IMG/VR virus record: IMGVR_UViG_3300037453_000171
Location: 1-64,000 of that record
Length of the DNA: 64,000 nt
Reading direction: 5' to 3' (one strand)
Source: a virus
Lineage: Duplodnaviria > Caudoviricetes
Every line of letters starts with the position of its first letter. Positions within the stretch are counted from its first letter, which is position 1. The translations under genes and the position numbers were made by a program. A model generated the notes under the pieces. It was given only the letters and a program-made list of their open reading frames with translations. It did no database searches and had not been told where the DNA came from. This document shows positions 1 through 64,000 of the stretch, one piece after another.

Positions 1-793
1 CGAGCGCATATACTGCACCATCATCGCCTGCTATTCTTACTATGCCATCGCCGTTTTCACATTGAACATCTCCAGAACTATTTACATATAACACATCTGA
101 TGGAATAGCAGAAGCAAGAGCGTACGTGTTGGAATCAGTACTACCATCAGCCTTCAAGAACTGCGACGATGTTCCATTCGTAACCTTGAATCCAGACGCC
201 GTAATCTTGTTAGTGGATGGATTGAGCGTTACGCCTTCAGAATACCTACCATATTCAGCATAATAGGAATCACCCGTTGTGGTATTATATCTCGTTGTGA
301 TGGGATACTCAACATCTCCGGTAGATTTATACTCTCGCTGGTAAGTATTCGTATTAGAATCATATTCCATTATCTGCCAGCAGCCAGTAACGGTAGACTT
401 AGTTCCTGCAGTAAGATATGCCGTTGCAGTCTGGGTACTGTTGAACACGGCAAGGAATGTTGCTCCAACCGGATAATGGGTCGTTACCATCGTGTTCTTC
501 TGGATGACAACAGGATAGTAATGCGATCCGTTATCTATACTCAGCACAACACCAGCAGATGCAATTCCGGTTCTCGTGGCTATCCTATACGCAATCTTAA
601 GTCCGTCGTATGCGGCAGATACACCAGGGACGGTTCCTTCCCATTTCACGGAAAGATATGATCCATCGGTAGAACTACCAGCAGCCGAAGAGCTGCCCTC
701 AACGAAATAGAAACTACCTTTAGTATCCACGCCGCGGGCGTCATGAATATCTTGCACAGAGTTATCTGGCAATTTTATTTTACTGATTGCCAT
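1..793 (-). CDS. Tail fibre/spike-like protein (runs off window start)
   Basis: Hand-translated ORF from ATG at 793 (MAISKIKLPDNSVQDIHD...), open to position 1. Contains the fibre motif GTSSQFLKADGS; N-terminus resembles that of 806..1648. Confidence 0.6.
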   Translation of the reverse strand, partial: MAISKIKLPDNSVQDIHDARGVDTKGSFYFVEGSSSAAGSSTDGSYLSVKWEGTVPGVSAAYDGLKIAYRIATRTGIASAGVVLSIDNGSHYYPVVIQKNTMVTTHYPVGATFLAVFNSTQTATAYLTAGTKSTVTGCWQIMEYDSNTNTYQREYKSTGDVEYPITTRYNTTTGDSYYAEYGRYSEGVTLNPSTNKITASGFKVTNGTSSQFLKADGSTDSNTYALASAIPSDVLYVNSSGDVQCENGDGIVRIAGDDGAVYAL

Positions 794-805
794 AGCTCGT
801 CAAGT

Positions 806-1648
806 TTAAGATACGCTTGCACTGATGTCAGACTTCTTCGCAACGGTAACCTTGTCATTGGTACCAACAGTGATTGTCTGAGCAGCCGCTGTGCCCGTAC
901 CGATACCGGTAACTGCACTTGCGGTAGTGGCGGTACCAAGACCGGTCATAACGGAATCACCACTACCAGTTGCAGAAAGACTACCCGTAGCAGCGGTGAT
1001 TGCAGTTCCGAGAGTCGGAGCCGTGCTGTTTGCACCAGAGATAATCAGTGTTTCGCTATCGTTGCCGGTACCCATAGCAAACAACCAAGTAGAAGCAGAT
1101 CCCGCGGCAGTTACATTAGGAACACTGGTAGTAACCAGCTTGCTGGTAGCACCAGGATAGGACTTGACGAAGGTATCGGTAGTTCCACCAGAGAAAGTAA
1201 CGGAAGAAGATGCGTTGGTAAAGGTGGTAGCCTCGCCGAGAACCACATCGCCGCTACCGGTATTAACCGTGACGCTATTCTTATAAGCAAGGGAGCCAAG
1301 ACCAGACAGATCCACTTCTTGCGTGCCGAGCTTCTCCCAGGCATAAGTATAGCTTCCAGAGGTACCGGTACGAACAGTAACATACTCGTCGTACTTATTG
1401 GTTCCCATTCCGGTCTTCACGAGATAGAACGTGCCCATCGTTCCGGAGGCTGCAGCCATGGTTCCTGTATAGTCGGTGCTGCTATATGTAACGACAACCC
1501 CCTCAGGAATGTTTGCAACAACAGGAGTGGAAACGCCGTCCCAGGCAACAGAGAATATAACGCCACCGGAAATCAACTGACGTGCGGTTGCGTCCTTGAT
1601 GTCATAAGTATTACCCGAAGGCAATGTGATTTTGCTGATATCAGCCAT
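806..1648 (-). CDS. Tail fibre-associated structural protein
   Basis: Thr/Gly/Ser-rich 280 aa; ISKITLPSGNTYDIKD and YDEY...WEKLG...VDLSG motifs typical of fibre proteins. Confidence 0.55.
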   Translation of the reverse strand: MADISKITLPSGNTYDIKDATARQLISGGVIFSVAWDGVSTPVVANIPEGVVVTYSSTDYTGTMAAASGTMGTFYLVKTGMGTNKYDEYVTVRTGTSGSYTYAWEKLGTQEVDLSGLGSLAYKNSVTVNTGSGDVVLGEATTFTNASSSVTFSGGTTDTFVKSYPGATSKLVTTSVPNVTAAGSASTWLFAMGTGNDSETLIISGANSTAPTLGTAITAATGSLSATGSGDSVMTGLGTATTASAVTGIGTGTAAAQTITVGTNDKVTVAKKSDISASVS

Positions 1649-1650
1649 AT

Positions 1651-2145
1651 CTAATTCCTGTTAAATATCAATGTCTCGTTCACAACTTCGTGGTTGTCAT
1701 CCACATTCAATTTATTGTTCCAATAAGCTTTCTCCGCCTGTGTGCAATGCGCTACGGTATCCGCTATGTGTTCAAGAAGGAGTTCTTCATTCTCTGCTCC
1801 GCCTCCAACGAATACCAGATCCTGGACATATCCATTTCCTGATCCGATCTTGATTCCAGGGATGTAAACCGTATGCCCGTCCACCGTCGTGGTCTTGTAG
1901 TCCGAATAGATGATGATCTCTCCCGCTTTAGGAATGTATCCTCTCTGGCTGTTCCAATAAGCGGTGGTATGATACTGGATTCCGAGCGAGTCGAGTTTCT
2001 GTTTATCTATCGCGGTGAGAAGACCGGCAATAGTAGAAGTAGCCGGACCAAGATTGTCTATCTTGTCCAGCAGCTCGGCTACATTGTTGCCAGTTCTCTG
2101 TATTCTATATCCACATTCTTTCATCGCATCACCTTCAAGAAACAA
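1651..2145 (-). CDS. Tail fibre-associated protein
   Basis: GEIIIYSD...KIGSG motif of fibre N-terminal domains; AGLLTAIDKQKLD fibre repeat. Confidence 0.5.
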   Translation of the reverse strand: MFLEGDAMKECGYRIQRTGNNVAELLDKIDNLGPATSTIAGLLTAIDKQKLDSLGIQYHTTAYWNSQRGYIPKAGEIIIYSDYKTTTVDGHTVYIPGIKIGSGNGYVQDLVFVGGGAENEELLLEHIADTVAHCTQAEKAYWNNKLNVDDNHEVVNETLIFNRN

Positions 2146-2450
2146 CCGTCAATAGTCAGGAGGCATCCTTCTGCAACCTTCAGGAACTGCTCCGTTCCGT
2201 AGTTCGATCCGCAGACAAGCTCCAGTGAGATTGTCGGGATGCTTGATACACTGTTGACATCCACGCCGAAGCCGGAATCTATCACCCTCGTCGAGATGAA
2301 GATGCCCGAGACTATCGTCACCAGGGCCTTCATCAGACCGCAGCATTTCCTTCCGATCTTCTGGACGCTTCCGGTTATACCCTCAACCTTCTCGCATTCG
2401 ACGGAGATGTTTCCGGATATCGGCTTTATGTCAACCTTCAGACAACCCAT
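2121..2450 (-). CDS. Hypothetical protein
   Basis: 109-aa ORF packed tightly between its neighbours in the structural operon. Confidence 0.55.
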   Translation of the reverse strand: MGCLKVDIKPISGNISVECEKVEGITGSVQKIGRKCCGLMKALVTIVSGIFISTRVIDSGFGVDVNSVSSIPTISLELVCGSNYGTEQFLKVAEGCLLTIDGCFLKVMR

Positions 2451-2755
2451 TACACTCCCTTCAGCATACCGAGATTGTAGACCGCCACTTCCTTGCGCAC
2501 GTTGTCGTCGAAGTCCGTATCAGGAACATAAGCCGTGATGACCATCTTCATCTTTCCGGAAGCCAGACTCGATGTAGCGATAGGAAGATAGAAGCAGTCG
2601 CCGCTCTGGATCACGTCATCCTGATCGAACCGAAGAAGCGTATCCCCGCAGTAGAAGTCTATGTCATAGTTATCCCGTTCCTGGGAAAACCCGGGAGCGG
2701 AGATATCTATCTTGAACTTCAGGTCGGAGCCTATGTAATACTTCTCACCGTCCAT
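2450..2755 (-). CDS. Hypothetical beta-rich structural protein
   Basis: 101-aa ORF with stop/start overlaps on both sides. Confidence 0.55.
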   Translation of the reverse strand: MDGEKYYIGSDLKFKIDISAPGFSQERDNYDIDFYCGDTLLRFDQDDVIQSGDCFYLPIATSSLASGKMKMVITAYVPDTDFDDNVRKEVAVYNLGMLKGV

Positions 2756-3180
2756 TATTCCTCTGTTTTGGCGAACTGACCTTTCTCGTTCCTGGTCTGG
2801 TTCTGGGCGTTGATGCTTCTCTTGCTCGGCACGACGTCAGGGCGGATCTCACGGACAGCATCGCGGAGTTCTTCATTTTCCTTCCTCAGCCGGGTATTCT
2901 CCTCCTTGAGTTCCGCCACCTCATTTTTTAATTGGTCGTTCTCGTCCTTGACTGCCTTGACGTCATCCTTCAAGTCGGCGACATCCTGCTTCAAGCTGGC
3001 GATGGTGTTCTTGTACACATCGTCAATCATCTTCCGGATGTTCTCGATGCTATCATTCTCGGTCTTGATCTCCTCCTGCTTGACCCGCGTCTTAACCGTA
3101 AGGACCCTGACAAGCCAGCCACCAGCTATGATGACCGCCAAGATGTCGATGATGACCCTGAAAATGTCTAACTTTTCCAT
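2755..3180 (-). CDS. Holin-like membrane-anchored coiled-coil protein
   Basis: One N-terminal hydrophobic helix followed by a long heptad coiled coil. Confidence 0.45.
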   Translation of the reverse strand: MEKLDIFRVIIDILAVIIAGGWLVRVLTVKTRVKQEEIKTENDSIENIRKMIDDVYKNTIASLKQDVADLKDDVKAVKDENDQLKNEVAELKEENTRLRKENEELRDAVREIRPDVVPSKRSINAQNQTRNEKGQFAKTEE

Positions 3181-3181
3181 A

Positions 3182-3517
3182 TTACTTATTGGTTATTGTT
3201 TTATCCCATTGCGCAAAGCGCTTCCGTGTTTTCAAGTAGTCCAAATCCTTCTCATGCTGATATGCCTCTCGTTCGAAACTGATTCCTTCGTATGCCGTCT
3301 TCGTATGGAATATCAGTCTGTATATCCACTCGAAGAAGTAAAGGAAATAGAACCCGATATACCACAACTCCTTCATCTGTTCCGTGTGAATATATTCATG
3401 ATTCAGCACAGGAGCAGTCAATTTCTCAAGCGAGGATTTCCTTACGAACAACAATCCAAAGAAGTTGACCGCAAGAAAGCCAGGAAGGGGAAGGATATTG
3501 TTAGGAACTATACGCAT
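3182..3517 (-). CDS. Small zincin-like metallopeptidase
   Basis: LNHEYIH (HExxH) motif plus downstream FEREAY. Confidence 0.6.
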   Translation of the reverse strand: MRIVPNNILPLPGFLAVNFFGLLFVRKSSLEKLTAPVLNHEYIHTEQMKELWYIGFYFLYFFEWIYRLIFHTKTAYEGISFEREAYQHEKDLDYLKTRKRFAQWDKTITNK

Positions 3518-3527
3518 AGAAACGAAA

Positions 3528-6500
3528 CTATTGTTTTGTTACATACCAAGCGCCGTTATAAAATACTGCCCTGTATAAATGACCATCACTCAAGTTATAA
3601 CTGGTTTGTCCAGTATAAACACTGCCGTCAACGACAACCGTTATGCTATTACTGCCAGGAGAAAGCGAATAAACAGTTGTTGAATTTCCAGCCACCATAA
3701 ACTCGTAATAAATTCCGCTCATGGAACTGTAATAGCTCGAAGATATTGTCGGAAGGCTAATCACTCCAGACTGAGTGTTTCCAGCAAGAATATAAGTAGT
3801 GCCAGAATCATCCGAATCACAAGAATAAGTCGTTTCCGTAACAAATACGACTGGAAGCCTGTTCTTGAGCGGCCCCTTTACATTCGCCTCTCCAGTAATA
3901 AGCGTATTGCCGGATACCCAAACCGCATCCTTCTGAGTCGCCTGTACGAAAACGGCATAATCCTGACACGGGCCCGGATAAGGGGTAGTGTCTCTGATAG
4001 AAACGAAACCAAGTTCTGTTCTGTCGGCAATTACAAATTTCTGATCTCCAGCAGAAGTACCTTCGCTTCCGCCAGATCCTCTTGTGATATATTCGGTTTC
4101 GTAGCTAAGCGTACTGGCGTTTAATTCAAAGTCAGTGCTTTCCACATAACTCTCCGTAGCGTGATTGACGGAAGCGGACAGACCAAATTGATCAATGTCC
4201 AAGGCGCCTATAGTTCCCTCTTGTGCATCAACATGCCCACGGATTGTTGCGTCATTTGCAATAAACTCTCCCGTATTTCCGTCAATGACAATATTCGGAT
4301 CATCGTCGCTGTCGAGAGACTGGCTTTCGATACGCTCGTTCTGGAATTTGAATCCGGCAAGATTAGCAATCGGAGAAATCAATGTACCGTCAATGTACAC
4401 ATCGTCCGCCGTAAGTTTGATAACGCTGCCAGACTGAAGGGTATAGCCTTTGTTCTGTACCCATTGCGCATAACTGAGCGGAGATCCGTCTTCTTCGAAT
4501 TCTTCGTAGAAATGATAATAATCCCATACATCTCCAGCGCTATTCTTCCACAACTGCGTTGCATCTGCATTGGCAAGTATCTCGATAGACGCAGAGACAT
4601 TGCCATTACCGTCGCCCACGCCTTGCCAGATTTTGTCAGTAGTTATTTCCATACCGGCAAGCGTTGTAGCGTCAAGCTCTGTCAGTGTATAATTCTTGTT
4701 CGCAGCAACCCATTGTTCGTAGGTCTGAACCCTCGGAGCCTGATTGTATTCCGCAAAGAATGCGTAATAACCTTTTATATCGCTATCGTCAGACCGATTC
4801 ACCCAGACCTTATAGACAACGCCAACACCCATCTTTATGCTGTCAGACGTCACCTCAAGCGTACTGACGCTATCTTCAAGATCGCCTATTTGCGCCGCCG
4901 AAAGGCTTATATTAGTTGCATTTTGCTGTATGCGTGTTATTGCATCGTCTATATTTTTAAGCTCGTATGCGCTATGATTGGTTGCAACATATTGATTATA
5001 TGTACCCGAATAGCCACCTTCAACAGCCGTTAAATAGTCGGAATACCAAGTGTCATAAGGCACGCAATACCAATCACCGCTTGTTAAGGTCGTGCTTACC
5101 CAATACGCACTTGAACGAAGAACGGCAAGTTCTATCTTGTCATTAGTCTGGTCAACGACGCTCATCCTGTCAACATATTCCTCGAGCGTCCAACCAGCAG
5201 CAATCATTGTGGCCTCATAGGTTGCGACATCGCCATTAGCAGGGAAAGCATATTCCTGATATTGATTTCCTTTCTTCCAGAACTTGTTGACCTTACCGAC
5301 CATAGATTTAATCTCATCAGCAGTCTGTCGGATATTTGAAAGGACAACATTGGTCTTGATCTTCGTATACGATTTAACGGTTGTTACATACGTCTCGTAA
5401 TCCAGCAGCGATCCACTGCTTTCATATTCATCCTCGAAAGCATCGTAAGCAACAATATCTCCGGAAGTGTTGGTCCACATATATTCATACGAATATACGC
5501 TTGAAGCAATTGCATCAGCCTCCTGTTTTATCTGCGAGAATTCATCAACAGTAACCACAAGCTCGAAAGGACCCGCAGGATGTTCAGAGGTGCCATCTCC
5601 AGAAGGACCACCAGCAGTAGGCGCGGACTCCATGTAGTCCTCGTAATCATAGAAGTTGATTTCAGTATCGTCAGATCCGCTGCCCCAGAATTCATTCCAA
5701 TACAAATCGTAAGGATATATTACACCATCCTTTTTCCAACATGAATGCGCTTTAGATACAATGGACTGGATCACGGCAGCTTCTATAGACAATTCAGAAT
5801 CGAGAATAGAATTGACGTACTGTCTTGTGGCGCAGGCGGATATACGCGCATCAAGACCATCAATGTTCAAAGATGCGGAAATCTGTTGAGCCGTCTTACC
5901 ATTGAAGAAAGCCGAGCCGGTACGGATTACGGCATTTGCGCGAGTGGCATCGAGAATCAAATCAGAAAAAGCCTTCTTCTCGCTATCGGTATAGCTCGTA
6001 AGTACGCTCCACAATCCATCACGAGCGATTATTGAAACATCCGTTCCTTCAATTTGCCCGAGTCGACTATTAAGATTATCAAGACGATCTTTGATGTTAC
6101 CGGATATCTGCGACTGCACATCCTGCAATACGCCGTAAAGATCAGTAAGATCCTGAACGTATGCATCGATAGCAGCACGAAGTTCGGATGCTGTATTCCG
6201 GATCATAGCCTCAAGATCCGCATATTCGCCGGAAGTGTCGTTGTTATACCGACGAGCGATCCAAGAACCGCTTCTGGAATACAGTTTTCCGTTATCAAGC
6301 GGCTTGTCGTAATTGAACTGTATGAAGCACCACAGATACGGCTGCTGCTCTGTAGGAGCAGAAGACGATGTAGACCAGTATCCACCCTGTGCAGACGCGG
6401 GATTTTCTATGCTGATATCCGGAGGGTTAACATTCGTAGAAAGCGTGGAAAGCTTAAACCACAGATCGGCACTGACCATTGAGCGACCGGCTTCACCATC

Positions 6501-7010
6501 TCCATCATCGCCGCCAGAAGGCGCCTTAACATTTATCGTCGGTGCATCGCCGATTTTAATAGTAGCAATGGTCTGACCGGTAGTATTGATCTGATTCCAC
6601 TCAACATTTGCACCGCTACCAGGATCACCCTTGTCGCCTTTCTCTCCTTTATCACCTTTGTCTCCTTTGTCGCCTTTATCACCTTTCGCGCCGTTCTGAC
6701 CATCAGCTCCCTTTGCCCCAGTTGCTCCATGCAAAGAAGCAAGCCACTCCTGTTCGGTTCCGACGAAACCGTTCTCAACGGCAATCTCGTAAGCAGACTT
6801 ACCTTCAACAAGTTTATCGACGAAATCATCCGGAAGGAACTTCAGGAAGAAATCCTTGATACTTGTTTTCTTGTTGATGTTATCCTGCACGATAGCGATG
6901 AGTTCATCACCGCTCATGGCAGACGCATACGGGAGATCCGTGTCACGGACCCCCATCGTTGCAAGCTGCTTCCTGATTTCTTCTACTTGTGCTGGAGTAA
7001 AGTATTTCAT
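3528..7010 (-). CDS. Long tail fibre protein with collagen-like and internal repeats
   Basis: GKSAYEIAVENGFVGTEQEWLASLHG motif, (GDK)n collagen repeat, repeated IxQTADxI segments. Confidence 0.7.
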   Translation of the reverse strand: MKYFTPAQVEEIRKQLATMGVRDTDLPYASAMSGDELIAIVQDNINKKTSIKDFFLKFLPDDFVDKLVEGKSAYEIAVENGFVGTEQEWLASLHGATGAKGADGQNGAKGDKGDKGDKGDKGEKGDKGDPGSGANVEWNQINTTGQTIATIKIGDAPTINVKAPSGGDDGDGEAGRSMVSADLWFKLSTLSTNVNPPDISIENPASAQGGYWSTSSSAPTEQQPYLWCFIQFNYDKPLDNGKLYSRSGSWIARRYNNDTSGEYADLEAMIRNTASELRAAIDAYVQDLTDLYGVLQDVQSQISGNIKDRLDNLNSRLGQIEGTDVSIIARDGLWSVLTSYTDSEKKAFSDLILDATRANAVIRTGSAFFNGKTAQQISASLNIDGLDARISACATRQYVNSILDSELSIEAAVIQSIVSKAHSCWKKDGVIYPYDLYWNEFWGSGSDDTEINFYDYEDYMESAPTAGGPSGDGTSEHPAGPFELVVTVDEFSQIKQEADAIASSVYSYEYMWTNTSGDIVAYDAFEDEYESSGSLLDYETYVTTVKSYTKIKTNVVLSNIRQTADEIKSMVGKVNKFWKKGNQYQEYAFPANGDVATYEATMIAAGWTLEEYVDRMSVVDQTNDKIELAVLRSSAYWVSTTLTSGDWYCVPYDTWYSDYLTAVEGGYSGTYNQYVATNHSAYELKNIDDAITRIQQNATNISLSAAQIGDLEDSVSTLEVTSDSIKMGVGVVYKVWVNRSDDSDIKGYYAFFAEYNQAPRVQTYEQWVAANKNYTLTELDATTLAGMEITTDKIWQGVGDGNGNVSASIEILANADATQLWKNSAGDVWDYYHFYEEFEEDGSPLSYAQWVQNKGYTLQSGSVIKLTADDVYIDGTLISPIANLAGFKFQNERIESQSLDSDDDPNIVIDGNTGEFIANDATIRGHVDAQEGTIGALDIDQFGLSASVNHATESYVESTDFELNASTLSYETEYITRGSGGSEGTSAGDQKFVIADRTELGFVSIRDTTPYPGPCQDYAVFVQATQKDAVWVSGNTLITGEANVKGPLKNRLPVVFVTETTYSCDSDDSGTTYILAGNTQSGVISLPTISSSYYSSMSGIYYEFMVAGNSTTVYSLSPGSNSITVVVDGSVYTGQTSYNLSDGHLYRAVFYNGAWYVTKQ

Positions 7011-7017
7011 ATCTTAT

Positions 7018-9468
7018 CTATTTTTTCGTCGTACTGTTTGCTTTGCTTTTGGCTATCTGCTTCTGGGCTTCGATCTTTTTGAGTTCCAAGTCTTTCTTGA
7101 CGTCCAACTCTTTATCACGTTGTCTTAACTCTTTATCCAGAGCGAGCATCTCGTTACGGAGCTTCTCGCGCTCGACTTCGAGCTTGTCATGGACGAGCTG
7201 TTCGTCGTTCTCCTCGGCGTAGATACCCAGACGAAGATACTCGGCCCTAGAGTTGATCTCGGCAACCTGAATCTTGGTTTCGTTGTCTCTCTGGTTAAGC
7301 GTATCCTTCTGCTGCATCTCAGCCATCTTCGCCTGCTGTTCAGCCTGGATCTTCTGCTGCTCAAGCTGCATCTGCTGCTGCTGGGCTTCCTGCTGCTGTT
7401 GCTGAAGTTTCTTCTCGGAGGATTCGATGATGCGGATCTTCTCGTTCATACTGGCGGAAGAATACATCTTCAACAGACTGGAGAAGGACATCGCATTGTT
7501 CTGCGCAGCGGCTTGTGCGATGGTTTCAATCTGGGAGGACAGCTTCTGGATATCCTGCGAGTTGTCGACCACAAGACCGTAGTCGCATTCACAGAACTCA
7601 TCGCCGTCTATCTCCATGATCTTCCTGGAATAGTCTGAAAGGATATACTGGAACTTCTTGCTCCTTCCACGCATAGCAGCCTTGGCATACTCGATGAAGC
7701 ATTCGATGACGCGCTTCTTGGTCTCATCGTGTTTCTGGAACAGCCAATCTGTGATATAGGAAGACTGCAGGACGGCACGTTCTATGCCACCTACAGTCTC
7801 GCGGTTGTATGTATTTCCTTCCCTCTGGCGGTTGATGCCGACGAGATCGGACATGGATTCCTTCGTCCACTGAAGCAGTTCCATATAGTTCTGAATGGAC
7901 TGGCCCCAGTCGGCGTCGATATATCCCTTGGATGCGTTGTTCAAACCACCAGCGAGTTTACCGGTAGCCGCACCCTTGTTACCCTCATTGAAGGAATCCT
8001 TGATGAGAACCTTGTTCGTTCTGGCGAAGTACAGCCACTTGTCAACCTCCCAGTTCTTCGGCTTCATCGCCAGATCCATCTCCAGGAGCTTGCCCCAGTT
8101 AGTCGCAATCAGGTCGACCAGCTTCGCATGGACGGCATCGTACAGGTAGTTGTACGGCTTCATCATGTCCACCAGCGAGTAGGGCTTCGCTTCGTTGAGG
8201 TTATAGATAGTTCCGACGATTCCGAAGTGGCAGCGGGAAGGATTGGAAATGGAGTTATGCTGCACCAGACACGGGCGCATACCCACATAGATGTTCTCGC
8301 CGATCTTCGTTCCTTCCCACGCCTCGTTGATCCACAGCGGGGTCGCTTCCTCTCCGGCATCCTTGTCGGCTACATAGGTCTCCGGATAGAAGTCGAACAC
8401 TTCCTCACCGGTCATCGGATCGAAGGACTTGACCTTGAATATCTTCCTCTTGGACTTCCACCAGACGTGGATGACGCGGACGTTGCCTGCCACATCGTAA
8501 GGAAGAAGGTTGCTTCCAAGTCCACCGGCTATCTCCGGGAAGGCGTCATAAACGAAGTCGACATTGTTTCCTTCCAGCCAAATACCATTCTCGCCAACTA
8601 TGTTATGAACGAAAGGATAGGCTTCATTGTACGCACCTTCCGGAGTAGTCGGAGACTGACCGCCGAATTCGGGCAGCTCATCGGAAAGCCACTTGATATC
8701 CTTCGCGGAAAGCTCGTCGTAGTAAACGTCAACGATATGACCTCTCGACCAGTAATCCTCGTAGATGATGACATCCGAATCCTCGATCCTGTTGGAATAA
8801 CCGGTTCCGAAGCAGCGGAGCTTGATGGGATTCAGACGCTTCAGGAAAGGCTCTCCACCGGCTATGCCGCACTGATATATTTCACTTCCGAGACAGGCAT
8901 CCACGAATCCGTCGTTGAATATCTGCTTGAAGTTCAGCTCCTTGGAGTAATGATGGACCAGCTCGTTTGCCCGTATCTCGCGCAGGTCCTGCCAGTTGTA
9001 ATCAAAGTACTCCTGACCTTCCTGCAACTGCTTCTGGGCCTGCTGGTCATCGATGCTCTGATCCTCGACGATGCCCTGCACCATCTGGAAGAACTCCTGC
9101 TTCTTGTTCTCCTCGATCTCGGAGACGGAGTAAGGGTTGGTGACGATGACCTTCCAGTCGAATACACGGGCTGCTTCCTCACCGCGAAGGGTGTTTATCT
9201 TTGAATTGATAATGGGATAGTGCTGGATCTTGTCTGGGATGAAAGCAGAAACGATGTTGCCCGGATTCAAGACAGCAGTGATATCCTCCATGTGAATGAT
9301 GCCGTTCATCAGATCATAGTTGACCTTCAAGCTGACGGCGCTTTTCCTCACCGGAGAATAGTTGAAATATGTCCGAGTCGAAGCCCAGTCCACGCAGGAT
9401 TTTCTCCATTTGTCACCCTTCGACTTGAAGGGCAACTTCTGACTGGGGAATGACATACTAAAATCCAT
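7018..9468 (-). CDS. Portal protein (crAss-like)
   Basis: 816 aa directly downstream of terminase; FPSQKLP N-terminus, HYPIINSKINTLRGEE, GINRQREG...ETVGG, Gln-rich coiled-coil tail. Confidence 0.88.
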   Translation of the reverse strand: MDFSMSFPSQKLPFKSKGDKWRKSCVDWASTRTYFNYSPVRKSAVSLKVNYDLMNGIIHMEDITAVLNPGNIVSAFIPDKIQHYPIINSKINTLRGEEAARVFDWKVIVTNPYSVSEIEENKKQEFFQMVQGIVEDQSIDDQQAQKQLQEGQEYFDYNWQDLREIRANELVHHYSKELNFKQIFNDGFVDACLGSEIYQCGIAGGEPFLKRLNPIKLRCFGTGYSNRIEDSDVIIYEDYWSRGHIVDVYYDELSAKDIKWLSDELPEFGGQSPTTPEGAYNEAYPFVHNIVGENGIWLEGNNVDFVYDAFPEIAGGLGSNLLPYDVAGNVRVIHVWWKSKRKIFKVKSFDPMTGEEVFDFYPETYVADKDAGEEATPLWINEAWEGTKIGENIYVGMRPCLVQHNSISNPSRCHFGIVGTIYNLNEAKPYSLVDMMKPYNYLYDAVHAKLVDLIATNWGKLLEMDLAMKPKNWEVDKWLYFARTNKVLIKDSFNEGNKGAATGKLAGGLNNASKGYIDADWGQSIQNYMELLQWTKESMSDLVGINRQREGNTYNRETVGGIERAVLQSSYITDWLFQKHDETKKRVIECFIEYAKAAMRGRSKKFQYILSDYSRKIMEIDGDEFCECDYGLVVDNSQDIQKLSSQIETIAQAAAQNNAMSFSSLLKMYSSASMNEKIRIIESSEKKLQQQQQEAQQQQMQLEQQKIQAEQQAKMAEMQQKDTLNQRDNETKIQVAEINSRAEYLRLGIYAEENDEQLVHDKLEVEREKLRNEMLALDKELRQRDKELDVKKDLELKKIEAQKQIAKSKANSTTKK

Positions 9469-9535
9469 AACTGCACAGTTTACACGGCGAATATATCTTT
9501 TAATCAGCCACGAACTACGCAGTTAAGTGAAACGC

Positions 9536-11794
9536 TTATATGTCGAAAGCAGATTTATAGTTCGGATTCAACTTTTCCAGATGCCTGCGCCAGTCCTTGT
9601 CAAAGAAATCATCGTCAGCCTCGTCCTTCGAATCATTGTCCGCAGCACTTGGAGATCCGCCATACAGTACGATGAAATGCTCTCGGTACAGCATCACCTG
9701 CGCCAAAGCTGATACGCGGTCGGTATTGACTTCCGGGGCATAGGATATCAGTTCCTGTATCAGCGCCCTATTACGAAGCCGGTACAACTGTGGTATCTGT
9801 TCCTGATGGATCTGCCCTTTCTCGTCCTTCACATCAGCCGTATAGGTCTTGTTCAGCCAGTCCTTGATAAGTCCGTTGGCGAAGAAGTTAACACCCGCAT
9901 TGACCGTCACGCCTTTCAGTGCAGAACCGAATAATGAATATTTGACCAGCTGTCTTTCACGAAGATATTCAGGACAGTCGGCGAGCATCCAGGTGGAACG
10001 CTTTGTACCGAAGTAGGAGAACATTCCTTTCTTGTTCGCTTCATACAGACAAGTTGCATTGTAAAAGATACATAGAAGGCGGACTATCTCGTAGTTGTCA
10101 TTGGCGAAAGGCTTTCGTCCCGTATACTCCGCGACAATACTGTCGGTGAACAGATCGAATACGAAGCAGGAGAACAAGGATGCTGATTCAGCCTGATCGT
10201 TGTCCACGGGGTCGACTCCGACGATATACCGATGCGTGGGAATGTTCGCACAAGGCATCTCGTAAATCTCCAGCGCTCCCTGCTCCGTGTTGTCCACGGG
10301 CCACTTCCTGATAGGAACATCATCCGTCGCCCGGAATTCAACCTTACCGCCGACATCCACCAGCGTTCCTACATACACATCGTCATAGGCACGGGGATCC
10401 ATATCCAACTGACGAAGCCTCTCATTAAGCATCACCACCGGGAAGAAATTGGACTTGACCTTCAGGATGGCCTCGGCAGGAGTTATAGGCATCTGTGCAA
10501 TACGGGAAAGAAGCGATGCCGCATCGCCACCCTGCTTTACCATATACCGCTCCATCAGGATCTCGAACAAGGCAGCTACCACATCGGAATTACCATCCTT
10601 ATCCATACAACCCGCACGGGAGATATAGGACGGGAAGAAGTAGGCGAACTTCTCGGTACCTTTTCCTTTCTGGTCATAGACATTCTCCAACGCATAAACC
10701 TCGTATGCGTCAGGATTGTACAGGATAGTCTTGATGCCGGAGAAGTCGGACTCCTTATCACCGGCGGTACCGACGGCTACCAACTGAGCGAAGACGTGGT
10801 TACCTTCCTTCACGGAGTCCCGAACATTATCCCAGACCTCCTTGAAGTTCTTGTAGTTACCCATCTCCTCGAAGAACACGAATCCTCGTTTGCCTCGGAT
10901 CTTACCTTCGTCATCCTTCACGGATACAGCCATAACTGAGTTCAGGGAGCCCTTGACATTGCCGTTGGTGTTCTTGTAGCCCATCTGCCATATCATCTCC
11001 ACGGTAGAACGCTTGACCATCAGACGAGGAAACTCGGTATTTTCGGCACAGAAGTCCACCATAGGAGCGAACTTGGTAAGGGTTCCATCCTTTGCGGCAA
11101 GATATTCCTTGGTATAAGCAGTAAGGATAGTTGCTACGCGTCGTTTGTTCTCCGAGTTTTCGCCGAGGATAAGATTATGAGACATAGCACTGGCGAGAGT
11201 GAAGGACTTCGAGCAGCCACGACGGGCAAGTTCCATACAGTGCTTTCCGTTCCTTCTCGCCTGATCCCAGTAATGGAAACGATAGTAGATGCCTTCCCAG
11301 AAGTCCGGGAACTCCTCAACGCGGAGATAGATGCCAGACGTATCCGACTTACGGTTCAGCATTATCTGGCAATAGTTCATATACCAGTACATCTGCCCAG
11401 TAATCCATTCTCCGTCAGACTCGCGGACATATCCTTCGCGACATCTCCTTACCTCCTCTGCGAACCACTTACCGAACTCGCTGTTCGGATTGGAATTAGG
11501 TTTCAACAAGGTATAGCATCCGTTCTCCTCGAAGAACTTGGCAGCGGGGCGAAAGTAGTCCATATTCTCCAGGATATGCGGATGGGTGATATCCACGATT
11601 ATCCTGCCCTTGTCATCCCTCGGCAAGTCCTTGGCTCTCGGTCTTTCACCAATCATCCACTTCAGGAGCGGTACAGTATCAATGAAGTCCATGAATTGCT
11701 CACGGACTTCATCGGGGTATTGGTCAAGGAATGCCTGCGTAATCGCGGTCTGGTACTTGTTGGTCGGGATTATAATATCTGCTCTTTGTTCCAT
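9536..11794 (-). CDS. terL: Terminase large subunit
   Basis: Walker A-like ARRGCSKS, Walker B FFEEMG, coupling motif GTAG, nuclease motifs IVGVDP, YEANKKG and NTDRVSA. Confidence 0.92.
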   Translation of the reverse strand: MEQRADIIIPTNKYQTAITQAFLDQYPDEVREQFMDFIDTVPLLKWMIGERPRAKDLPRDDKGRIIVDITHPHILENMDYFRPAAKFFEENGCYTLLKPNSNPNSEFGKWFAEEVRRCREGYVRESDGEWITGQMYWYMNYCQIMLNRKSDTSGIYLRVEEFPDFWEGIYYRFHYWDQARRNGKHCMELARRGCSKSFTLASAMSHNLILGENSENKRRVATILTAYTKEYLAAKDGTLTKFAPMVDFCAENTEFPRLMVKRSTVEMIWQMGYKNTNGNVKGSLNSVMAVSVKDDEGKIRGKRGFVFFEEMGNYKNFKEVWDNVRDSVKEGNHVFAQLVAVGTAGDKESDFSGIKTILYNPDAYEVYALENVYDQKGKGTEKFAYFFPSYISRAGCMDKDGNSDVVAALFEILMERYMVKQGGDAASLLSRIAQMPITPAEAILKVKSNFFPVVMLNERLRQLDMDPRAYDDVYVGTLVDVGGKVEFRATDDVPIRKWPVDNTEQGALEIYEMPCANIPTHRYIVGVDPVDNDQAESASLFSCFVFDLFTDSIVAEYTGRKPFANDNYEIVRLLCIFYNATCLYEANKKGMFSYFGTKRSTWMLADCPEYLRERQLVKYSLFGSALKGVTVNAGVNFFANGLIKDWLNKTYTADVKDEKGQIHQEQIPQLYRLRNRALIQELISYAPEVNTDRVSALAQVMLYREHFIVLYGGSPSAADNDSKDEADDDFFDKDWRRHLEKLNPNYKSAFDI

Positions 11795-11922
11795 TCTTCT
11801 TCAAATCCATGATAATATCATAAGGCCAGTCTGTGATTTCAACTCCGTTCACGTACAGATGATAGAAAGTAAGACCGCCGGTTGCAGTACAGCGAAGACC
11901 AGGAAACGGGTTCTCAATCCAT

Positions 11923-12468
11923 TCAGATATCCTCTCCGACTGCCTTGCTTGCGTTTCCTCTGGCTTTGTCATCGGTAGCAAAATCTTTTGCAAGTTCTTT
12001 CTCCGCTTCATTCAGAGCCTTGGCAAGTTCAGGTATCTGCTTCAAGGCTGCGGTCATCGTGGATACCTGATAGATAGGACGGTCATTCTTGTCCACAGCA
12101 AACAAGTCAAACTCCGAGAAGAATTTTCTTAGCTGTTCTACGCCTTTTCGCATACTCTCGAGAAGGATGGATGCAGTCGTAGTCGCCTGAGCCCGGTAGA
12201 TGTCCATTGCTTCTTTCAGCAACTCGCTCGGCTCCCAATCCTCCCCCAGACCCTCCTGTTTCTTGATCTCCTTCGCTCTGTCCTCCGGGGAGACTAAGTA
12301 CATATATGTACTCCGGGGATCGCACATGAAGTAAAGATAGGATATCTGCTTCCAAAACTCCTCCTTTTTCTTGGACTTATCCTTCTGGAACATCTCACGG
12401 ATTGGCCTGACAAGGAGAGCCTCGTCAGCGATCTTGAACTCCAATCCGTCAAATTCTATCAGTTTCAT
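11923..12468 (-). CDS. Hypothetical protein upstream of terL (possible small terminase)
   Basis: Helical 181-aa ORF from ATG 12468; function suggested by position only. Confidence 0.5.
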   Translation of the reverse strand: MKLIEFDGLEFKIADEALLVRPIREMFQKDKSKKKEEFWKQISYLYFMCDPRSTYMYLVSPEDRAKEIKKQEGLGEDWEPSELLKEAMDIYRAQATTTASILLESMRKGVEQLRKFFSEFDLFAVDKNDRPIYQVSTMTAALKQIPELAKALNEAEKELAKDFATDDKARGNASKAVGEDI

Positions 12469-12609
12469 AATCAAAAAAAATAAAAGCACGGAGGGATAAA
12501 GAGAATGATTACGCGAGATCAGTTACCACATGAGAATGAACAGACTCCCAAGAGGATTTCACAACCGTCATCCGTGCTTTAGTTTTTTGCAAGGTTTTAC
12601 TTTTGATTT

Positions 12610-13014
12610 TTACTGAAGCAATCCACCCTCATCCACTTCGTACTCCTCCACGACATACTCGATGTCGTTATTCTGGATGAACAGGTATTCCTGATCGTCC
12701 AGCACGACCATCGGAATCTCGTATGTCAAGGAGAGGTTGTCGAACTGCTTGTTCTCGGCTTCGTCAATGGCGCCCGGCGTATGCATCGCCTTCGCGTAAC
12801 GCTTGAAGTTGATCTTGACGATATCGCCTTCCTTCAGGTCCTTGATCATCGAACCGACGGATACGACGGTCTGGTAGGGGTTGAGGCTACCGTCCATCTT
12901 ACGGGTGTCGAGGATAAGACCATTGACGTCGGCGTGCTGGTCGCCTACATACTTCTTCGCCGTAGTAACCACTCCGGTAAACAGGGGGCGGATTCTTTTA
13001 ATCTTGAATGACAT
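12610..13014 (-). CDS. GroES-like co-chaperonin
   Basis: IRPLFTGVV...VVSVG...LKEGDIV...YLFIQNNDI pattern matches the GroES fold. Confidence 0.6.
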   Translation of the reverse strand: MSFKIKRIRPLFTGVVTTAKKYVGDQHADVNGLILDTRKMDGSLNPYQTVVSVGSMIKDLKEGDIVKINFKRYAKAMHTPGAIDEAENKQFDNLSLTYEIPMVVLDDQEYLFIQNNDIEYVVEEYEVDEGGLLQ

Positions 13015-13511
13015 TACTTCTTTTCTTTCGGAATGACCTGTCGGGCTGATTTCTTTCCTTCCTGCCCGACAAGCCACACACGGTCAAACATTTCGCTTTT
13101 CTTTCTCTTCGTAAGAAGAGGAGGAGCCGCACCGGAAAGGATTGCCGCAGCCATGGTCTCGAGTTCACTCTGTGTTATCCCTTTCCGGTACGCACTCCTG
13201 GGAGCCATAATTAGTTGCTCAGACATATTGGCTCGCCATTTCAGATATCTTGAATACACGGGTCCGAGTCTTCCGACATACGGTATCTGCCTGACCCTGA
13301 CGTACTCTTCGAACTTGTCCTTGGTGTAGATCTTCTTCGGGTTGTCAAACGGTAAACCCCTCGCATCGGATAATACTGTGTCGAAGAAGGAACATACGAT
13401 CTTCCGGACTTCCTGTTCGTCCAGTCCGTACCTGTCGGACAAGACCCGGTACCTCGCGTATTCGCTGCGGTTCCTACCCATTGACCGGATTCTGGGGAGA
13501 TGACCAGTCAA
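13014..13511 (-). CDS. HU/IHF-like DNA-binding protein
   Basis: LSDRYGLDEQEVRKIV...F...IPYVGRL pattern; basic protein. Confidence 0.45.
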   Translation of the reverse strand: MTGHLPRIRSMGRNRSEYARYRVLSDRYGLDEQEVRKIVCSFFDTVLSDARGLPFDNPKKIYTKDKFEEYVRVRQIPYVGRLGPVYSRYLKWRANMSEQLIMAPRSAYRKGITQSELETMAAAILSGAAPPLLTKRKKSEMFDRVWLVGQEGKKSARQVIPKEKK

Positions 13512-13869
13512 ACACTATGCTCAGCATGAACCGCGGATCGTCAGTAGTATGAGGGATGTACTTCGGATTGATGTCGCCGTCCACAAGGACGCCGGAAGTC
13601 CTGAGCTTCGCAAGGATCATCTGGAAATGAGCCTGCGACATCTTCAACGACTCCCTCATGTCTTTGCGTGAAGTCTGCGACCACAGCACCTCCTTCAGCA
13701 TTTCAGGATCAGGTATGCTGTCCTTCAGCTTGAAGTACTGGGCGATGATACGCGCAGCTACATCCCTCTCCCTCGCCGTCAGCTTGTGGAAAGGAGCAAG
13801 GAACTCCACCCACATCCTGTAGAACGAGGTGCCGGTACACTTCAGGTATATGACGTTATTCGGCTTCAT
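13474..13869 (-). CDS. Winged-HTH protein
   Basis: LTARERDV...MRESLKMSQAHFQMILAKLRTSGVL. Confidence 0.5.
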   Translation of the reverse strand: MKPNNVIYLKCTGTSFYRMWVEFLAPFHKLTARERDVAARIIAQYFKLKDSIPDPEMLKEVLWSQTSRKDMRESLKMSQAHFQMILAKLRTSGVLVDGDINPKYIPHTTDDPRFMLSIVFDWSSPQNPVNG

Positions 13870-14152
13870 CCGGCTTCTCCTCGGGATTCATCGCCTTGTC
13901 AAAGGAGTACAAAGCGTCCTCGATGTGCTTGCTGGTCCAGCTCACGAACTCGTCCGTGTACATCTCCGGATGCTCCATGACCTTGAACAGCATCGAAAGG
14001 AAGAACGACGTGTAGTCGAAATCCCGGTTGTTCAAAGCCTGCATGGCCTTCTGGTACTCCTGGACGAGCTTCTGGTACTGCAGGTGCAGCTCACCGAAAT
14101 TCTTCGCCAGTTCCTCGTAGGAAAGTTTCTCCTGTTTCTTTTTTTCTTCCAT
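13856..14152 (-). CDS. Hypothetical coiled-coil protein
   Basis: 98-aa ORF within the operon. Confidence 0.6.
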   Translation of the reverse strand: MEEKKKQEKLSYEELAKNFGELHLQYQKLVQEYQKAMQALNNRDFDYTSFFLSMLFKVMEHPEMYTDEFVSWTSKHIEDALYSFDKAMNPEEKPDEAE

Positions 14153-14173
14153 AGTTCTACTCTTTAGAATGAT

Positions 14174-14605
14174 TTATCTGTATCTTGCATTCAATCTCTT
14201 GTTGGTTCTGCCGGACTTGTCCTTCCTTCCAACCAATCTCAGTGCCCCGCTTCCTCGGGAGAAGGCCCAGTCGAACCATCGTTCGAACTCGTCTTCACTG
14301 TAATCTGGAATATCCCAGGCTCCAACTCCTCGACAGTACGAGCCTTCCACAAGTCCGAAAAGTCGGCTATCAACTGGTTTGCATGCTCCTCCGTCATCTC
14401 CTCCAAAATACACCGGATGTGCGAACACGAAGCCGTAGCCGTGTATCCGCTCCTCCCGCTGTCCGAGCCTGTTGAGTCGCTCGTAGGCCCGCTTCCCGAG
14501 AGCGTCGTGGTAGTCATCCCTGAAGCGGCAATATGCATCATCCGCTCCAGTGCATCTTTGTTTTCCATATAAGATTTGCCCATTTTCCTTGACTATTTGT
14601 TCCAT
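14174..14605 (-). CDS. Hypothetical protein
   Basis: 143-aa ORF within the operon. Confidence 0.5.
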   Translation of the reverse strand: MEQIVKENGQILYGKQRCTGADDAYCRFRDDYHDALGKRAYERLNRLGQREERIHGYGFVFAHPVYFGGDDGGACKPVDSRLFGLVEGSYCRGVGAWDIPDYSEDEFERWFDWAFSRGSGALRLVGRKDKSGRTNKRLNARYR

Positions 14606-14805
14606 TCGATTTCCTTTCTCCTCTGTTCCCGCTTCTCCTCCGCCTTCAGCCAGTCCTCCATCTTACATACTCCTATATTAGTCGAGTGGCATTTCCCGCA
14701 GTAACATCCATCCCACATCTCGGAAGCGAGGTCTTCATTCACTATGATGCAGAGTGAATGACAGTCACGGCAGTAATAGACAAATCCTTCACCCAGTTCA
14801 GCCAT
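14593..14805 (-). CDS. Small zinc-finger protein
   Basis: CRDC...CGKC pair. Confidence 0.6.
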   Translation of the reverse strand: MAELGEGFVYYCRDCHSLCIIVNEDLASEMWDGCYCGKCHSTNIGVCKMEDWLKAEEKREQRRKEIEWNK

Positions 14806-14807
14806 AG

Positions 14808-14951
14808 CTACTCCTCTGCGAAATAAACAAGCGTGTACAAACCGTCCTTCGACTGGAAAATATTCACGATATGTTCCTTCGGTATATTCATTTGATTGAC
14901 GAAATCGTTGATCTCCCGCATGTTATTCGCGGCTTTTGTAAACATTTTCAT
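14808..14951 (-). CDS. Small hypothetical protein (47 aa, not in ORF track)
   Basis: Hand-translated MKMFTKAANNMREINDFVNQMNIPKEHIVNIFQSKDGLYTLVYFAEE; abuts the next gene. Confidence 0.55.
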   Translation of the reverse strand: MKMFTKAANNMREINDFVNQMNIPKEHIVNIFQSKDGLYTLVYFAEE

Positions 14952-15088
14952 AGACAAATCCTTTTGTTACCGCGAAGATAAGAAAACATTTTCTAAAATG
15001 AAAACATTTTTGTTTCATTTGTTGATAACTAATTATTTACAAAGAAAGGAGAGCCGTTAGACCCTCCTTTCAATAACAAGAACACTGA

Positions 15089-15478
15089 TTATCTACAACC
15101 CAGTTCACATACGATCTCGGCTAATGCCCTTGCCGCATCACCTGAAACATAAGCCGGAAGTTCCGAATCCAGCGGTACTCCCAGGGAATCCGCTATCGCA
15201 TCGGCGAGATGCCTCACTTCGTGGACGAAAGAATCGATGAATTCCTCTCCTGAAGTTGTAGGCCCGATAAGTACGACAGCCTTCCTCCTCAACCGGTTCG
15301 TATAGGTGAAGCCGCAGTTGTATTCACAGGACAGCATCAGCTCTTCCGCTTCGTCCATCACATCATCAGGCGCATACGCATCGTACAGACACGCAAGTAC
15401 GCCTTCGATGTCATATCGTTTCGTGGCGAACAGGAAGTCTATGCTCCATCTGCCTATGCCGAGAACGCGGTGGATCAT
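15089..15478 (-). CDS. HExxH metallopeptidase-like protein
   Basis: FVHEVRH motif and downstream ELPAY. Confidence 0.55.
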   Translation of the reverse strand: MIHRVLGIGRWSIDFLFATKRYDIEGVLACLYDAYAPDDVMDEAEELMLSCEYNCGFTYTNRLRRKAVVLIGPTTSGEEFIDSFVHEVRHLADAIADSLGVPLDSELPAYVSGDAARALAEIVCELGCR

Positions 15479-15876
15479 ATAAGGTCCTCCCAGATAATCG
15501 GTACGCCTTTCCCGTTACAGTCGGCGATGAACCTGTCGAAAGCTATCCCGTCGTATCCGTCTACGTCATCGAGAAGGTCGCGGACATACAGCGCCGCATG
15601 CTTCTCGTCGGTGACGGAACTTCCAAGGAAATCCGAGATGCACATGTGGAAGACGAAGACGGAATCGTATCCGTGATCGTTCTCGATCTCGACGCCGTGG
15701 GATTTCAGGATGTTGTCCACCTGCTCCTTCGGCCTGAACTTGACCTTGCTTCCGCCCATGTCGCGCATCCTGCTGACAGCCCATTCGCACATCCGCTTGG
15801 AGAAATGATGCCCGTAGTTGCTCAAGTAGGCATCCATTCCAGCGGGCAGGATATCATAGTAATCCAAGCGACTCAT
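15475..15876 (-). CDS. Hypothetical protein (accessory module)
   Basis: 133 aa; YLSNYGHHFSK and DDVDGY motifs. Confidence 0.65.
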   Translation of the reverse strand: MSRLDYYDILPAGMDAYLSNYGHHFSKRMCEWAVSRMRDMGGSKVKFRPKEQVDNILKSHGVEIENDHGYDSVFVFHMCISDFLGSSVTDEKHAALYVRDLLDDVDGYDGIAFDRFIADCNGKGVPIIWEDLI

Positions 15877-15887
15877 AGGAAAATCAG

Positions 15888-16085
15888 TTAACGCATCCGG
15901 CGACGCATACCACGCTCGTGCATATCATCATAATCGCGATCGTCACGCTCGCTGTACCCGTACTCGGATTCCATTTCTTCAGTCAGATCACAAAGCGTTT
16001 CGATGGACTTCTTCGCCATCTTCAGCGCCTTCTTGTACTCGTGGTAATCACTTCCACCACGTTCCATCAGTCTTATAAGACCCAT
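15888..16085 (-). CDS. Small charged hypothetical protein
   Basis: 65 aa with an Arg/Asp-rich tail. Confidence 0.55.
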   Translation of the reverse strand: MGLIRLMERGGSDYHEYKKALKMAKKSIETLCDLTEEMESEYGYSERDDRDYDDMHERGMRRRMR

Positions 16086-16087
16086 AG

Positions 16088-16579
16088 TTATTCCTCCTTA
16101 GATTTTGTTCCAAGGATAGCAGAGAGCATCCTTTTCATCTCCGACAATTCATCCTTCAGCTCAGCCATCTCCTTCGCGCTCTGAAATTCACGCTGTTTAT
16201 CCGGGTTTAGCGAAAGAAGGAGGGCATCATACTTGTCAAGCATTTCCTTATTCATTTCGTAACTGTCCACTATACGTTTGCTGTTGTCTCGCAGCGTAGT
16301 TATCTCGTTCATGACAAGTCCCTGATCCTCACTGATGAACAAGCCCTTGTCCGCAAAATTTGCAACGGATGCCGATGCGGGCAAGCCAAGGAATGGAACC
16401 GTATCGCTGCCGACGGAAACCGTGAGATCTGTCACCATACCGTTAAATATTGCTTGCGGCTGGGTAGGATTATACTGAGGAAGATGTGTGTTGACAGTCA
16501 TTATCTTGCCCACTTCCATCTTCGGGTCATTCTTATGCAGAATATAAAGGGATGCTCCCTGCGTCATCGCTTGAAACAT
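16088..16579 (-). CDS. Hypothetical protein with C-terminal coiled coil
   Basis: 163-aa ORF within the module. Confidence 0.65.
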   Translation of the reverse strand: MFQAMTQGASLYILHKNDPKMEVGKIMTVNTHLPQYNPTQPQAIFNGMVTDLTVSVGSDTVPFLGLPASASVANFADKGLFISEDQGLVMNEITTLRDNSKRIVDSYEMNKEMLDKYDALLLSLNPDKQREFQSAKEMAELKDELSEMKRMLSAILGTKSKEE

Positions 16580-16605
16580 AAGTTAATAATTTGATTGTTA
16601 AACAA

Positions 16606-16953
16606 TTAAGCCGTAGCAGGCGCAAGAGGGGAAACAAGCTGGAAAATTCCGTTGAACCAGTCGTACCAAACCTCGATGACACCGGCGCCAACCAGATCAG
16701 CGGCGGTCACGTTGGTACCGCCGAAGAAGGTCAGGTTACGCGTATTGCCGTTCAGGGTGAACCGAACCGGGAGAGTCCCGGTAGTGCCATCAGGAATGGC
16801 GGACGTAATGCGGATAGCGACTTCCCCTATCTTCGGAATGCGACGAAATCCTAACGAGAAGTCAACGGTTTCCTCAGTCACCGATATCCCGTTGGTGGAC
16901 AGGTACGGAGTCCCCGTTACATTCGTCGTCACGTTAATGTTCGTTCCAAACAT
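16606..16953 (-). CDS. Hypothetical beta-rich protein
   Basis: 115-aa Thr/Val-rich ORF. Confidence 0.6.
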   Translation of the reverse strand: MFGTNINVTTNVTGTPYLSTNGISVTEETVDFSLGFRRIPKIGEVAIRITSAIPDGTTGTLPVRFTLNGNTRNLTFFGGTNVTAADLVGAGVIEVWYDWFNGIFQLVSPLAPATA

Positions 16954-16964
16954 GACATTCCATT

Positions 16965-17891
16965 TTAGAAGGTTACACCGTTACCGAAACCGAAGGCAGA
17001 ACCGTAATAGCCACCATTTACATACGGAGTGGTGTTGACGGCAGTAAGAGCAGGCCACTGGACGGGCACCGTATTGGGAGTACGGGCAGCGAGGTCAGTG
17101 ATCTTCTGGTTCAGGCTGTTGAACGCGGCAGTAAATGCTTCGGTCTGCTTGTCATTGGAGATCTGGTTGCGAAGCTGCGTGATGATGTCAGCCTGCGTGT
17201 CGATCTTGGACTGCATGTCACGCTCCTTCGCAGCACAGAACTGGTCGTTCATAGCGACGGTCTGGGCATTGATGGCGCTGATGATGGAATTGGCGTTCCG
17301 ATCAGCCTGGGAACCGAGCGTGTTGGTCTGGTTCAGCGTGGCGATCTGCGACTGATAGCCCTGTTCAACCGTCAGGAGCTTCTGGGCGCAGCAACACTCG
17401 GCGAACTTCGCCTGCATCGCAGCGTCTCCGCTCTGGATGGCGTTGATCACCTGCGGAACGGAAACAGCCTGCTGGAGAGCAAGGGCGGAAAGACCGTTCT
17501 GCATGGTAGAGATGGCGGCGCTCACCTGGCTGTAATCCTGACCAAGCATGGTAGCGAGGTTGGAGATAGCGGCGCGGGAAGCTTCGCCGTTGGAGTTGAT
17601 AGCGTTCATGAGAAGCTCACGACCGCTGTCATTGTTGATCTGGTTGGAAAGGAAACCCGCACCGGAGTTACCGCCGAATCCGCCGTTGCCCCAGCCTCCG
17701 AAGCCTCCGCCCCAACCATTACCGAACCACAAGCCGAGAAGGAAGCCGAGTATGCCTCCACCCCAGCCATTGTTGCCGCCGAACAGACCGCCATTGTTCA
17801 TGGCCATCCAGGCAGGCACAGTACTCCCATTGTTCTCGGGAGTATAAACTACAGTTTCTGCCATAGCAAATAGATTTTTTGAATTAAACAT
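16965..17891 (-). CDS. Gly-rich membrane-anchored coiled-coil protein
   Basis: GGILGFLLGLWFG hydrophobic segment in a Gly/Asn-rich N-terminus, AECCC motif, coiled coil; likely start MAETVV at 17864. Confidence 0.7.
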   Translation of the reverse strand: MFNSKNLFAMAETVVYTPENNGSTVPAWMAMNNGGLFGGNNGWGGGILGFLLGLWFGNGWGGGFGGWGNGGFGGNSGAGFLSNQINNDSGRELLMNAINSNGEASRAAISNLATMLGQDYSQVSAAISTMQNGLSALALQQAVSVPQVINAIQSGDAAMQAKFAECCCAQKLLTVEQGYQSQIATLNQTNTLGSQADRNANSIISAINAQTVAMNDQFCAAKERDMQSKIDTQADIITQLRNQISNDKQTEAFTAAFNSLNQKITDLAARTPNTVPVQWPALTAVNTTPYVNGGYYGSAFGFGNGVTF

Positions 17892-17916
17892 TTGGTTATT
17901 AGCCCTAAGGCTAACG

Positions 17917-17924
17917 CAAATCTA
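17917..17924 (-). promoter_or_regulatory. Bacteroidota-type -7 promoter element (TAGATTTG)
   Basis: Matches TAnnTTTG, upstream of the six-gene module. Confidence 0.45.
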
Positions 17925-17955
17925 CGCTATGGTTTTATGGAAAGACAACAATACT

Positions 17956-17990
17956 AAAACTCCTGTAAGTTATTGGCTTACAGGAGTTTA
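17956..17990 (-). terminator. Intrinsic terminator
   Basis: Perfect inverted repeat aaactcctgtaag/cttacaggagttt downstream of 18007..21801. Confidence 0.7.
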
Positions 17991-18006
17991 TATTAGCAAC
18001 GAATTT

Positions 18007-21000
18007 TTATTTCTGTCTTAACTTCGCGTTTTGGATTGCTTGGCGGATCTTGTTTATGTTGCCTCCATAAACTTCCGTAGCCCTTCCAAGAATACCGCCC
18101 TTGCTGTATCTCCATTCCCGCTGCAGGAAATCTTCCGGTACATCCACCTCGTACCAAGTATTGCCTTTCGAATCCTTCACCGTGCGGATCTCTGCATCCT
18201 TGTAAAGCTTCCTATATTGTTTAACAAAATCGTCATATCTCTTCAGAATCGTCTCGTATTTCTGAGGATACGTTCCGTCTTCATTTCTGAATTTATTATA
18301 TTTTTCGATTTTTGCGGCGGTTTCCCTCGTGGCATATCTCATTGTCCTCTCGCCATTTTCCGCAGCTATCCGAAGGTTTTCAATTATCTGCCTCTCGGGA
18401 TACGTGTCTTTCAGATAGATCTCCTCGGGTGTAAGAAAATCTTTCTCCCGCGCCCTAGCTTCCTTCAGCAAGGCCGGATCGTCACCGAATTTCTCCTTGA
18501 AAGAAGAGGCATTATACGCATTTCCTTCTGCATCGTAGTATCTCGCCTGACCCCAGTCCGCCTGACTCTCAAGCACATAACGGACGCCGGGTTCTTCTTT
18601 CGTAGTAAACGTTCGGGAGTGTCCGAGCGTATTAGCATCATAATGTTTTTTCGAACCCTTAGGAATACGAGGAGATGAGAACGTGAACGTTTCCGGATTC
18701 ACCGGACCATCCTTCATAATCCTTTCGGTGAATTTTACATATAAATCATCAAACTTCGTCTTGTATTCCCTGTCGGATATCTTGCCCTCCCGTATATCAA
18801 CCATTAACTTTTGCACCATATCCTTCTCGGCCTCGGTGCCGTAGTCATTTATGGCGTCATATTTTTCCAGATTCGTTTTTGCTTTCCGCACATATTGTAT
18901 CGGCTCGGTCAAAGTAGGGCTATAGCCGATATCATCAAGACCATAGACTTCATAACGCGTATCCGGAGCCCTCTCATATGTAATCAGTTCATTTTGTACG
19001 GCCTTTCGGAACGCATTGTAATCGACAGTTTTCTTGCCAGCGAAATCCTCGGAAGCAAGAACCCTCTCAACCGCCGCCTGATCTCCCCTTGACGCATTTT
19101 TCATCAGGGCGCGGATATTGTTTACGCTAACCGTACCGTTCTTCCCCATCTGCTTCTCGAGCGGGCTTCCCTCCATCAAGGATTTCGGCATATATCCAGG
19201 ATATCGCTGAATTTGATAACCGTTTTCTACCGCCCTTCCAACTGCAGATGGGATATTTTCGTACCTGAACGCCTCACTTACATTTCCTACGTGATCAGTC
19301 GGTACGTCCGTAAATGCTCGGAACGTATCCTCTCCGAAGTTACCGATATCGTCCCAGTAGTTCTTCAAATATCCATACCCCCTGCCAAGAGCTCTCAATC
19401 CAAGGCCCATGACTGCTGCCATGGTCAGATCTTTACCAACCCTACCGTACTCGCCATTTGCCACATCAGATACCATGTGGCCAAGCCAGCTTATCGCACC
19501 AGCGGGAGTAGGAGTTAGACCGACAACGGTATCTACTGTGTTAAATATTTTACGACCCGCCATATCCATTGCTTCCGATACCGGCTTCGCTCCTTTCAAA
19601 TAGCCTTCCGCATACCTTCTTGCCGCCTCTTGAGATCCATTGAATTTCGACGGAAGTTGTGCAATCGCAACAGAAGGAGCTATCGTTCCGCCGTAAAACT
19701 CCGGGACTTCCTGATATTGATATAACATGGAAGCATCTCCGTAAGGTCCGCCCTCATCAAAATAATTCCGTAAGAATCCTCCATCACCGTGCCTCCATTT
19801 ACGGGCATTAAGTGCGAAGGTCGCACGTTTACGCTGAAGAGGGGTTCCGTGTTCCTTAAACCAACTGGCGGATTTACCGGTACGTTTCAACAAAGCAGTG
19901 AACTTGCCACGATTCTCGGGTTTGATGTGAATCTTGCCACCTTTAGCCCGGAAAATAGAATACTGGTTTCCAAGCGTATCTATCTCCTCGAGGAGAACCT
20001 TGTTCCTGCCCAGTTCCTTCCCATTCACGTATCTCTTGTAGTTCTTCCGTATCAGATCCATATTGCCGGAATGGAAGCCCTCCATCAAGGACGGGAACTT
20101 CGCAAGACCCGGATTGTACGAATAGTCCACAAGGATACTCTGGCTCTTGTCACTCAGTTTATCCCATTCTCCTTCTCCGTACTTCTTGTCGTAAACACGT
20201 TTGGCTGCATCGTAATATTTCCTTGCCAGGGTATCCACGGCACTCGCAGCCTGTTCATCAGTAAGATATCCCTGCTTCAAGGCAAGGGCGGCTTCCGGAG
20301 TTCCGTTGGAAAGCTTGATACCGTAAGCAATCGTATCCGCTCCGCCTTCAACAGACTTGTGAGGATACCACCTTCCAGTCTTCGCATCCCAGCCACCGTT
20401 TGCATTCGCCTTGCTGTTCTCGACAGCCATGATCCTCCGTGCCGCATCCTTGATCGGATCAATGGCGGCAACAGTGGATACCGGCTGATCTTCAGGAATC
20501 AACACGCCATGACCCGGCTGGACAGCAGGATAACCCATAGGAATAGGATAACTCTGTAATACACCAGGATTATATTTCGGATATTCGTAATCTCCTAAAT
20601 ACGGCTCGGGTATCCATCGTGCAGGAGGTTCTATATCATAATATCCCGTTCTCTCCGGTGCCTGATATAACATCGAATCATCGGACTCCGGCACACTCGT
20701 CCGGAAGAACTTTCCGCCAGGACCGTATTTCTTTCCACCACACTTGAACTTCCTCAGCAACTCCACACGGTCACTTCGTGAATTCAAGATATCGATGATC
20801 CTCTTAATCCTTCCACCCCGATCGCTCATATTTCCGACAACAACATCGTGAACGCCATCTCCTTCGCCGGAATCGGCCACAAGATTTAACATATCCGCAA
20901 TCTGCTCGTCGCTCATCTGCTGGAATGGTCGCAACTCCGGATATTTCGCCCTCAATTCCTTCACGTCATCAACAGTCGCATCAGTATCACCCCTCGCATC

Positions 21001-21801
21001 ATATATGCCCTCCTTATACATCAAGTACTTCAAGCCTTGGATATCCGCCTGCTTCTCACTCCTCAATTCATCATGCAGATTCCATTCAGCACCCCTGTTC
21101 GTATCTAGAACCTTACCATTCACCCCACTATACCACGGAGCCGTATGAGTCAATTCATGTCCAAGAAGGAAGGCACGAGGCAATTCTCCGCGTTTTGCGC
21201 GAGAAAGCACAGACTGCGGAGTCGTACCAAGAAATACCGGACCATAATTATGTGCCGAACCAGAAAAAGACTCCGTCTCCTCCAATGCCGTGTCAAATAT
21301 CCCCTCTCCGGTCAGACCACGAAGAAGATTAGCATAAGAAGCTGCAGCGGATTCATCATATTCTTTTCCGGGATTCCGTCCAGAATACCATTCCCTCTGA
21401 TTATCCACAATCCTTGAAAAACCGGGCGAGTCAGCATAACTCCGAAAAAACTCGGCAGCATCAGCACCATCCTCGCTTTCAACAAACTTTCCGGTCTTCA
21501 AGACCGGATATGCCAAAGCATATTTCATCGGATCCCACTGCGTACCAGCATACCTGTAGCGAGTCCTGTCAGACAAGTCCCGCATCAATTCATACTTGCG
21601 ATTCAGTGCATCCTGCGCCTCTTGAGACGAATCCGAAAAATCGTACTTTGAAGCCGCATCCTCTGCTTCACGATATTCTCGAAGAAGATTCTGATATGAT
21701 TCCTCAAGCCCGCGCTCATACCCGGTAATGGATGGACGAATAATGCTTTCCGTAGGAGACAATTTTACCGTATTGACCCTCGTTCTCTTCCGCTTGGACA
21801 T
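18007..21801 (-). CDS. Multidomain virion/cargo-type protein (zincin plus lysozyme-like muramidase)
   Basis: GHELTH motif; lysozyme-like AVEN...TIAYGIKL...LVDYSYNPG segment; KIHIKPENRGKFT...FALNARKW module; repeated xxGG linkers. Confidence 0.65.
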   Translation of the reverse strand: MSKRKRTRVNTVKLSPTESIIRPSITGYERGLEESYQNLLREYREAEDAASKYDFSDSSQEAQDALNRKYELMRDLSDRTRYRYAGTQWDPMKYALAYPVLKTGKFVESEDGADAAEFFRSYADSPGFSRIVDNQREWYSGRNPGKEYDESAAASYANLLRGLTGEGIFDTALEETESFSGSAHNYGPVFLGTTPQSVLSRAKRGELPRAFLLGHELTHTAPWYSGVNGKVLDTNRGAEWNLHDELRSEKQADIQGLKYLMYKEGIYDARGDTDATVDDVKELRAKYPELRPFQQMSDEQIADMLNLVADSGEGDGVHDVVVGNMSDRGGRIKRIIDILNSRSDRVELLRKFKCGGKKYGPGGKFFRTSVPESDDSMLYQAPERTGYYDIEPPARWIPEPYLGDYEYPKYNPGVLQSYPIPMGYPAVQPGHGVLIPEDQPVSTVAAIDPIKDAARRIMAVENSKANANGGWDAKTGRWYPHKSVEGGADTIAYGIKLSNGTPEAALALKQGYLTDEQAASAVDTLARKYYDAAKRVYDKKYGEGEWDKLSDKSQSILVDYSYNPGLAKFPSLMEGFHSGNMDLIRKNYKRYVNGKELGRNKVLLEEIDTLGNQYSIFRAKGGKIHIKPENRGKFTALLKRTGKSASWFKEHGTPLQRKRATFALNARKWRHGDGGFLRNYFDEGGPYGDASMLYQYQEVPEFYGGTIAPSVAIAQLPSKFNGSQEAARRYAEGYLKGAKPVSEAMDMAGRKIFNTVDTVVGLTPTPAGAISWLGHMVSDVANGEYGRVGKDLTMAAVMGLGLRALGRGYGYLKNYWDDIGNFGEDTFRAFTDVPTDHVGNVSEAFRYENIPSAVGRAVENGYQIQRYPGYMPKSLMEGSPLEKQMGKNGTVSVNNIRALMKNASRGDQAAVERVLASEDFAGKKTVDYNAFRKAVQNELITYERAPDTRYEVYGLDDIGYSPTLTEPIQYVRKAKTNLEKYDAINDYGTEAEKDMVQKLMVDIREGKISDREYKTKFDDLYVKFTERIMKDGPVNPETFTFSSPRIPKGSKKHYDANTLGHSRTFTTKEEPGVRYVLESQADWGQARYYDAEGNAYNASSFKEKFGDDPALLKEARAREKDFLTPEEIYLKDTYPERQIIENLRIAAENGERTMRYATRETAAKIEKYNKFRNEDGTYPQKYETILKRYDDFVKQYRKLYKDAEIRTVKDSKGNTWYEVDVPEDFLQREWRYSKGGILGRATEVYGGNINKIRQAIQNAKLRQK

Positions 21802-21890
21802 ACAATCTGTATATTTTTGCCCAAAAATACGAAAGAATCAACAACGGCCTACAAAGGCAACACTTTTACTTACAGAGCCAAAACATTCAA

Positions 21891-22016
21891 CTAACGATCG
21901 AAACAATGATAATGACCGCCAGGAGGATAATACAAGAAATATATACCATATCCAACCACCAATAGCGCGACCAAGATAAGGAGTAATACGACAACCCTCT
22001 TTCGTTTATTCTTCAT
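21891..22016 (-). CDS. Small membrane protein
   Basis: MKNKRKR followed by a hydrophobic helix; TATCTTTG element at 22021-22028 just upstream. Confidence 0.4.
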   Translation of the reverse strand: MKNKRKRVVVLLLILVALLVVGYGIYFLYYPPGGHYHCFDR

Positions 22017-22148
22017 ACTACAAAGATAATCAATTCTCACAAAACAACCCCGCCCCTTCCGCAACTTCATGATCATACCCCCGGGGTCTGTATGGATGAA
22101 TAAATTTCGACAGAAATCAAGCCAGTAATAATTTTGAAAAATCAGGAG

Positions 22149-22249
22149 TTGATGTGAGAGGAGGAGGTAATATCCAATTTGGAAGAAATTGATGTAAGAG
22201 CGGGAGGTGAAATTCGAAAACTATAGAACTTATGTGAGAGGAGGAGGTA
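22149..22249 (+). repeat. Three 19-bp direct repeats with exact 40-bp period
   Basis: gatgtgagaggaggaggta (22151), gatgtaagagcgggaggtg (22191), tatgtgagaggaggaggta (22231). Confidence 0.8.
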
Positions 22250-22324
22250 CACCTCTCTCACCCCCACCCTCAACGCGTAGGTTGGGGGTATCCCCCGTTG
22301 TTTAACTATTAAAATTAAATTGAG

Positions 22325-22855
22325 ATGACAAACATCAATCTTGCTCACGACAACTACTCTGACTACGTTGCTTCCGAGTTCTTCGCTGCACTGAATGTCG
22401 AGAACCTCACTCTCACTCCGAAGTACGCTCCGCAGACGGACAAGAATCCTGTGCCCGCCATCCTGGTACACGTGTCCGGTATGCAGCGCGGCACTGGCCT
22501 GCTCGTCAACTTCGATATGTGGCCTCGCTACGACTTCGAAGAAGAAGACCTGAAGAAGTTCTTCGATGAGAAGTTTCACCTTGAAGAAATCAAGGACAAG
22601 GACGGGAAGCCGGTAATGGTTCTGGACGAGAACGGCAAGCCCACTGATGAAGTGCAGACCAAGAAGGTCATCGACGGCTATGAAGCCAAGGGCAACTTCG
22701 CCGACATTCACTTCCGCATCGGCTACTGGGTCGAGACCGACGGCAAGGAGAAGGTCGTCCGTGAAGGCAAGCCGAAGTGGCTCGCCTACATCTCCAACGG
22801 TCAGGTCTGCAAGCTCAGCGGCGACGCTCGCGAATTCAACGGTCAGACTCTGTAG
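22325..22855 (+). CDS. Hypothetical protein, first gene of the plus-strand arm
   Basis: 176 aa, strong C-ending codon bias, followed by its own terminator. Confidence 0.8.
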   Translation: MTNINLAHDNYSDYVASEFFAALNVENLTLTPKYAPQTDKNPVPAILVHVSGMQRGTGLLVNFDMWPRYDFEEEDLKKFFDEKFHLEEIKDKDGKPVMVLDENGKPTDEVQTKKVIDGYEAKGNFADIHFRIGYWVETDGKEKVVREGKPKWLAYISNGQVCKLSGDAREFNGQTL

Positions 22856-22892
22856 TCAGACCATACTCCGCTCCCTGTTCTGATGCTTGATT

Positions 22893-22920
22893 AGGGTAGC
22901 CCTTCGGGGTTACCCTTTTC
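22893..22920 (+). terminator. Intrinsic terminator
   Basis: gggtagccc-ttcg-gggttaccc-tttt. Confidence 0.85.
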
Positions 22921-23334
22921 TGGTTCATCTGATTCAACACGCCGATTGATCCACGAGATCCAACACGCTTCCTCACGTGCGCGTGCGCGTCACGCGTGCG
23001 GTTTCTCTCTTAATGCGGCCTACTCGACACAGCCGTTATGTTATTATCTTTCGTAGTACTCGTGATCCACAATGTACCATGGAAAACACTGAAACTGTTC
23101 TCTCTCTTCACTGTCTCCAGAACGGATTCATTCTGAATCCTTACGATGAGGTGGATGAGGATTTCATCAGGGAGCAATCCAATTAGTTTGGTTTGCCCGT
23201 GAGAAGGAGGGTATCCCGCCTTTTGCCCTTCTCGCTTTCCTTCCTTTCGCTTTCCCGGATTTCATTTCCCCTGGAATTTCCGCAATTCCGGGGGAAGTGA
23301 TGCAACGGGGGAACTTTAAGGGGGTATTTATTGT

Positions 23335-23460
23335 TGGATAGATAGCATTGTTCTAATAGTAACAATTGTTCTATTAGATCTATTGTTATGTACCAAAGAA
23401 AGAAAGAAAGAATAATATATATAAATATATATTATCCTTCCTAAAGAAAGAAAGGTAGAA
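23335..23460. other. AT-rich palindromic region, candidate replication origin
   Basis: ataatatatat-aa-atatatattat palindrome, aaag repeats and duplicated attgttcta; lies near the strand switch. Confidence 0.4.
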
Positions 23461-23463
23461 ATA

Positions 23464-23566
23464 GTCTTAATGCAGCCATCCATCCTGGAACCGGGATAAA
23501 ATGGATGAAGGTGACAAGCCCTTGCCCGTCAGTGTCTAACACGCGAGAATAATGCAGAGTCAAGAC
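23464..23566 (+). ncRNA. Twister ribozyme (type P1)
   Basis: P1 GTCT/AGAC; U^AA at 23468/23469; P2 TGCA/TGCA; P3 CATCCAT/ATGGATG; P4 AAGG/CCTT with loop TGACAAGC; pseudoknot T1 TGAC/GTCA after GA; T2 GC/GC. Confidence 0.85.
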
Positions 23567-23571
23567 CAAAT

Positions 23572-23727
23572 AACAACTCCGTTTCTTGTGAGGCCCAGGG
23601 ATGGGATTGTCGCCGCAAGGAGCAGAACCGAAAAAGCCGTATCGCTGTGCGGGTGACGCCGAGTATACAGCAACGCCATATATCGGTAAAGGGCTGACCA
23701 GTCAGTGGGATTGGCGACGGAGTTGTT
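23572..23727 (+). ncRNA. Unassigned multibranch structured RNA
   Basis: 11-bp closing stem AACAACTCCGT/ACGGAGTTGTT; inner helices GCCC/GGGC, ACCGA/TCGGT, GCTGT/ACAGC, CCAGTC/GATTGG; CC-GCAA-GG GNRA loop. Confidence 0.55.
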
Positions 23728-23757
23728 TTTCTTTTGACAAATCAAAACTACAATCAT

Positions 23758-24117
23758 ATGAAGAAGATTACTATCAACGGCGTTGAATTCTGTGACTTCG
23801 GATCCAACAACTACAGTAATGGAATGCGTCTGATCACCTGTTATCCTATGCCTGAGAATATGGTTCAGGATGTTCTTGCGGGTAAGTACGAAGGCGTTTA
23901 TCTGAATCCTTCTGCCCGTTGCAGTGAGGAATTCTATGGTGTTCTTGGTACTCCTGAGCAGTACAAGGAGTTCAAGGAACGTCAGGAAGATGCGCAGATC
24001 TCTGGCTTGGTCATTGGCATGGCTGGCGGGTTTGATGCATTTCGCAAGCTTTCTGCCGAAGAATATAGGAAGATTGAACACGAAATTCGTTCTGCCTATA
24101 AGAATTGGTGGGAGTAG
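23758..24117 (+). CDS. Hypothetical protein (between the ribozymes)
   Basis: MKKITINGVEF... with an A-rich leader; the ORF track starts it at 23734. Confidence 0.75.
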   Translation: MKKITINGVEFCDFGSNNYSNGMRLITCYPMPENMVQDVLAGKYEGVYLNPSARCSEEFYGVLGTPEQYKEFKERQEDAQISGLVIGMAGGFDAFRKLSAEEYRKIEHEIRSAYKNWWE

Positions 24118-24123
24118 TATGCT

Positions 24124-24375
24124 ATGAGTAGCGGAAAGAAAAGGTATCGTGCCACGATCCAGATACCTGATATACTGCAAGAGATTCACGACGAACGAGC
24201 CTATGCCCAGTCTATGATAGATCGTAATTGTACTTACGATTGTTATTTCATGGACTGTGGCTATGGCTGTCCTGATGACTGTCCTATTCTGAAGTATTAT
24301 GACATTGTAGAAAGATGTCAGATTCGGGAAGAACAGGATGTAATGAAATTTTTAGGAGTCAGCCCGGGAGACTAA
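24124..24375 (+). CDS. Small Cys-rich protein (between the ribozymes)
   Basis: CTYDC...CGYGCPDDCP cluster. Confidence 0.6.
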   Translation: MSSGKKRYRATIQIPDILQEIHDERAYAQSMIDRNCTYDCYFMDCGYGCPDDCPILKYYDIVERCQIREEQDVMKFLGVSPGD

Positions 24376-24376
24376 A

Positions 24377-24422
24377 TCACACCTGATGAGACCGGGACGA
24401 AACGCTGAGAAGCGTCGTGTGA
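24377..24422 (+). ncRNA. Hammerhead ribozyme (type I)
   Basis: Stem I TCACAC/GTGTGA; core CTGATGA and GAAA; stem III CGCT-GAGA-AGCG; GUC^ site at 24416. Minimal stem II; its loop CCGGG can pair with CCCGG (24363-24367) in an upstream hairpin loop. Confidence 0.85.
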
Positions 24423-24441
24423 AACTAAAAACTATAATCAT

Positions 24442-24651
24442 ATGGATGTTTACAAATATATTTCTGATGAGGTTCGTGAATATTGGAGCCTGACTGAACA
24501 ATATATGAATGAAGTAATTCATTCTGCTCCCGAAGTAACTACCGAGATGGCGGAAGCACATCAGGGCGCGCTTCATAATCTTCGCATGATCATTTCTCAG
24601 GTTAATCGTGAGATTGGTGAATATGAAGCAGAAATTGAACACATTCAATAA
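24442..24651 (+). CDS. Hypothetical protein
   Basis: 69-aa ORF starting 26 nt after the hammerhead cleavage site. Confidence 0.65.
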   Translation: MDVYKYISDEVREYWSLTEQYMNEVIHSAPEVTTEMAEAHQGALHNLRMIISQVNREIGEYEAEIEHIQ

Positions 24652-24665
24652 AACATAGTACGCGT

Positions 24666-24866
24666 ATGAAACAGAGTAACAAGAAGAACCAGAAGGTTCG
24701 CAAGACTCGTCCTTTCGAGGGTATGATGAATCAGTTGAAGCGTGAAACTCTCGTGCTTGTTAACATGGACAAGTTCGAGGATTTCAAAAAGGCTCTCAAC
24801 GATGCCGACGTCGACTATGATCTCGGTGATTTCTACGGTAATGGTATATTCGTAGTCAAGAAGTGA
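24666..24866 (+). CDS. Hypothetical protein
   Basis: 66-aa ORF. Confidence 0.65.
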   Translation: MKQSNKKNQKVRKTRPFEGMMNQLKRETLVLVNMDKFEDFKKALNDADVDYDLGDFYGNGIFVVKK

Positions 24867-24932
24867 TCATTGCCGAGAATCTTTAGATGGTGTCAGCCGG
24901 TGAACATTTTTGTTTTATTGGCTGATTATCAT

Positions 24933-24940
24933 TATCTTTG
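24933..24940 (+). promoter_or_regulatory. Bacteroidota-type -7 element (TATCTTTG)
   Basis: Immediately upstream of the tRNA start at 24944. Confidence 0.45.
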
Positions 24941-24980
24941 AATGGCCCCTTAGCTCAGTTGGTTAGAGCAGCGGACTCAT

Positions 24981-25457
24981 TAGTTCTTTGAAAGAAGAGA
25001 TTGTGTGCACCGGAGGAAACTCTGGATGTAGAACCTCCCTAATTCGGTGAAGACTAAAGATATATTATATGGCGGAATTGGCATACGGCAGTAGATTGAC
25101 GGAAGCACCCTAAAGTCGTCATTAACAAAGCTCTTGGGTTTGTAGGTTCGAATCCTACTATAATATATTTATGTTAATACCGAGCCAATGTTATAGAGAG
25201 TCTTGGGAAAGACCTTAATATATGTCCTATACCCGGACATAATCTTAGACAGTGTGTAGAGACTATACAGGAGGAACCTAAGTTGAAATTATTCTGAGGA
25301 TTTGAGTCAAGGCTCTCAGAGTATCTTGCAAGATTTCAATATGGTTAAGATAGAGTCCAGACCACAAACAAATTAGTGAATAATGCTCGCGTTAAAAACA
25401 GGGGCTATTGCTGCGAAGCTCCCCCGCTAATTTGGTAGTGAAAACTATAGTGGTACG
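24981..25457 (+). mobile_element. Group I intron (477 nt, no ORF) in tRNA-CAU
   Basis: 5' exon ends in U and the intron ends in G; P AATTCGGTGAA, Q AATACCGAGC, R GTAGAGACTA, S AAGATAGAGTCC; P3 CCTCC/GGAGG. Confidence 0.88.
25063..25165 (+). ncRNA. tRNA-shaped domain nested in P5 of the intron
   Basis: 7-bp TATTATA/TATAATA acceptor-like stem, Leu-like D arm TGGCGGAATTGGCATACG, perfect T arm GTAGG-TTCGAAT-CCTAC; aberrant anticodon arm; no CCA. Confidence 0.7.
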
Positions 25458-25554
25458 AATCCGTGGGTCGCAGGTTCAAGTCCTGCAGGGGCCACGAGGT
25501 TTTTACCTCATTCGTGGAGCATTCTGGCACGGCTGTGAAGTCCTGCCAGTTTTT

Positions 25555-25648
25555 GGTCTGATAAGTTAACAGGTGCTAAAACCGCGGTAGGAAGTTAGAG
25601 AAATCTATCTAGCCCCGCATGCCGGTTCGAGTCCGGCTCAGACCACCA
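25555..25648 (+). ncRNA. tRNA-like RNA with encoded CCA but no canonical anticodon loop
   Basis: Acceptor GGTCTGA/TCAGACC plus ACCA; T arm GCCGG-TTCGAGT-CCGGC; D-like arm; anticodon arm replaced by an irregular stem capped by TAGA-GAAA-TCTA. Confidence 0.7.
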
Positions 25649-25681
25649 ATATCTGAAGTATAATTATAAATCTTTGTACAT

Positions 25682-26428
25682 ATGAGTAGTATTCCTACTG
25701 GCAAGCACATCCTCACCGGTGTTTGCGAAATCAGTGTATCCTGTGGATACGATGGTGAGAACACGGCTGAAGGTATTCTCCTTACTATCGACGGGAGGAA
25801 TTATCTTGCTTATACCGATCCGGATGACGGATATCGTTCTTATGGTTGCTTCTTTCAGACTGATGAATACGATCAGAAGAATCCGTTCCCGTATCAGGAT
25901 GTCATCGTCGAGAACCGTCAGTGGGATGAGGAGGATGAAGATGGTTATTACCAGAAAGGCGATGAAGTAGTTATCTACAATGCCGAGGATCACAGCGAGA
26001 TCTTCCGCTGCGGTACCGACAGGAGTGATGACTATTATCCTTGCGGTTATTGGCATTATTATCCGCAGAATCTGCCTATCAACAAGCAAAAGAAGCAGGA
26101 AGAGGACGCCAAGAAGTTCGATGATGCACTGAATACCATGTATGAAGTGTTCGGACTTGAGAAACCCGAATGTCGTATTCCTACGGAGAAGAATCCTGAG
26201 ATTACGGAGTATGAGCAGCTGAAGCCTGGCTCTGATTCCGATGTTGATGCCTTGATTGCTACAATGGATCTCGATAAATGGGTCAGGTTCGAAGCAAAGA
26301 CTCGCGATGCGCTCAAGATCAAATTCCAGGAGGCATTCAAGCAGTTCATGGGTGATCAGTTCTGGCGCAAGAACACCATAGATCTGCTGTCTTTGTATGA
26401 TGCATTCAAAGATATTCTCGGATTATGA
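25682..26428 (+). CDS. Hypothetical acidic protein
   Basis: 248 aa; DPDDGYRS and DDYYP motifs. Confidence 0.75.
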   Translation: MSSIPTGKHILTGVCEISVSCGYDGENTAEGILLTIDGRNYLAYTDPDDGYRSYGCFFQTDEYDQKNPFPYQDVIVENRQWDEEDEDGYYQKGDEVVIYNAEDHSEIFRCGTDRSDDYYPCGYWHYYPQNLPINKQKKQEEDAKKFDDALNTMYEVFGLEKPECRIPTEKNPEITEYEQLKPGSDSDVDALIATMDLDKWVRFEAKTRDALKIKFQEAFKQFMGDQFWRKNTIDLLSLYDAFKDILGL

Positions 26429-26494
26429 TCAGCAAACTTATCGGTATAGCGCTGGTATTACTGGCGCTATACTGTCTTATTTCAGCGTTTTCTT

Positions 26495-26698
26495 ATGGAT
26501 TACATCCTGAAAAATACGAAGACAATGACGAAAGAACAGAAAACTGAATTGGCTCGTGAGCTGTACGAGAATATGACAATCACCAAGGAACAGTATATCG
26601 AGCTCTGCAAACTGTGTGACGAATTAGATCTGTCTCCCGGAGCTGCGCCTTCCGAGCCGGAAGAACCCTCCTGGGATGATATCATCGATAGTATTTAA
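26495..26698 (+). CDS. Hypothetical protein
   Basis: Small ORF; start is probably MTKEQK. Confidence 0.55.
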   Translation: MDYILKNTKTMTKEQKTELARELYENMTITKEQYIELCKLCDELDLSPGAAPSEPEEPSWDDIIDSI

Positions 26699-26717
26699 CC
26701 TTAAAACATTTTCGAAA

Positions 26718-26873
26718 ATGAAGAAGTATTATGTTGCCCGCACTTATGACAGCGGCCTGACCACTCCTACCGTCGTCTTCATGACTGACATCCTCGAGGA
26801 CGCCAAGGCATATGCCGGTATCATGGAGAGGGCTGAAGGAAAGACGTATTCTGTTCTCGTTCTCGCTGAGTAA
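26718..26873 (+). CDS. Hypothetical protein
   Basis: MKKYYVARTY...; coupled to the next ORF. Confidence 0.55.
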   Translation: MKKYYVARTYDSGLTTPTVVFMTDILEDAKAYAGIMERAEGKTYSVLVLAE

Positions 26874-27169
26874 TGAAACGGATGCTTATGTTTACGGTGG
26901 CGCTCTTGATGGGCGCTGCCGTATTTGCTCAGGATTATCAGCTGAACGGTAAGGAATTTTCTTCCGTTAAGAAAGAAAGGACAAAATCTGAATCCGCTGA
27001 TAAGAAGACCGGTTATACTTGGAAGAATTCCAAGGGCAAGGTGTATGACATCTATATCACTCCGAGGGGTGCTTGTTATATTATCTGCGTTTCTTCTAAG
27101 ACTGGTAAGGAATACAAGTCCTATCTTCCGAAAGAGGTCGCTGCGGAAATCAAAAAAGAAATGAAATAA
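26873..27169 (+). CDS. Small exported protein
   Basis: Sec signal MKRMLMFTVALLMGAAVFA followed by Q, the Bacteroidota-style Gln after the cleavage site. Confidence 0.65.
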   Translation: MKRMLMFTVALLMGAAVFAQDYQLNGKEFSSVKKERTKSESADKKTGYTWKNSKGKVYDIYITPRGACYIICVSSKTGKEYKSYLPKEVAAEIKKEMK

Positions 27170-27210
27170 AACAAAAACAATTTTGTTTCTTTGACTGATT
27201 ATCAGTATAT

Positions 27211-27780
27211 TTGTCTATGCAGAAAAACATAATATATACTCCTGAAGTCAAGTTTTGCGTGCGTTATTTGCTGGGTCACGGCGTCGATGCCTTTAATTTC
27301 GGCGCCGTCCAGCTCTCGCTTGATGAAAGCGATGCCCAGTATACGCTCGTGAAAGTGAAGAAGGACTCGTTCTTTGATGAGCTCGCAAGTAAACTGCGAG
27401 ATCTCTGGCCTCCTGGTGGACGAATGATTGGAGGGAAAGAATATCCATGGCGCGATTCCGTGGAGAATATATCCAAGCGCCTGATGGCTATGTGGGCTGA
27501 ACGCTTTCCTAAATCCGACAAGCAGTTTACCATTGAGGATTGTCTGTCTGCTGCTCGTGCTTATCTCGCCCAATACGAGAATGACACCAAGTATATGCTG
27601 TCCGTAAATAAATTTATCTGGAAGCAGCGAAACCTTGTGATGAGTAACGGGCTGATCAAACATGTCATGGAATCCAGGCTGGCGGATATGCTCGAAGGCA
27701 AGATCGAATACCAGAAGATCGATGACGAGTGGAATGACATTCTGAATTCTGCTACTGAAGATGATGGAGAAATAATTTAA
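27211..27780 (+). CDS. Hypothetical replication-associated protein
   Basis: Precedes DnaB; TATATTTG at 27206-27213 suggests the start is ATG 27217. Confidence 0.6.
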   Translation: MSMQKNIIYTPEVKFCVRYLLGHGVDAFNFGAVQLSLDESDAQYTLVKVKKDSFFDELASKLRDLWPPGGRMIGGKEYPWRDSVENISKRLMAMWAERFPKSDKQFTIEDCLSAARAYLAQYENDTKYMLSVNKFIWKQRNLVMSNGLIKHVMESRLADMLEGKIEYQKIDDEWNDILNSATEDDGEII

Positions 27781-27785
27781 CAGAT

Positions 27786-30023
27786 ATGATATCAGGAGCT
27801 AATTCATCCGAGAAGGAATTCATTGAAGAACTTGAACAGTTCGGAGGTGATTCCGGAGCGCGTTCCACTGATTCTGTCATTGACAAATTGGAAGAACGCA
27901 GAAAGAATGCCATGCGTGGCGGCGTCAACTGTATTCCATTTCCATTCGAGAGATTCCGTTCCGAGATTCCAGGAATAGAACAGGAACAGTATGTCATCAT
28001 CACGGCATCGACCAAGGTCGGCAAGTGCTTCGGTAAAGGTACTCGTGTTCGTATGGCTGACAACACAATCAAAAACATTGAAGATATTCAAGTTGGCGAT
28101 TGGGTTATGTCACCAGATGACGAAAAGCCTAAACAGGTGCTTTCTGTTAACAGTGGACGAGAACAATTGTATCGAATTCACAGTGAAACTCACGATGACT
28201 TAATTGTAAATGAGAGTCATATTATGTATTTATACAAGCCTAAGCGTACCCATAGAAATGCAAGGTATTTTACTGAAACAATTGGCAATCTTATTGAAAA
28301 GCAAAGAACTGTCAAAACATTCAAGAAAGAATATCTTGCTGTAGCATCAGATGAATGCGATTTTGGATTCGATATTTCGCTTCCAATTGAACCGTATTTC
28401 TATGGTTTATGGCTTGGTGATGGTGCAACGCAAGGATGCGATATTACAACGGCTGATCCGGAAGTTGTCGAGTATCTCAGACAGTATGCCGATAGACTCG
28501 GAATGAAGGTTTCAGAATATACCCATAAATCTTGTGGAAGATATAATATCTGTCGTAAGTCACATAAAGATAAGCTTGGGTTTGAAAAGCGATTAGTCGT
28601 TGTAACTGGCAAGCAAAAAGAGCACATCAATCGCGATTATCTGAATGCTTCGGTTCAAGAAAGATATGAGCTTTTGGCTGGATTGATTGATTCCGACGGC
28701 TATCTTAATCATGCTGGAACCGGATACAAGATAACGATGAAATATCTGTCTTGTATCAAAGATATTCAGGAACTGGCTCGAAGTCTTGGTTTATCTGCTC
28801 ATGTAAATAAGAAATACAATTCTAAGTTAGACCGGTATTATTATATACTCAGTTTATACGGAAAGAATTGTACAAAGATTCCGGTTAAGATTCCAAGAAA
28901 GAAATGCCGTCTTACTTGTAAAGATTCGCATCATTTTTCGTTTTCAATTGAACCAATCGGCGAAGGAGATTATTATGGCTTGACTTTAGGCGGTAATCAT
29001 CTGTTCTTGCTTGAAGATTATACGGTTGTTCATAATTCCCAGCTCGCAAACTATCTGTATCTCTACAATGTACTGGATTATTGTTTCCTGCATCCTGAAA
29101 AATGCTCGTGTCACATAATCTATTTCGCACTGGAGGAATCCGTGCAGCGCGTCATCGAGAGATATATGTCCCATCTGCTGTGGAAGCTTGACGGAAAACG
29201 GTTTGCACCTGCTGATTTGCGTTCTACTTCCGTAGATTATCCTGTTCCGAAGGAAATCATAGATCTGCTCAAGTCCGAGAAATATCAGGAACGGTTCAGG
29301 TTCTTCGAGAAATGCGTTCAGTTCGATACGGAAAACACCAATCCGACAGGTATCCTTCGCACCTGTGAGGAGTATGCGAAAGCCGTGGGCACTTACAAGT
29401 CCAATACTATCACATCCCACTCCGACTGGACTAAGGAAGTAGAGGTATTTGATGATTATATCCAGGATGATCCGAATCATTACAAGATATGCATCATAGA
29501 TCATATTTCTTTGGTTGACAAGGAGCAGGGATTTGGCAAGAAGGAAACCATCGATAAGGTGTCGGAGTATTTCGTCAAGTATCTGCGCAATCGTTACAAG
29601 TATACCTGTGTTGTCATCCAGCAGCAGTCTGCGGAAGCGGAAGGTCTTGAAGCGATGAAGCAAAAGCGTATCGTTCCGAGCAATGCAACCGGTGGTGATT
29701 CGAAGTATACTTTCCGGGATTGTAATATCGCTCTTGGCTTGTTTGATCCGTCCAGATTAGGCTTATCCACTTACAAAGGCTATGACATAGCTGATGGGCT
29801 GAAAAGCTATGGACGGTTCATGAACGTCATTGCCAACCGTGACGGAGAGATGGGCGGTATATGTCCACTTTTCTTCGATGGTGCAGTGTGTAATTTCGAG
29901 GAACTGCCCAGACCTGATGACGTATCGGAAATCAGAAAATACTACGACAAGGTGAATGACCTGAAATCCTGGAAACAACAGAAGAAACTACAACAACTGT
30001 CCTTGTTTAACTTTTTCAAATGA
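27786..30023 (+). CDS. dnaB: DnaB-like replicative helicase (intein-containing)
   Basis: Walker A ASTKVGK|S, YFALEE, IIDHI, VVIQQ, IANRDG. Confidence 0.88.
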   Translation: MISGANSSEKEFIEELEQFGGDSGARSTDSVIDKLEERRKNAMRGGVNCIPFPFERFRSEIPGIEQEQYVIITASTKVGKCFGKGTRVRMADNTIKNIEDIQVGDWVMSPDDEKPKQVLSVNSGREQLYRIHSETHDDLIVNESHIMYLYKPKRTHRNARYFTETIGNLIEKQRTVKTFKKEYLAVASDECDFGFDISLPIEPYFYGLWLGDGATQGCDITTADPEVVEYLRQYADRLGMKVSEYTHKSCGRYNICRKSHKDKLGFEKRLVVVTGKQKEHINRDYLNASVQERYELLAGLIDSDGYLNHAGTGYKITMKYLSCIKDIQELARSLGLSAHVNKKYNSKLDRYYYILSLYGKNCTKIPVKIPRKKCRLTCKDSHHFSFSIEPIGEGDYYGLTLGGNHLFLLEDYTVVHNSQLANYLYLYNVLDYCFLHPEKCSCHIIYFALEESVQRVIERYMSHLLWKLDGKRFAPADLRSTSVDYPVPKEIIDLLKSEKYQERFRFFEKCVQFDTENTNPTGILRTCEEYAKAVGTYKSNTITSHSDWTKEVEVFDDYIQDDPNHYKICIIDHISLVDKEQGFGKKETIDKVSEYFVKYLRNRYKYTCVVIQQQSAEAEGLEAMKQKRIVPSNATGGDSKYTFRDCNIALGLFDPSRLGLSTYKGYDIADGLKSYGRFMNVIANRDGEMGGICPLFFDGAVCNFEELPRPDDVSEIRKYYDKVNDLKSWKQQKKLQQLSLFNFFK
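28026..29036 (+). mobile_element. Intein (337 aa) with LAGLIDADG endonuclease
   Basis: CFGKGT...ESH...VVHN followed by Ser; GLWLGDG and LAGLIDSDG motifs; inserted in Walker A. Confidence 0.93.
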
Positions 30024-30274
30024 ACGAAGAGAAAGTATTGCTAAACATCACCGATAACGGTGAGAGTATGTGTGTTGACTTTCGAGTAAAGAATGCACGA
30101 GACTTGTTTAACATCTCTACTGCCATCGCAAGATTGCTGGTCGATAATCCGTCTTTTGCAGCTGGACTGATGACTGTAACGAAGTTGATGGAGGAAGATG
30201 AGGAATTTAGAACTGAACTTGAAAAATGTACTGTTGATTTAACACAATTTGAAAACATTCTGAAAAATGAGTAG
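30020..30274 (+). CDS. Hypothetical protein
   Basis: 84 aa, overlapping its neighbours. Confidence 0.6.
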   Translation: MNEEKVLLNITDNGESMCVDFRVKNARDLFNISTAIARLLVDNPSFAAGLMTVTKLMEEDEEFRTELEKCTVDLTQFENILKNE

Positions 30275-30758
30275 AGGTAAAGACATCACCACTCAGGAAG
30301 TCGCCGAGATCAAAAGTTTTCTCCGCGACGGATGCAACTACGAAGAGATTGCCGAACTGATGGGTCGTACTCCAAAGGCAATCAGGAACATCTGCTGGCG
30401 TTTTGGTTTAACCAATGGCAGGTATAAGGAAGACGTAGAAGAACCCAAGCAGGAAACTTCTCTCTTCGATTCCGTCATCGAGAAGATGAACAAGAACGCA
30501 TCGTTTACTTCCGACGTGACCACTGACGAGCCTCGAGAGAGTGCTACGGTTGAGGACATCATCGAGCAGGCCAAACCGGAGCCGGAGGTTGTCTACAAGG
30601 AGAAGATCGTTTACAAGGAGAAGTCCCTTAATGAGTTCTCGTTCAGGGAAATCTGCAGGAACCTGTATGACAGGGGTTATCGTCTCACGGATCCTAACGC
30701 CGTGTACTGCATCGTGAAACAGCCGGTTAACATAAAAGATATCATTGCCAATGGCTAA
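30267..30758 (+). CDS. HTH DNA-binding protein
   Basis: NYEEIAELMGRTPKAIRN. Confidence 0.65.
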   Translation: MSRGKDITTQEVAEIKSFLRDGCNYEEIAELMGRTPKAIRNICWRFGLTNGRYKEDVEEPKQETSLFDSVIEKMNKNASFTSDVTTDEPRESATVEDIIEQAKPEPEVVYKEKIVYKEKSLNEFSFREICRNLYDRGYRLTDPNAVYCIVKQPVNIKDIIANG

Positions 30759-31557
30759 AGAAATCATTCTTCCTACCGAAAGGCAGAAGCCGGAGAACTA
30801 TAATCCCAAATTGCTCGTTCTCTTTGGCTTGCCTAAATCTGGTAAGAGCAGTGCAGTAGCATCTCTTGACAATAATCTTGTCATTGATTTAGAAGACGGC
30901 TATCGCGCGCTCTCCGTGATGCGTGTCAAGGCATCAAATATTCAGGAAATCTTCGCGGTTCGCGCCGCATTGGACAAGAAGATGAAGGAGACGGGCAAAG
31001 TCCCGTACAAATTCATCACCATTGACAATGCCACTCGACTCGAAGAGATGTCTCTCGTCTATGCCGCACAGCTGTATCGTTCTCTTCCTCTTGCTGCCAA
31101 CTGGGGTATGAAGAAGGACAAGAATGGTAATATTCTTCGCGTGGATGGCAAGCCAGTTCCCGATCCGAAGGCAGATGTCCGTACTCTTCCGAATGGTGCT
31201 GGCTATCTGTATCTTCGCAAGGCACTGAAGGAGGTGATCCATATGTTCCGTGATTATTGCGAAACTCTGATTCTCGTTTGCCATGTCAAGGATCGTCAGA
31301 TCCAGATGAATGGCGCCGAAAGTACGGAACTTGTTGTTGACCTTGCCGGTAAACTGGGTGATATCATTTGTGGCGAAGCCGACGCAGTAGGCTATATCTA
31401 TCGCGAAGGCAGAAAGACAATTGTTTCATTTGAAGGCGGCGAAGGTCATATCCGTGAAGCAAGGCCGGTTCATCTTCGTGGAAAGTCGTTTGTTGTCGGC
31501 GAATCCGATGAACAGAACAACTTGAAGATGGATATGTCTAAAATCTTCATTCAATGA
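30745..31557 (+). CDS. AAA_24/Sak4-like ATPase
   Basis: GLPKSGKS, IDLEDG, ITIDN, ILVCH. Confidence 0.8.
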   Translation: MPMAKEIILPTERQKPENYNPKLLVLFGLPKSGKSSAVASLDNNLVIDLEDGYRALSVMRVKASNIQEIFAVRAALDKKMKETGKVPYKFITIDNATRLEEMSLVYAAQLYRSLPLAANWGMKKDKNGNILRVDGKPVPDPKADVRTLPNGAGYLYLRKALKEVIHMFRDYCETLILVCHVKDRQIQMNGAESTELVVDLAGKLGDIICGEADAVGYIYREGRKTIVSFEGGEGHIREARPVHLRGKSFVVGESDEQNNLKMDMSKIFIQ

Positions 31558-32645
31558 CACGAGATGAGCTTCAGGAGTTTGCCGCGAGACGGCTAGAAAA
31601 CGAGAAGCGTCTTATAGCACAGTGGTGTACAGGTTTGGGGAAAAGCAAGATAGTTCTGAATTTCTTACAGAAACATCCTGGATTCCAATGTCTGATTCTT
31701 GTTCCGGAATTAAATAATATCGAAAACTGGTTGGTTGAGTTCGAGAAGTTCAATGTTTCCGCAGATAATGTGATGATCTCCTGCTATGCATCCTTCCATA
31801 AGCATTATGATACCCGATGGGATCTGCTTGTATTTGATGAGATGCCGCATGTAGACACCGAAAAACGTCTGGCTATCTGTAATTCGGTTTCTGGAGAGTA
31901 TATCCTTGCTCTCGGCGCGGTGATTACGGAAGAAGAAAGGAATTCGCTCGAAACGGTTTATGGTGCATTTGGTAAGACCTCGTGCAGTTTGCCCTGGGCA
32001 ATCAAGAACAAGTTGCTTCCAACTCCGCAGTTCAATGTCTTCTATCTTAAACTCGATGATGTCGACAAGAGATACGAGTATAAAGGGAAGATGTATACCG
32101 CCAAGCAGAGATATGACTGGATACAGCGAAAATCCGAAGAAGCCAAACGAATCTATGATCTGGCATCGAACAAATACAATCTGAACAGGATGCTTCTCAT
32201 GGGTGCTGAAAGGAAACGGTTCCTCGGACAGTTCAAGGAAGATGCCTTGCGCAGACTGTGCGACCAGCTGTGTTTAAAGAAGAAACGCTTCATTTGCTTC
32301 TGTTCGTCCATAGAACAGGCTAACAAGATCGGGAAGGATCACGCTTTCACGTCCAAGACCCCCACTTCGGCGAAGCTCCTCGACAAGTTTAACAACCACG
32401 AAATAGATTCATTATATGTGGTTGGAAAACTTATCGAGGGACAGAACTTGAAAGATATCGAAGTGGGAGTAATCGGACAGCTTGGCGGAACCGACAGGAT
32501 TACTGTTCAGCAGTGTGGACGAATCATGCGCAGTGAAAATCCGGTCATTTATGTACTCGTATTCAACGATACACAAGACAACAAGTTCCTGCGTACTCTA
32601 ACATCCAATGTTCCAAAGGATTACATCAAAGAATTCCAATTCTAA
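31554..32645 (+). CDS. Superfamily 2 helicase-like protein
   Basis: TGLGKS, VFDEMPH, LIEGQNL, QQCGRIMR. Confidence 0.8.
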   Translation: MTRDELQEFAARRLENEKRLIAQWCTGLGKSKIVLNFLQKHPGFQCLILVPELNNIENWLVEFEKFNVSADNVMISCYASFHKHYDTRWDLLVFDEMPHVDTEKRLAICNSVSGEYILALGAVITEEERNSLETVYGAFGKTSCSLPWAIKNKLLPTPQFNVFYLKLDDVDKRYEYKGKMYTAKQRYDWIQRKSEEAKRIYDLASNKYNLNRMLLMGAERKRFLGQFKEDALRRLCDQLCLKKKRFICFCSSIEQANKIGKDHAFTSKTPTSAKLLDKFNNHEIDSLYVVGKLIEGQNLKDIEVGVIGQLGGTDRITVQQCGRIMRSENPVIYVLVFNDTQDNKFLRTLTSNVPKDYIKEFQF

Positions 32646-32672
32646 CAAAGTTACTTTAATATTAAAACCGAT

Positions 32673-33182
32673 ATGGTTACAGACAAACTCGCAAAAGAAT
32701 TCGAGAAGATTCGCGCTTCTCTTGGCAAATCGAAGAAACTTATTCTTGCCGACATTGACAAAATCGATGAGAAATACCGCAAGCTCGCGCAGGAAGAAAA
32801 GAAGAATCTGACGGAAAGTCTCGGTGTGCTGAATGATCAGCTGAAGTATTACGACATGATGCTCGGCGTGAGTGTCAGCAAGGACGATGCTTCCGATGAA
32901 TTCGTAGAACCGGATTACACCGAGGAGCCTCCCGTGCTTGACGAAGAACCCGCTATCGTCGATACGATCTTCCCAGACAATCTCGACAATGTTTCTTCCA
33001 GTGACGAAGATAAGAAGGAGGAGACTTTCGTCGAATCTGCTTCCGTCGAACCGGCTACGGTCATCGAAGATATCCCCGAGGTAAAAGAAGAGAAGGAGAA
33101 GGTTGTTGTTAACGCCGAATGGCCTGACAACGACAATCTCAAGATCGGTGAAGATGGATGGCCTGAGTGGCCCGAAGCCTAA
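32673..33182 (+). CDS. Coiled-coil protein with acidic tail
   Basis: 169-aa ORF. Confidence 0.65.
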   Translation: MVTDKLAKEFEKIRASLGKSKKLILADIDKIDEKYRKLAQEEKKNLTESLGVLNDQLKYYDMMLGVSVSKDDASDEFVEPDYTEEPPVLDEEPAIVDTIFPDNLDNVSSSDEDKKEETFVESASVEPATVIEDIPEVKEEKEKVVVNAEWPDNDNLKIGEDGWPEWPEA

Positions 33183-33210
33183 TTGTTTAACCCTTTAATG
33201 TTTTACATAT

Positions 33211-34149
33211 ATGATCAGTAATACTTCCAAATCCAAGAATGCGCCCTCCGGTGCAGATTTCTCCGACATCCGCAAGTTCATCGGCGTTGCGTCCATCAAT
33301 GTGCTTGCCGTCAATCCCAACAACTCCAAGCTCCGCTCCTATGGTTGGACTATTCCGGAGGATGCCGAGGAACCCAAGTATCAGACTGTAGATTCCGAAG
33401 GCAGGAAATCTGCCCGCCTTCGTTTGCTTGCACAGATCAATGACCTGGATGAGAAGCCGGTTATCGCTCTCGATTTCTGGGTGCGTCCGGATGTCATGTT
33501 CAACAAGGACCAGACCAAGTGTAAGGTGATCGATGCCTATGGTCGTACCGCCTATGGTACGAAGTCCGAAGTGCAGGCACATCAGATTCCGCAGTATGCC
33601 AATGGCCCCGCCAACATCTCTCCCAACTATAAGCCCTGCCACAACGGCGAGGAGGAGATCGTGAACTTCCTCATCAAGTATTTGAATGTCACTCCGCTCC
33701 AGATTTTCGATCGCGTGAAGCAGACCTGGATTCCTACCAAGGACCCGGGCACTGTTACGATTGACAACTGGAAGCGTCTGTGCGACGGTGATACCTCCGA
33801 GATCAATGCTGCTCTCGCCTTGCAGCCCGACAATCGCGTGAAGGTCGTTCTCGGTATCCGCACCACGGATGACAACAAGTCTTATCAGACTTTCCTTTCT
33901 ACGGCTTTCATCGGTAACGGTGCGGTTCCTAACCGTGATACCGGCGAGTATGCCACTGCCCGCAAGGCTATCGACAGATGGGCTGAAGGTCATCCGAATA
34001 CGACGATTGATTTCTCCGCTCTTCCGGTTCATGAGTGGAATGTCACCGCTACTGAAGTGAAGGAGAATCCCGTAAGTGATCTTCCCGATTTCGGCAGCTC
34101 GGAGTATACCCGTACCGATGTGGAGGATCTCCCCTTCGCTACGTTCTAA
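33211..34149 (+). CDS. Putative single-stranded DNA-binding protein
   Basis: Acidic C-terminus ending EDLPF(ATF); precedes the primase. Confidence 0.55.
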   Translation: MISNTSKSKNAPSGADFSDIRKFIGVASINVLAVNPNNSKLRSYGWTIPEDAEEPKYQTVDSEGRKSARLRLLAQINDLDEKPVIALDFWVRPDVMFNKDQTKCKVIDAYGRTAYGTKSEVQAHQIPQYANGPANISPNYKPCHNGEEEIVNFLIKYLNVTPLQIFDRVKQTWIPTKDPGTVTIDNWKRLCDGDTSEINAALALQPDNRVKVVLGIRTTDDNKSYQTFLSTAFIGNGAVPNRDTGEYATARKAIDRWAEGHPNTTIDFSALPVHEWNVTATEVKENPVSDLPDFGSSEYTRTDVEDLPFATF

Positions 34150-35174
34150 TGATTACCAAGACCAAGAAAACGAGTCTGCCCATACACCGTGAGGATGTAT
34201 CCATCACCGATGCGGAGATCATCACGAGGTATATGGGTATAGACTCGTTTCCTTGTTCCATCTCTTCCCCGCTCCGTGATGATGACCATAATCCGTCCTT
34301 CTCCATGATGGAAACGGAGGACGGAACGGTCATCTGGAAGGATTTCGGAACGGGTGCTGCAGGTAATGCGACATCCTTGATGGCCAAGCTGTGGAACGTG
34401 ACCTATTCCGAGGCTCTCCTGAAGATCAAGATGGATACCGGCTACCAGATACCGCGCATCAGTCTGGTCAGGAGATACAAGGGCAAGGTGCATATCACCA
34501 AGAATTCGACCATCAGGGTGCGAATCCGTGAATGGAAGGACTGGGACAGGGAGTATTGGAAAAGCTTTGGTATCACCGAGAAATTCGCAAGATGGTGTAA
34601 TGTCTATCCCATATCCCACGCATTCTTCACGAAGGATGACAAGGACGGCGTTACACATACCGTATCCATTCCGATGGACAAATATGCCTATGCCTACTTT
34701 GAATGGAAGGACGGGAAGGAAAGCATCAAGCTGTATCAGCCTTATTCCGCTACGATGAAATGGCTGTCCAAGCACGATGCGTCAGTGTGGGATTTGTGGA
34801 AACACGCATTCAGATGGGCGGACATGAATACGGACGAAGCGGTGATTATCACTTCTTCCAGGAAAGATGCGATGTGCCTGTGGGAGAACCTTGCGGTACC
34901 GGCTATGGCATTGCAGGGTGAAGGCTATCTGCCCAAACCGCAGGTCATGAAACAGGTGCTTGAACGGTTCAAAACGGTATATCTGTGGTATGACAATGAT
35001 TTCAAGCACAAGGATGACAATCCCGGTCAGGACAACGCGAGGAAACTGATCGAGCTGTATCCGCAATTACACAACATCTGTATTCCTGATGAATATCAGT
35101 GCAAGGACCCGAGCGATCTGTATAAATCAAAGGGTTTGACCGCTCTTCAGGAAGTATGGAATAAACAAAAATAA
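34149..35174 (+). CDS. DNA primase (TOPRIM)
   Basis: SPLRDDDHNPSF...WKDFG N-terminus, TSSRKD, YDND, KDPSD. Confidence 0.85.
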   Translation: MITKTKKTSLPIHREDVSITDAEIITRYMGIDSFPCSISSPLRDDDHNPSFSMMETEDGTVIWKDFGTGAAGNATSLMAKLWNVTYSEALLKIKMDTGYQIPRISLVRRYKGKVHITKNSTIRVRIREWKDWDREYWKSFGITEKFARWCNVYPISHAFFTKDDKDGVTHTVSIPMDKYAYAYFEWKDGKESIKLYQPYSATMKWLSKHDASVWDLWKHAFRWADMNTDEAVIITSSRKDAMCLWENLAVPAMALQGEGYLPKPQVMKQVLERFKTVYLWYDNDFKHKDDNPGQDNARKLIELYPQLHNICIPDEYQCKDPSDLYKSKGLTALQEVWNKQK

Positions 35175-35481
35175 AAACAAAATCATGAAAAAGTATCATG
35201 TTGTTTACCGTTCCAAGATGGACGGAGATTGCTGCACTGTCTGGACTTATGCCAGTAATGAGGAAGATGCGGTGCAGATCATTGAACACGAATACTGGGA
35301 TGTGGATTCCATCATAGAAGTCTATTGATATGTACGAACTGTATTATTTCATTCCTTGGCCTTACAGCCAGAATGTACGCGAACTTGATCCGGGCAGACT
35401 TCACTGGTCGTTTACTGACTCCGATTTTACTGCTGGATGTTTCGTCGAGAAAGAATGGTGGGATTCAATACCGGGTTGATA

Positions 35482-35717
35482 TGGATCTGAATAACAAACA
35501 AGAAGTTGCACAGCATATCCAGAATGGAATGCCGTGTTATTACAGATATGGCTTCAGATGGAAGGGAGCCGGTATCCGTCCTATCAGCAGCGCAGAGGCG
35601 TTAAAATTACTTCCTAATTACAGCCCGGGAATCGGATTCTGGGAATTGCGCGAGGAAACTATCAAGAATTGCCCGGCGCTTGTCTTTAATGAATATAGCG
35701 AAAACGATTTGCTATAA
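35482..35717 (+). CDS. Hypothetical protein
   Basis: MDLNNKQEV...; two further ORFs of about 48 aa lie at roughly 35185-35480, so the track start at 35325 is probably too early. Confidence 0.5.
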
Positions 35718-37051
35718 TGGACTTCGAGAAAATCTGTATGATGTTCACGATGCAGGAACCATATTATGGTATCCTGCTTTCGTCCATGGAACGGATTGAA
35801 ACCGACAAGATCAAAACTATGGCGGTAGGACGCTATGGCAATGTCTTCAAGTTGATGTACAATCCGTTATTTGTCTCTCAACTTGATGTTGACACTACGC
35901 TTGAAGCATTGAAACATGAGGTGCTTCATGTTGCGTTCGATCATTTTAATTTGTGGGAAGTAACCGATGTCGATGACGATGAACAGTTTATACGAAATGC
36001 AGCGGCTGACATGGAAGTGAACGGTTATCTTAATATCGCTAATTTCCACGACATAAAACCGGTTCTCGCATCGAGCATGGGTTGGGAAGACAAGCTTGGA
36101 ACGCGTGAGTATTATGACAGGCTTAACCAGGCCAATCAGCAGAAACAACAGCAAGCGCAGGCGCAACAGCCGCAGATGCCTTGTAATGGCGGTAAAGGAG
36201 GTCAGCAAGGACAGCCTCAACCTTCCCAGGGTAATCAGACACAACAGCCCGATAATTCCAACAATCAAGGACAGAATCAGCCTCAACAGAGCAATAATCC
36301 GCAGCCTAATCAGGGTAATGGCATCGACAAGGAACTCGAGCAGAAACTGCAAGGGTTCGATGACCATTCTCAATGGCCCAAGTGCGAGTCTGAAGCAGAA
36401 CGCGAGATGATCCGTCAGGCTGTCGAGGATATGATTGTCTTTGCGGCGGAAGAAGTGGAGAAATCCTGCGGTACTGTTCCGGAAGAAATGCTTGTCAGAG
36501 TCAATGCGATCCGCAAAAGAAAGCCGAAGCCGGTAGCCGATTGGAAGCGTTATTTCAGAAGATATCTGGGCAATGAATTCACGGAACTAATCCGTAAATC
36601 CAAGAAGCGTGAATCCAGAAGGTTTCCTGATGCGGCAGGCAACCGTCATCAGCGAAAATCCCATATTCTTGTCGGTATCGACACTTCTGGTTCTGTTTCT
36701 ATGCCGGAATATAACGAGTTCTTCGGACAGATTGGAACGCTTACTGCGTCCGCTACATTCCATGTGATTGAATGCGACAGCATGATTCACTACGAATACG
36801 ATTTCAAGGGCCATCCGAACCAGACCCTGCACGGCGGAGGAGGAACATCCTTCCAGCCTGTCATAGATGAATTCATCAAGAACAGGAAGAAGTATGATGC
36901 TCTTGTTTATTTCACTGACGGCTATGCGCCTATTCCGAGGAATACCCCGAAGGAAACCTTGTGGGTTATCTCGTCCAATGGCGACAAGGACAGGCAGAAG
37001 TATAAGGTGAACAATGCATCTGTAGTATTTATTCCAAAACAAGAAAAATAA
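35717..37051 (+). CDS. Metallopeptidase-vWA protein (DUF2201-like)
   Basis: KHEVLH, Gln-rich linker, MIDAS IDTSGS, GGGGTSF, YFTDG. Confidence 0.88.
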   Translation: MDFEKICMMFTMQEPYYGILLSSMERIETDKIKTMAVGRYGNVFKLMYNPLFVSQLDVDTTLEALKHEVLHVAFDHFNLWEVTDVDDDEQFIRNAAADMEVNGYLNIANFHDIKPVLASSMGWEDKLGTREYYDRLNQANQQKQQQAQAQQPQMPCNGGKGGQQGQPQPSQGNQTQQPDNSNNQGQNQPQQSNNPQPNQGNGIDKELEQKLQGFDDHSQWPKCESEAEREMIRQAVEDMIVFAAEEVEKSCGTVPEEMLVRVNAIRKRKPKPVADWKRYFRRYLGNEFTELIRKSKKRESRRFPDAAGNRHQRKSHILVGIDTSGSVSMPEYNEFFGQIGTLTASATFHVIECDSMIHYEYDFKGHPNQTLHGGGGTSFQPVIDEFIKNRKKYDALVYFTDGYAPIPRNTPKETLWVISSNGDKDRQKYKVNNASVVFIPKQEK

Positions 37052-37058
37052 AAACATT

Positions 37059-37601
37059 ATGCACGAATGGCATACTAACAACAGTACTAATATTCTCAGC
37101 CTTATCAACGAATTCACCGGATATGAATATGACACGGACTATGCCGGTAGACAACAGGTCGAGAAGGTCAATATAACCAACAACATATTCTCCACCCATG
37201 AGGGAGCCGTGAACTTTGTAACTCGCAAAAGTTATTACAGCGATATGGCTTTTCTGGCTGCGTACACCTCGAAGAAACTGTCGAAAGGTTTCCAGAACGC
37301 CTTTGCCAATTTCCTTGCGAAGTATAACGAGTACATGAATTTCAAGGATAATCTGACCATCGCTTACGGAAGGACTTCGAGCAAGGCGACTTGCCCGGAA
37401 TGCGGTTCTTCCATCAACCTGAAATATGGAAGAAGATTCAAGAATTGTCCCGTATGCGGAAGCAGAAAGATTATTTCCGATTCCAACTGGAAAGCGCTCG
37501 AAACGAAGAAGCGCATGTCGGAGAAGGCTGCGGAGAACTTGAGCAAGGAAGCCGAGAAGAACGGCGTTATGTTTGTTTGCGGATATGAATGGCATTGTTA
37601 A
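37059..37601 (+). CDS. Zinc-ribbon protein
   Basis: CPECG...CPVCG. Confidence 0.65.
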   Translation: MHEWHTNNSTNILSLINEFTGYEYDTDYAGRQQVEKVNITNNIFSTHEGAVNFVTRKSYYSDMAFLAAYTSKKLSKGFQNAFANFLAKYNEYMNFKDNLTIAYGRTSSKATCPECGSSINLKYGRRFKNCPVCGSRKIISDSNWKALETKKRMSEKAAENLSKEAEKNGVMFVCGYEWHC

Positions 37602-37602
37602 T

Positions 37603-37782
37603 ATGACTGCAAAAGTAGGAGACAGAATCAGGATCATTCACATGGAAGATCCGTACGCCCTTCATTACGACGGGCAGGAAGGTATCGTTGAACATATCGA
37701 CGATATCGGTCAGTTACATGGTACATGGGGAGGTCTGGCTATCATCCCCGAAGAAGACGAGTTCGTAATCATCAGCAAGTAA
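37603..37782 (+). CDS. DUF4314-like protein
   Basis: GDRIRIIHMEDP...GIVEHIDDIGQLHGTWGGLAII. Confidence 0.65.
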   Translation: MTAKVGDRIRIIHMEDPYALHYDGQEGIVEHIDDIGQLHGTWGGLAIIPEEDEFVIISK

Positions 37783-38016
37783 ATGGAAAACACCTTGAAA
37801 CAATTACAGGAGTTGCAGCTTGAGGCGCTCCAGAACAACATCACCTATCAACTTTCAATAGGTAACAGTCACATGCGCATTGAGATGTATTATACGAACG
37901 TTTCCGAAGAGATGGTTGACAACCGCAACTTCTCGGCAACATTCAGCAATGACGATTCTCTTGCGGAGATCAAGCTGGAGTGCATCAAGAAATTCATTGA
38001 CGATATAAAGAAGTAA
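37783..38016 (+). CDS. Hypothetical protein
   Basis: 77-aa ORF within the operon. Confidence 0.6.
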   Translation: MENTLKQLQELQLEALQNNITYQLSIGNSHMRIEMYYTNVSEEMVDNRNFSATFSNDDSLAEIKLECIKKFIDDIKK

Positions 38017-38018
38017 TC

Positions 38019-39572
38019 ATGACGAATAATATCAAAATGGACGATGTGAAGCGCCTCGTCAACTACACCATCGACAACAACATGACGCTTCAGGAGAATG
38101 GCGAAGTTCCTATCGCCATTTCCCTTGAAGCCAACGCAGGTATCGGAAAGACTTCTATTCTACGCCAGATCGCAGAAGAGAGAGGGATGAAGGTAACCAA
38201 GCTGGATCTGCATCAGATGGAGGAAGCGGGAGATTAACTTGCTTTTTTGAAAAAGTACTCAAATCACGTGAATCTTGGGAACTCCGCCAACAGACGGAAG
38301 ACCATAATGGAAGCGCTTCGGAAACGGAGTGAACCATCAGAGACTAGTACATACCTTCTGACCGGATGGCGCCGAAGAAGATGAAGTACCACGAGTGCGT
38401 GACATCGCCTTTTGTCTGCCAAGGCTGAACGGGTGATGAAGAGATAGTCCGAACTGCATAGTAATATGCAGAAGCATGGGATAAAGAGCCCTTGCGATAA
38501 CATAATGCTAATCGGTTTCCCGCAAGTAGAGTACGAGTGCCAAGTGGCACAACTTATTAAAACTGAAGATGGTGAAACAAAATTAAAAGTCCTTCCTAAT
38601 ACCGTCTGGTTGAATGCGAAGCAGTTTGATGCTCCGGCTCCCGGAATGAAGTATCGTCAGACCGGTAAAACCAGAATGGGTTATGCTAAGCCCGCATGGG
38701 TCCCGGAATATAACGAGAAGGGAAATCTCGTCATCCTTGATGACTATGTGAGAAGTAACCCGCAGCTCCTGCAGGCTTGTATGGACCTGATTCTGGAACA
38801 GGAATATGTTTCCTGGAAGCTCCCGAAGGGAACCACCATCGCGTTGACCAACAATCCGGATGACGGCACGAACAACGTCAATTCTCTGGATGAAGCCCAG
38901 CGGACCAGATTCATGAACTACACGGTCGACTTCGATCTGGATTCCTGGATGAAGTGGGCCGAATCCGTGGGTATTGACGGTCGCTGCATCAATTTCGTCG
39001 CCTCCTATTCCGGGGAGCTGTTCAACGCGGATGACGAGGGCAATCGCATCTGCAATCCGAGATCCTTCGTCATGTTCGCCAACATGATCAAGGGTATCAA
39101 GGACTGGGATAACCCCGATAGCCTTGCATTCATCTCCATGATTTCCAAGGGATGTTTCAAGGATGAAGGCGGTCGTTTCTCCGCTATGTTCACATCCTTC
39201 ATCCGTAACAAGATGCACCTGCTGATCCAGCCGAAGGACATGCTTCTCGGTGGATGGGATCGTATCAAGAAGATCCTGGAGGATACACTGTACGATTCCA
39301 ACAACCAATATCGCCCGGACATCGCATCCCTGCTGGAGCGCCGTTTCTCCAACTATGTTCTGGCATGGCTGGATTCCAAGGAAGATACTCCTATCTCCAA
39401 GGTGAAGGACAGAATCCTCGATTTCATCGATTGGAAGAGCACCGATCCGAACCGGAAGTTCCTGTTCAACAAGGATCTGTTCTATAAGATGGTCAAGAGC
39501 ATCACTTCCGATCATATCAACCAGACCCGGAAGCTGCTGTTCGAACCGAAGATCGCTAAAATGATTTCCTAA
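38019..39572 (+). CDS. MoxR-like AAA+ ATPase, exons 38019-38234 and 38508-39572 (426 aa spliced)
   Basis: Walker A AGIGKT in exon 1; Walker B ILDD, TNNP and LDEAQRTRF in exon 2; junction reads EEAGD|LIGFP. Confidence 0.85.
38235..38507 (+). mobile_element. Group I intron (273 nt, no ORF)
   Basis: Exon ends in U and the intron ends in G; R CAGAGACTAG, S AAGAGATAGTCC, P3 TCACG/CGTGA; removal restores the reading frame and motif. Confidence 0.87.
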
Positions 39573-40645
39573 TGATTCCTAATGTAATTCATTACGTCAA
39601 CGCTTCTGCCGCCGTATACAGATACGATGTACTGCATTCCAATTTCCTTTACTATGGTGCGAAGTTCAATCCGATCGCGTATACTACCGGCAAGGATCTG
39701 TATGTTTCGGACAACGATTGGAATAAGCCACATCGAATGATAGAGAGCAACAGCTGGGTGCATATAAGTGCCAACAATGCACCCAAGCTGTTCATTTCTT
39801 CGGCCTGTAAACTCCCCCGTGATCTGGTACGGAATTCCGGATACCAGATCACCCGGGATAAGGATAAAGCGGATTTCATCATTATTCCCAACTGCAACGC
39901 TGCGAAGATTGCAACATATAAATACAATCTTGCGTTCAAGCGTGACGGATCGGATGACATCAATCTGATAGTCATCAACAGGACCGATGGTGGAAACAAG
40001 TTTTCCGAAGATGATGTAAACATCATTCTTAATAACGTAAAGGATAATGAGGGTGATGTTGAATTCTTCTACAGGAATAATTTAGAACCGTTCTACTGTT
40101 CTTTCCTTCCGAAGTGCGACGAATACGTGGAGATATATGAGAATATCCTTTCGAATAAATCTACGCTCAAGTATGTCCGAGACAACATGATGCAGCTTAC
40201 CGGCTCGAATACGATATCTATCGAAACGCTTGAAGTATGGAGCAGAATAGGAGACAGGCAAGTTCTGGAGAAGTCGGTCATCAACAGCGACTGGTCAAAA
40301 TATCCGTGCACCATGGCTGTCTTTCTCGCTGCAGAACAGTCCATCTACTGCAATTATGCAAGCGGACAATGGAAGTGGTTGTTGAATCAGATCGAGTATT
40401 CTAAATTCGACACATACAGATCGCTTGATGATCGGGTCATCACTCCGGAAGATTGGAATATGCTCCAGAAATGGATTATGTACAAGCTCGGTCTTCCGGA
40501 GAATGGCGGCTATCTCAATCTGAACATAAGCAATATAGATCCGAATTATCGTCCGTTTATCCGCACCAGGGTTTGCTGCATGCCGTATAAGATCTCGGAA
40601 GAGATGACATTCGATAATATTGCGGCAGCTGCACAAAATTCCTGA
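39572..40645 (+). CDS. Hypothetical protein, paralog of 41904..42932
   Basis: Shared motifs CKLPRDLVR..YQITRDKDKAD and DWSKYPCT. Confidence 0.75.
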   Translation: MIPNVIHYVNASAAVYRYDVLHSNFLYYGAKFNPIAYTTGKDLYVSDNDWNKPHRMIESNSWVHISANNAPKLFISSACKLPRDLVRNSGYQITRDKDKADFIIIPNCNAAKIATYKYNLAFKRDGSDDINLIVINRTDGGNKFSEDDVNIILNNVKDNEGDVEFFYRNNLEPFYCSFLPKCDEYVEIYENILSNKSTLKYVRDNMMQLTGSNTISIETLEVWSRIGDRQVLEKSVINSDWSKYPCTMAVFLAAEQSIYCNYASGQWKWLLNQIEYSKFDTYRSLDDRVITPEDWNMLQKWIMYKLGLPENGGYLNLNISNIDPNYRPFIRTRVCCMPYKISEEMTFDNIAAAAQNS

Positions 40646-40875
40646 CAGCCTGTTGTAAATTATTAACATTTTTGTTATATTTGCTGTGAACTAATCACTT
40701 ACGGTAAATGTATTTCACCAAACATAAAGGGAAGCCAGCGATGCGATATCGCGGGGAGGGTTCGGCGCGTCTGCCAGATTCTTAGTCTTTCTAGTCATGT
40801 CATTGGGTTGTTTAATTCTATACTATCTTCAACACCTTCGGCTTCCCTTTTTCTTTTAACAAAACACCAAGCAAT

Positions 40876-41904
40876 ATGAAACACTCATTAAAGGATTATT
40901 CACTTAATCTTCCGGAGCAGGAATATCACGACAGACCATCCTGGTCCTATTCCGTCATCGCAAAGTATGCACGGAACGGATTTGACGCCATATCTACGCT
41001 TCATGATAAGGTAGTACAGACTCCCTCGATGGCTTTCGGCTCGCTCCTCGATAGTATCCTGACGAAAGGAAAGAAGACGCTGGATGAATATGCTGTGGTT
41101 GATTTCAATGTTCCTGATGCGGAAAAGAAGGTACTTGACGCACTCCGCGCCGTTCCTTCGGCTCCGGCGAAATTCGAGGATATCAAGATGGATGATTTCT
41201 TGATCGTATCCGATTCCGTAAGCTATCAGATGAGGCTGAAGCCGGAAACAAGATATTCCAAAGTATCTGCGTTCAGCAACTACTACGATACGATGATGTC
41301 CGGAAAGAAAGTTGTTTCTACGGCTGACTGGAACGATGCAGTTGAGATGGCTAAGATTTTCCGAAGCGATCCGTACCTGAAGACGCTGTTCGGAACCGTA
41401 AATACTGGAGATATCGAATATATCTACCAGGCACAGTTCGAAGCATCATGGGTGATCGAAGGAGAAATTGTCACGACCAAGATTATGCCGGACCTGATGG
41501 TGGTGAATCATAAGGACAAGACCATCCGTTTGGTTGATCTGAAGACCAGCTCCGTTCCTGCATATAACTTCTCTGAGAACTTCCTGAAGTATCGTTATGA
41601 TATCCAGGGCGAACTGTATTCCGATGTGGTGAAGAAGATCATTTACGCCGATCCGTATTACAGTGATTTCACGGTCCTTCCGTATCTGTTCACCGATATA
41701 TCCCGTTCCGATATGGTTCCGGTAACCTACGAGATCGATCTGTCCAACGGTTTCTCCTTCAGCAAAGGAGATAAGGTATATCAATACAAAGATTGGAAGC
41801 AGTGCCTTGCCGAGATCCTCGTATATGAGGCGGAAGAGGCAAAGGTTCCGAATTATATCACCACGGAAGGTCCGAATGATCTTCTCGATATTCTTTCCCG
41901 GTAA
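40876..41904 (+). CDS. PD-(D/E)XK exonuclease (RecE/ExoVIII-like)
   Basis: SWSYS, FGSLLD, YQ...KIMPD...VDLKT, YDIQGELY. Confidence 0.8.
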   Translation: MKHSLKDYSLNLPEQEYHDRPSWSYSVIAKYARNGFDAISTLHDKVVQTPSMAFGSLLDSILTKGKKTLDEYAVVDFNVPDAEKKVLDALRAVPSAPAKFEDIKMDDFLIVSDSVSYQMRLKPETRYSKVSAFSNYYDTMMSGKKVVSTADWNDAVEMAKIFRSDPYLKTLFGTVNTGDIEYIYQAQFEASWVIEGEIVTTKIMPDLMVVNHKDKTIRLVDLKTSSVPAYNFSENFLKYRYDIQGELYSDVVKKIIYADPYYSDFTVLPYLFTDISRSDMVPVTYEIDLSNGFSFSKGDKVYQYKDWKQCLAEILVYEAEEAKVPNYITTEGPNDLLDILSR

Positions 41905-42932
41905 TGAAGCTATACATTGAATATGATGGAGTGCAGTATTACGATTATGATCTGCACTTCATCAATCCTCCATATTGGGTAGAAAAAATGCCAGTTGTCA
42001 TTGACGATAATGTGCTTTGTAAACTTCGCACAATGATTTCTTCGTTGAAAAGCAATAACAAGTTGGCAAAAGGTAGTGAAATCTGTGTTATTCCAGATTG
42101 TAAGTACAACCTGGAAGATGTCAGGAAGAACTACAAGATAAAGAGAGGACATGATAAAGGAGATGCCAATGTCTTTTCTGAAGAAACGATCGGCAAGTTA
42201 CATTGTACTACATCTGTTATGCTTGCCGTTATCCCTTCATGTAGGGCGGCTGTAACTAACTTTTACTTTCGAGATCATGCTGATTTCATATCCGAAATCC
42301 ATGCGCTGTTTCCAACAGTTAAGGATAATGAAATCATTCGTGTGAAAATTCAGAACGCTGCCTTCTATACCGTTACCGCCTGCAATCTCCCCGAAGCCTA
42401 CCTGAAACTCCTGACGGGTCAGCTGACGAAACCGTGCGTCCACATAGACGATCTCGACCTGAACACCGGAGAGGAACTGACGGTCGACTCCCTCCACATC
42501 GTCTACAAGCTGTGTTCGGAGGAACACAAAGGTTCATATCTTCCCGACGGATGGGACGAGAAGCTGAAGATCCAGCTGGCTGCTTTGAATAACCTCGACT
42601 GGCGGAAGTATCCCGGGACGATAGATGTACTGATGAACGGTTTCGAATGGAAGCGGGATTCGGTCATGTACCAGATGAGATGCAACTCGTCGAGGTATCC
42701 GAAGAACGTGAGGAACCTTCTCCGTTTCCATGCCGACGGTTTCGCGTCGAAGGAGGACCTTGACCTCGCCTGCGGTTTCGTCAGGACGGTGATGAAGGTG
42801 GAGGGCGTGCAGTTTACCAGCCTGGGCGATATTTGGAAGAAGATGGAGGACAGCCGCCTGAATCCGCTGACTTTCCTGAAGCTGTTCGACAACATGGTCC
42901 GCCTGAAGGACAAGGAGTGGAAGGATGAGTAG
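41904..42932 (+). CDS. Hypothetical protein, paralog of 39572..40645
   Basis: CKYNLEDVR.NYKIKRGHDKGD and DWRKYPGT. Confidence 0.75.
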   Translation: MKLYIEYDGVQYYDYDLHFINPPYWVEKMPVVIDDNVLCKLRTMISSLKSNNKLAKGSEICVIPDCKYNLEDVRKNYKIKRGHDKGDANVFSEETIGKLHCTTSVMLAVIPSCRAAVTNFYFRDHADFISEIHALFPTVKDNEIIRVKIQNAAFYTVTACNLPEAYLKLLTGQLTKPCVHIDDLDLNTGEELTVDSLHIVYKLCSEEHKGSYLPDGWDEKLKIQLAALNNLDWRKYPGTIDVLMNGFEWKRDSVMYQMRCNSSRYPKNVRNLLRFHADGFASKEDLDLACGFVRTVMKVEGVQFTSLGDIWKKMEDSRLNPLTFLKLFDNMVRLKDKEWKDE

Positions 42933-43377
42933 GATGACGATACCGCTGTATTACTGCAAGTCCCGGGTTCCGCTGGTGATGTTCCGGATGTCTGACGGAC
43001 AAGTCCATGTCGGCATAGTCGATACGGGTTCGGAGGTCAGCATGTTCGACGCTTCGTTGATCGGACAAGGGATGCGCGTCATAGACGATGAAAAGATGAC
43101 GAATTTCGTCGGAGTGAACGGAGATGGCGGGACGAGCAAGGTGACGCAGCTTGAAGGAACCATCGGCTTGAAATCGAAGGACGGTGAACTTCATGATGTT
43201 CCGGTTTCCGGCGTAACCTATGATTTCACGAATCTCACGGCTGTATTCAGGAACAGGATCAAGAAAAATATTACGATATCCGCGATTCTTGGCGCTGACT
43301 TCCTGAAGGAATATAATGCGAAGATAGATTTCAAGAACAAGACTTTGACGATAGACTATGAACAAGCAGCTGATTAA
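42925..43377 (+). CDS. Retropepsin-like aspartyl protease
   Basis: IVDTGS catalytic motif and ILGADFL. Confidence 0.85.
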   Translation: MSRMTIPLYYCKSRVPLVMFRMSDGQVHVGIVDTGSEVSMFDASLIGQGMRVIDDEKMTNFVGVNGDGGTSKVTQLEGTIGLKSKDGELHDVPVSGVTYDFTNLTAVFRNRIKKNITISAILGADFLKEYNAKIDFKNKTLTIDYEQAAD

Positions 43378-43567
43378 AATCAAGTATATCAAGAAACAGA
43401 TCCTGTCCAAGAACTACAGGGAGTATCGCGCCGATGTGATGAATGACAAAGTTCATTACTGGATCGATTCCTATAATCATGCAACCATGGAACGGACAAG
43501 ACAGTTCTGCAATACCATGATTGACATGTATTTGAAACGGTATGGTTATTATTGCAAGACGAGATGA
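43358..43567 (+). CDS. Hypothetical protein
   Basis: 69-aa ORF. Confidence 0.5.
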   Translation: MNKQLIKIKYIKKQILSKNYREYRADVMNDKVHYWIDSYNHATMERTRQFCNTMIDMYLKRYGYYCKTR

Positions 43568-43735
43568 ATTTGAAGGAATATCTACGAAGAGAGTTTACAT
43601 ACAACACAATTCCGAAGTATTACAAATACTTTGAGGAGTGGTTTGATAACTTGACGGAAGAACAAAAGTTATACTACGAATGTTATATGAACGGGCAGAA
43701 ATCCCCGTTCACTTCCGGCCCCAATTGATTGACTT

Positions 43736-44083
43736 ATGGACTACGAGCAGAAATACAACGAGGCCAATAAGATATATCACTTGTGTTTCAAGGAGAGCAT
43801 GATTCCTCAGAGTTTTCAAAGTCATAATCTTCTTCTCCATAAGGCGGGAGCGATTATATCGCTTAAATATCGTCGTGGGCCTCTCGTGGATTTGCGTGAC
43901 ACATATCTGGTATTCTGGCACGAAGAAGGCAAGGTCTGGTGTTCCCGCGTAAACACGAGACTTTACGGTCTTGACTGGCAGTTCTTCAAGGATGGACACG
44001 AGATGGTCGAGTGCAAGGACTGGGAGGAACTGACCGGGAAACTGAAAGAATTTAACGAGAAAGGATATTGCTATGGGAATTGA
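43736..44083 (+). CDS. Hypothetical protein
   Basis: 115-aa ORF. Confidence 0.6.
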   Translation: MDYEQKYNEANKIYHLCFKESMIPQSFQSHNLLLHKAGAIISLKYRRGPLVDLRDTYLVFWHEEGKVWCSRVNTRLYGLDWQFFKDGHEMVECKDWEELTGKLKEFNEKGYCYGN

Positions 44084-44840
44084 ACAAAAAGCAAAAGCCT
44101 ACGATGAGGCTCTTAAAAAAGCAAGAATGTATCGTGACAATGCAAAGGCAGTTGAAGAATATGCTGCTGTTGCGAGATATGAAAATATTTTCCCCGAACT
44201 CCGCGAGAGCGAGGACGAGAGGATAAGGAAATGTCTCGCTGATTGCGTGAGTTGGTTTGGCGAAGATAGTGATTTCTTTGCCAAGCATAATTTAACAAAA
44301 GTGCAAGTTCTCGCCTACCTCAAAAAGCAGAAAGAGCAGAAGCCTACGCTTGTTGATAAGTTGCGTTCAGTATCAACTCCCGCCGAAGAAAATTGGTTTG
44401 AAATCCAAAAGAAATGGGAGAAGGAAGATGAGCAGAAGCCCGCAGAGTGGAGCGAGGAGGATGAGAAGATGCTGAATCAAATCCTTGGCGACCTTGAATG
44501 GGCCAGACTTAAAGCAATTCACATTGAAGATAAGAATAGGATTCCGTATGAGAAAAAATCTGCTTGGCTCAAATCCCTCCGTCCCCAACCAGACAAATGC
44601 AATGGTTGTTCCCAGCACCTTGACGGATATATCTCCGGAAGACGCGATGCTGAAAACAAGTTGCTTGCAGACTATGGTATCTTGATTATGCCAGACCACG
44701 AACTGCGGATGAAACCAAGATGGAATCCCAGCGAGGAGCAGATGGAAGCGCTTGCCGATGCTATCGAAGATATGCCAGAATATTACAAGCCGAAATGTAC
44801 GCTTGAAACATTACTCCATGAACTCAATAAACTACTGTAA
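44073..44840 (+). CDS. Modular hypothetical protein
   Basis: FPELRESEDERIRK, EQKPAEWSEEDE and WNPSEEQMEAL modules. Confidence 0.7.
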   Translation: MGIEQKAKAYDEALKKARMYRDNAKAVEEYAAVARYENIFPELRESEDERIRKCLADCVSWFGEDSDFFAKHNLTKVQVLAYLKKQKEQKPTLVDKLRSVSTPAEENWFEIQKKWEKEDEQKPAEWSEEDEKMLNQILGDLEWARLKAIHIEDKNRIPYEKKSAWLKSLRPQPDKCNGCSQHLDGYISGRRDAENKLLADYGILIMPDHELRMKPRWNPSEEQMEALADAIEDMPEYYKPKCTLETLLHELNKLL

Positions 44841-44972
44841 ATAATGAAAGAAGAAGATTTCAAAGCCTTGCGTAACTGGCTTGTAGAACACGGATATTAT
44901 GTTGGAAATCACGCAGTAGCGGAGGCGCTACGGAAACTTGCCGACGCTTGGGATGATTAAACTGAAAAGCCT

Positions 44973-45581
44973 ATGACAACCATCGAAAAGATACGGGCCG
45001 AGATTCTCCGGCTAATTTGCCCCTATGAAACTATGGCTGAAGTGATAGCATATAAAGAAGCCATCGATGATGTTACACTCATCCTCGACACCCTTGAAGA
45101 ACCCGTCTGCGATGACAAAAAAGATTTATTTCCAAGTGATGAGTTGGAATTGGAAATCATACGGTGGATGAGTGACGAACTAAAACAGTCACCGCAGTTC
45201 CTGGAAATACCAATGACAGCCCGCCACTTCGCAGAATGGCAGAAAGCCCAAGATGACAAGATGGTTGACATCATCTACCAGCAAGGTATAGAAAAGGGGA
45301 AGGATGAAATGCGTGAACAGCAACCCGCCTGCGAGGATCTGGAAAAAGAGGCGGTAAGTTACTGCTTTGACAACGGACTAAACCTTTCTCCCAGAGTTGC
45401 AACTGACTTTGCCCGTCACTTTGCAAATTGGCAGAAGGAGCAGATGATGAAGGAGGCGGTGGAAGGAGAGTATGATTGCCAGTATGCAACTCCGGCTGTA
45501 TTTCTGGACAAATATCTCGACGATGTTAAGGATGGCGACAAGGTTCGCATCATCATTTTACCGAAGGAGGACGAAGAATGA
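44973..45581 (+). CDS. Hypothetical protein with internal repeat
   Basis: ARHFAEWQK / ARHFANWQK duplication. Confidence 0.7.
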   Translation: MTTIEKIRAEILRLICPYETMAEVIAYKEAIDDVTLILDTLEEPVCDDKKDLFPSDELELEIIRWMSDELKQSPQFLEIPMTARHFAEWQKAQDDKMVDIIYQQGIEKGKDEMREQQPACEDLEKEAVSYCFDNGLNLSPRVATDFARHFANWQKEQMMKEAVEGEYDCQYATPAVFLDKYLDDVKDGDKVRIIILPKEDEE

Positions 45582-45829
45582 AACTGACAAAAGAAGACTA
45601 CATGAGACTGCCCAAGGAACGGCTTGCGGAACTTTTGGTAGAATTGCAGGAGACTCCGACCATCACTACACCAGACCCGTCGCCGATGCCTTATACTCCG
45701 CCGCCTTCTATTCCTTATGACCCGTGGAGAAATCCTTATAATCCATATCCGTATGGCCCAACTATTACCTACGCAGATTCTCCGAATACCAACGAGACGA
45801 AAGGAGACGATAATCTACACGCGTATTAG
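45578..45829 (+). CDS. Pro-rich hypothetical protein
   Basis: 83-aa ORF. Confidence 0.55.
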   Translation: MKLTKEDYMRLPKERLAELLVELQETPTITTPDPSPMPYTPPPSIPYDPWRNPYNPYPYGPTITYADSPNTNETKGDDNLHAY

Positions 45830-46158
45830 GAGGATGAAATATGACACTTGCAGAATTAATCGGGAAAGTCACGGCTATCCAGAATCAATTCAATTCAAGT
45901 AATATCAAAATCTACCACGGAGATCAAGAGGTGTGGTTTGACCTTGATGTTGTTTCACCAAGAAGTATGACAGATCCTTGGAAAATCAAAATCATAAACT
46001 ATCGGGAGGACGAGAAATGAAAGACATTGATCTCTGTCCAGGAACAAACTGTCCGCTTGCATCTACCTGCCTTCGCGCTATCTGGTATGACGAACACGAC
46101 AAGAACTTGCCGTATAGATGGGAGATAGATCCGCCGGAAAAACCTTGTAAGTTATTTA

Positions 46159-46605
46159 TTGCCAGAGAATACTATGGCGGATGACATCCTACAGGAAGCA
46201 TTGGCTTTACCTCCGAACAGAAGGGCTAACCTGATCGCGGAGATAAGAAACAGTATCGAACAGGAACGGATTCAGCGGTATGAAACGGTAAAATCTATCG
46301 TTGAATCTGTTGTCTGCCATAAGATAACCGACAGCAGGAAGCGAATGAATGTACGGTGCAGGATGTTCATCTGCTATATAATGCGGAAAGACGGATACAC
46401 GCTCGAGGAAATCGGGAAACTGATGAAGAAGAATCATGTAACCGTTCTGTACAGCATAAGAAGAATGGAAGATATGCTGTCGTTGCCAAGATTATATAAG
46501 GAGGAAATCGAACAACTAAAACAAATAGAAGAACTGGTCTATGAAACTGAAATTCAAGAAACTGACGCCGGATGCGGTGATGCCGATGAAGGCGCATCCG
46601 AGTGA
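46159..46605 (+). CDS. DnaA C-terminal-like HTH protein
   Basis: RMFICYIMR..GYTLEEIGKLMKKNHVTVLYS. Confidence 0.7.
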   Translation: MPENTMADDILQEALALPPNRRANLIAEIRNSIEQERIQRYETVKSIVESVVCHKITDSRKRMNVRCRMFICYIMRKDGYTLEEIGKLMKKNHVTVLYSIRRMEDMLSLPRLYKEEIEQLKQIEELVYETEIQETDAGCGDADEGASE

Positions 46606-46969
46606 TGCCGGATTTGATTTGACGGCAGTATCTGTTGAGGAGGACAGGAAACGGAATATCGTTACCTACCATACGGGTATTTCCGTATCGTTGCCCGAAG
46701 GATACTTCGGTCTGCTTTGCCCTCGTTCAAGCGTATATAAGCATCAGCTCCAACTGGCGAACGGATTAGGAATCATCGACCAAGGTTATCACGGAGAGTT
46801 GATCTTCAAGTATCGTATCGTTCAGCCACACATCAGCAGGTATCCGGTAGGAGAAAGGGTGGGACAATTGGTTGTCGTTCCTTACCCGGAATTGGAACTG
46901 GAAGAAGTGGATGAATTTGAAGATTCCGACAGGGGTACCGGAGGATTCGGATCTTCTGATAACAAGTAG
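46541..46969 (+). CDS. dut: dUTPase
   Basis: AGFDL, PRSS, GIIDQGYHGE, GERVGQ, RGTGGFGSS. Confidence 0.95.
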   Translation: MKLKFKKLTPDAVMPMKAHPSDAGFDLTAVSVEEDRKRNIVTYHTGISVSLPEGYFGLLCPRSSVYKHQLQLANGLGIIDQGYHGELIFKYRIVQPHISRYPVGERVGQLVVVPYPELELEEVDEFEDSDRGTGGFGSSDNK

Positions 46970-48186
46970 TCTATTACTCTGCGATTAGCGACATCCACGG
47001 CTTCCTGATTAAACTTGACATAAATGAGAGTGGTCCTGTTGCCTGACGAATGGCCCAGTGCCTGCGAGATAACATCGAGGGAGATGCCTACTTCATAAGC
47101 AAAGGTAGCCCAGCAATGACGAGCATAGTATGTGGAGATTTCCGGGATGACCGGCGTAATGGTTTTTAACAGTCGTGGTGTACCAAATAAATCCTCCGGA
47201 TCTGGAACCATCTCCCATCTTACGTCTCCTATCTCCTTCAGCTTGTCGTTCATCTCGTGTACGAAATTCTTGTAGTGCTTGCAATGGTCCATTGCCTCCA
47301 GCAGATACCGCTCTCCTCTGTATTTTTTCAGCAGTTCCTCAGCCTCCGGTTCAATCTTGATTGAATATTTCTTATGTGTCTTCTCCCGGATATATTCGAG
47401 CCTACCATTAACAATTCGTTTCTCACTAGCCAACAACAGGTCTTTCGAGTTTATTCCGATGAGATAGAACATGAGGAGGAAATAGTCGCGATACCTGCAT
47501 AGATTTGCTGGTGCCGGATGGTTGAGGAACTTCCTGAAGATTTCTATGGACACGGACCGTTTCTTCGTCGGTTCATGCTTGATCGAGAAGTTCTCGAACG
47601 GATATGTCGATACGGCTCCGGTGTGTTTTGCGTAATTGCACACAGCCCGGAGACTGCGGAGATAGATGGCCCTTCCGTTTACCCCCTGGGTCCTCGCCAG
47701 AAACCTTTCAAACTGATGCAACCATTTAAGATTTATGTCTTCCATCTTCAGCGTCTTGCCTCCGAACGCAAGAACCTTCGAGAGCGTAGTCCTGTAGATT
47801 TCTTTCGTTCCTTCCTTGATATCCCGGACAAGATATTCCGTAAACATATCTGATACGAGATGAACTGGCTTGACAACTTTCTTTTCCGCTATCGCCTGCT
47901 TGATTTGCGGAGCAGTCATAGAATCGAATCTATCCGATCTATCAGGATCTATTGATAGATACGCAATAGATCGATCGACAGAAGATTTCTTCTCCGCAAG
48001 CCTTGCGTTCAAGGCGTCGGAACCAGGAACGCCCTTGATATGATTGCCATCCCATTCATTCGGAGCCACACGGATACCGGTAGGAATCATAGCCGTTGTC
48101 CGGTTATGATAGATGGTGATGACGATGCTGCCTTTCCCGTCTTTCGCTCTACCGCGAAGATCCAGGTAAAACCTTGTTGTTGCCAT
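46882..48186 (-). CDS. int: Tyrosine integrase (Bacteroidota type, with arm-binding and SAM-like domains)
   Basis: MATTRFYLD arm-binding N-terminus; catalytic region GINSKDL, REKT, YYARHCWAT, LGH, TLIY. Confidence 0.9.
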   Translation of the reverse strand: MATTRFYLDLRGRAKDGKGSIVITIYHNRTTAMIPTGIRVAPNEWDGNHIKGVPGSDALNARLAEKKSSVDRSIAYLSIDPDRSDRFDSMTAPQIKQAIAEKKVVKPVHLVSDMFTEYLVRDIKEGTKEIYRTTLSKVLAFGGKTLKMEDINLKWLHQFERFLARTQGVNGRAIYLRSLRAVCNYAKHTGAVSTYPFENFSIKHEPTKKRSVSIEIFRKFLNHPAPANLCRYRDYFLLMFYLIGINSKDLLLASEKRIVNGRLEYIREKTHKKYSIKIEPEAEELLKKYRGERYLLEAMDHCKHYKNFVHEMNDKLKEIGDVRWEMVPDPEDLFGTPRLLKTITPVIPEISTYYARHCWATFAYEVGISLDVISQALGHSSGNRTTLIYVKFNQEAVDVANRRVIDYLLSEDPNPPVPLSESSNSSTSSSSNSG

Positions 48187-48217
48187 GTTGAAGTATTTAC
48201 TACAAATATATGAATTT

Positions 48218-48470
48218 GTCTGCATACGATTCCGCATAGCGAATTATAGATGTAGAATAGCGATTTTAAAGGCAAAAACAAAAAGGCTTCAAAAATCCTT
48301 GCGGGAGATTGAAGCCAATCAATTGAAAATTAAAGAGTTACTTATGTGGAGATAAGGGGATTCGAACCCCTGACCCCCTGCTTGCAAAGCAGTAGATTTC
48401 TCCGCTTAATCACATGACAGTCACATAAATAGATATGAAAGAAAATAATTCTGCAAATGATTCTGCAAAA
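48218..48470. other. attP: tRNA-Ala(UGC) 3' half as core (48347-48392, minus strand) flanked by arm repeats
   Basis: Reverse complement CTGCTTTGCAAGCAGGGGGTCAGGGGTTCGAATCCCCTTATCTCCA with no 5' half; arm repeats gtctgcatacgattccgcatag (48218) and ttctgcaaatgattctgcaaaa (48449). Confidence 0.8.
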
Positions 48471-48674
48471 ATGCAGCAAGAGTTTTATACCGAAGCGCCA
48501 AAATGGAAGTGGCAGATTTTAGATTGGGAGAGAGCTAAAGAAGGGAAAATTCAGGTCATCGATGTTAATAATACTCCGCTTCTTGAAATAAAACTGAGCG
48601 ATATACCAAAGCACATGAGCGTTGTCGTTTGGCTGACTATTCTGATAAATACTGGAATTATACTTAAACAATGA
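48435..48674 (+). CDS. Hypothetical protein
   Basis: 79-aa ORF overlapping the attP arm. Confidence 0.45.
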   Translation: MKENNSANDSAKMQQEFYTEAPKWKWQILDWERAKEGKIQVIDVNNTPLLEIKLSDIPKHMSVVVWLTILINTGIILKQ

Positions 48675-49141
48675 ACTACGACTTAACCAACAAGGAGAAC
48701 AGACTTCGGTTTATCCGTCGATGTAACTTCCTGCTGAAGAACCAGCGGAACAATGTTTCGTTGGTGGATGAATCGAACCGAACCCTTAACCAGAACAGTT
48801 ATATCCATGTATTGTGCAGAGTGCTTGCACAGGACATCGGTGTAACTGAACGGTACGCCAAGCAGGTTTATTTCAAGGAACTGGCTAATCCGGATGTGTT
48901 CGTCACCGTTACGAAAGATCCGCTTACCGGAGATATGATGAAAGTAATCCGAAGCACCTGCGATCTTACCATCCAGGAAATGCGTAATGCCATTGATGGG
49001 TTCATCAAATGGGCGGCGGATAATGGTTACGATTTACCGGAGGCAAACATTAATGATGACGGCACGATGGAGTTTGCATCTGAAGAAGATCGGCAGAAAT
49101 TCCATCAAGCAGAAATTGAAACAAGTAAAGTTGAACTATGA
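48671..49141 (+). CDS. NinB/Orf-like protein
   Basis: RTLNQNSYIH...STCDLTIQEM...I..WA...LP pattern. Confidence 0.6.
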   Translation: MNYDLTNKENRLRFIRRCNFLLKNQRNNVSLVDESNRTLNQNSYIHVLCRVLAQDIGVTERYAKQVYFKELANPDVFVTVTKDPLTGDMMKVIRSTCDLTIQEMRNAIDGFIKWAADNGYDLPEANINDDGTMEFASEEDRQKFHQAEIETSKVEL

Positions 49142-49282
49142 CAAAGAAAGATAAAAAACAATTCCTAAAGGAGATAAAAAATCTTCTCCAGGAATCTTAC
49201 GAAGATGACGGCAATTCCTACGAACTTGAATTTCGCGGTATGCTGGAAGAAATCGTATCCGTTTGGAGCGAATTGACATCAT

Positions 49283-49314
49283 AAAAACAGGGGTGCATCA
49301 CTGCATCCCTGTTT
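49283..49314. terminator. Terminator at the convergence of the two arms
   Basis: aaacaggggtgca-tcac-tgcatccctgttt hairpin. Confidence 0.7.
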
Positions 49315-49409
49315 CCTCCTTTAACAAAACCCTCGATTATGAAGTAAAAACACCATAGCAAAGATATCGAAAAGAACAAGTCGAATTCGATATGTAAGTC
49401 AGTTTGTTA

Positions 49410-52400
49410 CTAATACTGAGCGTCATTCTTGTAGTAGTTGATGAGTGGCTGAGGATCGAGGAAGTTATCCACTTTCTTAGCCATCGAGATGATAGGCAGT
49501 TCGCGGAAGTACTTGTAGGCTTTCTTGTGTCCACGATATCTTCCGGACTTGACAGTCTGCATGTAGTTCGACGGAACAAGAAGTTGGAACGCATTAATCG
49601 TGTTGGTCAGCGGTTCGATAGCAGCGAACGGAGATTTCAGGATATGCATGGCTTCATCTACCAACATAGGAGTAGGAGCCATTGCGCCGATTTCCGTACG
49701 GAGCCTCAACATCTGCGACATCACCGTCTGATCCCACCACTTCAGAACCTTTCCACGGTCATCGCCCTCATATTCAGGCGGCGGTATCTTCCCAAGCAGG
49801 GCACAGGCAAGATACAATCCAACAACAGTGGCAAGTTCAATCATGGAACGATGAACGTTGGATTTCTCGTAATCGTTCATCTTGTTCCAGTTGAGTGAGA
49901 TGGATGTACGGAGAGCCTTCAAGTCATCGACGATATTCAGCATCGACTTAGCACTCTCTTCTTCGCTCACCTGCTCCTTGGTCGAAACAACGATATCGTG
50001 GAGAAGTCTGAACATCGTAGCGTGATATCCTTCCTCGTGTCTGCCTTTCAGTGCATTGTAATGGACGCCTGCATATCTTCTCTTGAGTGAAGGAGCGATC
50101 CATTTACGATACATGATAAGCAGGGCGCCGAGGGCATATTGCTGGACTGCGCTTCTGTCATCCAGATTGTAGATACCTTGCAGTTCGAAGTTCAGTCCGG
50201 CAACGGCTTTCGCAAACTTGATCTCGTCATCCTGCGTCAGTGCAGAACCGTCAGCTTTCGTGTACCCATCCTTCAGTTGCAGATAGGCTCCAGTCTTTCG
50301 AGCCGGATCGGTATACTTGACCTCGTAGGCATCCCACAGATTAGCATCCTCTCCGTAAGGGCCCCTCATCTTGAAGTTCCTCGCAACAGACAGAGCAGTA
50401 GTGGAAGCAAGCAGGTCTTCACCCATCGTCAATCCGGCATACAGAAGGCTGCTGTTGAATATCTTCGAAAGCCGGGATCTCTTATAGCTCAAGTTCTTAT
50501 ATTTCCGTCCGTTATCCTGATGGACATCGAATTTGTCGAGCCACAGGGATAGTTTGTTATCATAGTCGGTCTTACCGGTTTCAGCAAGACGGTCTCCAGA
50601 TTCCTTCATATACAGACCAAGCGCCCATTTCGTATCTGCAATCGAGAAGGTCTTCGCTCCAACAGTTTCAAACAGGATCTGAGTAAGGCCGACACTGATG
50701 TTGGCGATACGTTGTGGAATATTGACTGCCATCTGGGAGTAGGAGGTGATTGCATTCAGCGTATCGACAGCTTTTCTCTTGGAGATCTTCGTATTTCCGA
50801 TCGTTCCTTCGTTAGCCTGGATATGCCCGTAGATATGCATCTGGAAGAAATCTTCCAGTGCTGCAGCGATATTGGTTTCAGCCTGCTTCTTTGTAAACGG
50901 ATTATGGAAGATAGCGTTTTCGGTTTCGATCGTTTCCCGCTTCGTCTTCTTTCCGGCGTGTTGTCCGACTTCTCTCTGGGATGACATGAATTTCGCATTC
51001 TCGAGAATGCCGATAACGTTGTTCAGTTCACCATATTCATAAGCCATACCGGCATATGCGAGAATAGAGGCGGCAACATCGTCAATCATATCGTCGAAGG
51101 ATTCATTCTTGCCCTTTGCGAGATAATTGACCGGAAGCATATCTACCTGATTGCCCTCGAAGTCCACGCGGATCTCGTAGTTGTCATAATCGATACTGGA
51201 AGATGTGTCAAGAATACTGTTGCGAACTCCTTCCCAGACCTCCATGGTCTTCTGCTTGATACCTTCTGATTCCTTCACGCGATCCCAGGTGTACTTGCGA
51301 AGCATGACGATCTTGCGTTCTCCAGTGAGAGAGTCGGGAAGATATCCGTCAGCGTCCTTCTTGATTTCCATCATCGTCTGATAGAATCGATACTTCGCAC
51401 CGCCGAGCTCCTTGGCCTTGTCTTCCGTGATGTATTCGCCAGACTTGTGAAGCTTGCCATCATCCTGTCTTCCGTCGCACCACTTGCCGCCGTCATACCG
51501 CTTCCACTCGAACATCCAGCTCTGGTCATTCGAGCCGGTTTCCTTGATGAGTTCGGCAACAGCCTTTTCGATACGCGGCTTGATGGACAAGGTGCGGCTT
51601 CTCGCCTTATACTTCGCGCTTCTGGTCAAGTCATCGATTGCGTTCAACGCATAGTCGTTACAGTCGGCAATAGCATGGAACCAGCGGGAGGCAAGCGAGA
51701 TGTCTCGGTCTGCGCGATGAGCCATCTCATCAATCGTGATGACTCGCCCTTTCTCCTTGCCGATGTCAATAGTAACTCCGTGTTCTCCGTATACATTCGA
51801 CAGCATTTCCTTGAAGTAATGCATCGCCTGCATATTGTAGTATTCGAAGAATCTACGGAGAACACCAGCGGTTTCATTGATGGCCTGTGACAGCCCGACG
51901 GAATCCTTGACTTCGCCTTCCGCAATGGCCTTGCTGACATCATCGAGAACAGCGGAGAAACCATACAGCGTGTCACGAACCATATTAAGTTTACGACAGA
52001 TTTCATTCGCTTTGTACTTACCGGAATCAATATCGCTCGTCAGTTTCTCCTGCGTTTTAGTCAAGAAATCCAGCGAATCGTTCATATAAGTAATGATCGC
52101 ATCTTCTGTCTTGTAATTCTTGATGGAATTCTCCAACTTCTTAATCTGAAGTTCAACGGCGGCAATGGATTTGCTTTCGCGCATCTTCTCCTTGTCGTAT
52201 CCGATACGGCGCTGAAGAATGTCCAGACGCTTCAGTTCGTTCTTGAGAATCCGATGAAGGACATCTTCCTTTCCATCAAGATTCTTCTTGACCTTCTCTG
52301 CCTTTGCGTAAAGCTGTCCGTTACGGTTGATATCCTGTAGCGTCTTATCGTCGAGAATCTTTCCGCCGAGAAGTTCGCGTCCTATCTTGGAAGCGATATC

Positions 52401-55400
52401 ATTAGCTTCGAAGATGGCGTTCTGAATTTCATCACGGCGGAACCTGCGCAGGAATGACTTGATAGCATCAACAACACGCTGCAGAATCCGTCTGACAGGA
52501 CTGGTGCGAATCTCCTCCTGCCTGAACATCTGCTTGGCAACCAGTTTACCGGCAGCTTCAGTGACGAGTTTCTCGCGGTCATTGCCGTATGATTTTACAT
52601 AATCATCGTACTGACCTTCGAACGCTTCACGGAGCGCATCGTCGTTGTTATTCAGGACATCGAGCAACCGCTTCACGAGAGGATTGTCGTGACCTATCAT
52701 CTCGATACCGAAGTGAGCGAATTCTTCCGGCAATGCACTCTCTCCGAGATAGCCTTCAGCGATACGAATCATCTCCTTCAGACCTTCGGCGGTTACCATA
52801 GCGGTATCGAAATCAGTGACACCGGCGAGCGACATTCTCGCTTCGAGTTCGTTCAACGCACCGACAGCGACGCCTTTCTCGCGAAGTATCTCACGAAGTC
52901 TTGCATTCAATCTGGAATAGACACGCTGCTTTCTTGCTTCACGGATGTTTGCTGGAGTAGCAGGAACACGTTCCGTTTTGATTTTACCATCAGGCTGGCG
53001 ACGGGCAATAGACAGATAGTTTCCTTTCTTGACAGTAGTTTCAGCTTCGGGATTTGCACCGACTTTCGCTTTCTCGAGAGCAGCCATATCTACACCGGCA
53101 AATCCAAGCCCCATCATCGGAGTGTAATTGGCAAGTATCTCGTCTTCTGCAGTAAGCGGTGGAGGAGTTTCATCCATCTGCCCATTTTGCTGCGATGCGG
53201 CTTCTGCCTTCTGTTCCAGTTCTTCCATTGAATTGGCTTCCTGCTGTGTTGGAATAAGACCAAGCGAAGCGGCAAAGCCGGTTCCAATTTTAGTCTTATC
53301 TACCTCACCGTTTCTTACGGCACCAATCGAATTGACATATCCGTGAGTATAAGTTGAATTCTCAAGCCCGGCTTCGTAGTTGGATTCAGCAAAATGATTC
53401 TCCTCAACATCATCACGAACACCCCACGCGCTGTCGTTACCGGCAACAATGGGATGAACCTCCCAGAAGTTCAGTCTTGGATTATATTGAAGCGTCACCT
53501 GATTACCTTGAAGTCTTACGCCAAGTTTTTCTGCGACAACGGGATGAATTGCGCCATTGCGATCCTTGTCGAGACGATACAGGATTTGCGTGCGATGATC
53601 CGGATCTCCTGCATTTAGAATAATATATCTCTCATCCTTGATTCGGTCATACAACTGTGGATTCAATTCTCTGGTAATAGAATCGACACCAATCGGGAAT
53701 GTCTTGTCGGTTACATTAAGAAGGAACTTGGAATCTCCCCAGTGGTTCAGGATATACTGATTGATAAAGTTCTCCTCCTCGACAGAGTCACTTGTCCAAG
53801 TAGATCTCTGAACTTCACGAAGCGCATCGATGTATCCTGGAGTTTCCATCAGGACGGAGAACGGAGCGAAGTGCGCGAACTCGTACATACCGTATCCGAA
53901 TCCGCTCGTATACATATTGTACTTGAACAGATCGACCGCAAGCTTGCGGACGCTTTCATCACTGCTCTGCAGCATCTCTCCCCAGTAAGCACGGATACTG
54001 TCCGCCATGCCTTCCACGGCAGGACCGTTGAGGCTGAACAGGATTCGCGGCCTGTCCTTGGTCTCTTCCGGAGAAGTAGTCGTGAACTTATCAAGGAAGG
54101 CGTTGTCGATCAGGGCTTCAGCCGCAGGATCTTTTCCAGGATTCTGTTTCGCGTTTTCAATACGCTTCTTCAGCATCCTCAAGTCATGCGGGACATCGAC
54201 AATGATGCGTTTTTGTTCCTCCTGCGGGTCTCCTTGGATAAATTTCTCGTTATCAAGAAGTTTCCAGAGGATCATTTCCTGCGTGATATGCTCGATGATG
54301 GACCGCTTCGCATCCTTACTGTTGACGTGATACATCTTGAATATCTTCCTCGCGGTACCGATCCAGTCGGCACGAGCCTGCGGGAAGTATTCCTTGAACA
54401 TATCAAGGCTGGAATCCATCATCAAGGAATTCAGAGCGACAACTTCCGTCAACTTATCGCCGAGTTGTTCCATGATAAATTTTGGATCCCATCCTTCGTG
54501 AACATCTCGCTTCTTCAATACATCACGCATTCCGGAAATATGAATCGAGCTGTCGGGGTTCTTGGCAAGTTTCTCGCGGAAATCCTCGAGTGCGATATGC
54601 TTCAGGATGATATCCGAAATGCTCGAACCGATGGAGCCGGAATCAGACTCTGGTCTTGTAAGCCGAATGAAATCAGCGAGCGTCTTCGCGCCGGATGACA
54701 GATGAGATAAGATATAAAGGATACCCGTCTGCTGATTGATGAGAGGAATGTCTTGCGAATTCTTGATTTCTTCAAGTGACATCTGAAGCGTACCGATATA
54801 GTCTTCTTCTTTCATCGCGCCAGCTTTCTCGATGGCGTCAGAGAAGGAAACTCGCTTGTCATTGAACTGGGATTGAAGCTCCTCGACCAACTTTTCGGCT
54901 TCTTTGCGAAGTCCTTCACTGTCGCGCCCTTTCAGTCTATTGATAAGTTCGATGACAACCGGCTGGTTCATGATAAGATGAACCTGCTCCTCGTCGATAC
55001 CAGCAGCAAACAGGAAGGATGTCATCTCTGCCATTTCCTTGGTCTGATTCAAGTAGCCGAGAATAGGATCCTTACCATTATCAACGGCGGCGTTCAGAAG
55101 ACGGGCAAGACCGAGTGAAGCAAATGTACCTTCACGGTTCTCGACACTGAACAGCTCCTTAATAGGTTTACCGAACAAATTGATAACGGTCCTGTAACCT
55201 TCTGCGTTTTCGGAAGGAACATATTCCATGTCAAGACGCTGAAGCATCTGTTGGGCGGAATTATACAATGCATAGATACCGATCATCTCCGCACCACCCA
55301 TCAGATAGTCATAGGCGTCAAGTGAGTGGGTCAACGTATACGGAGTATCTGCGTTGCTGACGGCACGGACAAGAACAGTTAGATCGTCATCGTATAAATC

Positions 55401-58400
55401 GGTAAGAACCTCATACATACCGACAACGCTTCCAAATGCTTTCGCTGCTTTTTCGTTTTCCAATCCGAGACCGCCATACTTCGTATCAAGAACCATGGTG
55501 TCGCAGATTTTCTTCTTCAGTGTCGGATCTTTCGCGAGTCGTACAAGATGTAACGTCTTCGCATATATCTTAGATTCCTCACAACCACCAGGAATAAGAA
55601 CACGACGGCTTCCTTCGACAGAAGTCAACTGACCGCGAGTCAAAGCAATCATCATGTTATGCCTTGCCCTTGCACTGTTCTCAAGTGGAGATTTACTGGA
55701 ATCATAAGACACAACTCTGACCTTCCGGAATTTACTTCCGCCAGGAATATCGCCATTGATAACAGCTTCCCTCCATTTCTTGAATCCGTTCAGCGCGGCA
55801 TTAACATCCTTGTCCTTGATGTTTCCGATAGCAAGATTAGCAGCACCGGCATCTGTTCCAAGACCAAGAAGACGATCGTATTCCTCGTTCAGTTTATCTT
55901 CATCCCAGACAACATCGTATTCCGGAAAATCAGCACGAAGCTTATCACCATCAAAGTCCTGACCAGTAGTAACCATCGCTTCCTTGGCGACCTTCATGTT
56001 ACTTCCTTCCAGCCTTGACGAGAACCATTTGACACGACAAGGAACCGTGGAGTGTTCCGCATCGGAAGGCGTACGAGATGCATCAAACAGGAGGGCTTCC
56101 ATAGGAATAATTCCATTCTCCACAAGGCCCTTGATGTGATTGCCATCCTTGTCTTCATATCCCCATAGCATCTCCGGAGTAATCTCGCCATCTGCATTAG
56201 CAAACTCACGAAGCGCCTCCGGCAAAGGAAGACCAGCATCAAACCATTTCAATCTCTGATTCTTTCCTTCTCCCTGGAATTCAACACCGAGTTTATAAGA
56301 TTCCGGGAAACCACCCATGTACGGATCGACATCGGCTTCCATTCCAACTGCGGTCGTTACAAGAATATTCGCACCCTTCGTCTTGATCTTCGTCATCCGT
56401 TTCTTGATGATGGACGCAAGCAACTCCTGAACCTGATGTGCTACATTAGGTGAGAACATCGGGAGGGCAAAAGTTCCGTCGGCAAGATGAGTCAAGGCAA
56501 ACTTCAGTTCCTGCGGCTGATAGGATTTATTAGCAAGCTCCTCCTTAAATATCCTTTCAAGCTGGTCAGTATCCGTGAAGACCTCGCGGATTTTCTTGTA
56601 TGCTTCAACGATATTAGCGGACTTCAGCTTGTAGTACAAATCTCTTGCTTCGGTGGCCAGCATCGGAACGCCGTTGACTTCTATCATATCGCCGGGCTGG
56701 ATATTAGCCCAGACGGTCTTCTCCTTCTGCGAAGCACGAGCAATCTTGTCATCAACACCGTGAGGAGGAGTAGCTGCAGCGATGCCGTAATACTTATACG
56801 GGATCGTATGTATGGACCACTTATTTGCTTTCACGGAAGACACGAGATAATCCGTGATGGACTTCTCGTCCTTCAGGATATGCTCGTTCAGTTTCTGACC
56901 CTTCCAGCCATGCGCTTTCCTTTCTTCGTCATCCTTGAAATCGCTCCAGCGCATCAAAGGCTTGACAAGTGAATGAGCGCCTACCTTCGCACCGGAATGG
57001 AACAGGAACAAGTCAACCGGCTTTCCTTGCTTCTTCAGTTCTGCCTGTGCCGCATCAAATGCGCGAAGCGGAACGGACTGCGCGGAAAGACAGTACTTAG
57101 ACAAAGCAACCGGGAGAAGAACAGCTTCGGAATACTTGTGCAGGAAAGTAAGCTTGACGGGTTTCTGGAGTTTGCCTTCTGCGGCATCGATATGTTCAAA
57201 TCCAGTAGCAACCGGCTTGATATTCTGCATGAAAACATCAATGTCGCCCTTCAGCGGTTTACCGGCAATGATTCTCTGATAAGCAGATTCGTGTCTGTCA
57301 TCCCACTGGTCAGACATAATCATCACGTCACGATACGACTCGAGTGTACGGAATCCTTGACCGTCAGTAGATTTGATCTTCGAGTAAGCCTTCTTCATCC
57401 CGCGATACTGGACCGGAGTGATAAGTTCTTTGTCCAGTAAATCTTTCAACATCCCGAGAATTGACTTCAAGAATGCAGACTCGGAAACCTCATCGCCAAC
57501 ATACATCACATTCTCCGACTCCTTTCCAACCGGTTTCCCGTTCCAGGTAGCGTTGGTATAAAGCGAAGTACGAGTGGCATGAAGCAGCATGTTTCGCTTC
57601 TCGAAATCAATCAAGCCGTCAAAGTTCTGAAGACCGCCATCCCAGAGCTTGACCATCTGAAGACGGGCATAGAAGGTATTATAGAACCATTCATCCAGCT
57701 TCTTTCTGGAGGACTCCTTCAGAGAGCTGACTTTACCGTCCTTTGAATATACTCCGAGATCGCGGAGATATCTATTCGTAAGAATTCCTTCCTTCTCGAC
57801 GGTTTCGATATCCTTCTGCCTGATCTTCTCGAGCTGTGCGGCAACTTGCTCTTTAACGAACTGTCTCGCATCATTCGGATTCGTTCTTTCCTTATATGCC
57901 TGACGAAATCCGTTGTCATTGAACTCAGGGAATATCTGGAATTTCATTCCCTGTCTTTCATAAACGGACAGAACCGGTCTGTTCTTTCCGTCTTTGTCAT
58001 TCTTGACACGTTCCTCGATTGCTGCGATACGTTCTGTTTCGGCAAGAACTTCATCGGCAATAGCCTCGACGAGATCGGAATCAACCAGACTGACAGGTTC
58101 GTTCCATTCCTCTACTGGTTTAGTCTCATCAGTAAACGTATCGATGCTTAACTTCGGGCAGTAACAGAAGTTATAAGCAGTGGAATAGTCTGACTGGATC
58201 GGGAATTCCACGGCGCAGAACGGTTCCGTTCCCTGCGAGAACATCCTCGACGCCTTGAAGAACTGAACAAGTGAGTTGGTCAGCTTCTGCGGACGAGTCA
58301 GCTTCGCATATTCGACATGATTGAATGTCGGCATATCCGTAACGCGCATCGCTTCACGGATGTCAGTCTGTCTGTACTTGCCGGAAGCAAGCCACTTCAA

Positions 58401-60380
58401 CCAACCTATAGCCCTTCTGTCTGCTCCATATCCGAGAGACATCCCTTCATATCTCAGGAATTCGTTCTCAAGGCGTTCCTGATAGCTGCCGGGACCAGGA
58501 CCTTCTTCCAGATGATCGGCATTCGTCAGAAGATCAAATATCTGATGAAGAAGATTGACATTGTTATAAGCCGACATCGACTTGCCGTCCATATTCGTAC
58601 GGGGTTCGACCTCGTTGTATTTTGCAAGAGCGATGCAGTTGTCTATATGACGGTATTCATCAGCGCAGGTGTTGTAGAAATACTGTCCCGTTTTCGGACC
58701 TGTTCCTTTCCAGATTTCTTCTGCCCTTTCATATGCGGCGTCCATCCAGGCAACAAGACGGTACAGTTTATTGCGCCCCTTCGTAGCTTTCCAGTCCTTC
58801 CATCCTGCAACATATCCGAAACTCTTCGGGTCCATCTGCTGAAGGGAGATAGTTTCAACTTCGTCAGGTGTGATGGAATATCCAAGTCCACGAAGATAAT
58901 CCGATACCTGCTTTGGAACATCCGGATTCAAGCGGAAGAATTCCTTCATCGCATCGACGGGTTCGAGCTTCTCATATTCCTGCGTGACATTCTTGGGCTT
59001 CTTATCGCCCTTGACCATGCGGATATTCTGCGTGCCATTGATGATTCTGTCTTTCAGCTCCGTAAATTTCTTATGAATTTCCCGGATCTTATCAGCATCT
59101 CTCAAGCTTCCATATCCGACATAGATGCTCGTATCTTCATCAAGGACATAACCGGCGGAGACATTGCTTCCCGCGTCACGCATCAGGGCATGACCCTGAG
59201 AACGGGAATTGGCGATATGCGGAGTGTAAGAATTCCCCTCGATATTCGTATAGATAAACAGAGTAGCGGCTTTCTTGAAGTTGCAATACACCGTAGTCTG
59301 CTTATCCGGATTCTTTTCCAGCTCATTGATGACACCTTTCATCCATGGATTGTTGTCGGAAGCAGCACGGAGATCATCCATCATCGTCGCCGGATTGGAA
59401 TTGATGAGAGCTGTTGTTAAACCAATGGCGGCTTGTCTGCTGTCAAGATATCTTGTCCGCCCAAGATCATCCTTTACGACATTCCCGGTAGCGTCAGTTT
59501 TTGCAATCCTGCTGATCAGCCTTCTCGCACGAGGACCAAGCGTTTCCATCATCTTGACAATTCGGAAATCAGCGTAACGCTCTCCCTTGGAGGACTCGTC
59601 TGCATCTGTTCCATCTTCGTTCCGGACATCTTCCATCGGAGAATTCAAATCCTTCACATCCTCGAAACTGATTTCGAAGTCACGGACATTGACAATGAAC
59701 CCTTCTCCTTCACCGATAGACGAAGCGGCAAGGGCAGCGAGTCTTTCCTTGTTGGCAAGAACAGTGTTGTATTCTTGGGAAAGATACTCAGACTTTCTTC
59801 TCGCTTCAGCCAGTTCTTCTTCCGTAGCATCAGGATACTTCGCCTTGTAGCGATTCATCATATCTTCAACATTGCCATACAGTCTCTTGAGCTTATTGAA
59901 GACTGTATTCATGATGACAACATATCCGTTATCCTTTCCGTCTCCCTGCGCTTTCAGTAGTTCTTGACGGGAACGTCCGGTTTTATCAGCAGCAACAATC
60001 TTATCCAGCTCCTTCCTGAACTCATCATTCAGCATTCCGATACGGTCAGCAAGAACCTCCGGAGTATAGGTTGAATACAATGTACTGTACAGACGAGATA
60101 TATCATCACGCTGCATCGATGCGGATGTCTGAGAAAGTTTGACGCGCTTCAGCTCATGATTCATGAACCGCGTGAACACGCCTTTTCCCGCAGAATCTTC
60201 CGGGAACCAGTCGAACGGATATTTATCGCTGTGTGTTTCTCGGAACAGCTGCAACGCTATGGCAAGATGATGGTCGTTGTAATGCCGTGGTGCATAGTAT
60301 TCCTTCATCCTCTGGAATTCAGGAAGCGCTTTCAGCACCTTCATGTTAGGACAGAATCTCATACTCTTGTTATTAAACAC
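49410..60380 (-). CDS. Giant virion RNA polymerase polyprotein (two-barrel RNAP) with zincin-like domain
   Basis: 3656 aa; STDGQG, SRTPS and GQDFDGDK catalytic motif; LPEEFAH zincin-like motif; TATATTTG at 60382-60389. Confidence 0.85.
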   Translation of the reverse strand: MFNNKSMRFCPNMKVLKALPEFQRMKEYYAPRHYNDHHLAIALQLFRETHSDKYPFDWFPEDSAGKGVFTRFMNHELKRVKLSQTSASMQRDDISRLYSTLYSTYTPEVLADRIGMLNDEFRKELDKIVAADKTGRSRQELLKAQGDGKDNGYVVIMNTVFNKLKRLYGNVEDMMNRYKAKYPDATEEELAEARRKSEYLSQEYNTVLANKERLAALAASSIGEGEGFIVNVRDFEISFEDVKDLNSPMEDVRNEDGTDADESSKGERYADFRIVKMMETLGPRARRLISRIAKTDATGNVVKDDLGRTRYLDSRQAAIGLTTALINSNPATMMDDLRAASDNNPWMKGVINELEKNPDKQTTVYCNFKKAATLFIYTNIEGNSYTPHIANSRSQGHALMRDAGSNVSAGYVLDEDTSIYVGYGSLRDADKIREIHKKFTELKDRIINGTQNIRMVKGDKKPKNVTQEYEKLEPVDAMKEFFRLNPDVPKQVSDYLRGLGYSITPDEVETISLQQMDPKSFGYVAGWKDWKATKGRNKLYRLVAWMDAAYERAEEIWKGTGPKTGQYFYNTCADEYRHIDNCIALAKYNEVEPRTNMDGKSMSAYNNVNLLHQIFDLLTNADHLEEGPGPGSYQERLENEFLRYEGMSLGYGADRRAIGWLKWLASGKYRQTDIREAMRVTDMPTFNHVEYAKLTRPQKLTNSLVQFFKASRMFSQGTEPFCAVEFPIQSDYSTAYNFCYCPKLSIDTFTDETKPVEEWNEPVSLVDSDLVEAIADEVLAETERIAAIEERVKNDKDGKNRPVLSVYERQGMKFQIFPEFNDNGFRQAYKERTNPNDARQFVKEQVAAQLEKIRQKDIETVEKEGILTNRYLRDLGVYSKDGKVSSLKESSRKKLDEWFYNTFYARLQMVKLWDGGLQNFDGLIDFEKRNMLLHATRTSLYTNATWNGKPVGKESENVMYVGDEVSESAFLKSILGMLKDLLDKELITPVQYRGMKKAYSKIKSTDGQGFRTLESYRDVMIMSDQWDDRHESAYQRIIAGKPLKGDIDVFMQNIKPVATGFEHIDAAEGKLQKPVKLTFLHKYSEAVLLPVALSKYCLSAQSVPLRAFDAAQAELKKQGKPVDLFLFHSGAKVGAHSLVKPLMRWSDFKDDEERKAHGWKGQKLNEHILKDEKSITDYLVSSVKANKWSIHTIPYKYYGIAAATPPHGVDDKIARASQKEKTVWANIQPGDMIEVNGVPMLATEARDLYYKLKSANIVEAYKKIREVFTDTDQLERIFKEELANKSYQPQELKFALTHLADGTFALPMFSPNVAHQVQELLASIIKKRMTKIKTKGANILVTTAVGMEADVDPYMGGFPESYKLGVEFQGEGKNQRLKWFDAGLPLPEALREFANADGEITPEMLWGYEDKDGNHIKGLVENGIIPMEALLFDASRTPSDAEHSTVPCRVKWFSSRLEGSNMKVAKEAMVTTGQDFDGDKLRADFPEYDVVWDEDKLNEEYDRLLGLGTDAGAANLAIGNIKDKDVNAALNGFKKWREAVINGDIPGGSKFRKVRVVSYDSSKSPLENSARARHNMMIALTRGQLTSVEGSRRVLIPGGCEESKIYAKTLHLVRLAKDPTLKKKICDTMVLDTKYGGLGLENEKAAKAFGSVVGMYEVLTDLYDDDLTVLVRAVSNADTPYTLTHSLDAYDYLMGGAEMIGIYALYNSAQQMLQRLDMEYVPSENAEGYRTVINLFGKPIKELFSVENREGTFASLGLARLLNAAVDNGKDPILGYLNQTKEMAEMTSFLFAAGIDEEQVHLIMNQPVVIELINRLKGRDSEGLRKEAEKLVEELQSQFNDKRVSFSDAIEKAGAMKEEDYIGTLQMSLEEIKNSQDIPLINQQTGILYILSHLSSGAKTLADFIRLTRPESDSGSIGSSISDIILKHIALEDFREKLAKNPDSSIHISGMRDVLKKRDVHEGWDPKFIMEQLGDKLTEVVALNSLMMDSSLDMFKEYFPQARADWIGTARKIFKMYHVNSKDAKRSIIEHITQEMILWKLLDNEKFIQGDPQEEQKRIIVDVPHDLRMLKKRIENAKQNPGKDPAAEALIDNAFLDKFTTTSPEETKDRPRILFSLNGPAVEGMADSIRAYWGEMLQSSDESVRKLAVDLFKYNMYTSGFGYGMYEFAHFAPFSVLMETPGYIDALREVQRSTWTSDSVEEENFINQYILNHWGDSKFLLNVTDKTFPIGVDSITRELNPQLYDRIKDERYIILNAGDPDHRTQILYRLDKDRNGAIHPVVAEKLGVRLQGNQVTLQYNPRLNFWEVHPIVAGNDSAWGVRDDVEENHFAESNYEAGLENSTYTHGYVNSIGAVRNGEVDKTKIGTGFAASLGLIPTQQEANSMEELEQKAEAASQQNGQMDETPPPLTAEDEILANYTPMMGLGFAGVDMAALEKAKVGANPEAETTVKKGNYLSIARRQPDGKIKTERVPATPANIREARKQRVYSRLNARLREILREKGVAVGALNELEARMSLAGVTDFDTAMVTAEGLKEMIRIAEGYLGESALPEEFAHFGIEMIGHDNPLVKRLLDVLNNNDDALREAFEGQYDDYVKSYGNDREKLVTEAAGKLVAKQMFRQEEIRTSPVRRILQRVVDAIKSFLRRFRRDEIQNAIFEANDIASKIGRELLGGKILDDKTLQDINRNGQLYAKAEKVKKNLDGKEDVLHRILKNELKRLDILQRRIGYDKEKMRESKSIAAVELQIKKLENSIKNYKTEDAIITYMNDSLDFLTKTQEKLTSDIDSGKYKANEICRKLNMVRDTLYGFSAVLDDVSKAIAEGEVKDSVGLSQAINETAGVLRRFFEYYNMQAMHYFKEMLSNVYGEHGVTIDIGKEKGRVITIDEMAHRADRDISLASRWFHAIADCNDYALNAIDDLTRSAKYKARSRTLSIKPRIEKAVAELIKETGSNDQSWMFEWKRYDGGKWCDGRQDDGKLHKSGEYITEDKAKELGGAKYRFYQTMMEIKKDADGYLPDSLTGERKIVMLRKYTWDRVKESEGIKQKTMEVWEGVRNSILDTSSSIDYDNYEIRVDFEGNQVDMLPVNYLAKGKNESFDDMIDDVAASILAYAGMAYEYGELNNVIGILENAKFMSSQREVGQHAGKKTKRETIETENAIFHNPFTKKQAETNIAAALEDFFQMHIYGHIQANEGTIGNTKISKRKAVDTLNAITSYSQMAVNIPQRIANISVGLTQILFETVGAKTFSIADTKWALGLYMKESGDRLAETGKTDYDNKLSLWLDKFDVHQDNGRKYKNLSYKRSRLSKIFNSSLLYAGLTMGEDLLASTTALSVARNFKMRGPYGEDANLWDAYEVKYTDPARKTGAYLQLKDGYTKADGSALTQDDEIKFAKAVAGLNFELQGIYNLDDRSAVQQYALGALLIMYRKWIAPSLKRRYAGVHYNALKGRHEEGYHATMFRLLHDIVVSTKEQVSEEESAKSMLNIVDDLKALRTSISLNWNKMNDYEKSNVHRSMIELATVVGLYLACALLGKIPPPEYEGDDRGKVLKWWDQTVMSQMLRLRTEIGAMAPTPMLVDEAMHILKSPFAAIEPLTNTINAFQLLVPSNYMQTVKSGRYRGHKKAYKYFRELPIISMAKKVDNFLDPQPLINYYKNDAQY

Positions 60381-60481
60381 ACAAATATATGTAAAAGGAA
60401 AGCCGGTTTGTTGAAGATAAATGAACCGCTTATATAGAAGAAATGCTTATATTTGCCACAACCAATAAATTCCAAATTATC

Positions 60482-60688
60482 ATGGGAAACAAAAACTTAG
60501 AAAATCCGCCTACTGGCGGTATCATCCTTACAATGATTCTATTGGCAATATTTGCCATTGTGGTCATTGTCGGACTGATCAAGGGATTCGCTGCATTTAT
60601 CGAAGACGGTGGATGGATCTGGCTGCTTGTTGTCGGAGGACTTGCGCTTTTTGTCTTCCTTTTATCAAGAGCGAACAGGAATCATTGA
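60482..60688 (+). CDS. Small two-TM membrane protein (moron)
   Basis: Two hydrophobic helices; own TATATTTG (60448-60455) and downstream hairpin (60692-60720); antisense to its neighbours. Confidence 0.65.
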   Translation: MGNKNLENPPTGGIILTMILLAIFAIVVIVGLIKGFAAFIEDGGWIWLLVVGGLALFVFLLSRANRNH

Positions 60689-60723
60689 AAGAAAACCGCC
60701 CAGGTAATCTGAGCGGTTTCTTG

Positions 60724-63700
60724 TTAACTGTCTGCACAGGCTATTGCGTATTCTTGGACTTCCGGCTCTGCAGCATCAAACTCTTCTTGCGTCCAACCAT
60801 TCGCTGCAAGTTTTTCACTTACTTCTTTTGGTAGCGTATCAAAATGATATCTACCATCAGAACCTTTCTGGATAGCCGGTTGGTTTTCTTCGGCACTTTC
60901 TCCTTCTTTCTTTTCTTCCTTCACCTCGCGCCTGCCGGTTTCTTTTGCGCCGATCTTCGCATCGGTTCTCATCCAGGACTCGTCTTCTTCCGATATTTCC
61001 GCCTCACTTAAAGAAGATTGTGATGCAAGGTATTCTTTCAGTCTATTTATGCTCGGATCTGTCTCCTCGTATTTCGAACCGATCAACGAAGCGTTCAAAT
61101 AATATATTCCGTATTTGTCAATCAGCAACTTCTCGAAACGATCTTCCCGTTCATCTACGGTTCCGTTCTCGTCGTGTTCAAATGCATTAAGATCGTCGAC
61201 AAAAGATTTCGGAAGATATGTATTTACCGCTCTTTGAAGCTGTTCTTCATTTACTTGATCCGGATCAACGACATAATATGCGTCGCGCTTCTCGTCATAT
61301 AGGCGCAATACAGGATAGACATTTCCCTTCGTATTGACGGCAAAGGTAAACATGAATTTATTACCCTTGTGTTCAAATCGTACTACAGGAAATTTATCCT
61401 GATTAAAATAACCAACTTCCGTTACTCCGGAAGGGAAATTCTTGAAAGTATGCCAAGCGGCTGTAACGAGATCCTGTTCACCTCCTTGCGAGACTTTTGG
61501 AGGTTTGTTTTCGGCTTCGTTCTTTTCAAGTTCACGCTGGACTTTCCTTTGCTCCTCTGTCATCGGATGGAAAGTCTTGGTTGCGCCATCCCACGGATCG
61601 ATATAGAAATCAACGCCCTTTGCGCGAAGCATCTTCGCATTGGTGGTAAGGATATTATCATCAATCAGTCCTTGAATATCAGCCCCGGGACCGACATGGA
61701 ATGAAACGCCCATTGCAGCAATCTTCGATAGAAGCCAGTCATCGGTTAACTGCGAAGCCTGACCGACACTTGCAAGCGTACGGAACTGGACATCCTTGTT
61801 GATACGGTTGCCGTCCTCATCACGCTCCCAGGTAACGACCATCAAAGCCGGGCCGATGTTGTTGAAGTTGCCGAGTTCCATATAAACATCGGAAACATCA
61901 AGAACCTTCGTAAGCTTCGCAAGCTTGTCGTGCAGTTTCTGGTTCTCCTCTTTGTAATCAGTAGTTGCTTTGTTAGCATTGTTTGCCTGACTTACGATGG
62001 AGCTGATGATACTCCGAGCCTTCACGAACATAGGCGAAGGATTCCCCTTCGTTTCTTCCGTGAAATGCTGGACATACAGGCGAATTGGAATATATCCATC
62101 ATCTCCGTTTTTGGCAAGATAATAGACAGAGCCTTTTCTCTTGGAACGGAAAGATGCAGGGAAAGAATCTGGAGGAAGCTTTTGCACCGCATCAGCTTTT
62201 CCTTTGACTATTTCCAGATCGCCGTTCTTGTTGATGAACATGATGGGCGCATTCGAATCGTAAGCTTGGATATCTTTCAATCCCTTGTCGTTTGCAAACG
62301 GATCAGATAACGAATAATCATATTCAATCTGCCCGGCTCTTTTTGCCCAGACCTTAGACTTCTTGCTGAACACGAACAAGTCATTCGGCGTCTTGTTTAC
62401 ATGCTTATTGTATTCAGCCATGATGGCCTCGCGGAGTTTTCCAAGACCGAGATACTTTGCTGTCTGGCGCGAAAGAATATTCAGAACAAGCGGCTCACCA
62501 TTCTTAACGGTCCGCATCAATATCTGCGGTTCATCTTTGTATTTCGGGAAGTTGCTGTCAATGACAAATTCAATCTCGTCACCGACAGTCAATAATGTAG
62601 CAGTGTTCGAAAAACCATGTGCGTTATAAAGCGCCGTCCAGATTGCCTGAGATTCCGGATCGTGCTTGAACTTCCGATCTTGTTCACTCAAATCTTCATC
62701 TTTAGTATTCTGAAGATATGTAAGAAAGTCAGACAAATCGGCATCTTCGCGGCTTATCGAACCATCTCTTACTCCGTTAGCCTGTCCGGTAGATATCTCC
62801 GGATCGCTTCCACGATAATATGCTATCAACTCATTGCCGCCTTCTTCAACAAGCTGTCCGGGAATGGATTCTTCCTTCGCGGCTTCTTCCGCATCATCGC
62901 CTATATCTTCCTTGCTTGCCGGTTCAGCCATCGGAGTGACACCATCCTGTTCGGCTTGAGGGATTGGGTCTTCTGGAGGATCAACAGGAGTAACTTTTTC
63001 TTGCTTTTCTTCTGGCTGCTCCATCATCCAGTCGGGAAGCGTAGTGGGAGCAGGAGCCGCACTTGCTGCCTGCGACGCATCCTGACCAGTAGGTTTTTCT
63101 TCCGTTTCCTGCGAAACCGTAACTGGTTCTTCTGCTATATTATTTCTTGAAGCAGTGGCAGAATCTGCTCCACGGTAATTCTTCATCGACTCGCGTATAA
63201 TGCGCTTCAATTCGGAATAGATTCCATCCGGCATCGGATAGATGCCCTGACTCTGCAACCTGAATTCATCCAGCGGAGGGAATACGCGGTCTGGAAGAGT
63301 CTGGAATTCCGCTTCCGAACTTGCTCGATGGAATATGTCGGTAATCATACTTCCGACAGAAGTCATGCGTATTGCCGGATTACTAGTAGAGATACCGTTG
63401 CTCATGACATAATCGAAGAACGAATCGTATCTTCGTTTCAAGTCCATGAATTTCTTGACAGCTGGATTCTTTCCTTCCGCCGCTTCGAGAGTATTGTAGA
63501 AATCTACCTGATCCTTCGCGTTTTTTCTGAGGTATTCATCACGAACAGCCTCCATCGTGGTAAATCCTTCGGTTTCTGCGTCAACTGCAGCCTCTTCGGC
63601 TTTCTCATTTATCTGTTCCTGGGTAACAGCTTGCTTCGTGTATTCCTGCTGTCCGGTTTCACCTTGCAGGTTGATAAGCTTCTGGTAGAAAACAGCACGA

Positions 63701-64000
63701 CTGTTGGCAAGCTTCCGCATATCCTGAATTTTACCGACAAGTTCCTGGTCTTGAAAAGTATCCGCATAGCTTTCCATGAAGTCAAGAATCTGGTCGGTTT
63801 GATCTTTTAGGACTTTAGGAATCTTGACAGGAAGACCTATCATACTGAACAGGCGTTCATACGAATGCTTGATCTGTTCAAATCGTTTCGCCTGCTCCTC
63901 TTTATCGGTAATGGCTTTTCCTTCTTCATTGAAGAAAGACTGGACTTCGATGATGGGTTCAATCGCGTCCATGGTTTCACCGAACATGGTCAAGAATCGC
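60724..64000 (-). CDS. Large virion cargo/ejection-type protein (5'-truncated)
   Basis: More than 1089 aa, open to the window end, adjacent to the RNAP gene. Confidence 0.65.
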   Translation of the reverse strand, partial: RFLTMFGETMDAIEPIIEVQSFFNEEGKAITDKEEQAKRFEQIKHSYERLFSMIGLPVKIPKVLKDQTDQILDFMESYADTFQDQELVGKIQDMRKLANSRAVFYQKLINLQGETGQQEYTKQAVTQEQINEKAEEAAVDAETEGFTTMEAVRDEYLRKNAKDQVDFYNTLEAAEGKNPAVKKFMDLKRRYDSFFDYVMSNGISTSNPAIRMTSVGSMITDIFHRASSEAEFQTLPDRVFPPLDEFRLQSQGIYPMPDGIYSELKRIIRESMKNYRGADSATASRNNIAEEPVTVSQETEEKPTGQDASQAASAAPAPTTLPDWMMEQPEEKQEKVTPVDPPEDPIPQAEQDGVTPMAEPASKEDIGDDAEEAAKEESIPGQLVEEGGNELIAYYRGSDPEISTGQANGVRDGSISREDADLSDFLTYLQNTKDEDLSEQDRKFKHDPESQAIWTALYNAHGFSNTATLLTVGDEIEFVIDSNFPKYKDEPQILMRTVKNGEPLVLNILSRQTAKYLGLGKLREAIMAEYNKHVNKTPNDLFVFSKKSKVWAKRAGQIEYDYSLSDPFANDKGLKDIQAYDSNAPIMFINKNGDLEIVKGKADAVQKLPPDSFPASFRSKRKGSVYYLAKNGDDGYIPIRLYVQHFTEETKGNPSPMFVKARSIISSIVSQANNANKATTDYKEENQKLHDKLAKLTKVLDVSDVYMELGNFNNIGPALMVVTWERDEDGNRINKDVQFRTLASVGQASQLTDDWLLSKIAAMGVSFHVGPGADIQGLIDDNILTTNAKMLRAKGVDFYIDPWDGATKTFHPMTEEQRKVQRELEKNEAENKPPKVSQGGEQDLVTAAWHTFKNFPSGVTEVGYFNQDKFPVVRFEHKGNKFMFTFAVNTKGNVYPVLRLYDEKRDAYYVVDPDQVNEEQLQRAVNTYLPKSFVDDLNAFEHDENGTVDEREDRFEKLLIDKYGIYYLNASLIGSKYEETDPSINRLKEYLASQSSLSEAEISEEDESWMRTDAKIGAKETGRREVKEEKKEGESAEENQPAIQKGSDGRYHFDTLPKEVSEKLAANGWTQEEFDAAEPEVQEYAIACADS

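Follow-up and report, generated by a model that had tools for sequence, protein, structure and literature searches.

Twister and hammerhead ribozymes bracket the head of the early arm in a crAss-like phage from cattle gut

Two ribozymes and their cargo at the head of the early arm

The stretch of DNA analysed (64,000 nucleotides, referred to as the window) is part of the complete 99.9-kb genome of a Crassvirales-like phage with a Steigviridae-like portal, a crAss-like phage from cattle gut whose nearest cultured relatives infect Bacteroides. Where the early arm begins, directly 3′ of a conserved promoter-like motif, the + strand carries a twister and a hammerhead ribozyme that bracket a structured RNA and two open reading frames (ORF1 and ORF2), the first early transcription unit (Table 1). 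The first-pass annotation had described two ribozymes on the same strand around this cargo, and sequence, Rfam models, structure and covariation place both of them as claimed; the two frames listed between them are genuine open frames with homologues. Positions 22900-26500 of the window were matched by four runs, all of them bovine-gut DNA contigs and none of them RNA. Neither 23300-24900 nor the hammerhead had a DNA match among deposited phages.

Table 1 Features at the head of the early arm, in positions of the window
Feature	Position	Strand	Basis
Promoter-like head of early arm (putative promoter)	23392..23460	+	Motif counts, relatives
Type-P1 twister with P3 and P5-like insert	23464..23566	+	RF03160, MFE fold, covariation
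Multibranch RNA and U-tract	23572..23737	+	Fold
A-rich ORF1 leader	23738..23757	+	Resembles in sequence the leaders found 3′ of ribozyme cuts
ORF1, 119 aa	23758..24117	+	Open frame with homologues
ORF2, 83 aa, Cys-rich	24124..24375	+	Open frame with homologues
RAGATH-1-type (type I) hammerhead	24356..24422	+	RF03152, covariation including pseudoknot
Downstream product: 25-nt A-rich leader from the predicted hammerhead cut, then ORF3	24417..24651	+	Sequence
ORF3, 69 aa	24442-24651	+	Sequence

In the Rfam scan, the RAGATH-1 hammerhead model RF03152 matched 24356-24421 on the + strand with 50.3 bits (E-values of 4e-7, 2e-5 and 7e-9 with a 1.3-kb stretch, the whole window and the genome, respectively, as target). 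The score falls short of the gathering score of 56.3, which can be attributed to a short stem III and a 3-nt linker deletion; the hammerheads of close relatives score 54-63 bits. The core CUGAUGA (24384-24390) ... GAAA (24400-24403) is intact, with core columns that are invariant in 15 sequences, and the cleavage triplet is GUC, giving a predicted cut at C24416^G24417 after which the hammerhead body remains on the upstream RNA. The topology is type I, with a stem I of CACAC/GUGUG and a 5-bp stem III with a GAGA loop, both of which covary, and the loop of an upstream hairpin, CCCGG (24363-24367), pairs with the loop of the one-pair stem II, CCGGG (24393-24397). Alignment with 14 relatives showed 90.8% pairing, a level that 0 of 500 shuffles reached, and the pseudoknot between the hairpin loop and stem II was 98.6% paired with two covarying pairs (CUAGG/CCUAG, CCAGG/CCUGG and CUCG/CGAG in relatives). 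A 22-nt string made up of the core and this CCGGG loop was present in 11 of the 15 aligned hammerheads, and the remaining four covary at the stem-II loop. The last seven codons of ORF2 and its stop codon fall within the upstream hairpin of the hammerhead.

The twister-P1 model RF03160 matched 23464-23565 on the + strand with 29 bits against a gathering score of 67.2 (Rfam scan; E-values of 8e-4, 0.039 and 1.4e-5 for the local, window-wide and genome-wide searches, respectively). Several visible features depress this score: P3 is long, a P5-like insert adds 24 nt, P1 pairs only with a 1-nt shift (GUCU with AGAC), and the T1 pseudoknot has gone from CCC/GGG to GAC/GUC; a covariance model gives no credit for such a pseudoknot change. 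Related phage twisters, at 51-57 bits, likewise lie under the gathering score. The Infernal-type check proposed earlier, with twister-P1 and hammerhead models, therefore returned both ribozymes at the claimed sites, each below its gathering score. The predicted cut, U23468^A23469, agrees with the RF03160 alignment, and the twister body remains on the downstream RNA after this cut. The RF03160 alignment and the minimum free energy fold both recover P1, P2, P3, P4 and the P5-like hairpin in type-P1 order, ending at P1. In an alignment of the twister with four others from phages, 97.9% of the cells were paired and 11 pairs had compensatory changes, whereas 0 of 500 shuffles reached this level and slid controls paired at 25-40%; P2 and P4 covary with the relatives. 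All three T1 pairs, GAC (23513-23515) with GUC (23559-23561), are compensatory and 100% paired over the five sequences (CAC/GUG and CCA/UGG in relatives), and the T2 pseudoknot (GC/GC), which like T1 links the L4 loop with the internal loops, is invariant in the same alignment. The conserved U^A-A cleavage site, GCC, AAGC, the A-rich strand and GAG are all present in comparison with the model and the four phage twisters.

A separate 55-nt element, a candidate compact twister, is found in two metagenome contigs, 3′ of the promoter-like motif (L114) or of the hammerhead (L115). It has GGYGACAAG and GAGUCAAGC in common with the twister described above, and its T2 is changed from GC/GC to GU/AC; the Rfam scan did not report it.

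The promoter-like element 5′ of the twister consists of AAAGAAAG repeats that flank an AT-rich near-palindrome on both sides, and ends 3-4 nt 5′ of the twister. The motif AAAGAAAGAAAGG occurs four times in the window compared with 0.12 occurrences expected, with three of the copies (two of them overlapping) at 23395-23455 and the fourth at 26968. In relatives, this same motif is found directly 5′ of the 5′ ribozyme (L041, L115, L117, L118 and L125) or heads the early arm (L114 and L017), and the sequence pattern suggests that the element functions as a promoter. A search with the pattern TTTTGAYAAATCAAAACTA matched 44 viral contigs, of which only L013 and L041 are relatives and the others are chance AT-rich matches. 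Between the two ribozymes, TAnnTTTG was not found on the + strand and there is a single weak sigma-70-like consensus match, located within ORF2 (24149-24176); ORF1 and ORF2 therefore most likely rely on the upstream start for their transcription.

The RNA that follows the twister is closed by an 11-bp stem (23572-23582 with 23718-23728) and is followed by a U-tract (23729-23737). This stem and U-tract bear out the structured RNA of the first-pass annotation, although the folding energy of 23572-23728 is no better than that of shuffles (z -0.9, not significant). No Rfam family matched it, and a pattern search with the string GCGGGTGNNNCCGARTATA gave matches only in coding regions of unrelated contigs and no further homologues. 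The accompanying caveat about the U-tract stands: an 11-bp stem followed by a U-tract looks terminator-like, and it may end some or most transcripts, with a stop at about 23737.

ORF1 belongs to a family of small phage proteins with 72 homologue clusters, all unnamed. It had no match in Pfam or PHROG, and its AlphaFold model (pLDDT 95) had no fold match in PDB or BFVD (best values, Foldseek E of at least 0.09 for PDB and a VIA-align Z of 3.5). One homologue (83% identical, L125) lies between a pistol ribozyme and a hammerhead and another (76%, L126) between two hammerheads, but no ribozymes are near the ORF1 relatives in L001 (49% identity), L127 and L129-L133, so ORF1 is not obligately associated with ribozymes. 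Only two homologues of ORF2 were found (L013, 49% identity, and P0073/L128, 87%), each directly 5′ of a hammerhead.

Ribozyme class, cargo and spacing in related phages

The hammerhead is syntenic: L013, L017, L041 and the metagenome contigs L114-L125 carry it where the early arm begins. The slot occupied by the twister in this phage holds a pistol ribozyme in L041, L115, L117, L118, L120 and L125, with scores of 52.5-59.3 bits that exceed the pistol gathering score of 34.5, and a hammerhead in L126 and also in the GC-rich, non-syntenic contig L119. No 5′ ribozyme was detected in the close relatives L017 and L013, and a RAGATH-1 hammerhead was not found in five named Asinivirinae genomes (E <= 0.01); the bracket is therefore dispensable for such phages. 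The enclosed cargo also varies, from structured RNA alone in L041/L115, where the structured RNA contains the only frame, of 59 aa and doubtful, to one ORF in L118, L120 and L125, structured RNA with one ORF in L117, two ORFs in L126, and structured RNA with two ORFs in this phage. The expectation that relatives would keep both ribozymes while swapping the cargo thus held for the two-ribozyme bracket and for the cargo, but the upstream ribozyme was not kept as such, since its class also changes among twister, pistol and hammerhead. The locus is a ribozyme-flanked phage cassette, with at least two ribozymes on one strand around a short gene block whose gene identity varies.

The presence of the same boundaries in relatives with different cargo and a different 5′ class argues that the cut is under selection and not a particular ribozyme. 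A pistol ribozyme departs with the 5′ leader and a twister-P1 remains on the product, so the outcome that these classes share is a 5′-OH cut and not a fold. Of the 17 ribozyme cuts that were scored, 9 lie 22-27 nt before the first long ORF; it is 37-198 nt away from the remaining eight, among them cuts that precede a structured RNA or a twister-like element. The 25-nt leader of ORF3 is identical in L122, and the 22-27-nt class recurs after seven further hammerhead or pistol cuts in relatives.

Proposed processing of the first early transcript and competing explanations

Taken together, we propose, with a probability of roughly 55%, that the two ribozymes act in cis as signals for processing the first early transcript. 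Transcription would start at the AAAGAAAG/AT-rich element just 5′ of 23464, and the twister cut at 23468/23469 would remove a short 5′-triphosphate leader, leaving a 5′-OH on an RNA that starts with the twister body and the multibranch RNA. Part of the transcripts may stop at the U-tract (about 23737) to give a non-coding RNA of roughly 270 nt, and read-through RNA carrying ORF1 and ORF2 would then be cut by the hammerhead at 24416/24417. The expected product is a discrete RNA of 948 nt that terminates 3′ in a compact hammerhead fold with a 2′,3′-cyclic phosphate, and the same cut would release the next mRNA with a 5′-OH and a 25-nt unstructured A-rich leader before ORF3. The bracket would in this way uncouple the first cassette from the remaining early operon and give each piece ribozyme-defined ends, which should set the stability and translation of each piece independently. 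Cleavage in vivo, and an effect on stability or translation, are what we infer from this arrangement. A 5′-OH or a 2′,3′-cyclic phosphate would not necessarily benefit an mRNA inside a Bacteroidales host, and in Bacillus a 5′-OH end can even promote decay (glmS). Prophage hammerheads occur in multiples, flank genes and cleave in 2-kb transcripts, and have been proposed to process long phage RNAs (PMC3088659); a review proposes likewise for twister (PMC6765202).

A first competing explanation, which we consider rather unlikely, is that the twister serves only to define the 5′ end of the multibranch RNA (23572-23728), which is terminated at the U-tract, and that the hammerhead belongs to the next unit, making the sandwich incidental. 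Consistent with such maturation of a non-coding RNA, L041/L115 and L117 show the same order of elements with a pistol as the 5′ ribozyme, followed by the counterpart RNA with its closing stem and then by the U-tract, which is kept, and L041/L115 lack a long ORF between the ribozymes. However, L118, L120 and L125 have a pistol, an ORF and a hammerhead with no structured RNA, and the 5′ ribozyme therefore does not need one. The RNA of this phage also aligns poorly with its counterparts in L041 and L117, whose folding z is likewise not significant, so that the three RNAs fold no better than shuffles, and the expression of ORF1 and ORF2 requires read-through.

The first-pass annotation had suggested a circular or nuclease-resistant RNA; that host RtcB seals the 948-nt fragment into such a nuclease-resistant circle, whether an mRNA or a non-coding RNA, is very unlikely. 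RtcB joins 5′-OH and 2′,3′-cyclic phosphate ends, and the chemistry of the two cuts does give fragment 23469-24416 these ends, provided both ribozymes cleave; that such ends are an RtcB substrate is established and used in Tornado. Several relatives keep the two-ribozyme bracket despite the change of class, so both ends seem to matter, and the genome of Bacteroides thetaiotaomicron, a species of the genus infected by the nearest cultured relatives, was examined as a control and has RtcB. Against closure, the first and last 40 nt form no joining helix here or in five related brackets (duplex z -1.5 to +0.9), which agrees with the caveat raised at the outset, the best duplex being no better than shuffles in all six. 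Both ribozyme bodies are kept on 23469-24416, as a twister-P1 cuts at its 5′ edge and a type I hammerhead at its 3′ edge. RtcB, already noted as not visible in the window, was not found in the phage genome, nor were an Rnl-type RNA ligase or a 2H phosphoesterase. Relatives without a 5′ ribozyme occur (L017), and the 22-27-nt spacing between cut and AUG points to end definition of a linear mRNA. These features speak against a circular-RNA device, and for hammerhead-flanked prophage genes circular or spliced products were sought and none was detected (PMC3088659). If the reading were true, an RtcB-sealed first early cassette would be an exonuclease-proof early mRNA or non-coding RNA in infected Bacteroidales, and the first natural case in a DNA phage of a circular RNA made by ribozymes plus RtcB. 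In a variant that involves no circle, an interchangeable promoter-proximal ribozyme would strip the 5′-triphosphate from the earliest RNA transcribed once the genome has been injected, which could for instance hide that RNA from a host sensor or nuclease.

There is also a slim chance that the ribozymes are conserved recombination linkers or selfish passengers with little benefit at the RNA level. The homology of relatives' DNA contigs is lost exactly at the cassette edges (23460/61, and 24115>24357 in variant contigs that fuse these positions and hence lack ORF2), cargo is mosaic among relatives, a 22-nt search string comprising the hammerhead core and the CCGGG stem-II loop is identical in 13 metagenome contigs, and the ORF1 homologues of L127 and L129-L133 are ribozyme-free, all of which would fit passengers or linkers. 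The compensatory changes in stems and pseudoknots, however, show selection on RNA structure and not on DNA identity alone, and the fact that unrelated classes replace one another at the one site points to selection for cleavage. That one element is inactive, or that both never lie on one RNA, leaving no bracketed fragment, is equally improbable: the twister reaches just 29 bits, its P1 is shifted and it carries a large insert, and the U-tract after the 11-bp stem of the multibranch RNA looks terminator-like, but the twister keeps all conserved positions and both pseudoknots, no alternative promoter for ORF1 and ORF2 was seen except the weak match inside ORF2, and natural twisters tolerate many imperfections (PMC11662667).

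Comparison with known ribozyme systems

In the engineered Tornado circular RNAs, two ribozymes leave a 5′-OH and a 2′,3′-cyclic phosphate on the enclosed RNA, as they would here; the Tornado ribozymes reportedly detach from the product by their own cuts, and the two ends are brought together by a designed stem, whereas in this phage both ribozyme bodies are kept on the fragment and there is no end-joining stem. Retrozymes and viroid-like hammerhead circular RNAs, which occur in eukaryotes or as RNA replicons, likewise derive a unit-length molecule with ligatable ends from the RNA between two ribozyme cuts, but they carry two copies of one ribozyme and rod-like folds that juxtapose the ends (PMC4918200, PMC7761336), and the locus described here has neither same-ribozyme ends that reconstitute the ribozyme nor such a rod fold. 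The theta (HDV-like) ribozymes of gut phages are also small self-cleaving RNAs that act as RNA-processing signals, a role that for the present phage is a proposal; they adjoin tRNAs and mature tRNA ends (PMC10879173), while the ribozymes here are of different classes and flank cargo that is partly protein-coding and partly non-coding.

The biological role that self-cleaving ribozymes play in bacteria and phages has been called 'largely elusive' (PMC6765202), and none of the papers searched links crAss-like phages with hammerhead ribozymes. Both ribozyme-flanked phage genes and the idea of a circle were already published in 2011 (Perreault et al. 2011, PMC3088659), so that the locus by itself is nothing new in kind, and the circular RNA is speculation. 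As in those prophages, several same-strand ribozymes flank single genes or short blocks of varying identity, for which processing was proposed. Unlike them, the bracket combines two classes (twister and hammerhead, or pistol and hammerhead in relatives), occupies one fixed promoter-proximal site in a lytic-type crAss-like genome, and has cargo that is partly structured RNA. As cited in PMC4604425 and PMC6765202, Weinberg et al. (2015) reported that twister, hammerhead, pistol and RAGATH motifs associate with each other and with phage genes, and the present hammerhead, a RAGATH-1 variant, similarly co-localises with a different self-cleaving class near phage genes. The association in that work, as far as these accounts describe it, was statistical and served discovery, whereas the present comparison adds the replacement of one class by another at an orthologous site and a constant spacing between cut and start. 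One orthologous promoter-proximal site in crAss-like phages thus holds a twister, a pistol, a hammerhead or nothing, with a hammerhead conserved downstream, and constitutes a natural experiment in which the swaps and the 22-27-nt spacing argue for selection on the cut and the resulting RNA ends. It also yields concrete predictions that can be tested for an abundant order of gut phages, on where transcripts begin and end and on how stable and how well translated they are.

Two ribozymes at the start of the early arm

The full record is complete (99,880 bp, direct terminal repeats), with the window as its first 64 kb, and encodes a giant ORF of 3,656 aa. Its portal protein shares 52-57% identity with Crassvirales portals (Steigviridae, Asinivirinae: Kolpuevirus, Kahnovirus, Mahlunavirus); the hosts known for these phages belong to Bacteroides. 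Two gene arms diverge, meeting at ~22-23.4 kb, and the ribozyme-flanked cassette opens the + strand (replication/early) arm. Among public runs, this stretch was present in bovine-gut DNA metagenomes only.

Rfam scanning and model alignments agreed with the first-pass annotation in placing a twister and a hammerhead here, with predicted cuts at U23468^A23469 and C24416^G24417, and between them folding gave a structured RNA, and two open frames with homologues are present. Both scores are below the gathering score, the twister due to a long P3, a 24-nt P5-like hairpin, P1 pairing shifted by 1 nt and a T1 pseudoknot of GAC/GUC (consensus CCC/GGG), and the hammerhead due to a short stem III; many such imperfections are tolerated by natural twisters (PMC11662667). 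Each was the sole match of its class in a whole-genome scan (hammerhead, E = 7e-9; twister, E = 1.4e-5). Alignment of the twister with four twisters of other crAss-size phage contigs showed that 97.9% of cells were paired, with compensatory change in 11 pairs; all three T1 pairs were compensatory (GAC/GUC in the window vs CAC/GUG and CCA/UGG), none of 500 shuffles matched the observed pairing, and slid controls were 25-40% paired. In the hammerhead alignment (15 sequences) 90.8% of cells were paired, and the RAGATH-1-defining pseudoknot, in which the loop of the upstream hairpin pairs with that of stem II, was 98.6% paired and covaries (CCCGG/CCGGG, CUAGG/CCUAG, CCAGG/CCUGG, CUCG/CGAG). Both ribozymes are independently supported by this covariation, and self-cleavage is predicted.

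Ribozymes and associated features in the window and in related viral or metagenome contigs
Feature	Sequence	Position	Strand	Evidence	Cargo of bracket
Promoter-like element, AAAGAAAG repeats either side of AT-rich near-palindrome	window	23392-23460	+	directly 5′ of twister	
Twister, type P1	window	23464-23565	+	Rfam scan of 23300-24600: 29 bits, gathering score 67.2	structured RNA + ORF1 + ORF2
Multibranch RNA, 11-bp closing stem, then U-tract	window	23572-23737	+	fold	
ORF1	window	23758-24117	+		
ORF2	window	24124-24375	+		
Hammerhead, RAGATH-1-type	window	24356-24421	+	Rfam scan of 23300-24600: 50.3 bits, gathering score 56.3	
ORF3	window	24442-24651	+		
Pistol	L125	383-441		Rfam scan	ORF1 homologue (83% identity), between pistol and hammerhead
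Pistol	L118	1683-1745		Rfam scan	one ORF
Pistol	L120	10529-10590	-	Rfam scan	one ORF
Pistol	L117	1017-1078	-	Rfam scan	structured RNA + one ORF
Pistol	L041	6890-6952	-	Rfam scan	structured RNA alone
Pistol	L115	1077-1139	-	Rfam scan	structured RNA alone
Second hammerhead at upstream site	L126				another ORF + ORF1 homologue, between two hammerheads
Hammerhead, twister-P5-like, twister-P1 series, then tRNA genes	L065	2406-3656			
Same series	L062	5727-6826 and 11660-11895			
Same series	L063, L061				

Three of the four AAAGAAAG matches in the window fall within the promoter-like element, the fourth being at 26968. The multibranch RNA matched no Rfam family and its folding energy was no better than that of shuffles; it and its U-tract are followed by a 20-nt A-rich leader, ORF1 (119 aa), ORF2 (83 aa), the hammerhead, a 25-nt leader and ORF3. 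Between the ribozymes, TAnnTTTG is absent from the + strand, and a single, weak sigma-70-like match occurs (24149-24176, inside ORF2). ORF1 belongs to a widespread family of small phage proteins (at least 72 unnamed clusters), and its high-confidence predicted fold (pLDDT 95) had no match among solved structures (PDB) or viral predicted structures (BFVD). Cys-rich ORF2, for which two homologues are known, is always immediately 5′ of a hammerhead. As these are the first early genes, analogy suggests roles in host take-over or anti-defence; ardA lies between hammerheads in Agrobacterium (PMC3088659).

Farther down the arm are a tRNA-like gene (24944-25494) with a sub-threshold group I intron match inside (24976-25379, 41.5 bits) and a 91-nt tRNA-like RNA (25555-25645, 29.2 bits), so the early leader region is rich in RNA elements. 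ARAGORN called no tRNA within the 64-kb window; in a short near-identical contig (L122, 124-197, - strand) the site matching the split gene is occupied by an uninterrupted tRNA (62 bits). Another group I intron match below threshold (38204-38471, 40.8 bits, gathering score 50) was seen, as was an intein (Hint + LAGLIDADG homing-endonuclease domain, Pfam E 5e-20 to 4e-12) in a helicase/primase-like ORF (745 aa, 27786-30023). A tyrosine-integrase-like ORF (46882-48237; Phage_int_SAM_5, Arm-DNA-bind_5), unusual in a crAss-like genome, adjoins a tRNA-like fragment (48347-48419, 31.6 bits).

Upstream ribozyme and cargo in related phages

Syntenic relatives were collected by tblastn of neighbouring genes (L013, L017, L041), with the hammerhead core pattern (metagenome contigs L112-L124) and through homologues of ORF1 and ORF2 (L125-L133). 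Rfam scans of their loci showed that the RAGATH-1 hammerhead keeps its place where the early arm begins, but that its upstream partner differs. In six contigs a pistol ribozyme (52.5-59.3 bits, gathering score 34.5) occupies exactly the site of the window twister, directly 3′ of the AAAGAAAG promoter-like motif and 5′ of the conserved hammerhead. A second hammerhead holds the upstream site in L126 and likewise in L119 (a GC-rich, non-syntenic contig), and no upstream ribozyme was detectable in L017 or L013. The first-pass annotation had raised the pattern of both ribozymes being kept while the cargo is swapped: the hammerhead is kept and the cargo differs, but the upstream class changes or is not detectable. 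Related-phage DNA contigs from other cattle samples match the window to 23460/61 and diverge beyond, and some join 24115 straight to 24357, lacking ORF2; the cassette edges therefore fall at the ribozyme edges. The RAGATH-1 hammerhead was absent from all five named Asinivirinae genomes checked and had no match among deposited phages, so a cultured model is still lacking.

A ~55-nt conserved element not reported by Rfam occurs in L114 (~4650-4710, +) and, directly 3′ of the hammerhead cut, in L115 (-). It has GGYGACAAG and GAGUCAAGC in common with the window twister and forms a 5-bp P4-like stem; its T2 pairing may have changed in a compensatory way (GC/GC to GU/AC), and it may be a compact twister variant, in which case L115 would hold three ribozymes within ~520 nt.

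A different crAss-size clade follows a similar pattern, with a hammerhead followed ~95 nt on by a weak twister-P5-like element (18/43 contigs) and after ~1 kb by a twister-P1 (11/43). A permuted tmRNA model (gathering score 47) matches two of its contigs, L062 (66 bits) and L063 (58 bits). In L060 (6722-6910, -) a RAGATH-1 hammerhead lies only 49 nt downstream of a twister-P1, and the excised piece would be almost wholly the two ribozymes.

Proposed processing of the early transcript and its alternatives

At 9 of the 17 ribozyme cuts scored, the first long ORF begins 22-27 nt downstream; the other eight (37-198 nt) include cuts 5′ of a structured RNA or twister-like element. The leaders after the cuts are A-rich and resemble one another. 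Such leaders fit ribozyme-defined mRNA 5′ UTRs in a host group that is not known to depend on Shine-Dalgarno pairing. Pistol and type I hammerhead cut near their own 3′ edge, so the body leaves with the upstream RNA, whereas twister-P1 cuts at its own 5′ edge and its body is kept by the downstream RNA; that classes of opposite geometry are interchangeable at one site argues that the cut itself is selected (5′-OH, no triphosphate leader), not one fold.

The pair would thus act as processing signals, excising the first cassette from a polycistronic early transcript. The upstream cut would remove the triphosphate leader and give a 5′-OH end, and the hammerhead cut would leave the upstream piece ending 3′ in a compact fold with a 2′,3′-cyclic phosphate; each product would have defined ends, which probably affect stability and translation. 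We infer in vivo cleavage, its consequences and the promoter alike, and give this reading slightly better than even odds (about 0.55). Cleavage and translation may also be coupled: the upstream hairpin of the hammerhead (24356-24373) contains the last seven codons of ORF2, with its stop (24371-24375) also inside, and a terminating ribosome would open this pseudoknot-forming hairpin. In L125 the stop of the ORF1 homologue lies at the beginning of the hairpin.

The twister may instead mainly mature the structured RNA, whose end may be the U-tract; pistol, RNA and U-tract form such units in L041/L115 and L117, but L118, L120 and L125 lack this RNA. Ribozymes that serve chiefly as recombination linkers, or persist as passengers, would suit the mosaic edges, yet the compensatory changes indicate selection on RNA structure. 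One ribozyme may be inactive, or termination at ~23737 complete. The two cuts would necessarily yield 5′-OH and 2′,3′-cyclic phosphate ends, which could in principle be joined into a circle, and RtcB would be present in a Bacteroides host (seen in a control list), but sealing of the 948-nt fragment into the circular RNA first proposed is improbable, as no helix juxtaposes the ends in the window bracket or five related ones, both ribozyme bodies are retained, some relatives lack the upstream ribozyme, and the phage, when searched, had no RtcB (the missing ligase and end stem having been noted at the outset), Rnl-type ligase or 2H phosphoesterase.

Comparison with known systems

Retention of both ribozyme bodies is the opposite of the design of Tornado, the engineered circular-RNA system of two ribozymes and RtcB. 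Ribozyme-flanked phage genes were already known in 2011; circular or spliced products were sought for such prophage genes and none detected, and a processing role was proposed for the clustered hammerheads (PMC3088659), as it was for bacterial twisters (PMC6765202). That twister, hammerhead and pistol are associated with one another near phage genes was known in 2015 (as recounted in PMC4604425). A literature search returned no paper combining 'crAss-like' and 'hammerhead'. Three features appear new: the placement in Crassvirales-like phages, around the first cassette next to the promoter; an orthologous site at which ribozyme classes directly replace one another; and the recurring 22-27 nt spacing from cut to start codon.

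Follow-up and report, generated by a model that had tools for sequence, protein, structure and literature searches.

A ribozyme, intron and tRNA-like RNA island in an uncultured crAss-like rumen phage is probably a mosaic of separately gained modules

Organization of the locus

The 2.2-kb stretch described here belongs to an uncultured crAss-like rumen phage and was analyzed within a window of 64,000 nucleotides (positions 1 to 64,000 of the IMG/VR record IMGVR_UViG_3300037453_000171). An initial annotation had described it as an island of seven catalytic or structured RNAs, co-oriented and interleaved with four small ORFs. Co-orientation and interleaving are borne out: all four ORFs are present, and every element lies on the plus strand, at or near its originally annotated position. 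The features are the following:

23395–23455, +: AAAGAAAGAAAG repeats around an AT-rich palindrome, a candidate promoter or transcript start of the small-ORF operon
23464–23566, +: type-P1 twister self-cleaving ribozyme with P3 and an optional P5 (Rfam match and full helix parse)
23567–23757, +: in all likelihood no more than the ORF1 5′ untranslated leader, conserved in its last ~35 nt only
23758–24117, +: ORF1, 119 aa, a real gene starting at 23758
24124–24375, +: ORF2, 83 aa, cysteine-rich (ORF list), with its stop codon inside the 5′ hairpin of the hammerhead
24356–24421, +: RAGATH-1 type hammerhead ribozyme (Rfam RF03152), overlapping the ORF2 stop codon
24442–24651, +: ORF3, 69 aa (ORF list), with a weak phrog_6405 match (E 0.004)
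24666–24866, +: ORF4, 66 aa (ORF list), with a homologue (34% aa identity) after the hammerhead of the related locus L089
24909–24940, +: Bacteroidota-type promoter-like element (TTTG, 20-nt spacer, TAnnTTTG), a pattern match ending 3 nt before the tRNA
24944–24980, +: 5′ exon of tRNA(CAU), ending at U36
24981–25457, +: ORF-less group I intron, 477 nt (Rfam Intron_gpI), with its terminal G at 25457
25063–25166, +: tRNA-shaped module capping P5 of the intron (Rfam tRNA 30.8 bits; model R1 118 bits)
25458–25494, +: 3′ exon of tRNA(CAU), running from A37 up to the discriminator A, with no encoded CCA
25524–25554, +: putative terminator, a GC-rich hairpin with U5 behind it that in sequence and fold is similar to intrinsic terminators
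25555–25648, +: CCA-ending tRNA-like RNA, the tRNA mimic (Rfam tRNA 29.2 bits, E 0.003)

Five of the seven claimed RNAs stand up in comparative sequence tests (the twister, the hammerhead, tRNA(CAU), the group I intron and the module nested in its P5), so the original list is partly confirmed. The tRNA mimic is plausible, and an RNA of unassigned type placed between the twister and ORF1 was not upheld.

Self-cleaving ribozymes and small genes

The AAAGAAAGAAAG repeat motif occurs at a single site in the 99.9-kb genome, directly upstream of the first ribozyme. The same arrangement of repeats and palindrome also precedes a pistol ribozyme in the relative L088 and a twister in L089.

The match of the window twister to the Rfam twister-P1 model (RF03160) is 29 bits (E 0.002), below the gathering score (GA) of 67.2; the low score is due largely to the changed T1 nucleotides and to the P5 insert, both of which are penalized by the model. 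Following published stem and pseudoknot definitions (PMC5408937), the helices can be parsed as P1 GUCU/AGAC, UAA, P2 UGCA/UGCA and P4 AAGG/CCUU, P3 and P5 being optional stems, and the U-A cleavage site is predicted in junction J1-2, between U23468 and A23469. The double pseudoknot is present: T1 joins L4 with L1 (3 bp), and T2 joins the GC of L2 with L4. Against a consensus of CCC/GGG, T1 is compensated: the window and L089 have GAC/GUC, and L084 has CAC/GUG. T2 is compensated as well, with GC/GC for the window and AC/GU for L089. A C-A mismatch can be noted in P2 of the L089 twister.

The region between the twister and ORF1 is the claimed RNA that did not hold up. Its conserved last ~35 nt include AAAACUACAAUCAU before the AUG. 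No Rfam match was found at E<10, there is no paralogue in the genome, and no structure is shared with L089: the fold is not significant (z-score −1.1; 0.03 for the L089 counterpart), and the two-sequence consensus fold is weak. In L088, this position is occupied by a 19-nt spacer only.

ORF1 has 72 homologues with 48–87% identity, and no Pfam or PHROG family matches it. Third codon positions account for 31 of the 51 nucleotide differences from L088, and by this comparison ORF1 is under purifying selection. For ORF2, neither relatives nor family matches were found; the gene is missing from L088, and run X2 has no cover of it.

The hammerhead scores 50.3 bits (E 1e-6) with RF03152, below the gathering threshold of 56.3; its relatives score 54–77 bits. 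The core CUGAUGA/GAAA/GUC is complete, there are three stems, and the loop of the 5′ hairpin pairs with the loop of stem II. Among five sequences, 94% of the pairs are standard and 11 pairs are changed on both sides, two of them in the loop–loop helix; this covariation extends over stems I and III and the loop–loop pseudoknot. Cleavage is predicted after C24416 and would leave a 25-nt leader ahead of ORF3. The leader sequence AAAACUA(C/U)AAUCAUAUG occurs twice, at 23744 (ORF1) and at 24428 (ORF3). A 335-nt contig of run X2 spans the hammerhead and ORF3 with two differences.

Gain, loss and exchange of modules in relatives

The comparison shows the identity and structural integrity of the modules, the families to which they belong, and how relatives have gained or lost them. 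L088 has a pistol ribozyme (52.5 bits, GA 34.5) where the window has the twister and the leader, followed by an ORF1 homologue and then a hammerhead. The order in L089 is a twister, about 150 nt, a different ORF, a hammerhead and the ORF4 homologue. RAGATH-1 hammerheads adjoin a twister in L084 and other hammerheads in L085. The linkage of the parts is largely lost in relatives: the twister with its leader, ORF2, the P5 module and the 3′ insert of the intron each come and go independently, which goes against the linked island of the initial annotation.

A hammerhead adjoins an ORF1 homologue in only three of the 11 contexts for which DNA was available, the window included. Most ORF1 homologues have no ribozymes nearby, so punctuation is not required for ORF1 expression. 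At the promoter-proximal site, a close relative keeps a self-cleaver of another class, the pistol in place of the twister, and this exchange, as seen in the sequences, points to selection acting on cleavage itself. Two ribozyme classes at one site before the same gene in close relatives amount to a natural experiment, pointing to the cut over the sequence as what is kept.

A BLASTn search with the whole island against phage records gave matches limited to the tRNA half and the nested module. Protein searches for close relatives (ORF 25682–26428, ORF 22325–22855 and the C-terminal part of a helicase) gave nothing, or two short contigs that lack the island.

The split tRNA(CAU) and its group I intron

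The joined exons form a canonical 74-nt cloverleaf (ARAGORN) with the 7-nt anticodon loop CUCAUAA. The tRNA is probably of the AUA-reading Ile2 type; its acceptor stem presumably resembles that of E. coli ileX. Intronless metagenomic tRNAs run from the position of 24980 directly into AAUCCG. Joints from 24966 to 25458 in the reads derive from other, intronless tRNAs and were rejected as splicing of tRNA(CAU), and a spliced junction of exactly this tRNA was not found in runs X2 and X4.

The intron matches Intron_gpI (RF00028) with 41.5 bits (GA 50); taken over the whole model, the E value is 1.9e-8 even though the intron has inserts of 104 nt and 60 nt. Its guide sequence is the GUG at 25003–25005, P1 ends in a U-G pair with the 5′ exon, and the sequence shows GAAA tetraloops and a CCUAAG/UAUGG receptor. 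Its family numbers 22 IMG/VR loci, and the members split the anticodon loops of Leu, Lys, Arg, Tyr, Ser, suppressor and CAU tRNAs after position 33, 34 or 36. Inspection of family members by eye shows that the guide triplet, which has a fixed offset, changes together with the end of the exon (CAU/GUG, CUU/GAG, ACU/GGU). The conserved 3′ block GUGGUANG, ending in G before the exon, is present in 18 of 23 intron-family sequences. The P5 tips of the other introns carry unrelated inserts of 34–128 nt, and the tRNA-like module is present in the window copy only.

The element at 24909–24940 was recognized with what we take to be the Bacteroidota promoter consensus. Its pattern has only two copies on the plus strand of the genome, here and at 27182–27213, which are closely similar over 32 nt; the copy before the tRNA sits within a long hairpin (24884–24937). 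A scan for sigma-70 promoters gave matches at chance level. The hairpin at 25524–25554 is not listed by a consensus scan because of its bulge and 9-nt loop. The boundaries of the transcript units considered below were drawn from the twin promoter-like elements and from the hairpin with U5, all of which are pattern matches.

A tRNA-like RNA nested in P5 and its phage family

The module capping P5 belongs to a family of tRNA-like RNAs with a 7-bp acceptor stem, a D arm with GG, a canonical T arm and an invariant core GGCAGUAGAUUGACGGAAGC, the invariance being partly built in, since the members were gathered by an exact 20-mer. In place of an anticodon arm there is a 6-bp helix, the loop of which takes part in a CCC/GGG pseudoknot. 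Among 29 distinct members, changes on both sides were found in all seven acceptor pairs and in four of the five T-stem pairs, and the pseudoknot covaries. Model R1 gives family members 97–124 bits and ordinary tRNAs less than 41. A CUA triplet in the loop was considered as an anticodon and rejected: the triplet varies (CUA, CUG, UUA, CCA, ACG), and its neighbors pair in the covarying pseudoknot.

Free-standing copies of the module occur in 55 IMG/VR contigs, among them cr60_1, where the distance to a downstream tRNA(CUA) is 8 nt; such copies are part of phage tRNA arrays or adjoin suppressor tRNAs. The family was not found in Rfam 15, and literature searches gave nothing specific on it; the same was true of searches on phage tRNA group I introns with respect to the intron family and a P5-nested tRNA-like RNA. 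Thus, two RNA families for which no description was found are represented here: an anticodon-loop intron family of many phage tRNAs, one of them a suppressor, and a covarying, anticodon-less tRNA-shaped RNA. The latter often stands directly beside the suppressor tRNAs used in stop-codon recoding and is present in at least 55 viral contigs. Its nesting in an intron illustrates the movement of modules between RNA scaffolds.

A sheep-gut RNA library, which yielded intron-like contigs only and may contain DNA, includes an intron with the nested module. One contig of 165 nt, with a depth of 386, covers 25029–25193.

We tentatively propose, as a possibility, that three functional RNAs arise from one phage tRNA gene. 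Besides the tRNA joined by splicing and the excised group I intron, RNase P and RNase Z would, once splicing is complete, free a tRNA-like non-coding RNA from P5, a member of an uncatalogued family that is widespread in gut and rumen phages and otherwise lies beside suppressor tRNAs. If true, a phage would here harbor a small RNA gene within an intron, and the tRNA-like RNA would represent a new class of tRNA mimic that does not decode and has an arm with a pseudoknot.

The CCA-ending tRNA mimic

The last element has a perfect 7-bp acceptor stem and T arm, a canonical D loop and an encoded ACCA. One irregular hairpin of about 35 nt with a GAAA loop stands in place of the anticodon and variable arms, and there is no anticodon stem-loop bearing a readable anticodon. 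ARAGORN reports the element at a lowered threshold only, as Tyr(GUA) with two anticodon-stem mismatches and no U33. The z-score of the minimum free energy fold is −2.9. Homologues were found neither by exact-pattern scans nor by blastn or nhmmer, and model R1 does not match it. The mimic, known as a single sequence, is plausible and by its predicted fold well formed.

Transcript units and alternative explanations

The island probably consists of separately gained modules carried in several transcripts. The form of this explanation that we moderately favor is a mosaic of separately acquired RNA modules acting in cis, most likely arranged as three units, with cleavage, splicing, transcript boundaries and all downstream effects on RNA stability as its predicted parts.

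The first unit would be an operon of four small genes punctuated by ribozymes. The twister, just downstream of the conserved upstream element, would remove the first nucleotides of the transcript and leave an mRNA with a 5′-OH end and the folded twister as a cap-like structure at its 5′ end. The hammerhead cut at the ORF2 stop codon would then part the ORF1–ORF2 RNA, which would end in a 2′,3′-cyclic phosphate and the hammerhead fold, from the ORF3–ORF4 RNA, which would begin with a 5′-OH and the short conserved leader. Different end chemistries, as originally proposed, would indeed be expected from the established chemistry of ribozymes, group I introns and RNase P/Z.

The second unit would be the tRNA(CAU) gene under its own promoter-like element, broken after U36 by the ORF-less group I intron, which is predicted to be self-splicing. 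Among large gut and rumen phages, the intron family appears to have spread into the anticodon loops of many different tRNAs, and the variable P5 tip of this copy may have captured a complete member of the phage tRNA-like RNA family. The P5 module could serve as a peripheral folding domain, or RNase P and RNase Z could cut it out of the excised intron. The third unit would be the CCA-ending, putatively non-decoding tRNA-like RNA. It counts against the mosaic explanation that the twister, the hammerhead and the intron all score under the Rfam curated thresholds.

Hardly any self-cleaving ribozyme of bacteria or phages has, to our knowledge, an established biological role, and the compact operon offers a test case for the role of ribozyme cuts. 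The punctuation of the small-ORF operon by ribozymes is the best-supported function at the locus. The idea is not new: that ribozymes cut polycistronic transcripts into RNAs of differing stability is an already published hypothesis (PMC6765202).

Alternatively, the ribozymes, the intron and the tRNA-like pieces might be selfish or neutral passengers of a recombination-prone early region, with the ribozyme and leader acting mainly as homology patches for cassette shuffling and the mimic being a decaying tRNA. In favor of this, group I introns are known to be mobile, relatives share a nearly identical ribozyme and leader but have different cassettes between the ribozymes, most ORF1 homologues have no surrounding ribozymes, and no relatives of the mimic were found. 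However, compensatory changes keep the catalytic cores and tertiary pairs, which implies selection on the RNA fold, and a ribozyme of another class at the same site cannot act as a homology patch. The mimic, moreover, combines a flawless acceptor/T-arm half with a well-formed replacement arm, whereas in a decaying tRNA the damage would be scattered. We regard this explanation as rather doubtful.

The initial annotation had assumed an early transcript that a largely RNA-driven programme cuts into units of different end chemistry and stability. In full, this model has one transcript across the whole island and coordinated cutting by the twister, the hammerhead, the intron and, at the tRNA-shaped elements, RNase P/Z, with planned differences in end chemistry and lifetime. 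What stands of it are two self-cleaving ribozymes placed exactly at cistron borders; the elements are also co-oriented and tightly packed, the 5′-site ribozyme is kept despite the change of class, and the general idea has been published (PMC6765202). The single transcript does not stand with it: one early transcript is unlikely given the promoter-like element that ends 3 nt ahead of the tRNA and the hairpin with U5, similar to a terminator, that parts the tRNA from the mimic. The independent gain and loss of modules in relatives argues against a linked programme. Such a programme is distinctly improbable.

The ends left by twister and hammerhead cleavage have the chemistry of RtcB substrates, and an RtcB-family match was found in a Bacteroides thetaiotaomicron control genome. 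A 948-nt ORF1–ORF2 RNA (23469–24416; 5′-OH and 2′,3′-cyclic phosphate) freed by the two ribozymes and circularized by host RtcB ligase into a long-lived circular mRNA is nevertheless very improbable, as no circular junction was seen in the reads (runs X2 and X4 do not cover 23468–23719), no phage-encoded RtcB was found, the L088 pistol cuts near its own 3′ end, most relatives lack the ribozyme bracket, and we know of no circular mRNA of this kind in a DNA phage.

Comparison with known systems

Ribozyme-rich neighborhoods of bacteria and phages (twister, hammerhead, pistol, hatchet, RAGATH; PMC6765202) resemble the mosaic described here in that several self-cleaving classes lie close together between small, often phage-related genes, with the cutting of polycistronic transcripts as the proposed role. 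A difference is that here one orthologous site holds a pistol in one phage and a twister in its close relative, and that the array goes on into an intron-split tRNA and tRNA-like RNAs.

The tRNA-Ile(CAU) of Azoarcus carries a group I intron of the bacterial tRNA type. Self-splicing introns of this type in bacterial tRNA anticodon loops are described by Reinhold-Hurek and Shub (1992), as cited in PMC4090602. The phage intron is likewise small and ORF-less, is located in the anticodon loop of a CAU tRNA, and has a 3-bp P1 ending in a G-U pair, and the GAAA tetraloops and the CCUAAG/UAUGG receptor are further points of likeness; it differs in being phage-encoded, in belonging to one family spread over at least seven tRNA types, and in holding a whole tRNA-like RNA at its P5 tip.

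The tRNA-like elements resemble YrlA and other bacterial and phage Y RNAs (RF02553; PMC4201824), non-decoding RNAs that occur in phages, carry acceptor, D and T elements like those of a tRNA and are acted on by tRNA enzymes. An assignment to Y RNAs was rejected, as the YrlA model gives 12.5 bits against a GA of 69, which is noise. The Ro60-binding motif GNCGAAN0-1G is unmatched, the core here reading GACGGAAG, and no TROVE/Ro60 gene was found in the phage or in five other carrier records.

A Theta or other HDV-like ribozyme following the tRNA was also considered and rejected, with no HDV-like match after either tRNA-shaped gene. Theta ribozymes beside phage tRNAs (PMC10879173) are similar in that small ribozymes accompany tRNA and suppressor-tRNA genes of gut phages, whereas the ribozymes of the present locus flank protein genes, not tRNAs.

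RNA Elements of the Island

The viral genome is 99,880 bp in length with direct terminal repeats, the window being its first 64 kb, and, judged from gene content, it is that of a crAss-like phage. A bovine gut metagenome is the sole sequencing run holding the stretch nearly whole. The island is located in the plus-strand arm beginning after a divergent 1264-aa virion-type gene. At curated thresholds Rfam reported no element of the island, and ARAGORN found no tRNA in it. A permissive Rfam scan of 22800-26200 gave five co-oriented matches, exactly at the positions of the initial annotation, and each was afterwards tested separately.

Matches of the permissive Rfam scan (GA, gathering score)
23464-23565, plus strand: twister-P1, 29 bits, GA 67.2, E 0.002
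24356-24421, plus strand: RAGATH-1 hammerhead, 50.3 bits, GA 56.3, E 1e-6
24976-25379, plus strand: group I intron, 41.5 bits, GA 50, E 1.9e-8
25063-25166, plus strand: tRNA (nested module), 30.8 bits, GA 29, E 0.001
25555-25645, plus strand: tRNA (mimic), 29.2 bits, GA 29, E 0.003

The initial annotation, which claimed seven catalytic or structured RNAs, was largely right in what it observed: the co-oriented twister, hammerhead, split tRNA, intron and nested module are solid in comparative tests at their positions, the mimic is plausible without relatives, and the "unknown RNA" is unsupported. A modular RNA island, in which predicted ribozymes punctuate a small-gene operon, is the description that fits the stretch best.

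Hammerhead and Twister

The hammerhead has a complete catalytic core. In an alignment that adds four further RAGATH-1 hammerheads, taken from viral and metagenome contigs, standard pairs occupied 94% of cells and both-sided changes were found in 11 of 20 pairs, two of the 11 belonging to the helix that joins the 5' hairpin loop to the stem II loop; the covariation score was equalled by no shuffle. The cut is predicted after C24416. The ORF2 stop codon (24373-24375) falls within the hammerhead, and the predicted 3' product would start 25 nt upstream of the ORF3 AUG with a leader that repeats the one preceding ORF1.

According to published helix and pseudoknot definitions (PMC5408937), the twister contains every helix, namely P1 (GUCU/AGAC), P2 (UGCA/UGCA), P3, P4 (AAGG/CCUU) and the optional P5, as well as the U-A site. 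In pseudoknot T1, the three L4 nucleotides are GAC, not CCC, and their L1 partners are GUC, not GGG; both sides being altered, two double changes thus preserve the pairing. The low score is structurally explained. The twister of the comparison locus L084 (57.5 bits) has CAC/GUG at T1, and the homologous twister of the related locus L089 retains GAC/GUC there, with T2 changed from GC/GC to AC/GU. We take 23464-23565 as a genuine twister with predicted cleavage.

Clusters of self-cleaving ribozymes, near one another and near phage genes, are established (PMC6765202). In L084 (1158-1346), 49 nt separate a twister-P1 from the RAGATH-1 hammerhead downstream of it; in another comparison locus, L085 (12761-12933), a type III hammerhead comes ~40 nt after a RAGATH-1 hammerhead.

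The Operon Head in Relatives

The metagenome contig L088 matches the window in two parts, one upstream of 23460 and one over ORF1 (23758-24117; 86% nucleotide identity) and the hammerhead. At the site of the twister and the 190-nt leader, it has a pistol ribozyme (52.5 bits, threshold 34.5), with ORF1 starting 19 nt after it, and it has no ORF2. The order in L089 is the same upstream element, twister, ~150 nt, an unrelated ORF, hammerhead and an ORF4 homologue. The element common to all three (23395-23455), directly 5' of the first ribozyme, consists of AAAG-type AAAGAAAGAAAG repeats flanking an AT-rich palindrome; occurring once in the genome, it may be an early promoter or transcript start. 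A twister or a pistol occupies one site in the window, L088 and L089; in close relatives the operon head therefore retains a self-cleaver, whatever its class, with exchange of the genes that lie between ribozymes. The twister/pistol swap at the same site appears to be new.

ORF1 has 72 homologues and differs from L088 mostly at third codon positions, which is the pattern of a real gene. A 209-aa ORF on the minus strand (23560-24189), antisense to ORF1, can almost certainly be dismissed as spurious in view of this third-position bias and these homologues. DNA context was available for 11 ORF1 homologues, the window included. A hammerhead directly follows in three (window, L088 and L092, the last with a second hammerhead upstream of the ORF preceding the ORF1 homologue), and in L097 a pistol lies ~800 nt downstream. 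In the remaining seven contexts, no ribozyme was detected up to E 0.1; therefore, the ribozymes are facultative modules.

The proposed "unknown RNA" (23567-23757) was rejected as a structured RNA: its fold is no more stable than those of shuffled sequences (z -1.1), the corresponding L089 stretch gives z 0.03, and L088 does not contain it. Sequence shared by the window and L089 is confined to a GGGUGAC block and the final ~35 nt, and no convincing structure is common to the two. We read this region as the probable ORF1 5' leader.

Split tRNA and Group I Intron Family

Joining of exons 24944-24980 and 25458-25494 gives a 74-nt tRNA whose anticodon loop reads CUCAUAA, and in metagenome intronless tRNAs position 24980 continues straight into the exon 2 sequence. 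A search with an 18-mer from the intron core gathered 22 viral loci (L062-L083, IMG/VR) on contigs of 27-364 kb, which have five conserved blocks in common with the window. These introns are inserted in anticodon loops; ARAGORN with introns allowed identified split tRNA-Leu(UAA), Lys(UUU), Arg(UCU), Tyr(GUA), Ser(UGA) and CAU tRNAs, and one with an ochre suppressor-like UUA anticodon. The conserved 3' block ending in GUGGUANG immediately precedes the exon in 18 of 23 intron sequences. The last three exon bases are tracked by a triplet placed at a constant distance ahead of P2 (CAU/GUG, CUU/GAG, ACU/GGU); this tracking is P1 covariation, which fixes the splice sites. The window intron has no ORF. 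Some contigs of the family carry two or more copies.

An 11-nt GAAA-tetraloop receptor in P8 together with a GAAA loop ending P2 is the pattern of small IC3-type tRNA introns. The window intron resembles them, as read by eye, in its P8 receptor (CCUAAG/UAUGG; 25268-25273 with 25342-25346) and its P2 GAAA loop (25016-25019). In a sheep-gut metatranscriptome (run X7), intron-like contigs over 25000-25400 reach a summed depth of about 13,900, far exceeding that of the exons on either side. In samples of the rumen type, RNAs from this family appear to be abundant or stable.

Group I introns in the anticodon region of bacterial tRNAs are already known (PMC4090602), and crAss-like phage introns were reported within protein genes (PMC7886860). 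No account of this phage tRNA-intron family was found in the literature, and the family appears to be new.

The Nested Module and the tRNA Mimic

In the Rfam alignment, the module is inserted in the terminal loop of P5. Across the intron family, the P5 tip carries unrelated inserts of 34-128 nt, the tRNA-like module being present in the window only; module-free relatives are evidenced by joints in DNA and RNA runs. The 20-nt core of the module was found in 55 IMG/VR contigs and in two ~95-kb MAG contigs among about 185,000 prokaryote genomes; since members were gathered by exact 20-mer, core invariance is partly a search artefact. The cr60_1 genome has an unannotated 103-nt member (L001 3994-4096; record 24065-24167) 8 nt upstream of a tRNA annotated as 'tRNA-Gln', the CUA anticodon of which is that of an amber suppressor. 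In larger phages, members are placed within tRNA arrays.

Among 29 distinct copies, pairing is 100%, with double changes in 7/7 acceptor and 4/5 T-stem pairs. Covariation also extends to a pseudoknot in which the loop of a 6-bp helix pairs with the variable-loop position (CCC/GGG, CUC/GAG, CCU/AGG, CCAC/GUGG). A covariance model gives the family 97-124 bits versus below 41 for ordinary tRNAs. Copies of the crAss type have a free-ended acceptor helix; other copies add 4-10 bp to it and the window copy 5 bp, so the module is able to sit on top of longer helices. In a sheep-gut RNA library, the junctions between intron and module are covered by a 165-nt contig (depth 386, five differences), which indicates presence in the library, not processing. 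Both this tRNA-like RNA family and its capture in intron P5 appear to be new.

In the mimic (25555-25648), the acceptor stem is perfect, U8, A14 and G18G19 are present, the T arm is canonical and ACCA is encoded; a single long hairpin with a GAAA loop replaces the anticodon and variable arms. No relatives were found by any search route used. Random decay of the mimic is disfavoured by its intact top half and by how well the replacement arm is formed. A Y RNA reading of the tRNA-like elements did not hold for the window. Within the window, only one match reaches the curated threshold of the tRNA model (48347-48419, minus strand; 31.6 bits); it has a mismatched acceptor stem and no ARAGORN call, and may be another atypical tRNA-like gene.

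Transcription Units

The pattern TTTG-N17-23-TAnnTTTG, which we take to be the Bacteroidota-type promoter consensus, has only two matches on the plus strand of the 99.9-kb genome, 24909-24940 and 27182-27213. They are closely similar across 32 nt, and the palindromic spacer, containing CTGATTATCA, could be an operator. The first ends 3 nt upstream of the tRNA, and the second is just upstream of the ORF at 27211. The tRNA is separated from the mimic by a GC-rich hairpin with U5, and the upstream ORF is followed by two terminator-like hairpins. Together, these promoter-like and terminator-like patterns argue for at least two or three putative transcription units and against the single early transcript assumed initially. 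It was already suggested that ribozymes cut polycistronic RNAs into pieces differing in stability (PMC6765202); a reading as one single coordinated RNA processing programme claims more than the evidence shows, and part of that evidence speaks against it.

Further downstream, a 745-aa replicative-helicase-like ORF (27786-30023) has an apparent intein-sized insert at roughly residues 80-410, and its C-terminal part has relatives on short contigs only.

Follow-up and report, generated by a model that had tools for sequence, protein, structure and literature searches.

A conserved non-decoding tRNA-like RNA nested in the P5 helix of a group I intron in a phage tRNA-Ile2(CAU) gene

A tRNA-Ile2(CAU) gene of a gut phage is interrupted by a group I intron, and the tip of the P5 helix of this intron carries a complete, non-decoding tRNA-like RNA of 104 nt, here designated X (positions 25063 to 25166), which is a member of a conserved phage RNA family. 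We think it probable that a single transcript comprises two RNA genes, an outer tRNA-Ile2(CAU) and X nested in intron P5. The window, i.e., the whole stretch of DNA analyzed, covers positions 1 to 64,000 of a virus record of 99,880 bp that has direct repeats at its termini. Among named phages, cr60_1 (Crassvirales, Suoliviridae), a crAss-like phage, is the closest relative, and all features given below lie on the plus strand. The nested architecture, a tRNA-shaped domain in P5 of a group I intron within a tRNA gene, had already been proposed in an initial annotation of the same DNA, and every feature described there was recovered at its position; of the boundaries, the omega-G was corrected to 25457 and the start of the 3' exon to 25458. 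The arrangement is not a product of chance, because X keeps all 41 columns that are invariant across 37 homologues and the 551-nt precursor (exons plus intron) folds as a whole with a z-score of -3.2. The expected helices emerge from this precursor without any constraints: the minimum free energy fold returns the tRNA stems along with P2, P3, P4, P5, P8 and P9.

Run with default settings, ARAGORN called neither a tRNA nor a tmRNA in the window. When the two exons (24944-24980 and 25458-25494) are joined in silico, the same program, which the initial annotation had named as a means of verification, returns a canonical 75-nt cloverleaf tRNA(CAT). Exon 1 supplies the 5' strand of the acceptor stem, the D arm, the 5' strand of the anticodon stem and the loop nucleotides CUCAU. 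Exon 2 contributes the remaining AA of the loop, the 3' strand of the anticodon stem, the variable loop, the T arm, the 3' strand of the acceptor stem and the discriminator A, and has no encoded CCA. Over all of its 37 nt, exon 1 is 91.9% identical to genes annotated as tRNA-Ile in 5,425 E. coli genomes. An initiator tRNA is excluded, since a G1-C72 pair is present and the GGG/CCC anticodon stem is absent. The pairs C4-G69 and C5-G68, which we take to be determinants for TilS, are present. By their sequence, the host exons are of the tRNA-Ile2 type, with the anticodon CAU and the capacity to decode AUA if modified to lysidine. The large terminase gene (27786-30023) starts about 2.3 kb downstream of the split tRNA locus. 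The stretch that holds the split tRNA also contains a RAGATH-1 hammerhead (24356-24421, 50.3 bits) and a weak match to twister.

The intron (24981-25457, 477 nt) has an IC3-like architecture, separates the exons after the anticodon, between tRNA positions 36 and 37, and ends in the omega-G at 25457. The comparison with a group I covariance model that had been suggested for it gave a match to the full model RF00028 (1-253) with 41.5 bits and an E-value of 5.5e-9. Note that this score is below the gathering score of 50; it is lowered by the large inserts in the intron, and two related introns reach 53.7 bits (L050) and 46.6 bits (L209). As read from the sequence, the internal guide GUG (25003-25005) pairs with the exon nucleotides CAU to form P1, which includes the pair U24980.G25003, and AUU (25000-25002) is a potential P10 partner for AAU in the 3' exon. 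A hairpin capped by a GAAA tetraloop (25016-25019) forms P2 (25010-25025), both in the sequence and in the unconstrained fold. In P3, CCUCC (25034-25038) pairs with GGAGG (25270-25274). The two strands of P4 (25043-25049 and 25178-25184) correspond to the elements that had initially been termed P and Q. The 5' strand of the proximal P5 helix (25052-25062) bears a tetraloop-receptor-like ACUAAAG (ACUAAG...UAUGU in relatives); its 3' partner is located at 25166-25175, and the helix runs into the stem of X. The guanosine-binding helix P7 is formed by GACUAU (25261-25266) and 25350-25357, with one bulged G. P8 (25277-25344) has a canonical 11-nt GAAA receptor, CCUAAG...UAUGG, at its base and a conserved distal insert, and the P9 domain (25362-25453) is closed by a CCAC/GUGG helix and contains a variable insert as well as the L9 hairpin, whose GAAA lies at 25440-25443. 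The GAAA loops of L2 and L9 may dock on the receptors in P8 and P5. All core helices from P3 to P8, including P7 and the P3/P7 pseudoknot, were thus located, and the intron L209 differs from them by compensatory changes in P3 (CUUCU/GGAAG), P4 (U-A to G-C), P7 (A-U to G-C) and the otherwise almost identical P8 (one pair). With this complete core, the U.G pair at the 5' splice site, the terminal omega-G and ligated exons that give a canonical tRNA, the intron is predicted to be one that should splice itself out.

The intron resembles that in the tRNA-Ile gene of Azoarcus, as both are of the group I type, with self-splicing predicted for the intron in the window, and reside in the anticodon loop of a tRNA-Ile(CAU) at the site after position 36 (PMC3984707 and established knowledge). 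They also share the 3-bp exon-guide pairing CAU/GUG and the GAAA loops of P2 and P9, for which P8 and P5 provide receptors. The initial annotation had correctly assigned the insertion site CAU^A of the Azoarcus type, and the host tRNA is Ile2-like also by the 92% identity of exon 1 to E. coli tRNA-Ile. In contrast to the Azoarcus intron, the intron described here is phage-borne, measures 477 nt instead of about 205 nt owing to inserts in P1, P5, P6, P8 and P9, bears a complete tRNA-like RNA at the tip of P5 and scores under the Rfam gathering threshold. According to a review from 2014, all phage introns then known were located in protein-coding genes (PMC3984707). In the literature searched, we found no account of X, of its family or of phage tRNA genes with group I introns, which does not disprove that one exists, and the X family is presented as new here.

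The top half of X has the hallmarks of a tRNA: a 7-bp acceptor-like stem (25063-25069/25159-25165), a D arm with GG (25072-25089) and a T arm with a UUCRANY loop (25142-25158). On the Rfam tRNA model (RF00005), X achieves 30.8 bits against a gathering score of 29, with a block of 32 nt in the place where the model expects three anticodon-loop positions. The D arm resembles that of phage tRNA-Leu genes; variants of X favour different registers of the D stem, and the helix is 74% paired. A 5-bp anticodon stem with a 7-nt loop is absent from the X family, and a block of 36-60 nt is found instead. In the middle of X, the strands GACGG and UCGUC form a hairpin (S1, 25098-25102/25116-25120), and S2 (25107-25110/25136-25139) arises from pairing of RCCC, a four-base segment of the 13-nt loop of S1, with GGGY immediately 5' of the T arm. 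The linker between S1 and S2 is A-rich and accommodates an optional covarying hairpin in environmental variants. As read from these sequences, X is the top half of a class-II (Leu-like) tRNA with an H-type pseudoknot in place of the anticodon arm, and because the anticodon arm is missing, X cannot decode. The initial description of the insert thus proved accurate: a 7-bp acceptor-like stem continuing P5, a perfect T arm, no 7-nt anticodon loop and no CCA. The acceptor-like stem of the window X extends into a 10-bp A/U helix, which constitutes distal P5, such that its 3' side is paired and a free tail is lacking. A free 3' end with CCA is accordingly absent from the window copy; copies of X that stand alone have free flanks, and a CCA is rarely encoded there.

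Other assignments for X were tried and rejected. With introns allowed, ARAGORN calls a tRNA-Val(GAC) with a 16-nt intron, which has a mismatched stem and conflicts with the covariation of S2. A long hairpin tipped by a CUA anticodon is not tenable either, as the candidate triplet varies within the family (CUA, CUG, UUA, CCA, AUA) and CCC pairs with the downstream GGG. A tmRNA or mini-tmRNA was dismissed on the grounds that G3.U70 occurs in none of 28 acceptor variants, that ARAGORN finds no tmRNA and that X spans only about 104 nt. A likeness to the preQ1-I aptamer (hairpin plus A-rich tail) was seen by eye only and is not supported by a scan of X against Rfam, which at E-values up to 10 returned tRNA only and no known ribozyme or riboswitch.

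Sequence comparison establishes that X belongs to a conserved family of phage RNAs, of which about 140 loci with 65 distinct sequences were found. Core patterns of X matched at 68 loci in IMG/VR and at 69 loci in metagenomes of gut, rumen, marine and sediment origin. A total of 185,579 prokaryote genomes gave eight pattern matches, six of which are due to chance, while the other two are on MAG contigs that are apparently phage-derived. The 65 sequences contain 28 different acceptor stems (96% paired) and 20 different T stems (100% paired). In an alignment of 37 sequences, changes on both sides were observed for seven of seven acceptor pairs and four of five T pairs, and the covariation score amounts to 0.50 compared with 0.16 in shuffles, none of 500 of which reached the observed value; controls with slid partners did not exceed 0.18. 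S2 exists in at least ten complementary versions, e.g., CCUC/GAGG, GCCU/AGGU, GCUC/GAGU, CCA/UGG and GCCACG/UGUGGC, and S1 shows one double change from G-C to A-U (L146). The middle region is the most conserved part of X, with a core of 36 nt that hardly varies between samples of gut and marine origin. An analysis of covariation in homologous introns with and without the insert had been envisaged from the outset; across the X family, the acceptor stem, the T stem and S2 do covary, and most introns of the intron family are devoid of X.

Copies of X occur in several genomic contexts. About 67 stand alone beside a tRNA, 18 lie in P9 of related introns and two lie in P5, namely the window copy and that in L209. 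The stand-alone copies are typically found 9 nt upstream of the next tRNA, the anticodon of which is CUA wherever ARAGORN calls that tRNA, and this position is fixed and syntenic in about 67 crAss-like loci. Their distance to flanking tRNAs is 3-10 nt, and in L273 X is placed between tRNAs with spacers of 3-6 nt. In cr60_1, X stands alone 9 nt upstream of an amber-suppressor tRNA; its 75-nt core is 92% identical to that of the window X, while the acceptor stem (GGGAGAG/CUCUCCC) and the T stem are different. The 18 copies in P9 belong to a related tRNA-Leu intron of phages with genomes of 140-225 kb. A few copies directly follow that tRNA-Leu and are accompanied by a 12-nt repeat of the tRNA 3' end. 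Internally deleted P9 copies are present in apparently intact introns (L068-L070, L078, L188), and none of the about 140 loci has X inside a tRNA anticodon loop. Among the proteins encoded next to X, there is no recurrent partner and no endonuclease or ligase gene that travels with it. X is often situated upstream of the gene for the large terminase or the portal protein, as tRNA clusters commonly are.

The two P5-nested copies have a common P5-X module (X 93% identical, same A/U stem) and a near-identical P8; the introns L209 and that of the window differ by the compensatory changes in P3, P4, P7 and P8 and by their host site. A contig of 165 nt with a depth of 386 from a sheep-gut RNA library spans positions 25029-25193, including both P5-X junctions, with 97% identity, and two of its five differences (A25107G and T25139C) convert an A-U pair of S2 into G-C. 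Judged from these comparisons, the P5-X arrangement is inherited and under selection. Contigs from RNA libraries cover small shares of the stretch, possibly include DNA and give no ends, strand or level, and gaps in their coverage carry no information. With this scope, abundant contigs of the conserved intron core were found in rumen and sheep-gut RNA libraries, and some rumen contigs join the 3' end of related introns to their own 5' end, which is compatible with intron circles for these relatives only. Apparent skips over P5, P6, P8 and P9 in contigs were not accepted as processing, since they represent relatives with other inserts, and a lone exon-exon contig was rejected as evidence for splicing of the window gene, as it derives from a different tRNA.

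A search of IMG/VR with a 29-nt pattern from the P7-P3'-P8 junction yielded 34 loci with the intron pattern, all of them in tRNA genes of phage contigs. The core of the window intron is identical or compensatory to these 34 relatives. Their hosts are tRNA-Ile2(CAU) genes with nearly the same exons (L062, L067), tRNA-Leu(UAA) genes interrupted by the intron at U34/A35, the classical site, and others. Guide and exon change together at three insertion sites (guide/exon GUG/CAU, GAG/CUU and GCC/GGU), the last of which is that of L209, where the intron resides in the D loop of a tRNA-Leu. Such repeated retargeting of the guide points to a mobile intron family. The peripheral helices are hypervariable: across 16 distinct members, the P5 segment ranges from 25 nt, a bare hairpin capped by GAAA, to 160 nt with unrelated sequences, and the P9 stem holds X in some related phages and unrelated cassettes in others. 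The related intron L050 contains an HNH ORF. The tip of P5, which is predicted to point away from the catalytic core, thus looks like a free site for insertion.

In our preferred explanation, X is probably a cargo gene for an RNA, housed by a putatively self-splicing tRNA intron in a loop that tolerates insertions. As most copies of X are genes that stand alone in tRNA clusters, X presumably has its own function. As nested cargo, it would be expressed in step with the host tRNA. X would then be trimmed from the intron after or during splicing by RNase P, RNase Z or exonucleases, with RNase III possibly acting on the long stem, and the freed X would be a stable tRNA mimic that binds a tRNA-recognising factor via its elbow and pseudoknot. 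The strict conservation of these two elements suggests such binding. Splicing could survive cleavage at the tip of P5, as base pairing would hold the intron halves together. The stand-alone copies have the layout of tRNA genes and would accordingly be expected to mature through RNase P and enzymes acting on the 3' end; processing of X by RNase P and RNase Z is plausible. Note that the window copy appears to be a poor substrate for these enzymes, given its 10-bp helix and the lack of a single-stranded 3' tail; an additional cut in the A/U extension may be required, or the extension may open by breathing.

A more far-reaching proposal, possible though speculative, is that X is a portable tRNA-mimic module with a biochemical activity of its own, which mobile group I introns would carry from one phage tRNA gene to another while tying its dose to tRNA maturation. 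Such a module might serve as a Leu-like acceptor that a synthetase charges or binds independently of an anticodon, or as a decoy that diverts defence nucleases directed at tRNA, a termination factor or a packaging factor.

The presence of X in two peripheral helices and its persistence in P5 across intron divergence leave some room for a role that could be tied to the intron. X might be a working accessory domain that stabilises the fold, recruits a tRNA-binding protein (candidates are a synthetase, RNase P or a modification enzyme) or aids the moving intron in finding tRNA targets, the stand-alone copies being secondary. This would fit with the residence of X in the P5 helices of two introns at different tRNA sites, between which compensatory changes have accumulated, with its occurrence in P9 of a third intron branch, with flanks resembling intron P7/P9 that some stand-alone copies in large phages have kept, and with the mobility of a family whose guide has been retargeted several times. 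We nevertheless consider it doubtful, as most introns of the family do without X and end P5 and P9 in sequences that are unrelated or minimal, about 67 stand-alone copies have no intron nearby, internally deleted P9 copies persist in apparently intact introns, and a location in P5 or P9 depending on the branch is hard to square with one structural role. The P5abc domain of the Tetrahymena intron contacts the core and is required for folding. X is comparable to P5abc, and to the situation in introns assisted by CYT-18 or LeuRS, in being a peripheral addition at P5. Unlike P5abc, it is carried on a 10-bp A/U stem distal to the L9 receptor, is missing from most family members and is a separate gene elsewhere; in contrast to the CYT-18- and LeuRS-assisted introns, there is no sign of protein dependence for the window intron. 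X is most likely not a folding domain of the P5abc type, given its absence from most family members, its independent existence and the decay of some nested copies. The same comparison argues against the proposal in the initial annotation that the tRNA elbow replaces P5abc: the P5 tips of 16 relatives are unrelated, X is mostly stand-alone, and decayed copies are found in P9 of intact introns. Its other proposals, that X might recruit a synthetase or might let RNase P or RNase Z gate production of the tRNA, are hypothetical.

It is unlikely, too, that X is a selfish mobile tRNA-shaped insert that lands in exposed hairpin loops (L5, L9) or beside tRNA 3' ends and is tolerated because it is excised by host tRNA-trimming enzymes or because the loop is dispensable. 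Such behaviour could account for different sites in near-identical backgrounds (X is in P9 in L030 and downstream of the same tRNA-Leu in L050), for the 12-nt direct repeat of the tRNA 3' end that flanks X in L050, and for the same P9 stem holding either X or unrelated cassettes in related phages. Neither the near-invariance of the 36-nt core across gut and marine samples nor the covariation of the pseudoknot would be needed by a selfish element, which would also not be expected to hold a fixed syntenic place, 9 nt upstream of the tRNA, at about 67 loci of crAss-like phages; moreover, an endonuclease or ligase gene is not found alongside X, and no copy is present in a tRNA anticodon loop. A precedent that speaks for an insert of this kind is provided by the short, unclassifiable tRNA introns of Lak megaphages, one of which "itself may encode a tRNA" (Devoto et al. 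2019, PMC6784885). These introns and the window locus have in common that a tRNA shape is nested in a phage tRNA gene. In the Lak case the tRNA-like part is the intron itself, whereas the window has a recognisable group I ribozyme and the tRNA-like RNA constitutes a third layer in P5; X is not inserted directly in the anticodon loop, and its own ends are not the splice sites.

That the window X is a neutral, decaying tRNA pseudogene in a tolerant loop is very improbable: the lack of an anticodon loop and of CCA, the failure of default ARAGORN to find anything and the deletions in some P9 copies would fit, but the window copy has kept 41 of 41 invariant family columns, compensatory changes occurred inside the P5-nested lineage and the unusual middle is the most conserved and not the most degraded part, so that family conservation of the insert largely refutes this option, which the initial annotation had raised against its own proposal.

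Returning to X as a cargo RNA gene, comparable arrangements are known from other systems. Peripheral loops of group I introns carry ORFs for homing endonucleases, and twin-ribozyme introns contain the GIR1 lariat-capping ribozyme together with an ORF. X resembles such cargo in being a separate element in a peripheral helix that leaves the catalytic core undisturbed; it differs in being a small structured non-coding RNA with stand-alone homologues and not a protein gene or a second ribozyme. In eukaryotes, the tRNA-like mascRNA and MEN-beta RNAs are cut from MALAT1 and NEAT1 by RNase P and RNase Z. These RNAs and the tRNA-like domains of tmRNA and bacterial YrlA are, like X, non-decoding tRNA mimics whose elbow is intact and whose anticodon region is altered, and they are housed in a larger host RNA or released from it. 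mascRNA, tmRNA and YrlA have no sequence relationship to X. In addition, tmRNA has G3.U70 and a tag ORF, both of which are absent from X, and in YrlA the RNA ends are on the anticodon side, while those of X are on the acceptor side.

Taken as a whole, the data uncover a large family of closely related group I introns in phage tRNA genes, whose guides have been retargeted to at least three sites including a D loop, and suggest that the peripheral loops of phage tRNA introns serve as cargo bays for structured RNAs. They also introduce the X family, a tRNA top half combined with a pseudoknot, which is widespread and in crAss-like phages usually resides beside an amber-suppressor tRNA. If X is released and active, the 551-nt system would be a compact route to two RNAs from one self-processing transcript, and it would point to a new way in which phages act on the tRNA-handling machinery of their hosts. 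Should X indeed be a portable module, it would be the first small-RNA gene hosted by an intron in a bacterial virus, comparable to the intronic snoRNAs of eukaryotes.

The group I intron that splits the tRNA-Ile2(CAU) gene belongs to a cluster of catalytic RNAs, because matches to a hammerhead and a twister ribozyme are located just upstream of it. The hammerhead match, of the RAGATH-1 type (24356-24421, plus strand), reached 50.3 bits against a gathering score of 56.3 (E 5e-7), and the match to a type-P1 twister (23464-23565, plus strand) is weak, with 29 bits and an E value of 0.001. A second match to the group I intron model RF00028 is located in the same genome at 38204-38471 on the plus strand (40.8 bits, E 2e-10).

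Downstream of the split tRNA gene, a second tRNA-like RNA, designated Y, occupies positions 25555-25648 on the plus strand and matches the Rfam tRNA model with 29.2 bits (fold z -3.3). Its acceptor stem is perfect, ACCA is encoded and a T arm is present; the D arm is weak, and a long irregular hairpin with a GAAA cap takes the place of the anticodon arm. ARAGORN did not call Y, whether introns were allowed or not. Between the tRNA and Y resides a small hairpin (25525-25550, plus strand), which has a counterpart downstream of tRNA-Ile2 in the syntenic relative L067. The stem covaries between the two (CUGGCA/UGCCAG versus CAAGCA/UGCUUG), and the 14-nt loop, CRGCUGUGAAGYCC, is kept. This hairpin could act as a signal in processing or regulation. 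The only other match to the tRNA model in the genome (48347-48419, minus strand, 31.6 bits) has an Ala-like UGC anticodon loop, and three of its acceptor-stem pairs are non-standard; it may therefore be another atypical tRNA-like gene.

The tRNA-like RNA without an anticodon, X, sits at the tip of P5 in the intron of the window, and the same arrangement is found in a near relative at 527-949 of metagenome contig RHMF01004886.1 (L209). There, the intron is inserted into the D loop of tRNA-Leu(UAA), the anticodon loop of which is intact, and the internal guide sequence is retargeted, with GCC facing GGU of the exon. The D loop is an unusual site for a tRNA intron. Related phages of 140-225 kb (L030, L059, L082, L089) share the P9 stem AACUUAAA/UUUAAGUU of a tRNA-Leu intron, and the occupant of this stem is X in some cases and an unrelated cassette of 70-100 nt in others. 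At another intron locus (L050, 2750-3420, minus strand), an HNH ORF is carried in the intron instead, and X directly follows the tRNA, between 12-nt direct repeats of the tRNA 3' end.

Some relatives deviate further. In a 354-kb contig (L088), a related intron interrupts a gene of the tRNA(CAU) type, the 5' exon of which appears to lack four anticodon-loop bases compared with its relatives, such that the intron begins directly after ACUGA; the guide is GUA, not GUG. Decay of this copy or a shift of the splice site may explain the difference. In the crAss-like loci L003, L008, L010, L013 and L020, the tRNA following X was not called by ARAGORN, despite a 5' end that resembles that of a tRNA; some of these downstream genes may be atypical or carry interruptions of their own.

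Contigs from two RNA libraries (X1 and X8) of sheep and bovine gut were compared with positions 25000-25459 of the window. Some of these contigs join related introns end to start: the sequence reads through omega-G at the 3' end and continues straight into the 5' end, with 8-27 lineage-specific letters intervening. This is what full-length circles of related introns would look like.

Follow-up and report, generated by a model that had tools for sequence, protein, structure and literature searches.

Non-decoding tRNA look-alikes are a long-established component of phage tRNA clusters. The small stable RNAs C and D of phage T4 (also called species 1 and 2) are examples; encoded among the tRNA genes of T4, these RNAs of 119-139 nt do not decode, carry tRNA-like termini and mature together with the tRNAs. 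YrlA-type Y RNAs are built differently, in that both ends of the RNA lie within the Ro-binding stem and the acceptor-like stem is closed. Two additional points of reference are the tRNA-like domain of tmRNA and the 3' junction of the class II variable arm, and we have used the geometry of both for the structural comparisons made below.

Some published reports also bear on the element described here. An RNA that consists only of a tRNA-like domain (TLD) has been reported from a phage, and a similar molecule inhibits tmRNA, perhaps because it titrates SmpB (PMC4131195). In the Crassvirales, both low-scoring tRNA-like 'pseudogenes' and possible undetected non-canonical tRNAs have been discussed (PMC7886860; bioRxiv 10.64898/2026.08.21.746148).

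This report concerns a 94-nt tRNA-shaped element with an encoded CCA in a rumen phage from the same order. A sequence-only reading had marked it as a tRNA mimic that lacks an anticodon loop, and the boundaries given there, G25555 to A25648 on the + strand, are exact.

The phage and the locus

The window, i.e., the whole stretch of 64,000 nt that was analysed, comprises bases 1-64000 of a complete 99,880-bp virus genome with direct terminal repeats. The virus is a crAss-like phage. It is marked as such by its large terminase, which has an intein (27786-30023), by the closest GenBank match to the region, which is crAss-like phage cr60_1, and by a bovine gut metagenome, which is the only run containing most of the stretch. 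TAnnTTTG boxes, which we take to be the Bacteroidota promoter consensus, together with a Bacteroidota-style tyrosine integrase, point to a Bacteroidota host. The standard code reads the genome well, many of the ORFs end in TAG and stop-codon recoding is not evident in the genome. Single TAG codons separate in-frame minus-strand ORFs at genome positions 66262-66264 (769 + 1845 aa) and 76898-76900 (245 + 1614 aa, beyond the window); these could reflect either chance or programmed read-through.

A Logan contig of 18,342 nt from DNA run X1, which is probably the source sample, contains positions 25461-25700 without any difference, and this exact copy means that the 94-nt element is not an artefact of one assembler. 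Three RNA runs (X2, X6 and X13) have zero depth on the element and likewise on the unique flanks of the phage. The deep cover in these runs falls on the conserved group I intron cores of many related introns. Since there is no depth on the unique flanks either, the three runs are silent about expression of the element.

The element lies in a gene-free stretch of 815 nt (24867 to 25681) that consists of a promoter box, a split tRNA-Met, two hairpins and the element itself, after which an ORF begins. The promoter-like motif is of the Bacteroidota type (TTTG ... TATCTTTG, 24909..24940, + strand), as judged from the sequence against this consensus, and is located 3 nt upstream of the tRNA-Met. TAnnTTTG boxes are also present upstream of the tRNA or the ORF in four related loci (L003, L032, L034 and L045). 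No promoter belonging to the element itself was seen in the flanking sequence or in a sigma-70 scan; this sigma-70/terminator scan flagged nothing at the element, and its loop limit passes over the hairpin immediately upstream. The tRNA-Met promoter motif is the likely source of any transcript that reaches the element.

The tRNA-Met(CAU) gene (24944..25494, + strand; Rfam and ARAGORN -i) is split into exons at 24944-24980 and 25458-25494 by a group I intron of 477 nt (24981-25457). The intron interrupts the gene after U36, has no endonuclease ORF and matches Rfam Intron_gpI with 41.5 bits (E 6.6e-9). Rumen metatranscriptome contigs contain many related intron cores, and the joints in these contigs skip peripheral inserts (e.g., from 25057 to 25170). 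The CCA of the tRNA-Met itself is disrupted and the gene ends in ACGA, because a 151-nt lineage-specific insertion (25496..25646, + strand), which consists of two hairpins and the 94-nt element, interrupts the CCA end. The limits of the insertion come from the gap arithmetic and from the flank of two related loci, both of which are given below. CCAC occurs at both junctions, and the CCA of the element re-creates the original 3' junction of the tRNA-Met.

As predicted by folding, a small hairpin, GAGG-TTTTTA-CCTC (25496..25509, + strand), forms the left end of the insertion. It is followed by a hairpin with the shape of an intrinsic terminator, CTGGCA...TGCCAG with a GUGA cap and a run of five T residues at 25550-25554 (25524..25554 in all, + strand), which abuts the element, its last base, 25554, directly preceding 25555. 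The apex of this second hairpin, 16 nt (ACGGCTGTGAAGTCCT) including the GUGA cap, is identical in the window, in the related loci L003 and L004 and in L036, and the outer stems are wholly different. The other copies are at L003:3662-3699 and L036:10685-10722, and in two of the three phages the hairpin directly precedes a tRNA or a tRNA look-alike.

The downstream ORF of 248 aa (25682..26428, + strand, from the ORF list) begins 33 nt past the element. It has 45 homologues, and the protein always follows the tRNA slot. No match was found in Pfam, in PHROGs or among PDB sequences, Foldseek against the PDB returned nothing at E <= 0.001, and the matches in BFVD are only to uncharacterised phage proteins. 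The N-terminal domain is beta-rich and confidently predicted (mean pLDDT 82.6). The best PDB match found by VIA-align is the N-terminal domain of Rqc2/RqcH (Z 5.2 and 4.4, weak). This domain is a tRNA-binding domain in Rqc2/RqcH, and the likeness, at Z 5.2, is too weak to rely on. The peptidyl-tRNA-hydrolase-2-like family PF01981 has no match in the entire 99,880-bp genome, including the region beside the element.

Structure of the element and its capacity to decode

The upper half of the element is that of a normal tRNA (evidence from sequence, fold and the Rfam tRNA model). The acceptor stem, GGTCTGA/TCAGACC (25555..25561 with 25638-25644), has 7/7 Watson-Crick pairs and is followed by discriminator A25645 and by CCA at 25646-25648. 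The T arm, GCCGG-TTCGAGT-CCGGC (25621..25637), has 5/5 pairs and a consensus T loop. Thus, both the perfect acceptor stem with its encoded ACCA and the perfect T arm of the sequence-only reading are confirmed. The Rfam alignment places a D arm at 25564..25583; its stem consists of three base pairs (GTT/AAC) and one A.C mismatch, and its loop of 12 nt holds A14, A15 and G18G19. The unconstrained minimum free energy (MFE) structure favours a different 3-bp hairpin (GGU/ACC) in the D region. The core bases are complete, namely U8, A14, A15 with U48, G18G19, G53, U54-U55-C56, A58 and C61.

An irregular arm of 35 nt (25584..25618, + strand; MFE) takes the position of the anticodon arm. In the MFE structure, a GCGG/CCGC helix forms its base, a UA bulge and internal loops interrupt the helix further up, and GAAA (25600-25603) caps it. 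The whole fold has an MFE of -33.8 kcal/mol (z -3.71), which was equalled by 0 of 200 shuffles. The arm alone is less exceptional; at -9.3 kcal/mol its z is only -1.55, and 16 of 200 shuffles (8%) fold equally well. Its four basal pairs are firm, with pair probabilities of about 0.97, and the higher pairs have values of 0.55-0.76. The long irregular helix with a GAAA cap, as first described, is therefore where MFE folding puts it, although its stability as an arm is not distinguished from that of shuffled sequence. Inspection by eye found no convincing K-turn or loop-E motif in the arm, and 10-11-mers complementary to the arm, which might have suggested an antisense role, occur in the genome only at chance level.

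The linkers are also unusual. Two nucleotides (AU, 25619-25620) connect the arm to the T stem, and 0-1 nt connects it to the D stem. With a variable region of just 2 nt, the core is not that of a standard cloverleaf, and the two short linkers place the junction nearer to that of the tmRNA tRNA-like domain, or to the 3' side of a class II variable arm, than to a cloverleaf.

The element resembles tRNA beyond chance, as judged by Rfam RF00005. It scores 29.2 bits, where the cut-off is 29, with an E-value of 5.7e-4 locally and of 1.9e-5 over the whole genome, and it passes the cut-off only in a local alignment, in which the anticodon arm is left out as an insert of 30 nt. Among the features expected of a tRNA, it has the 7-bp acceptor stem with discriminator and CCA, the 5-bp T arm, the D arm with G18G19 and the Rfam score; it lacks the 5-bp anticodon stem with a 7-nt loop containing U33 and an anticodon, and it has 2 nt in place of a variable region of at least 4 nt. 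ARAGORN with default settings called no tRNA anywhere in the window, including at the element. With -ps90 it reported a poor class II 'Tyr(gta)' at the element, with only three good anticodon-stem pairs and with G33 rather than U33. The tRNA-Sec model RF01852 scored 23.1 bits against a cut-off of 47, and a UCA anticodon loop is absent. Rfam families other than tRNA had no match at the element with E up to 10. A group I intron does not account for the arm; the extra sequence amounts to only about 18 nt, and the Intron_gpI match is in the neighbouring tRNA-Met.

We also deleted, one at a time, all internal stretches of 5-30 nt that lie between positions 22 and 66 of the element, and ran ARAGORN with default settings on the resulting 741 variants. 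Three of them were called. The three are neighbouring deletions, all are reported as 'Asp(AUC)', which is an implausible anticodon, and all are cut 5' of the loop at a non-canonical site. The suggestion that the element could be a pre-tRNA with an unusual insertion is thus unsupported and unlikely. The claim that the RNA is non-decoding stands, in that no 7-nt anticodon loop can be drawn by ARAGORN, by Rfam or with -ps90; a canonical alternative cloverleaf, sought with ARAGORN and Rfam as a refutation, was not found. The conclusion that the element is non-decoding is supported.

Relatives of the element and history of the insertion

Homologues of the element were sought in several collections. 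Comparison by blastn with 50,697 GenBank phage records gave only chance T-arm matches. Four exact patterns run against IMG/VR, including the T arm plus acceptor, the arm, and a gapped pattern from the D loop to the T loop, found no homologue. A 19-mer from the D arm had three chance matches in coding DNA of JGI metagenomes and no homologue there, and two patterns of T arm plus acceptor in GTDB genomes gave none and then three irrelevant matches. The exact-pattern scans are blind to relatives below about 90-95% identity, and since they overlook such diverged relatives, the absence of a homologue is not proven. The Rfam tRNA model picked out nothing like the element when it was run on seven loci and 15 phage records from relatives. 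When a covariance model was derived from the element and run over 513 kb of related loci, it found only ordinary tRNAs. Its top scores (29.1 and 27.1 bits) are for the tRNA-Met of the same slot in relatives, the other tRNAs scoring 21.5 bits or less, and the GCGG that starts the anticodon stem is common to the element and the tRNA-Met of the relatives. Judged from these comparisons, the element is a singleton, seen only in a single genome among the collections searched.

The relatives make the history of the slot fairly clear. Loci L003 and L004, found via the terminase (71-73% identity), have an intronless tRNA-Met with CCA, and a terminator-shaped hairpin and a T-run precede this tRNA just as they precede the element in the window. 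Loci found via the downstream ORF (L032 and L033 at 59% identity and L045 at 46%) have the order promoter, intronless tRNA-Met, 25-33 nt, ORF. The tRNA of L032 and L033 is the same as the spliced tRNA-Met of the window, and the 33 nt that follow ACCA are almost identical between their tRNA-Met and the 94-nt element. Other loci with an ORF homologue have a hammerhead or nothing upstream instead of a tRNA-Met. A hammerhead lies immediately upstream of the homologue at L034:2490-2560, as seen by eye, and in the same early region of relatives Rfam matches to pistol and RAGATH-1 hammerhead ribozymes were noted, at L003:2305-2369, L009:612-674, L009:1024-1089 and L004:841-911.

Nearer relatives are represented by two contigs from other samples, ENA ERZ27257204 and ERZ27257207, in which the neighbouring protein shares a 90%-identity cluster with that of the window (98% identical in one of them). 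These contigs, which were judged from gene coordinates alone, have a gap of 187 nt where the window has 815. The smaller gap equals 77 nt of spacer, 77 nt of tRNA with CCA and 33 nt, and the difference, 815 - 187 = 628, equals 477 + 151. From these coordinates we infer that the near relatives carry only an intronless tRNA-Met, with neither the intron nor the insertion. The two gap lengths, together with the flank in L032 and L033, make the element with its two hairpins a 151-nt insertion in the tRNA-Met CCA. On this comparative evidence, the insertion is recent and lineage-specific, and the relatives carry a plain tRNA-Met at the slot.

As for the element itself, it differs from the local tRNA-Met at three acceptor pairs and one T-stem pair, and the differences always affect both sides of the stem (a comparison made partly by eye). 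Two-sided changes of this kind argue that the stems reflect a long history under structural selection rather than a freshly damaged copy. The check for homologues and covariation had a divided outcome; it produced no homologue, and the stem changes relative to tRNA-Met are compensated.

The tRNA model has only two other matches in the whole genome. One is a module nested inside the tRNA-Met intron (25063-25166, 30.8 bits with the Rfam tRNA model), which belongs to a second group of tRNA-shaped elements, referred to here as family A. In cr60_1, the family A element stands alone (L001:2994-3096) and adjoins a CUA suppressor tRNA. The central 70 nt are about 92% identical between the window and cr60_1, and the acceptor and T stems are wholly different and yet paired. 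The family A core is present in at least 29 IMG/VR contigs (L052-L080), where it also stands alone, just 5' of a CUA suppressor tRNA. Across these contigs the T stem takes four different forms and the acceptor stem at least three, with covariation in both, and a loop region of 15 nt is invariant. Family A has no 7-nt anticodon loop and no CCA. The nested form is present in an RNA contig from a sheep gut metatranscriptome. The conservation and covariation of family A mean that conserved non-decoding tRNA-shaped RNAs with a long arm are real in this phage order. The terminase gene of cr60_1 (L001:3542-5461) has seven in-frame stops in table 11 and is open with TAG as a Gln codon, in keeping with the CUA tRNA beside it.

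The other match (48347-48419, - strand; Rfam tRNA) combines a fully paired T arm and a regular anticodon arm (UGC) with three mismatches in the acceptor stem, and its 3' end matches the tmRNA model. It adjoins a tyrosine integrase gene (46882-48237, - strand) with Arm-DNA-bind_5, Phage_int_SAM_5 and Phage_integrase domains. It is likely a phage attachment site (attP) that contains part of a host tRNA or tmRNA gene, and the likely attP and the integrase imply a temperate crAss-like phage.

An additional long-insert tRNA body was observed elsewhere. The 118-nt body at L047:201-318 (- strand; G010:49675-49792) has 64 AT-rich nt for its anticodon arm. It is located in a cr56_1-like region annotated as DNA polymerase and is absent in cr60_1; it may be part of an intron.

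Possible roles of the element and comparison with known systems

The reading that we prefer, tentatively and at somewhat less than even odds, is that the element is a non-decoding tRNA-shaped RNA that could be processed by RNase P and that perhaps has a role in trans. It would keep the full acceptor/T-arm stack, the elbow and the CCA, and one sealed arm would replace both the anticodon stem-loop and the variable loop. In the proposed scheme, the 151-nt cassette (the small hairpin, the terminator-like hairpin and the element) recombined into the CCA end of the phage tRNA-Met, and this entry would have put the element in the 'tRNA slot', 33 nt before the next gene. Transcription that starts at the tRNA-Met promoter and continues past the hairpin would yield RNAs that contain the element. 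RNase P would then cleave between 25554 and 25555, and the 3'-end machinery would trim the transcript to the CCA; both steps would be possible on the element because both need the top half only. The products would be a stable 94-nt RNA and, separated from each other, the upstream RNAs and the downstream mRNA, the start of which the element would mark. The freed RNA could titrate a protein that binds the top half of tRNA; candidates are SmpB, a defence nuclease or a synthetase that does not need the anticodon, such as LeuRS. A decoy for defence nucleases, EF-Tu, synthetases or RelA, as put forward in the sequence-only reading, would be a candidate role of the same sort. The slot, which is exactly where relatives have a real tRNA and has the same 33-nt spacer, favours a functional module, as do the intact top half and core with their better-than-chance match to the tRNA model, the two-sided stem changes and a 3' junction geometry shared with the tmRNA tRNA-like domain and with class II variable arms. 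Conserved family A in the crAss-like phages is a precedent, and so is the TLD-only phage RNA (PMC4131195). Against a functional element are its orphan status, an arm that does not exceed shuffled sequence, the terminator shape upstream and the fact that no promoter of its own was seen. We consider it unlikely that the fuller version holds, in which the element is a selected tRNA top half with a sealed arm, the 151-nt cassette targets tRNA CCA ends, the RNA acts in trans on SmpB, LeuRS or a defence nuclease and the element is a member of an undescribed crAss-like class.

The same weaknesses (an orphan, behind a terminator-like hairpin, with an arm no better than chance) make it nearly as likely as the preferred reading that the element is a neutral relic. 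It would then be a dead tRNA gene with a shortened variable loop and with an anticodon loop that has been exchanged or has grown by about 18 nt; recombination at a tRNA hotspot would have brought it in recently, and the genome would not yet have lost it. Its absence from all of the relatives examined agrees with this, as do the terminator-like hairpin upstream, the 8% of shuffles that match the fold of the arm, and the mosaic nature of the site, where the tRNA-Met and the spacer are nearly identical to those of L032 and the flanking protein is only 59% identical. The covariance model scores highest on the same-slot tRNA-Met, with which the element has the GCGG anticodon-stem start in common, and low-scoring tRNA pseudogenes are described in the Crassvirales (bioRxiv 10.64898/2026.08.21.746148). 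Against a relic are the restriction of both lesions to the lower half, the lack of any defect over about 55 nt of stem, loop and core positions, compensated stem differences from tRNA-Met, a retained CCA and tidy junctions with linkers of 0-1 nt and 2 nt. The earlier argument that an intact top half speaks against decay consequently holds only in part. The top half is indeed free of defects, but the element is a singleton in a lineage-specific insertion, its arm is not significantly stable and it lies behind a terminator-shaped hairpin.

Two other explanations are much less probable. The element could be a DNA-level feature, i.e., a target site, or a scar left by recombination or integration, in which tRNA sequence is merely kept, for example as a by-product of co-conversion during intron homing. 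CCAC microhomology is present at both junctions, within the CCA, the intron and the cassette are both missing in near relatives and may have come together, and the tRNA/tmRNA-like fragment beside the tyrosine integrase (48347-48419) indicates that tRNA-derived DNA sites do occur in this genome. However, att-type fragments retain one tRNA end, as illustrated by the three acceptor mismatches of the 48347 element, whereas in the 94-nt element the two acceptor strands pair without a fault, a property not required of a DNA site; we regard this explanation as very unlikely. Slightly less probable still is that the element is a genuine tRNA interrupted by a small, unconventional intervening sequence that some activity removes, one candidate product being a CUA-reading suppressor. 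CTA occurs twice in the arm, and by eye an 18-nt deletion leaves 76 nt with the loop ATCTAGC. The adjacent tRNA-Met is itself split by an intron, long-insert tRNA bodies exist elsewhere in crAss-like genomes (L047), and undetected non-canonical suppressors have been proposed for crAss-like phages (PMC7886860; bioRxiv 10.64898/2026.08.21.746148). Yet the three callable deletions among 741 all gave Asp(AUC) and were cut 5' of the loop, CUA reading requires a U.C stem mismatch and a 2-nt variable loop, and the insert is far below the size of a group I intron. Moreover, the standard code fits the genome with TAG as a stop, so that no need for a suppressor is evident, and no RNA ligase or splicing enzyme was found among the 32 ORFs scanned against PHROGs or Pfam.

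How does the element compare with what has been described? Like the canonical tRNAs of RF00005, it has a 7-bp acceptor stem, a 5-bp T stem with a TTCGAGT loop, G18G19, U8/A14, the discriminator and CCA. Canonical tRNAs differ from it in having a 5-bp anticodon stem with a 7-nt loop and a variable region of 4-5 nt or more rather than 2 nt; the element has a 35-nt sealed arm and is not called by ARAGORN at default settings. The tRNA-like domain of tmRNA and the TLD-only RNA of mycobacteriophage DS6A, which like the element is encoded by a phage, also combine an acceptor stem, T arm and CCA with the absence of an anticodon stem-loop (PMC4131195). In the tmRNA domain, as in the element, a helix exits the core at the anticodon-arm site and returns 2 nt before the T stem. 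In contrast to tmRNA, the element has U3-A70 where the alanine pair G3.U70 would be, could form a paired D stem and has no tag reading frame. The tmRNA model RF00023 has no match at the element in a genome search with E up to 10, its only match being at 48344-48378, and ARAGORN -m found no tmRNA.

T4 RNAs C and D and the element are non-decoding small RNAs of phages that differ in size; they are likened here by description, and a sequence relation is not expected. YrlA-type Y RNAs, which are also present in phages, have a tRNA-like module with no anticodon (PMC4201824), and the element differs from YrlA in having free acceptor ends with CCA.

If the RNA is made and processed, it would be a minimal 94-nt example of such molecules from the most abundant phage order of the gut and rumen. 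The ancestral state of the locus is clear, a plain tRNA-Met, and the value of the element is that the entry of such a sequence into a genome is documented, through insertion at a tRNA CCA end. It also points to family A, which is conserved, lies nearby and is the better experimental target. Family A is like the element in its acceptor stem, its D arm with GG, the long irregular arm in place of the anticodon stem-loop and the perfect T arm, and both are found within this phage order and, in the window, within a single 0.8-kb region. They are unlike in that the sequences are unrelated and that family A has a Leu-like D arm, a variable region of 5-6 nt and no encoded CCA; and where the element is a singleton, family A is represented in at least 29 contigs with covarying stems.
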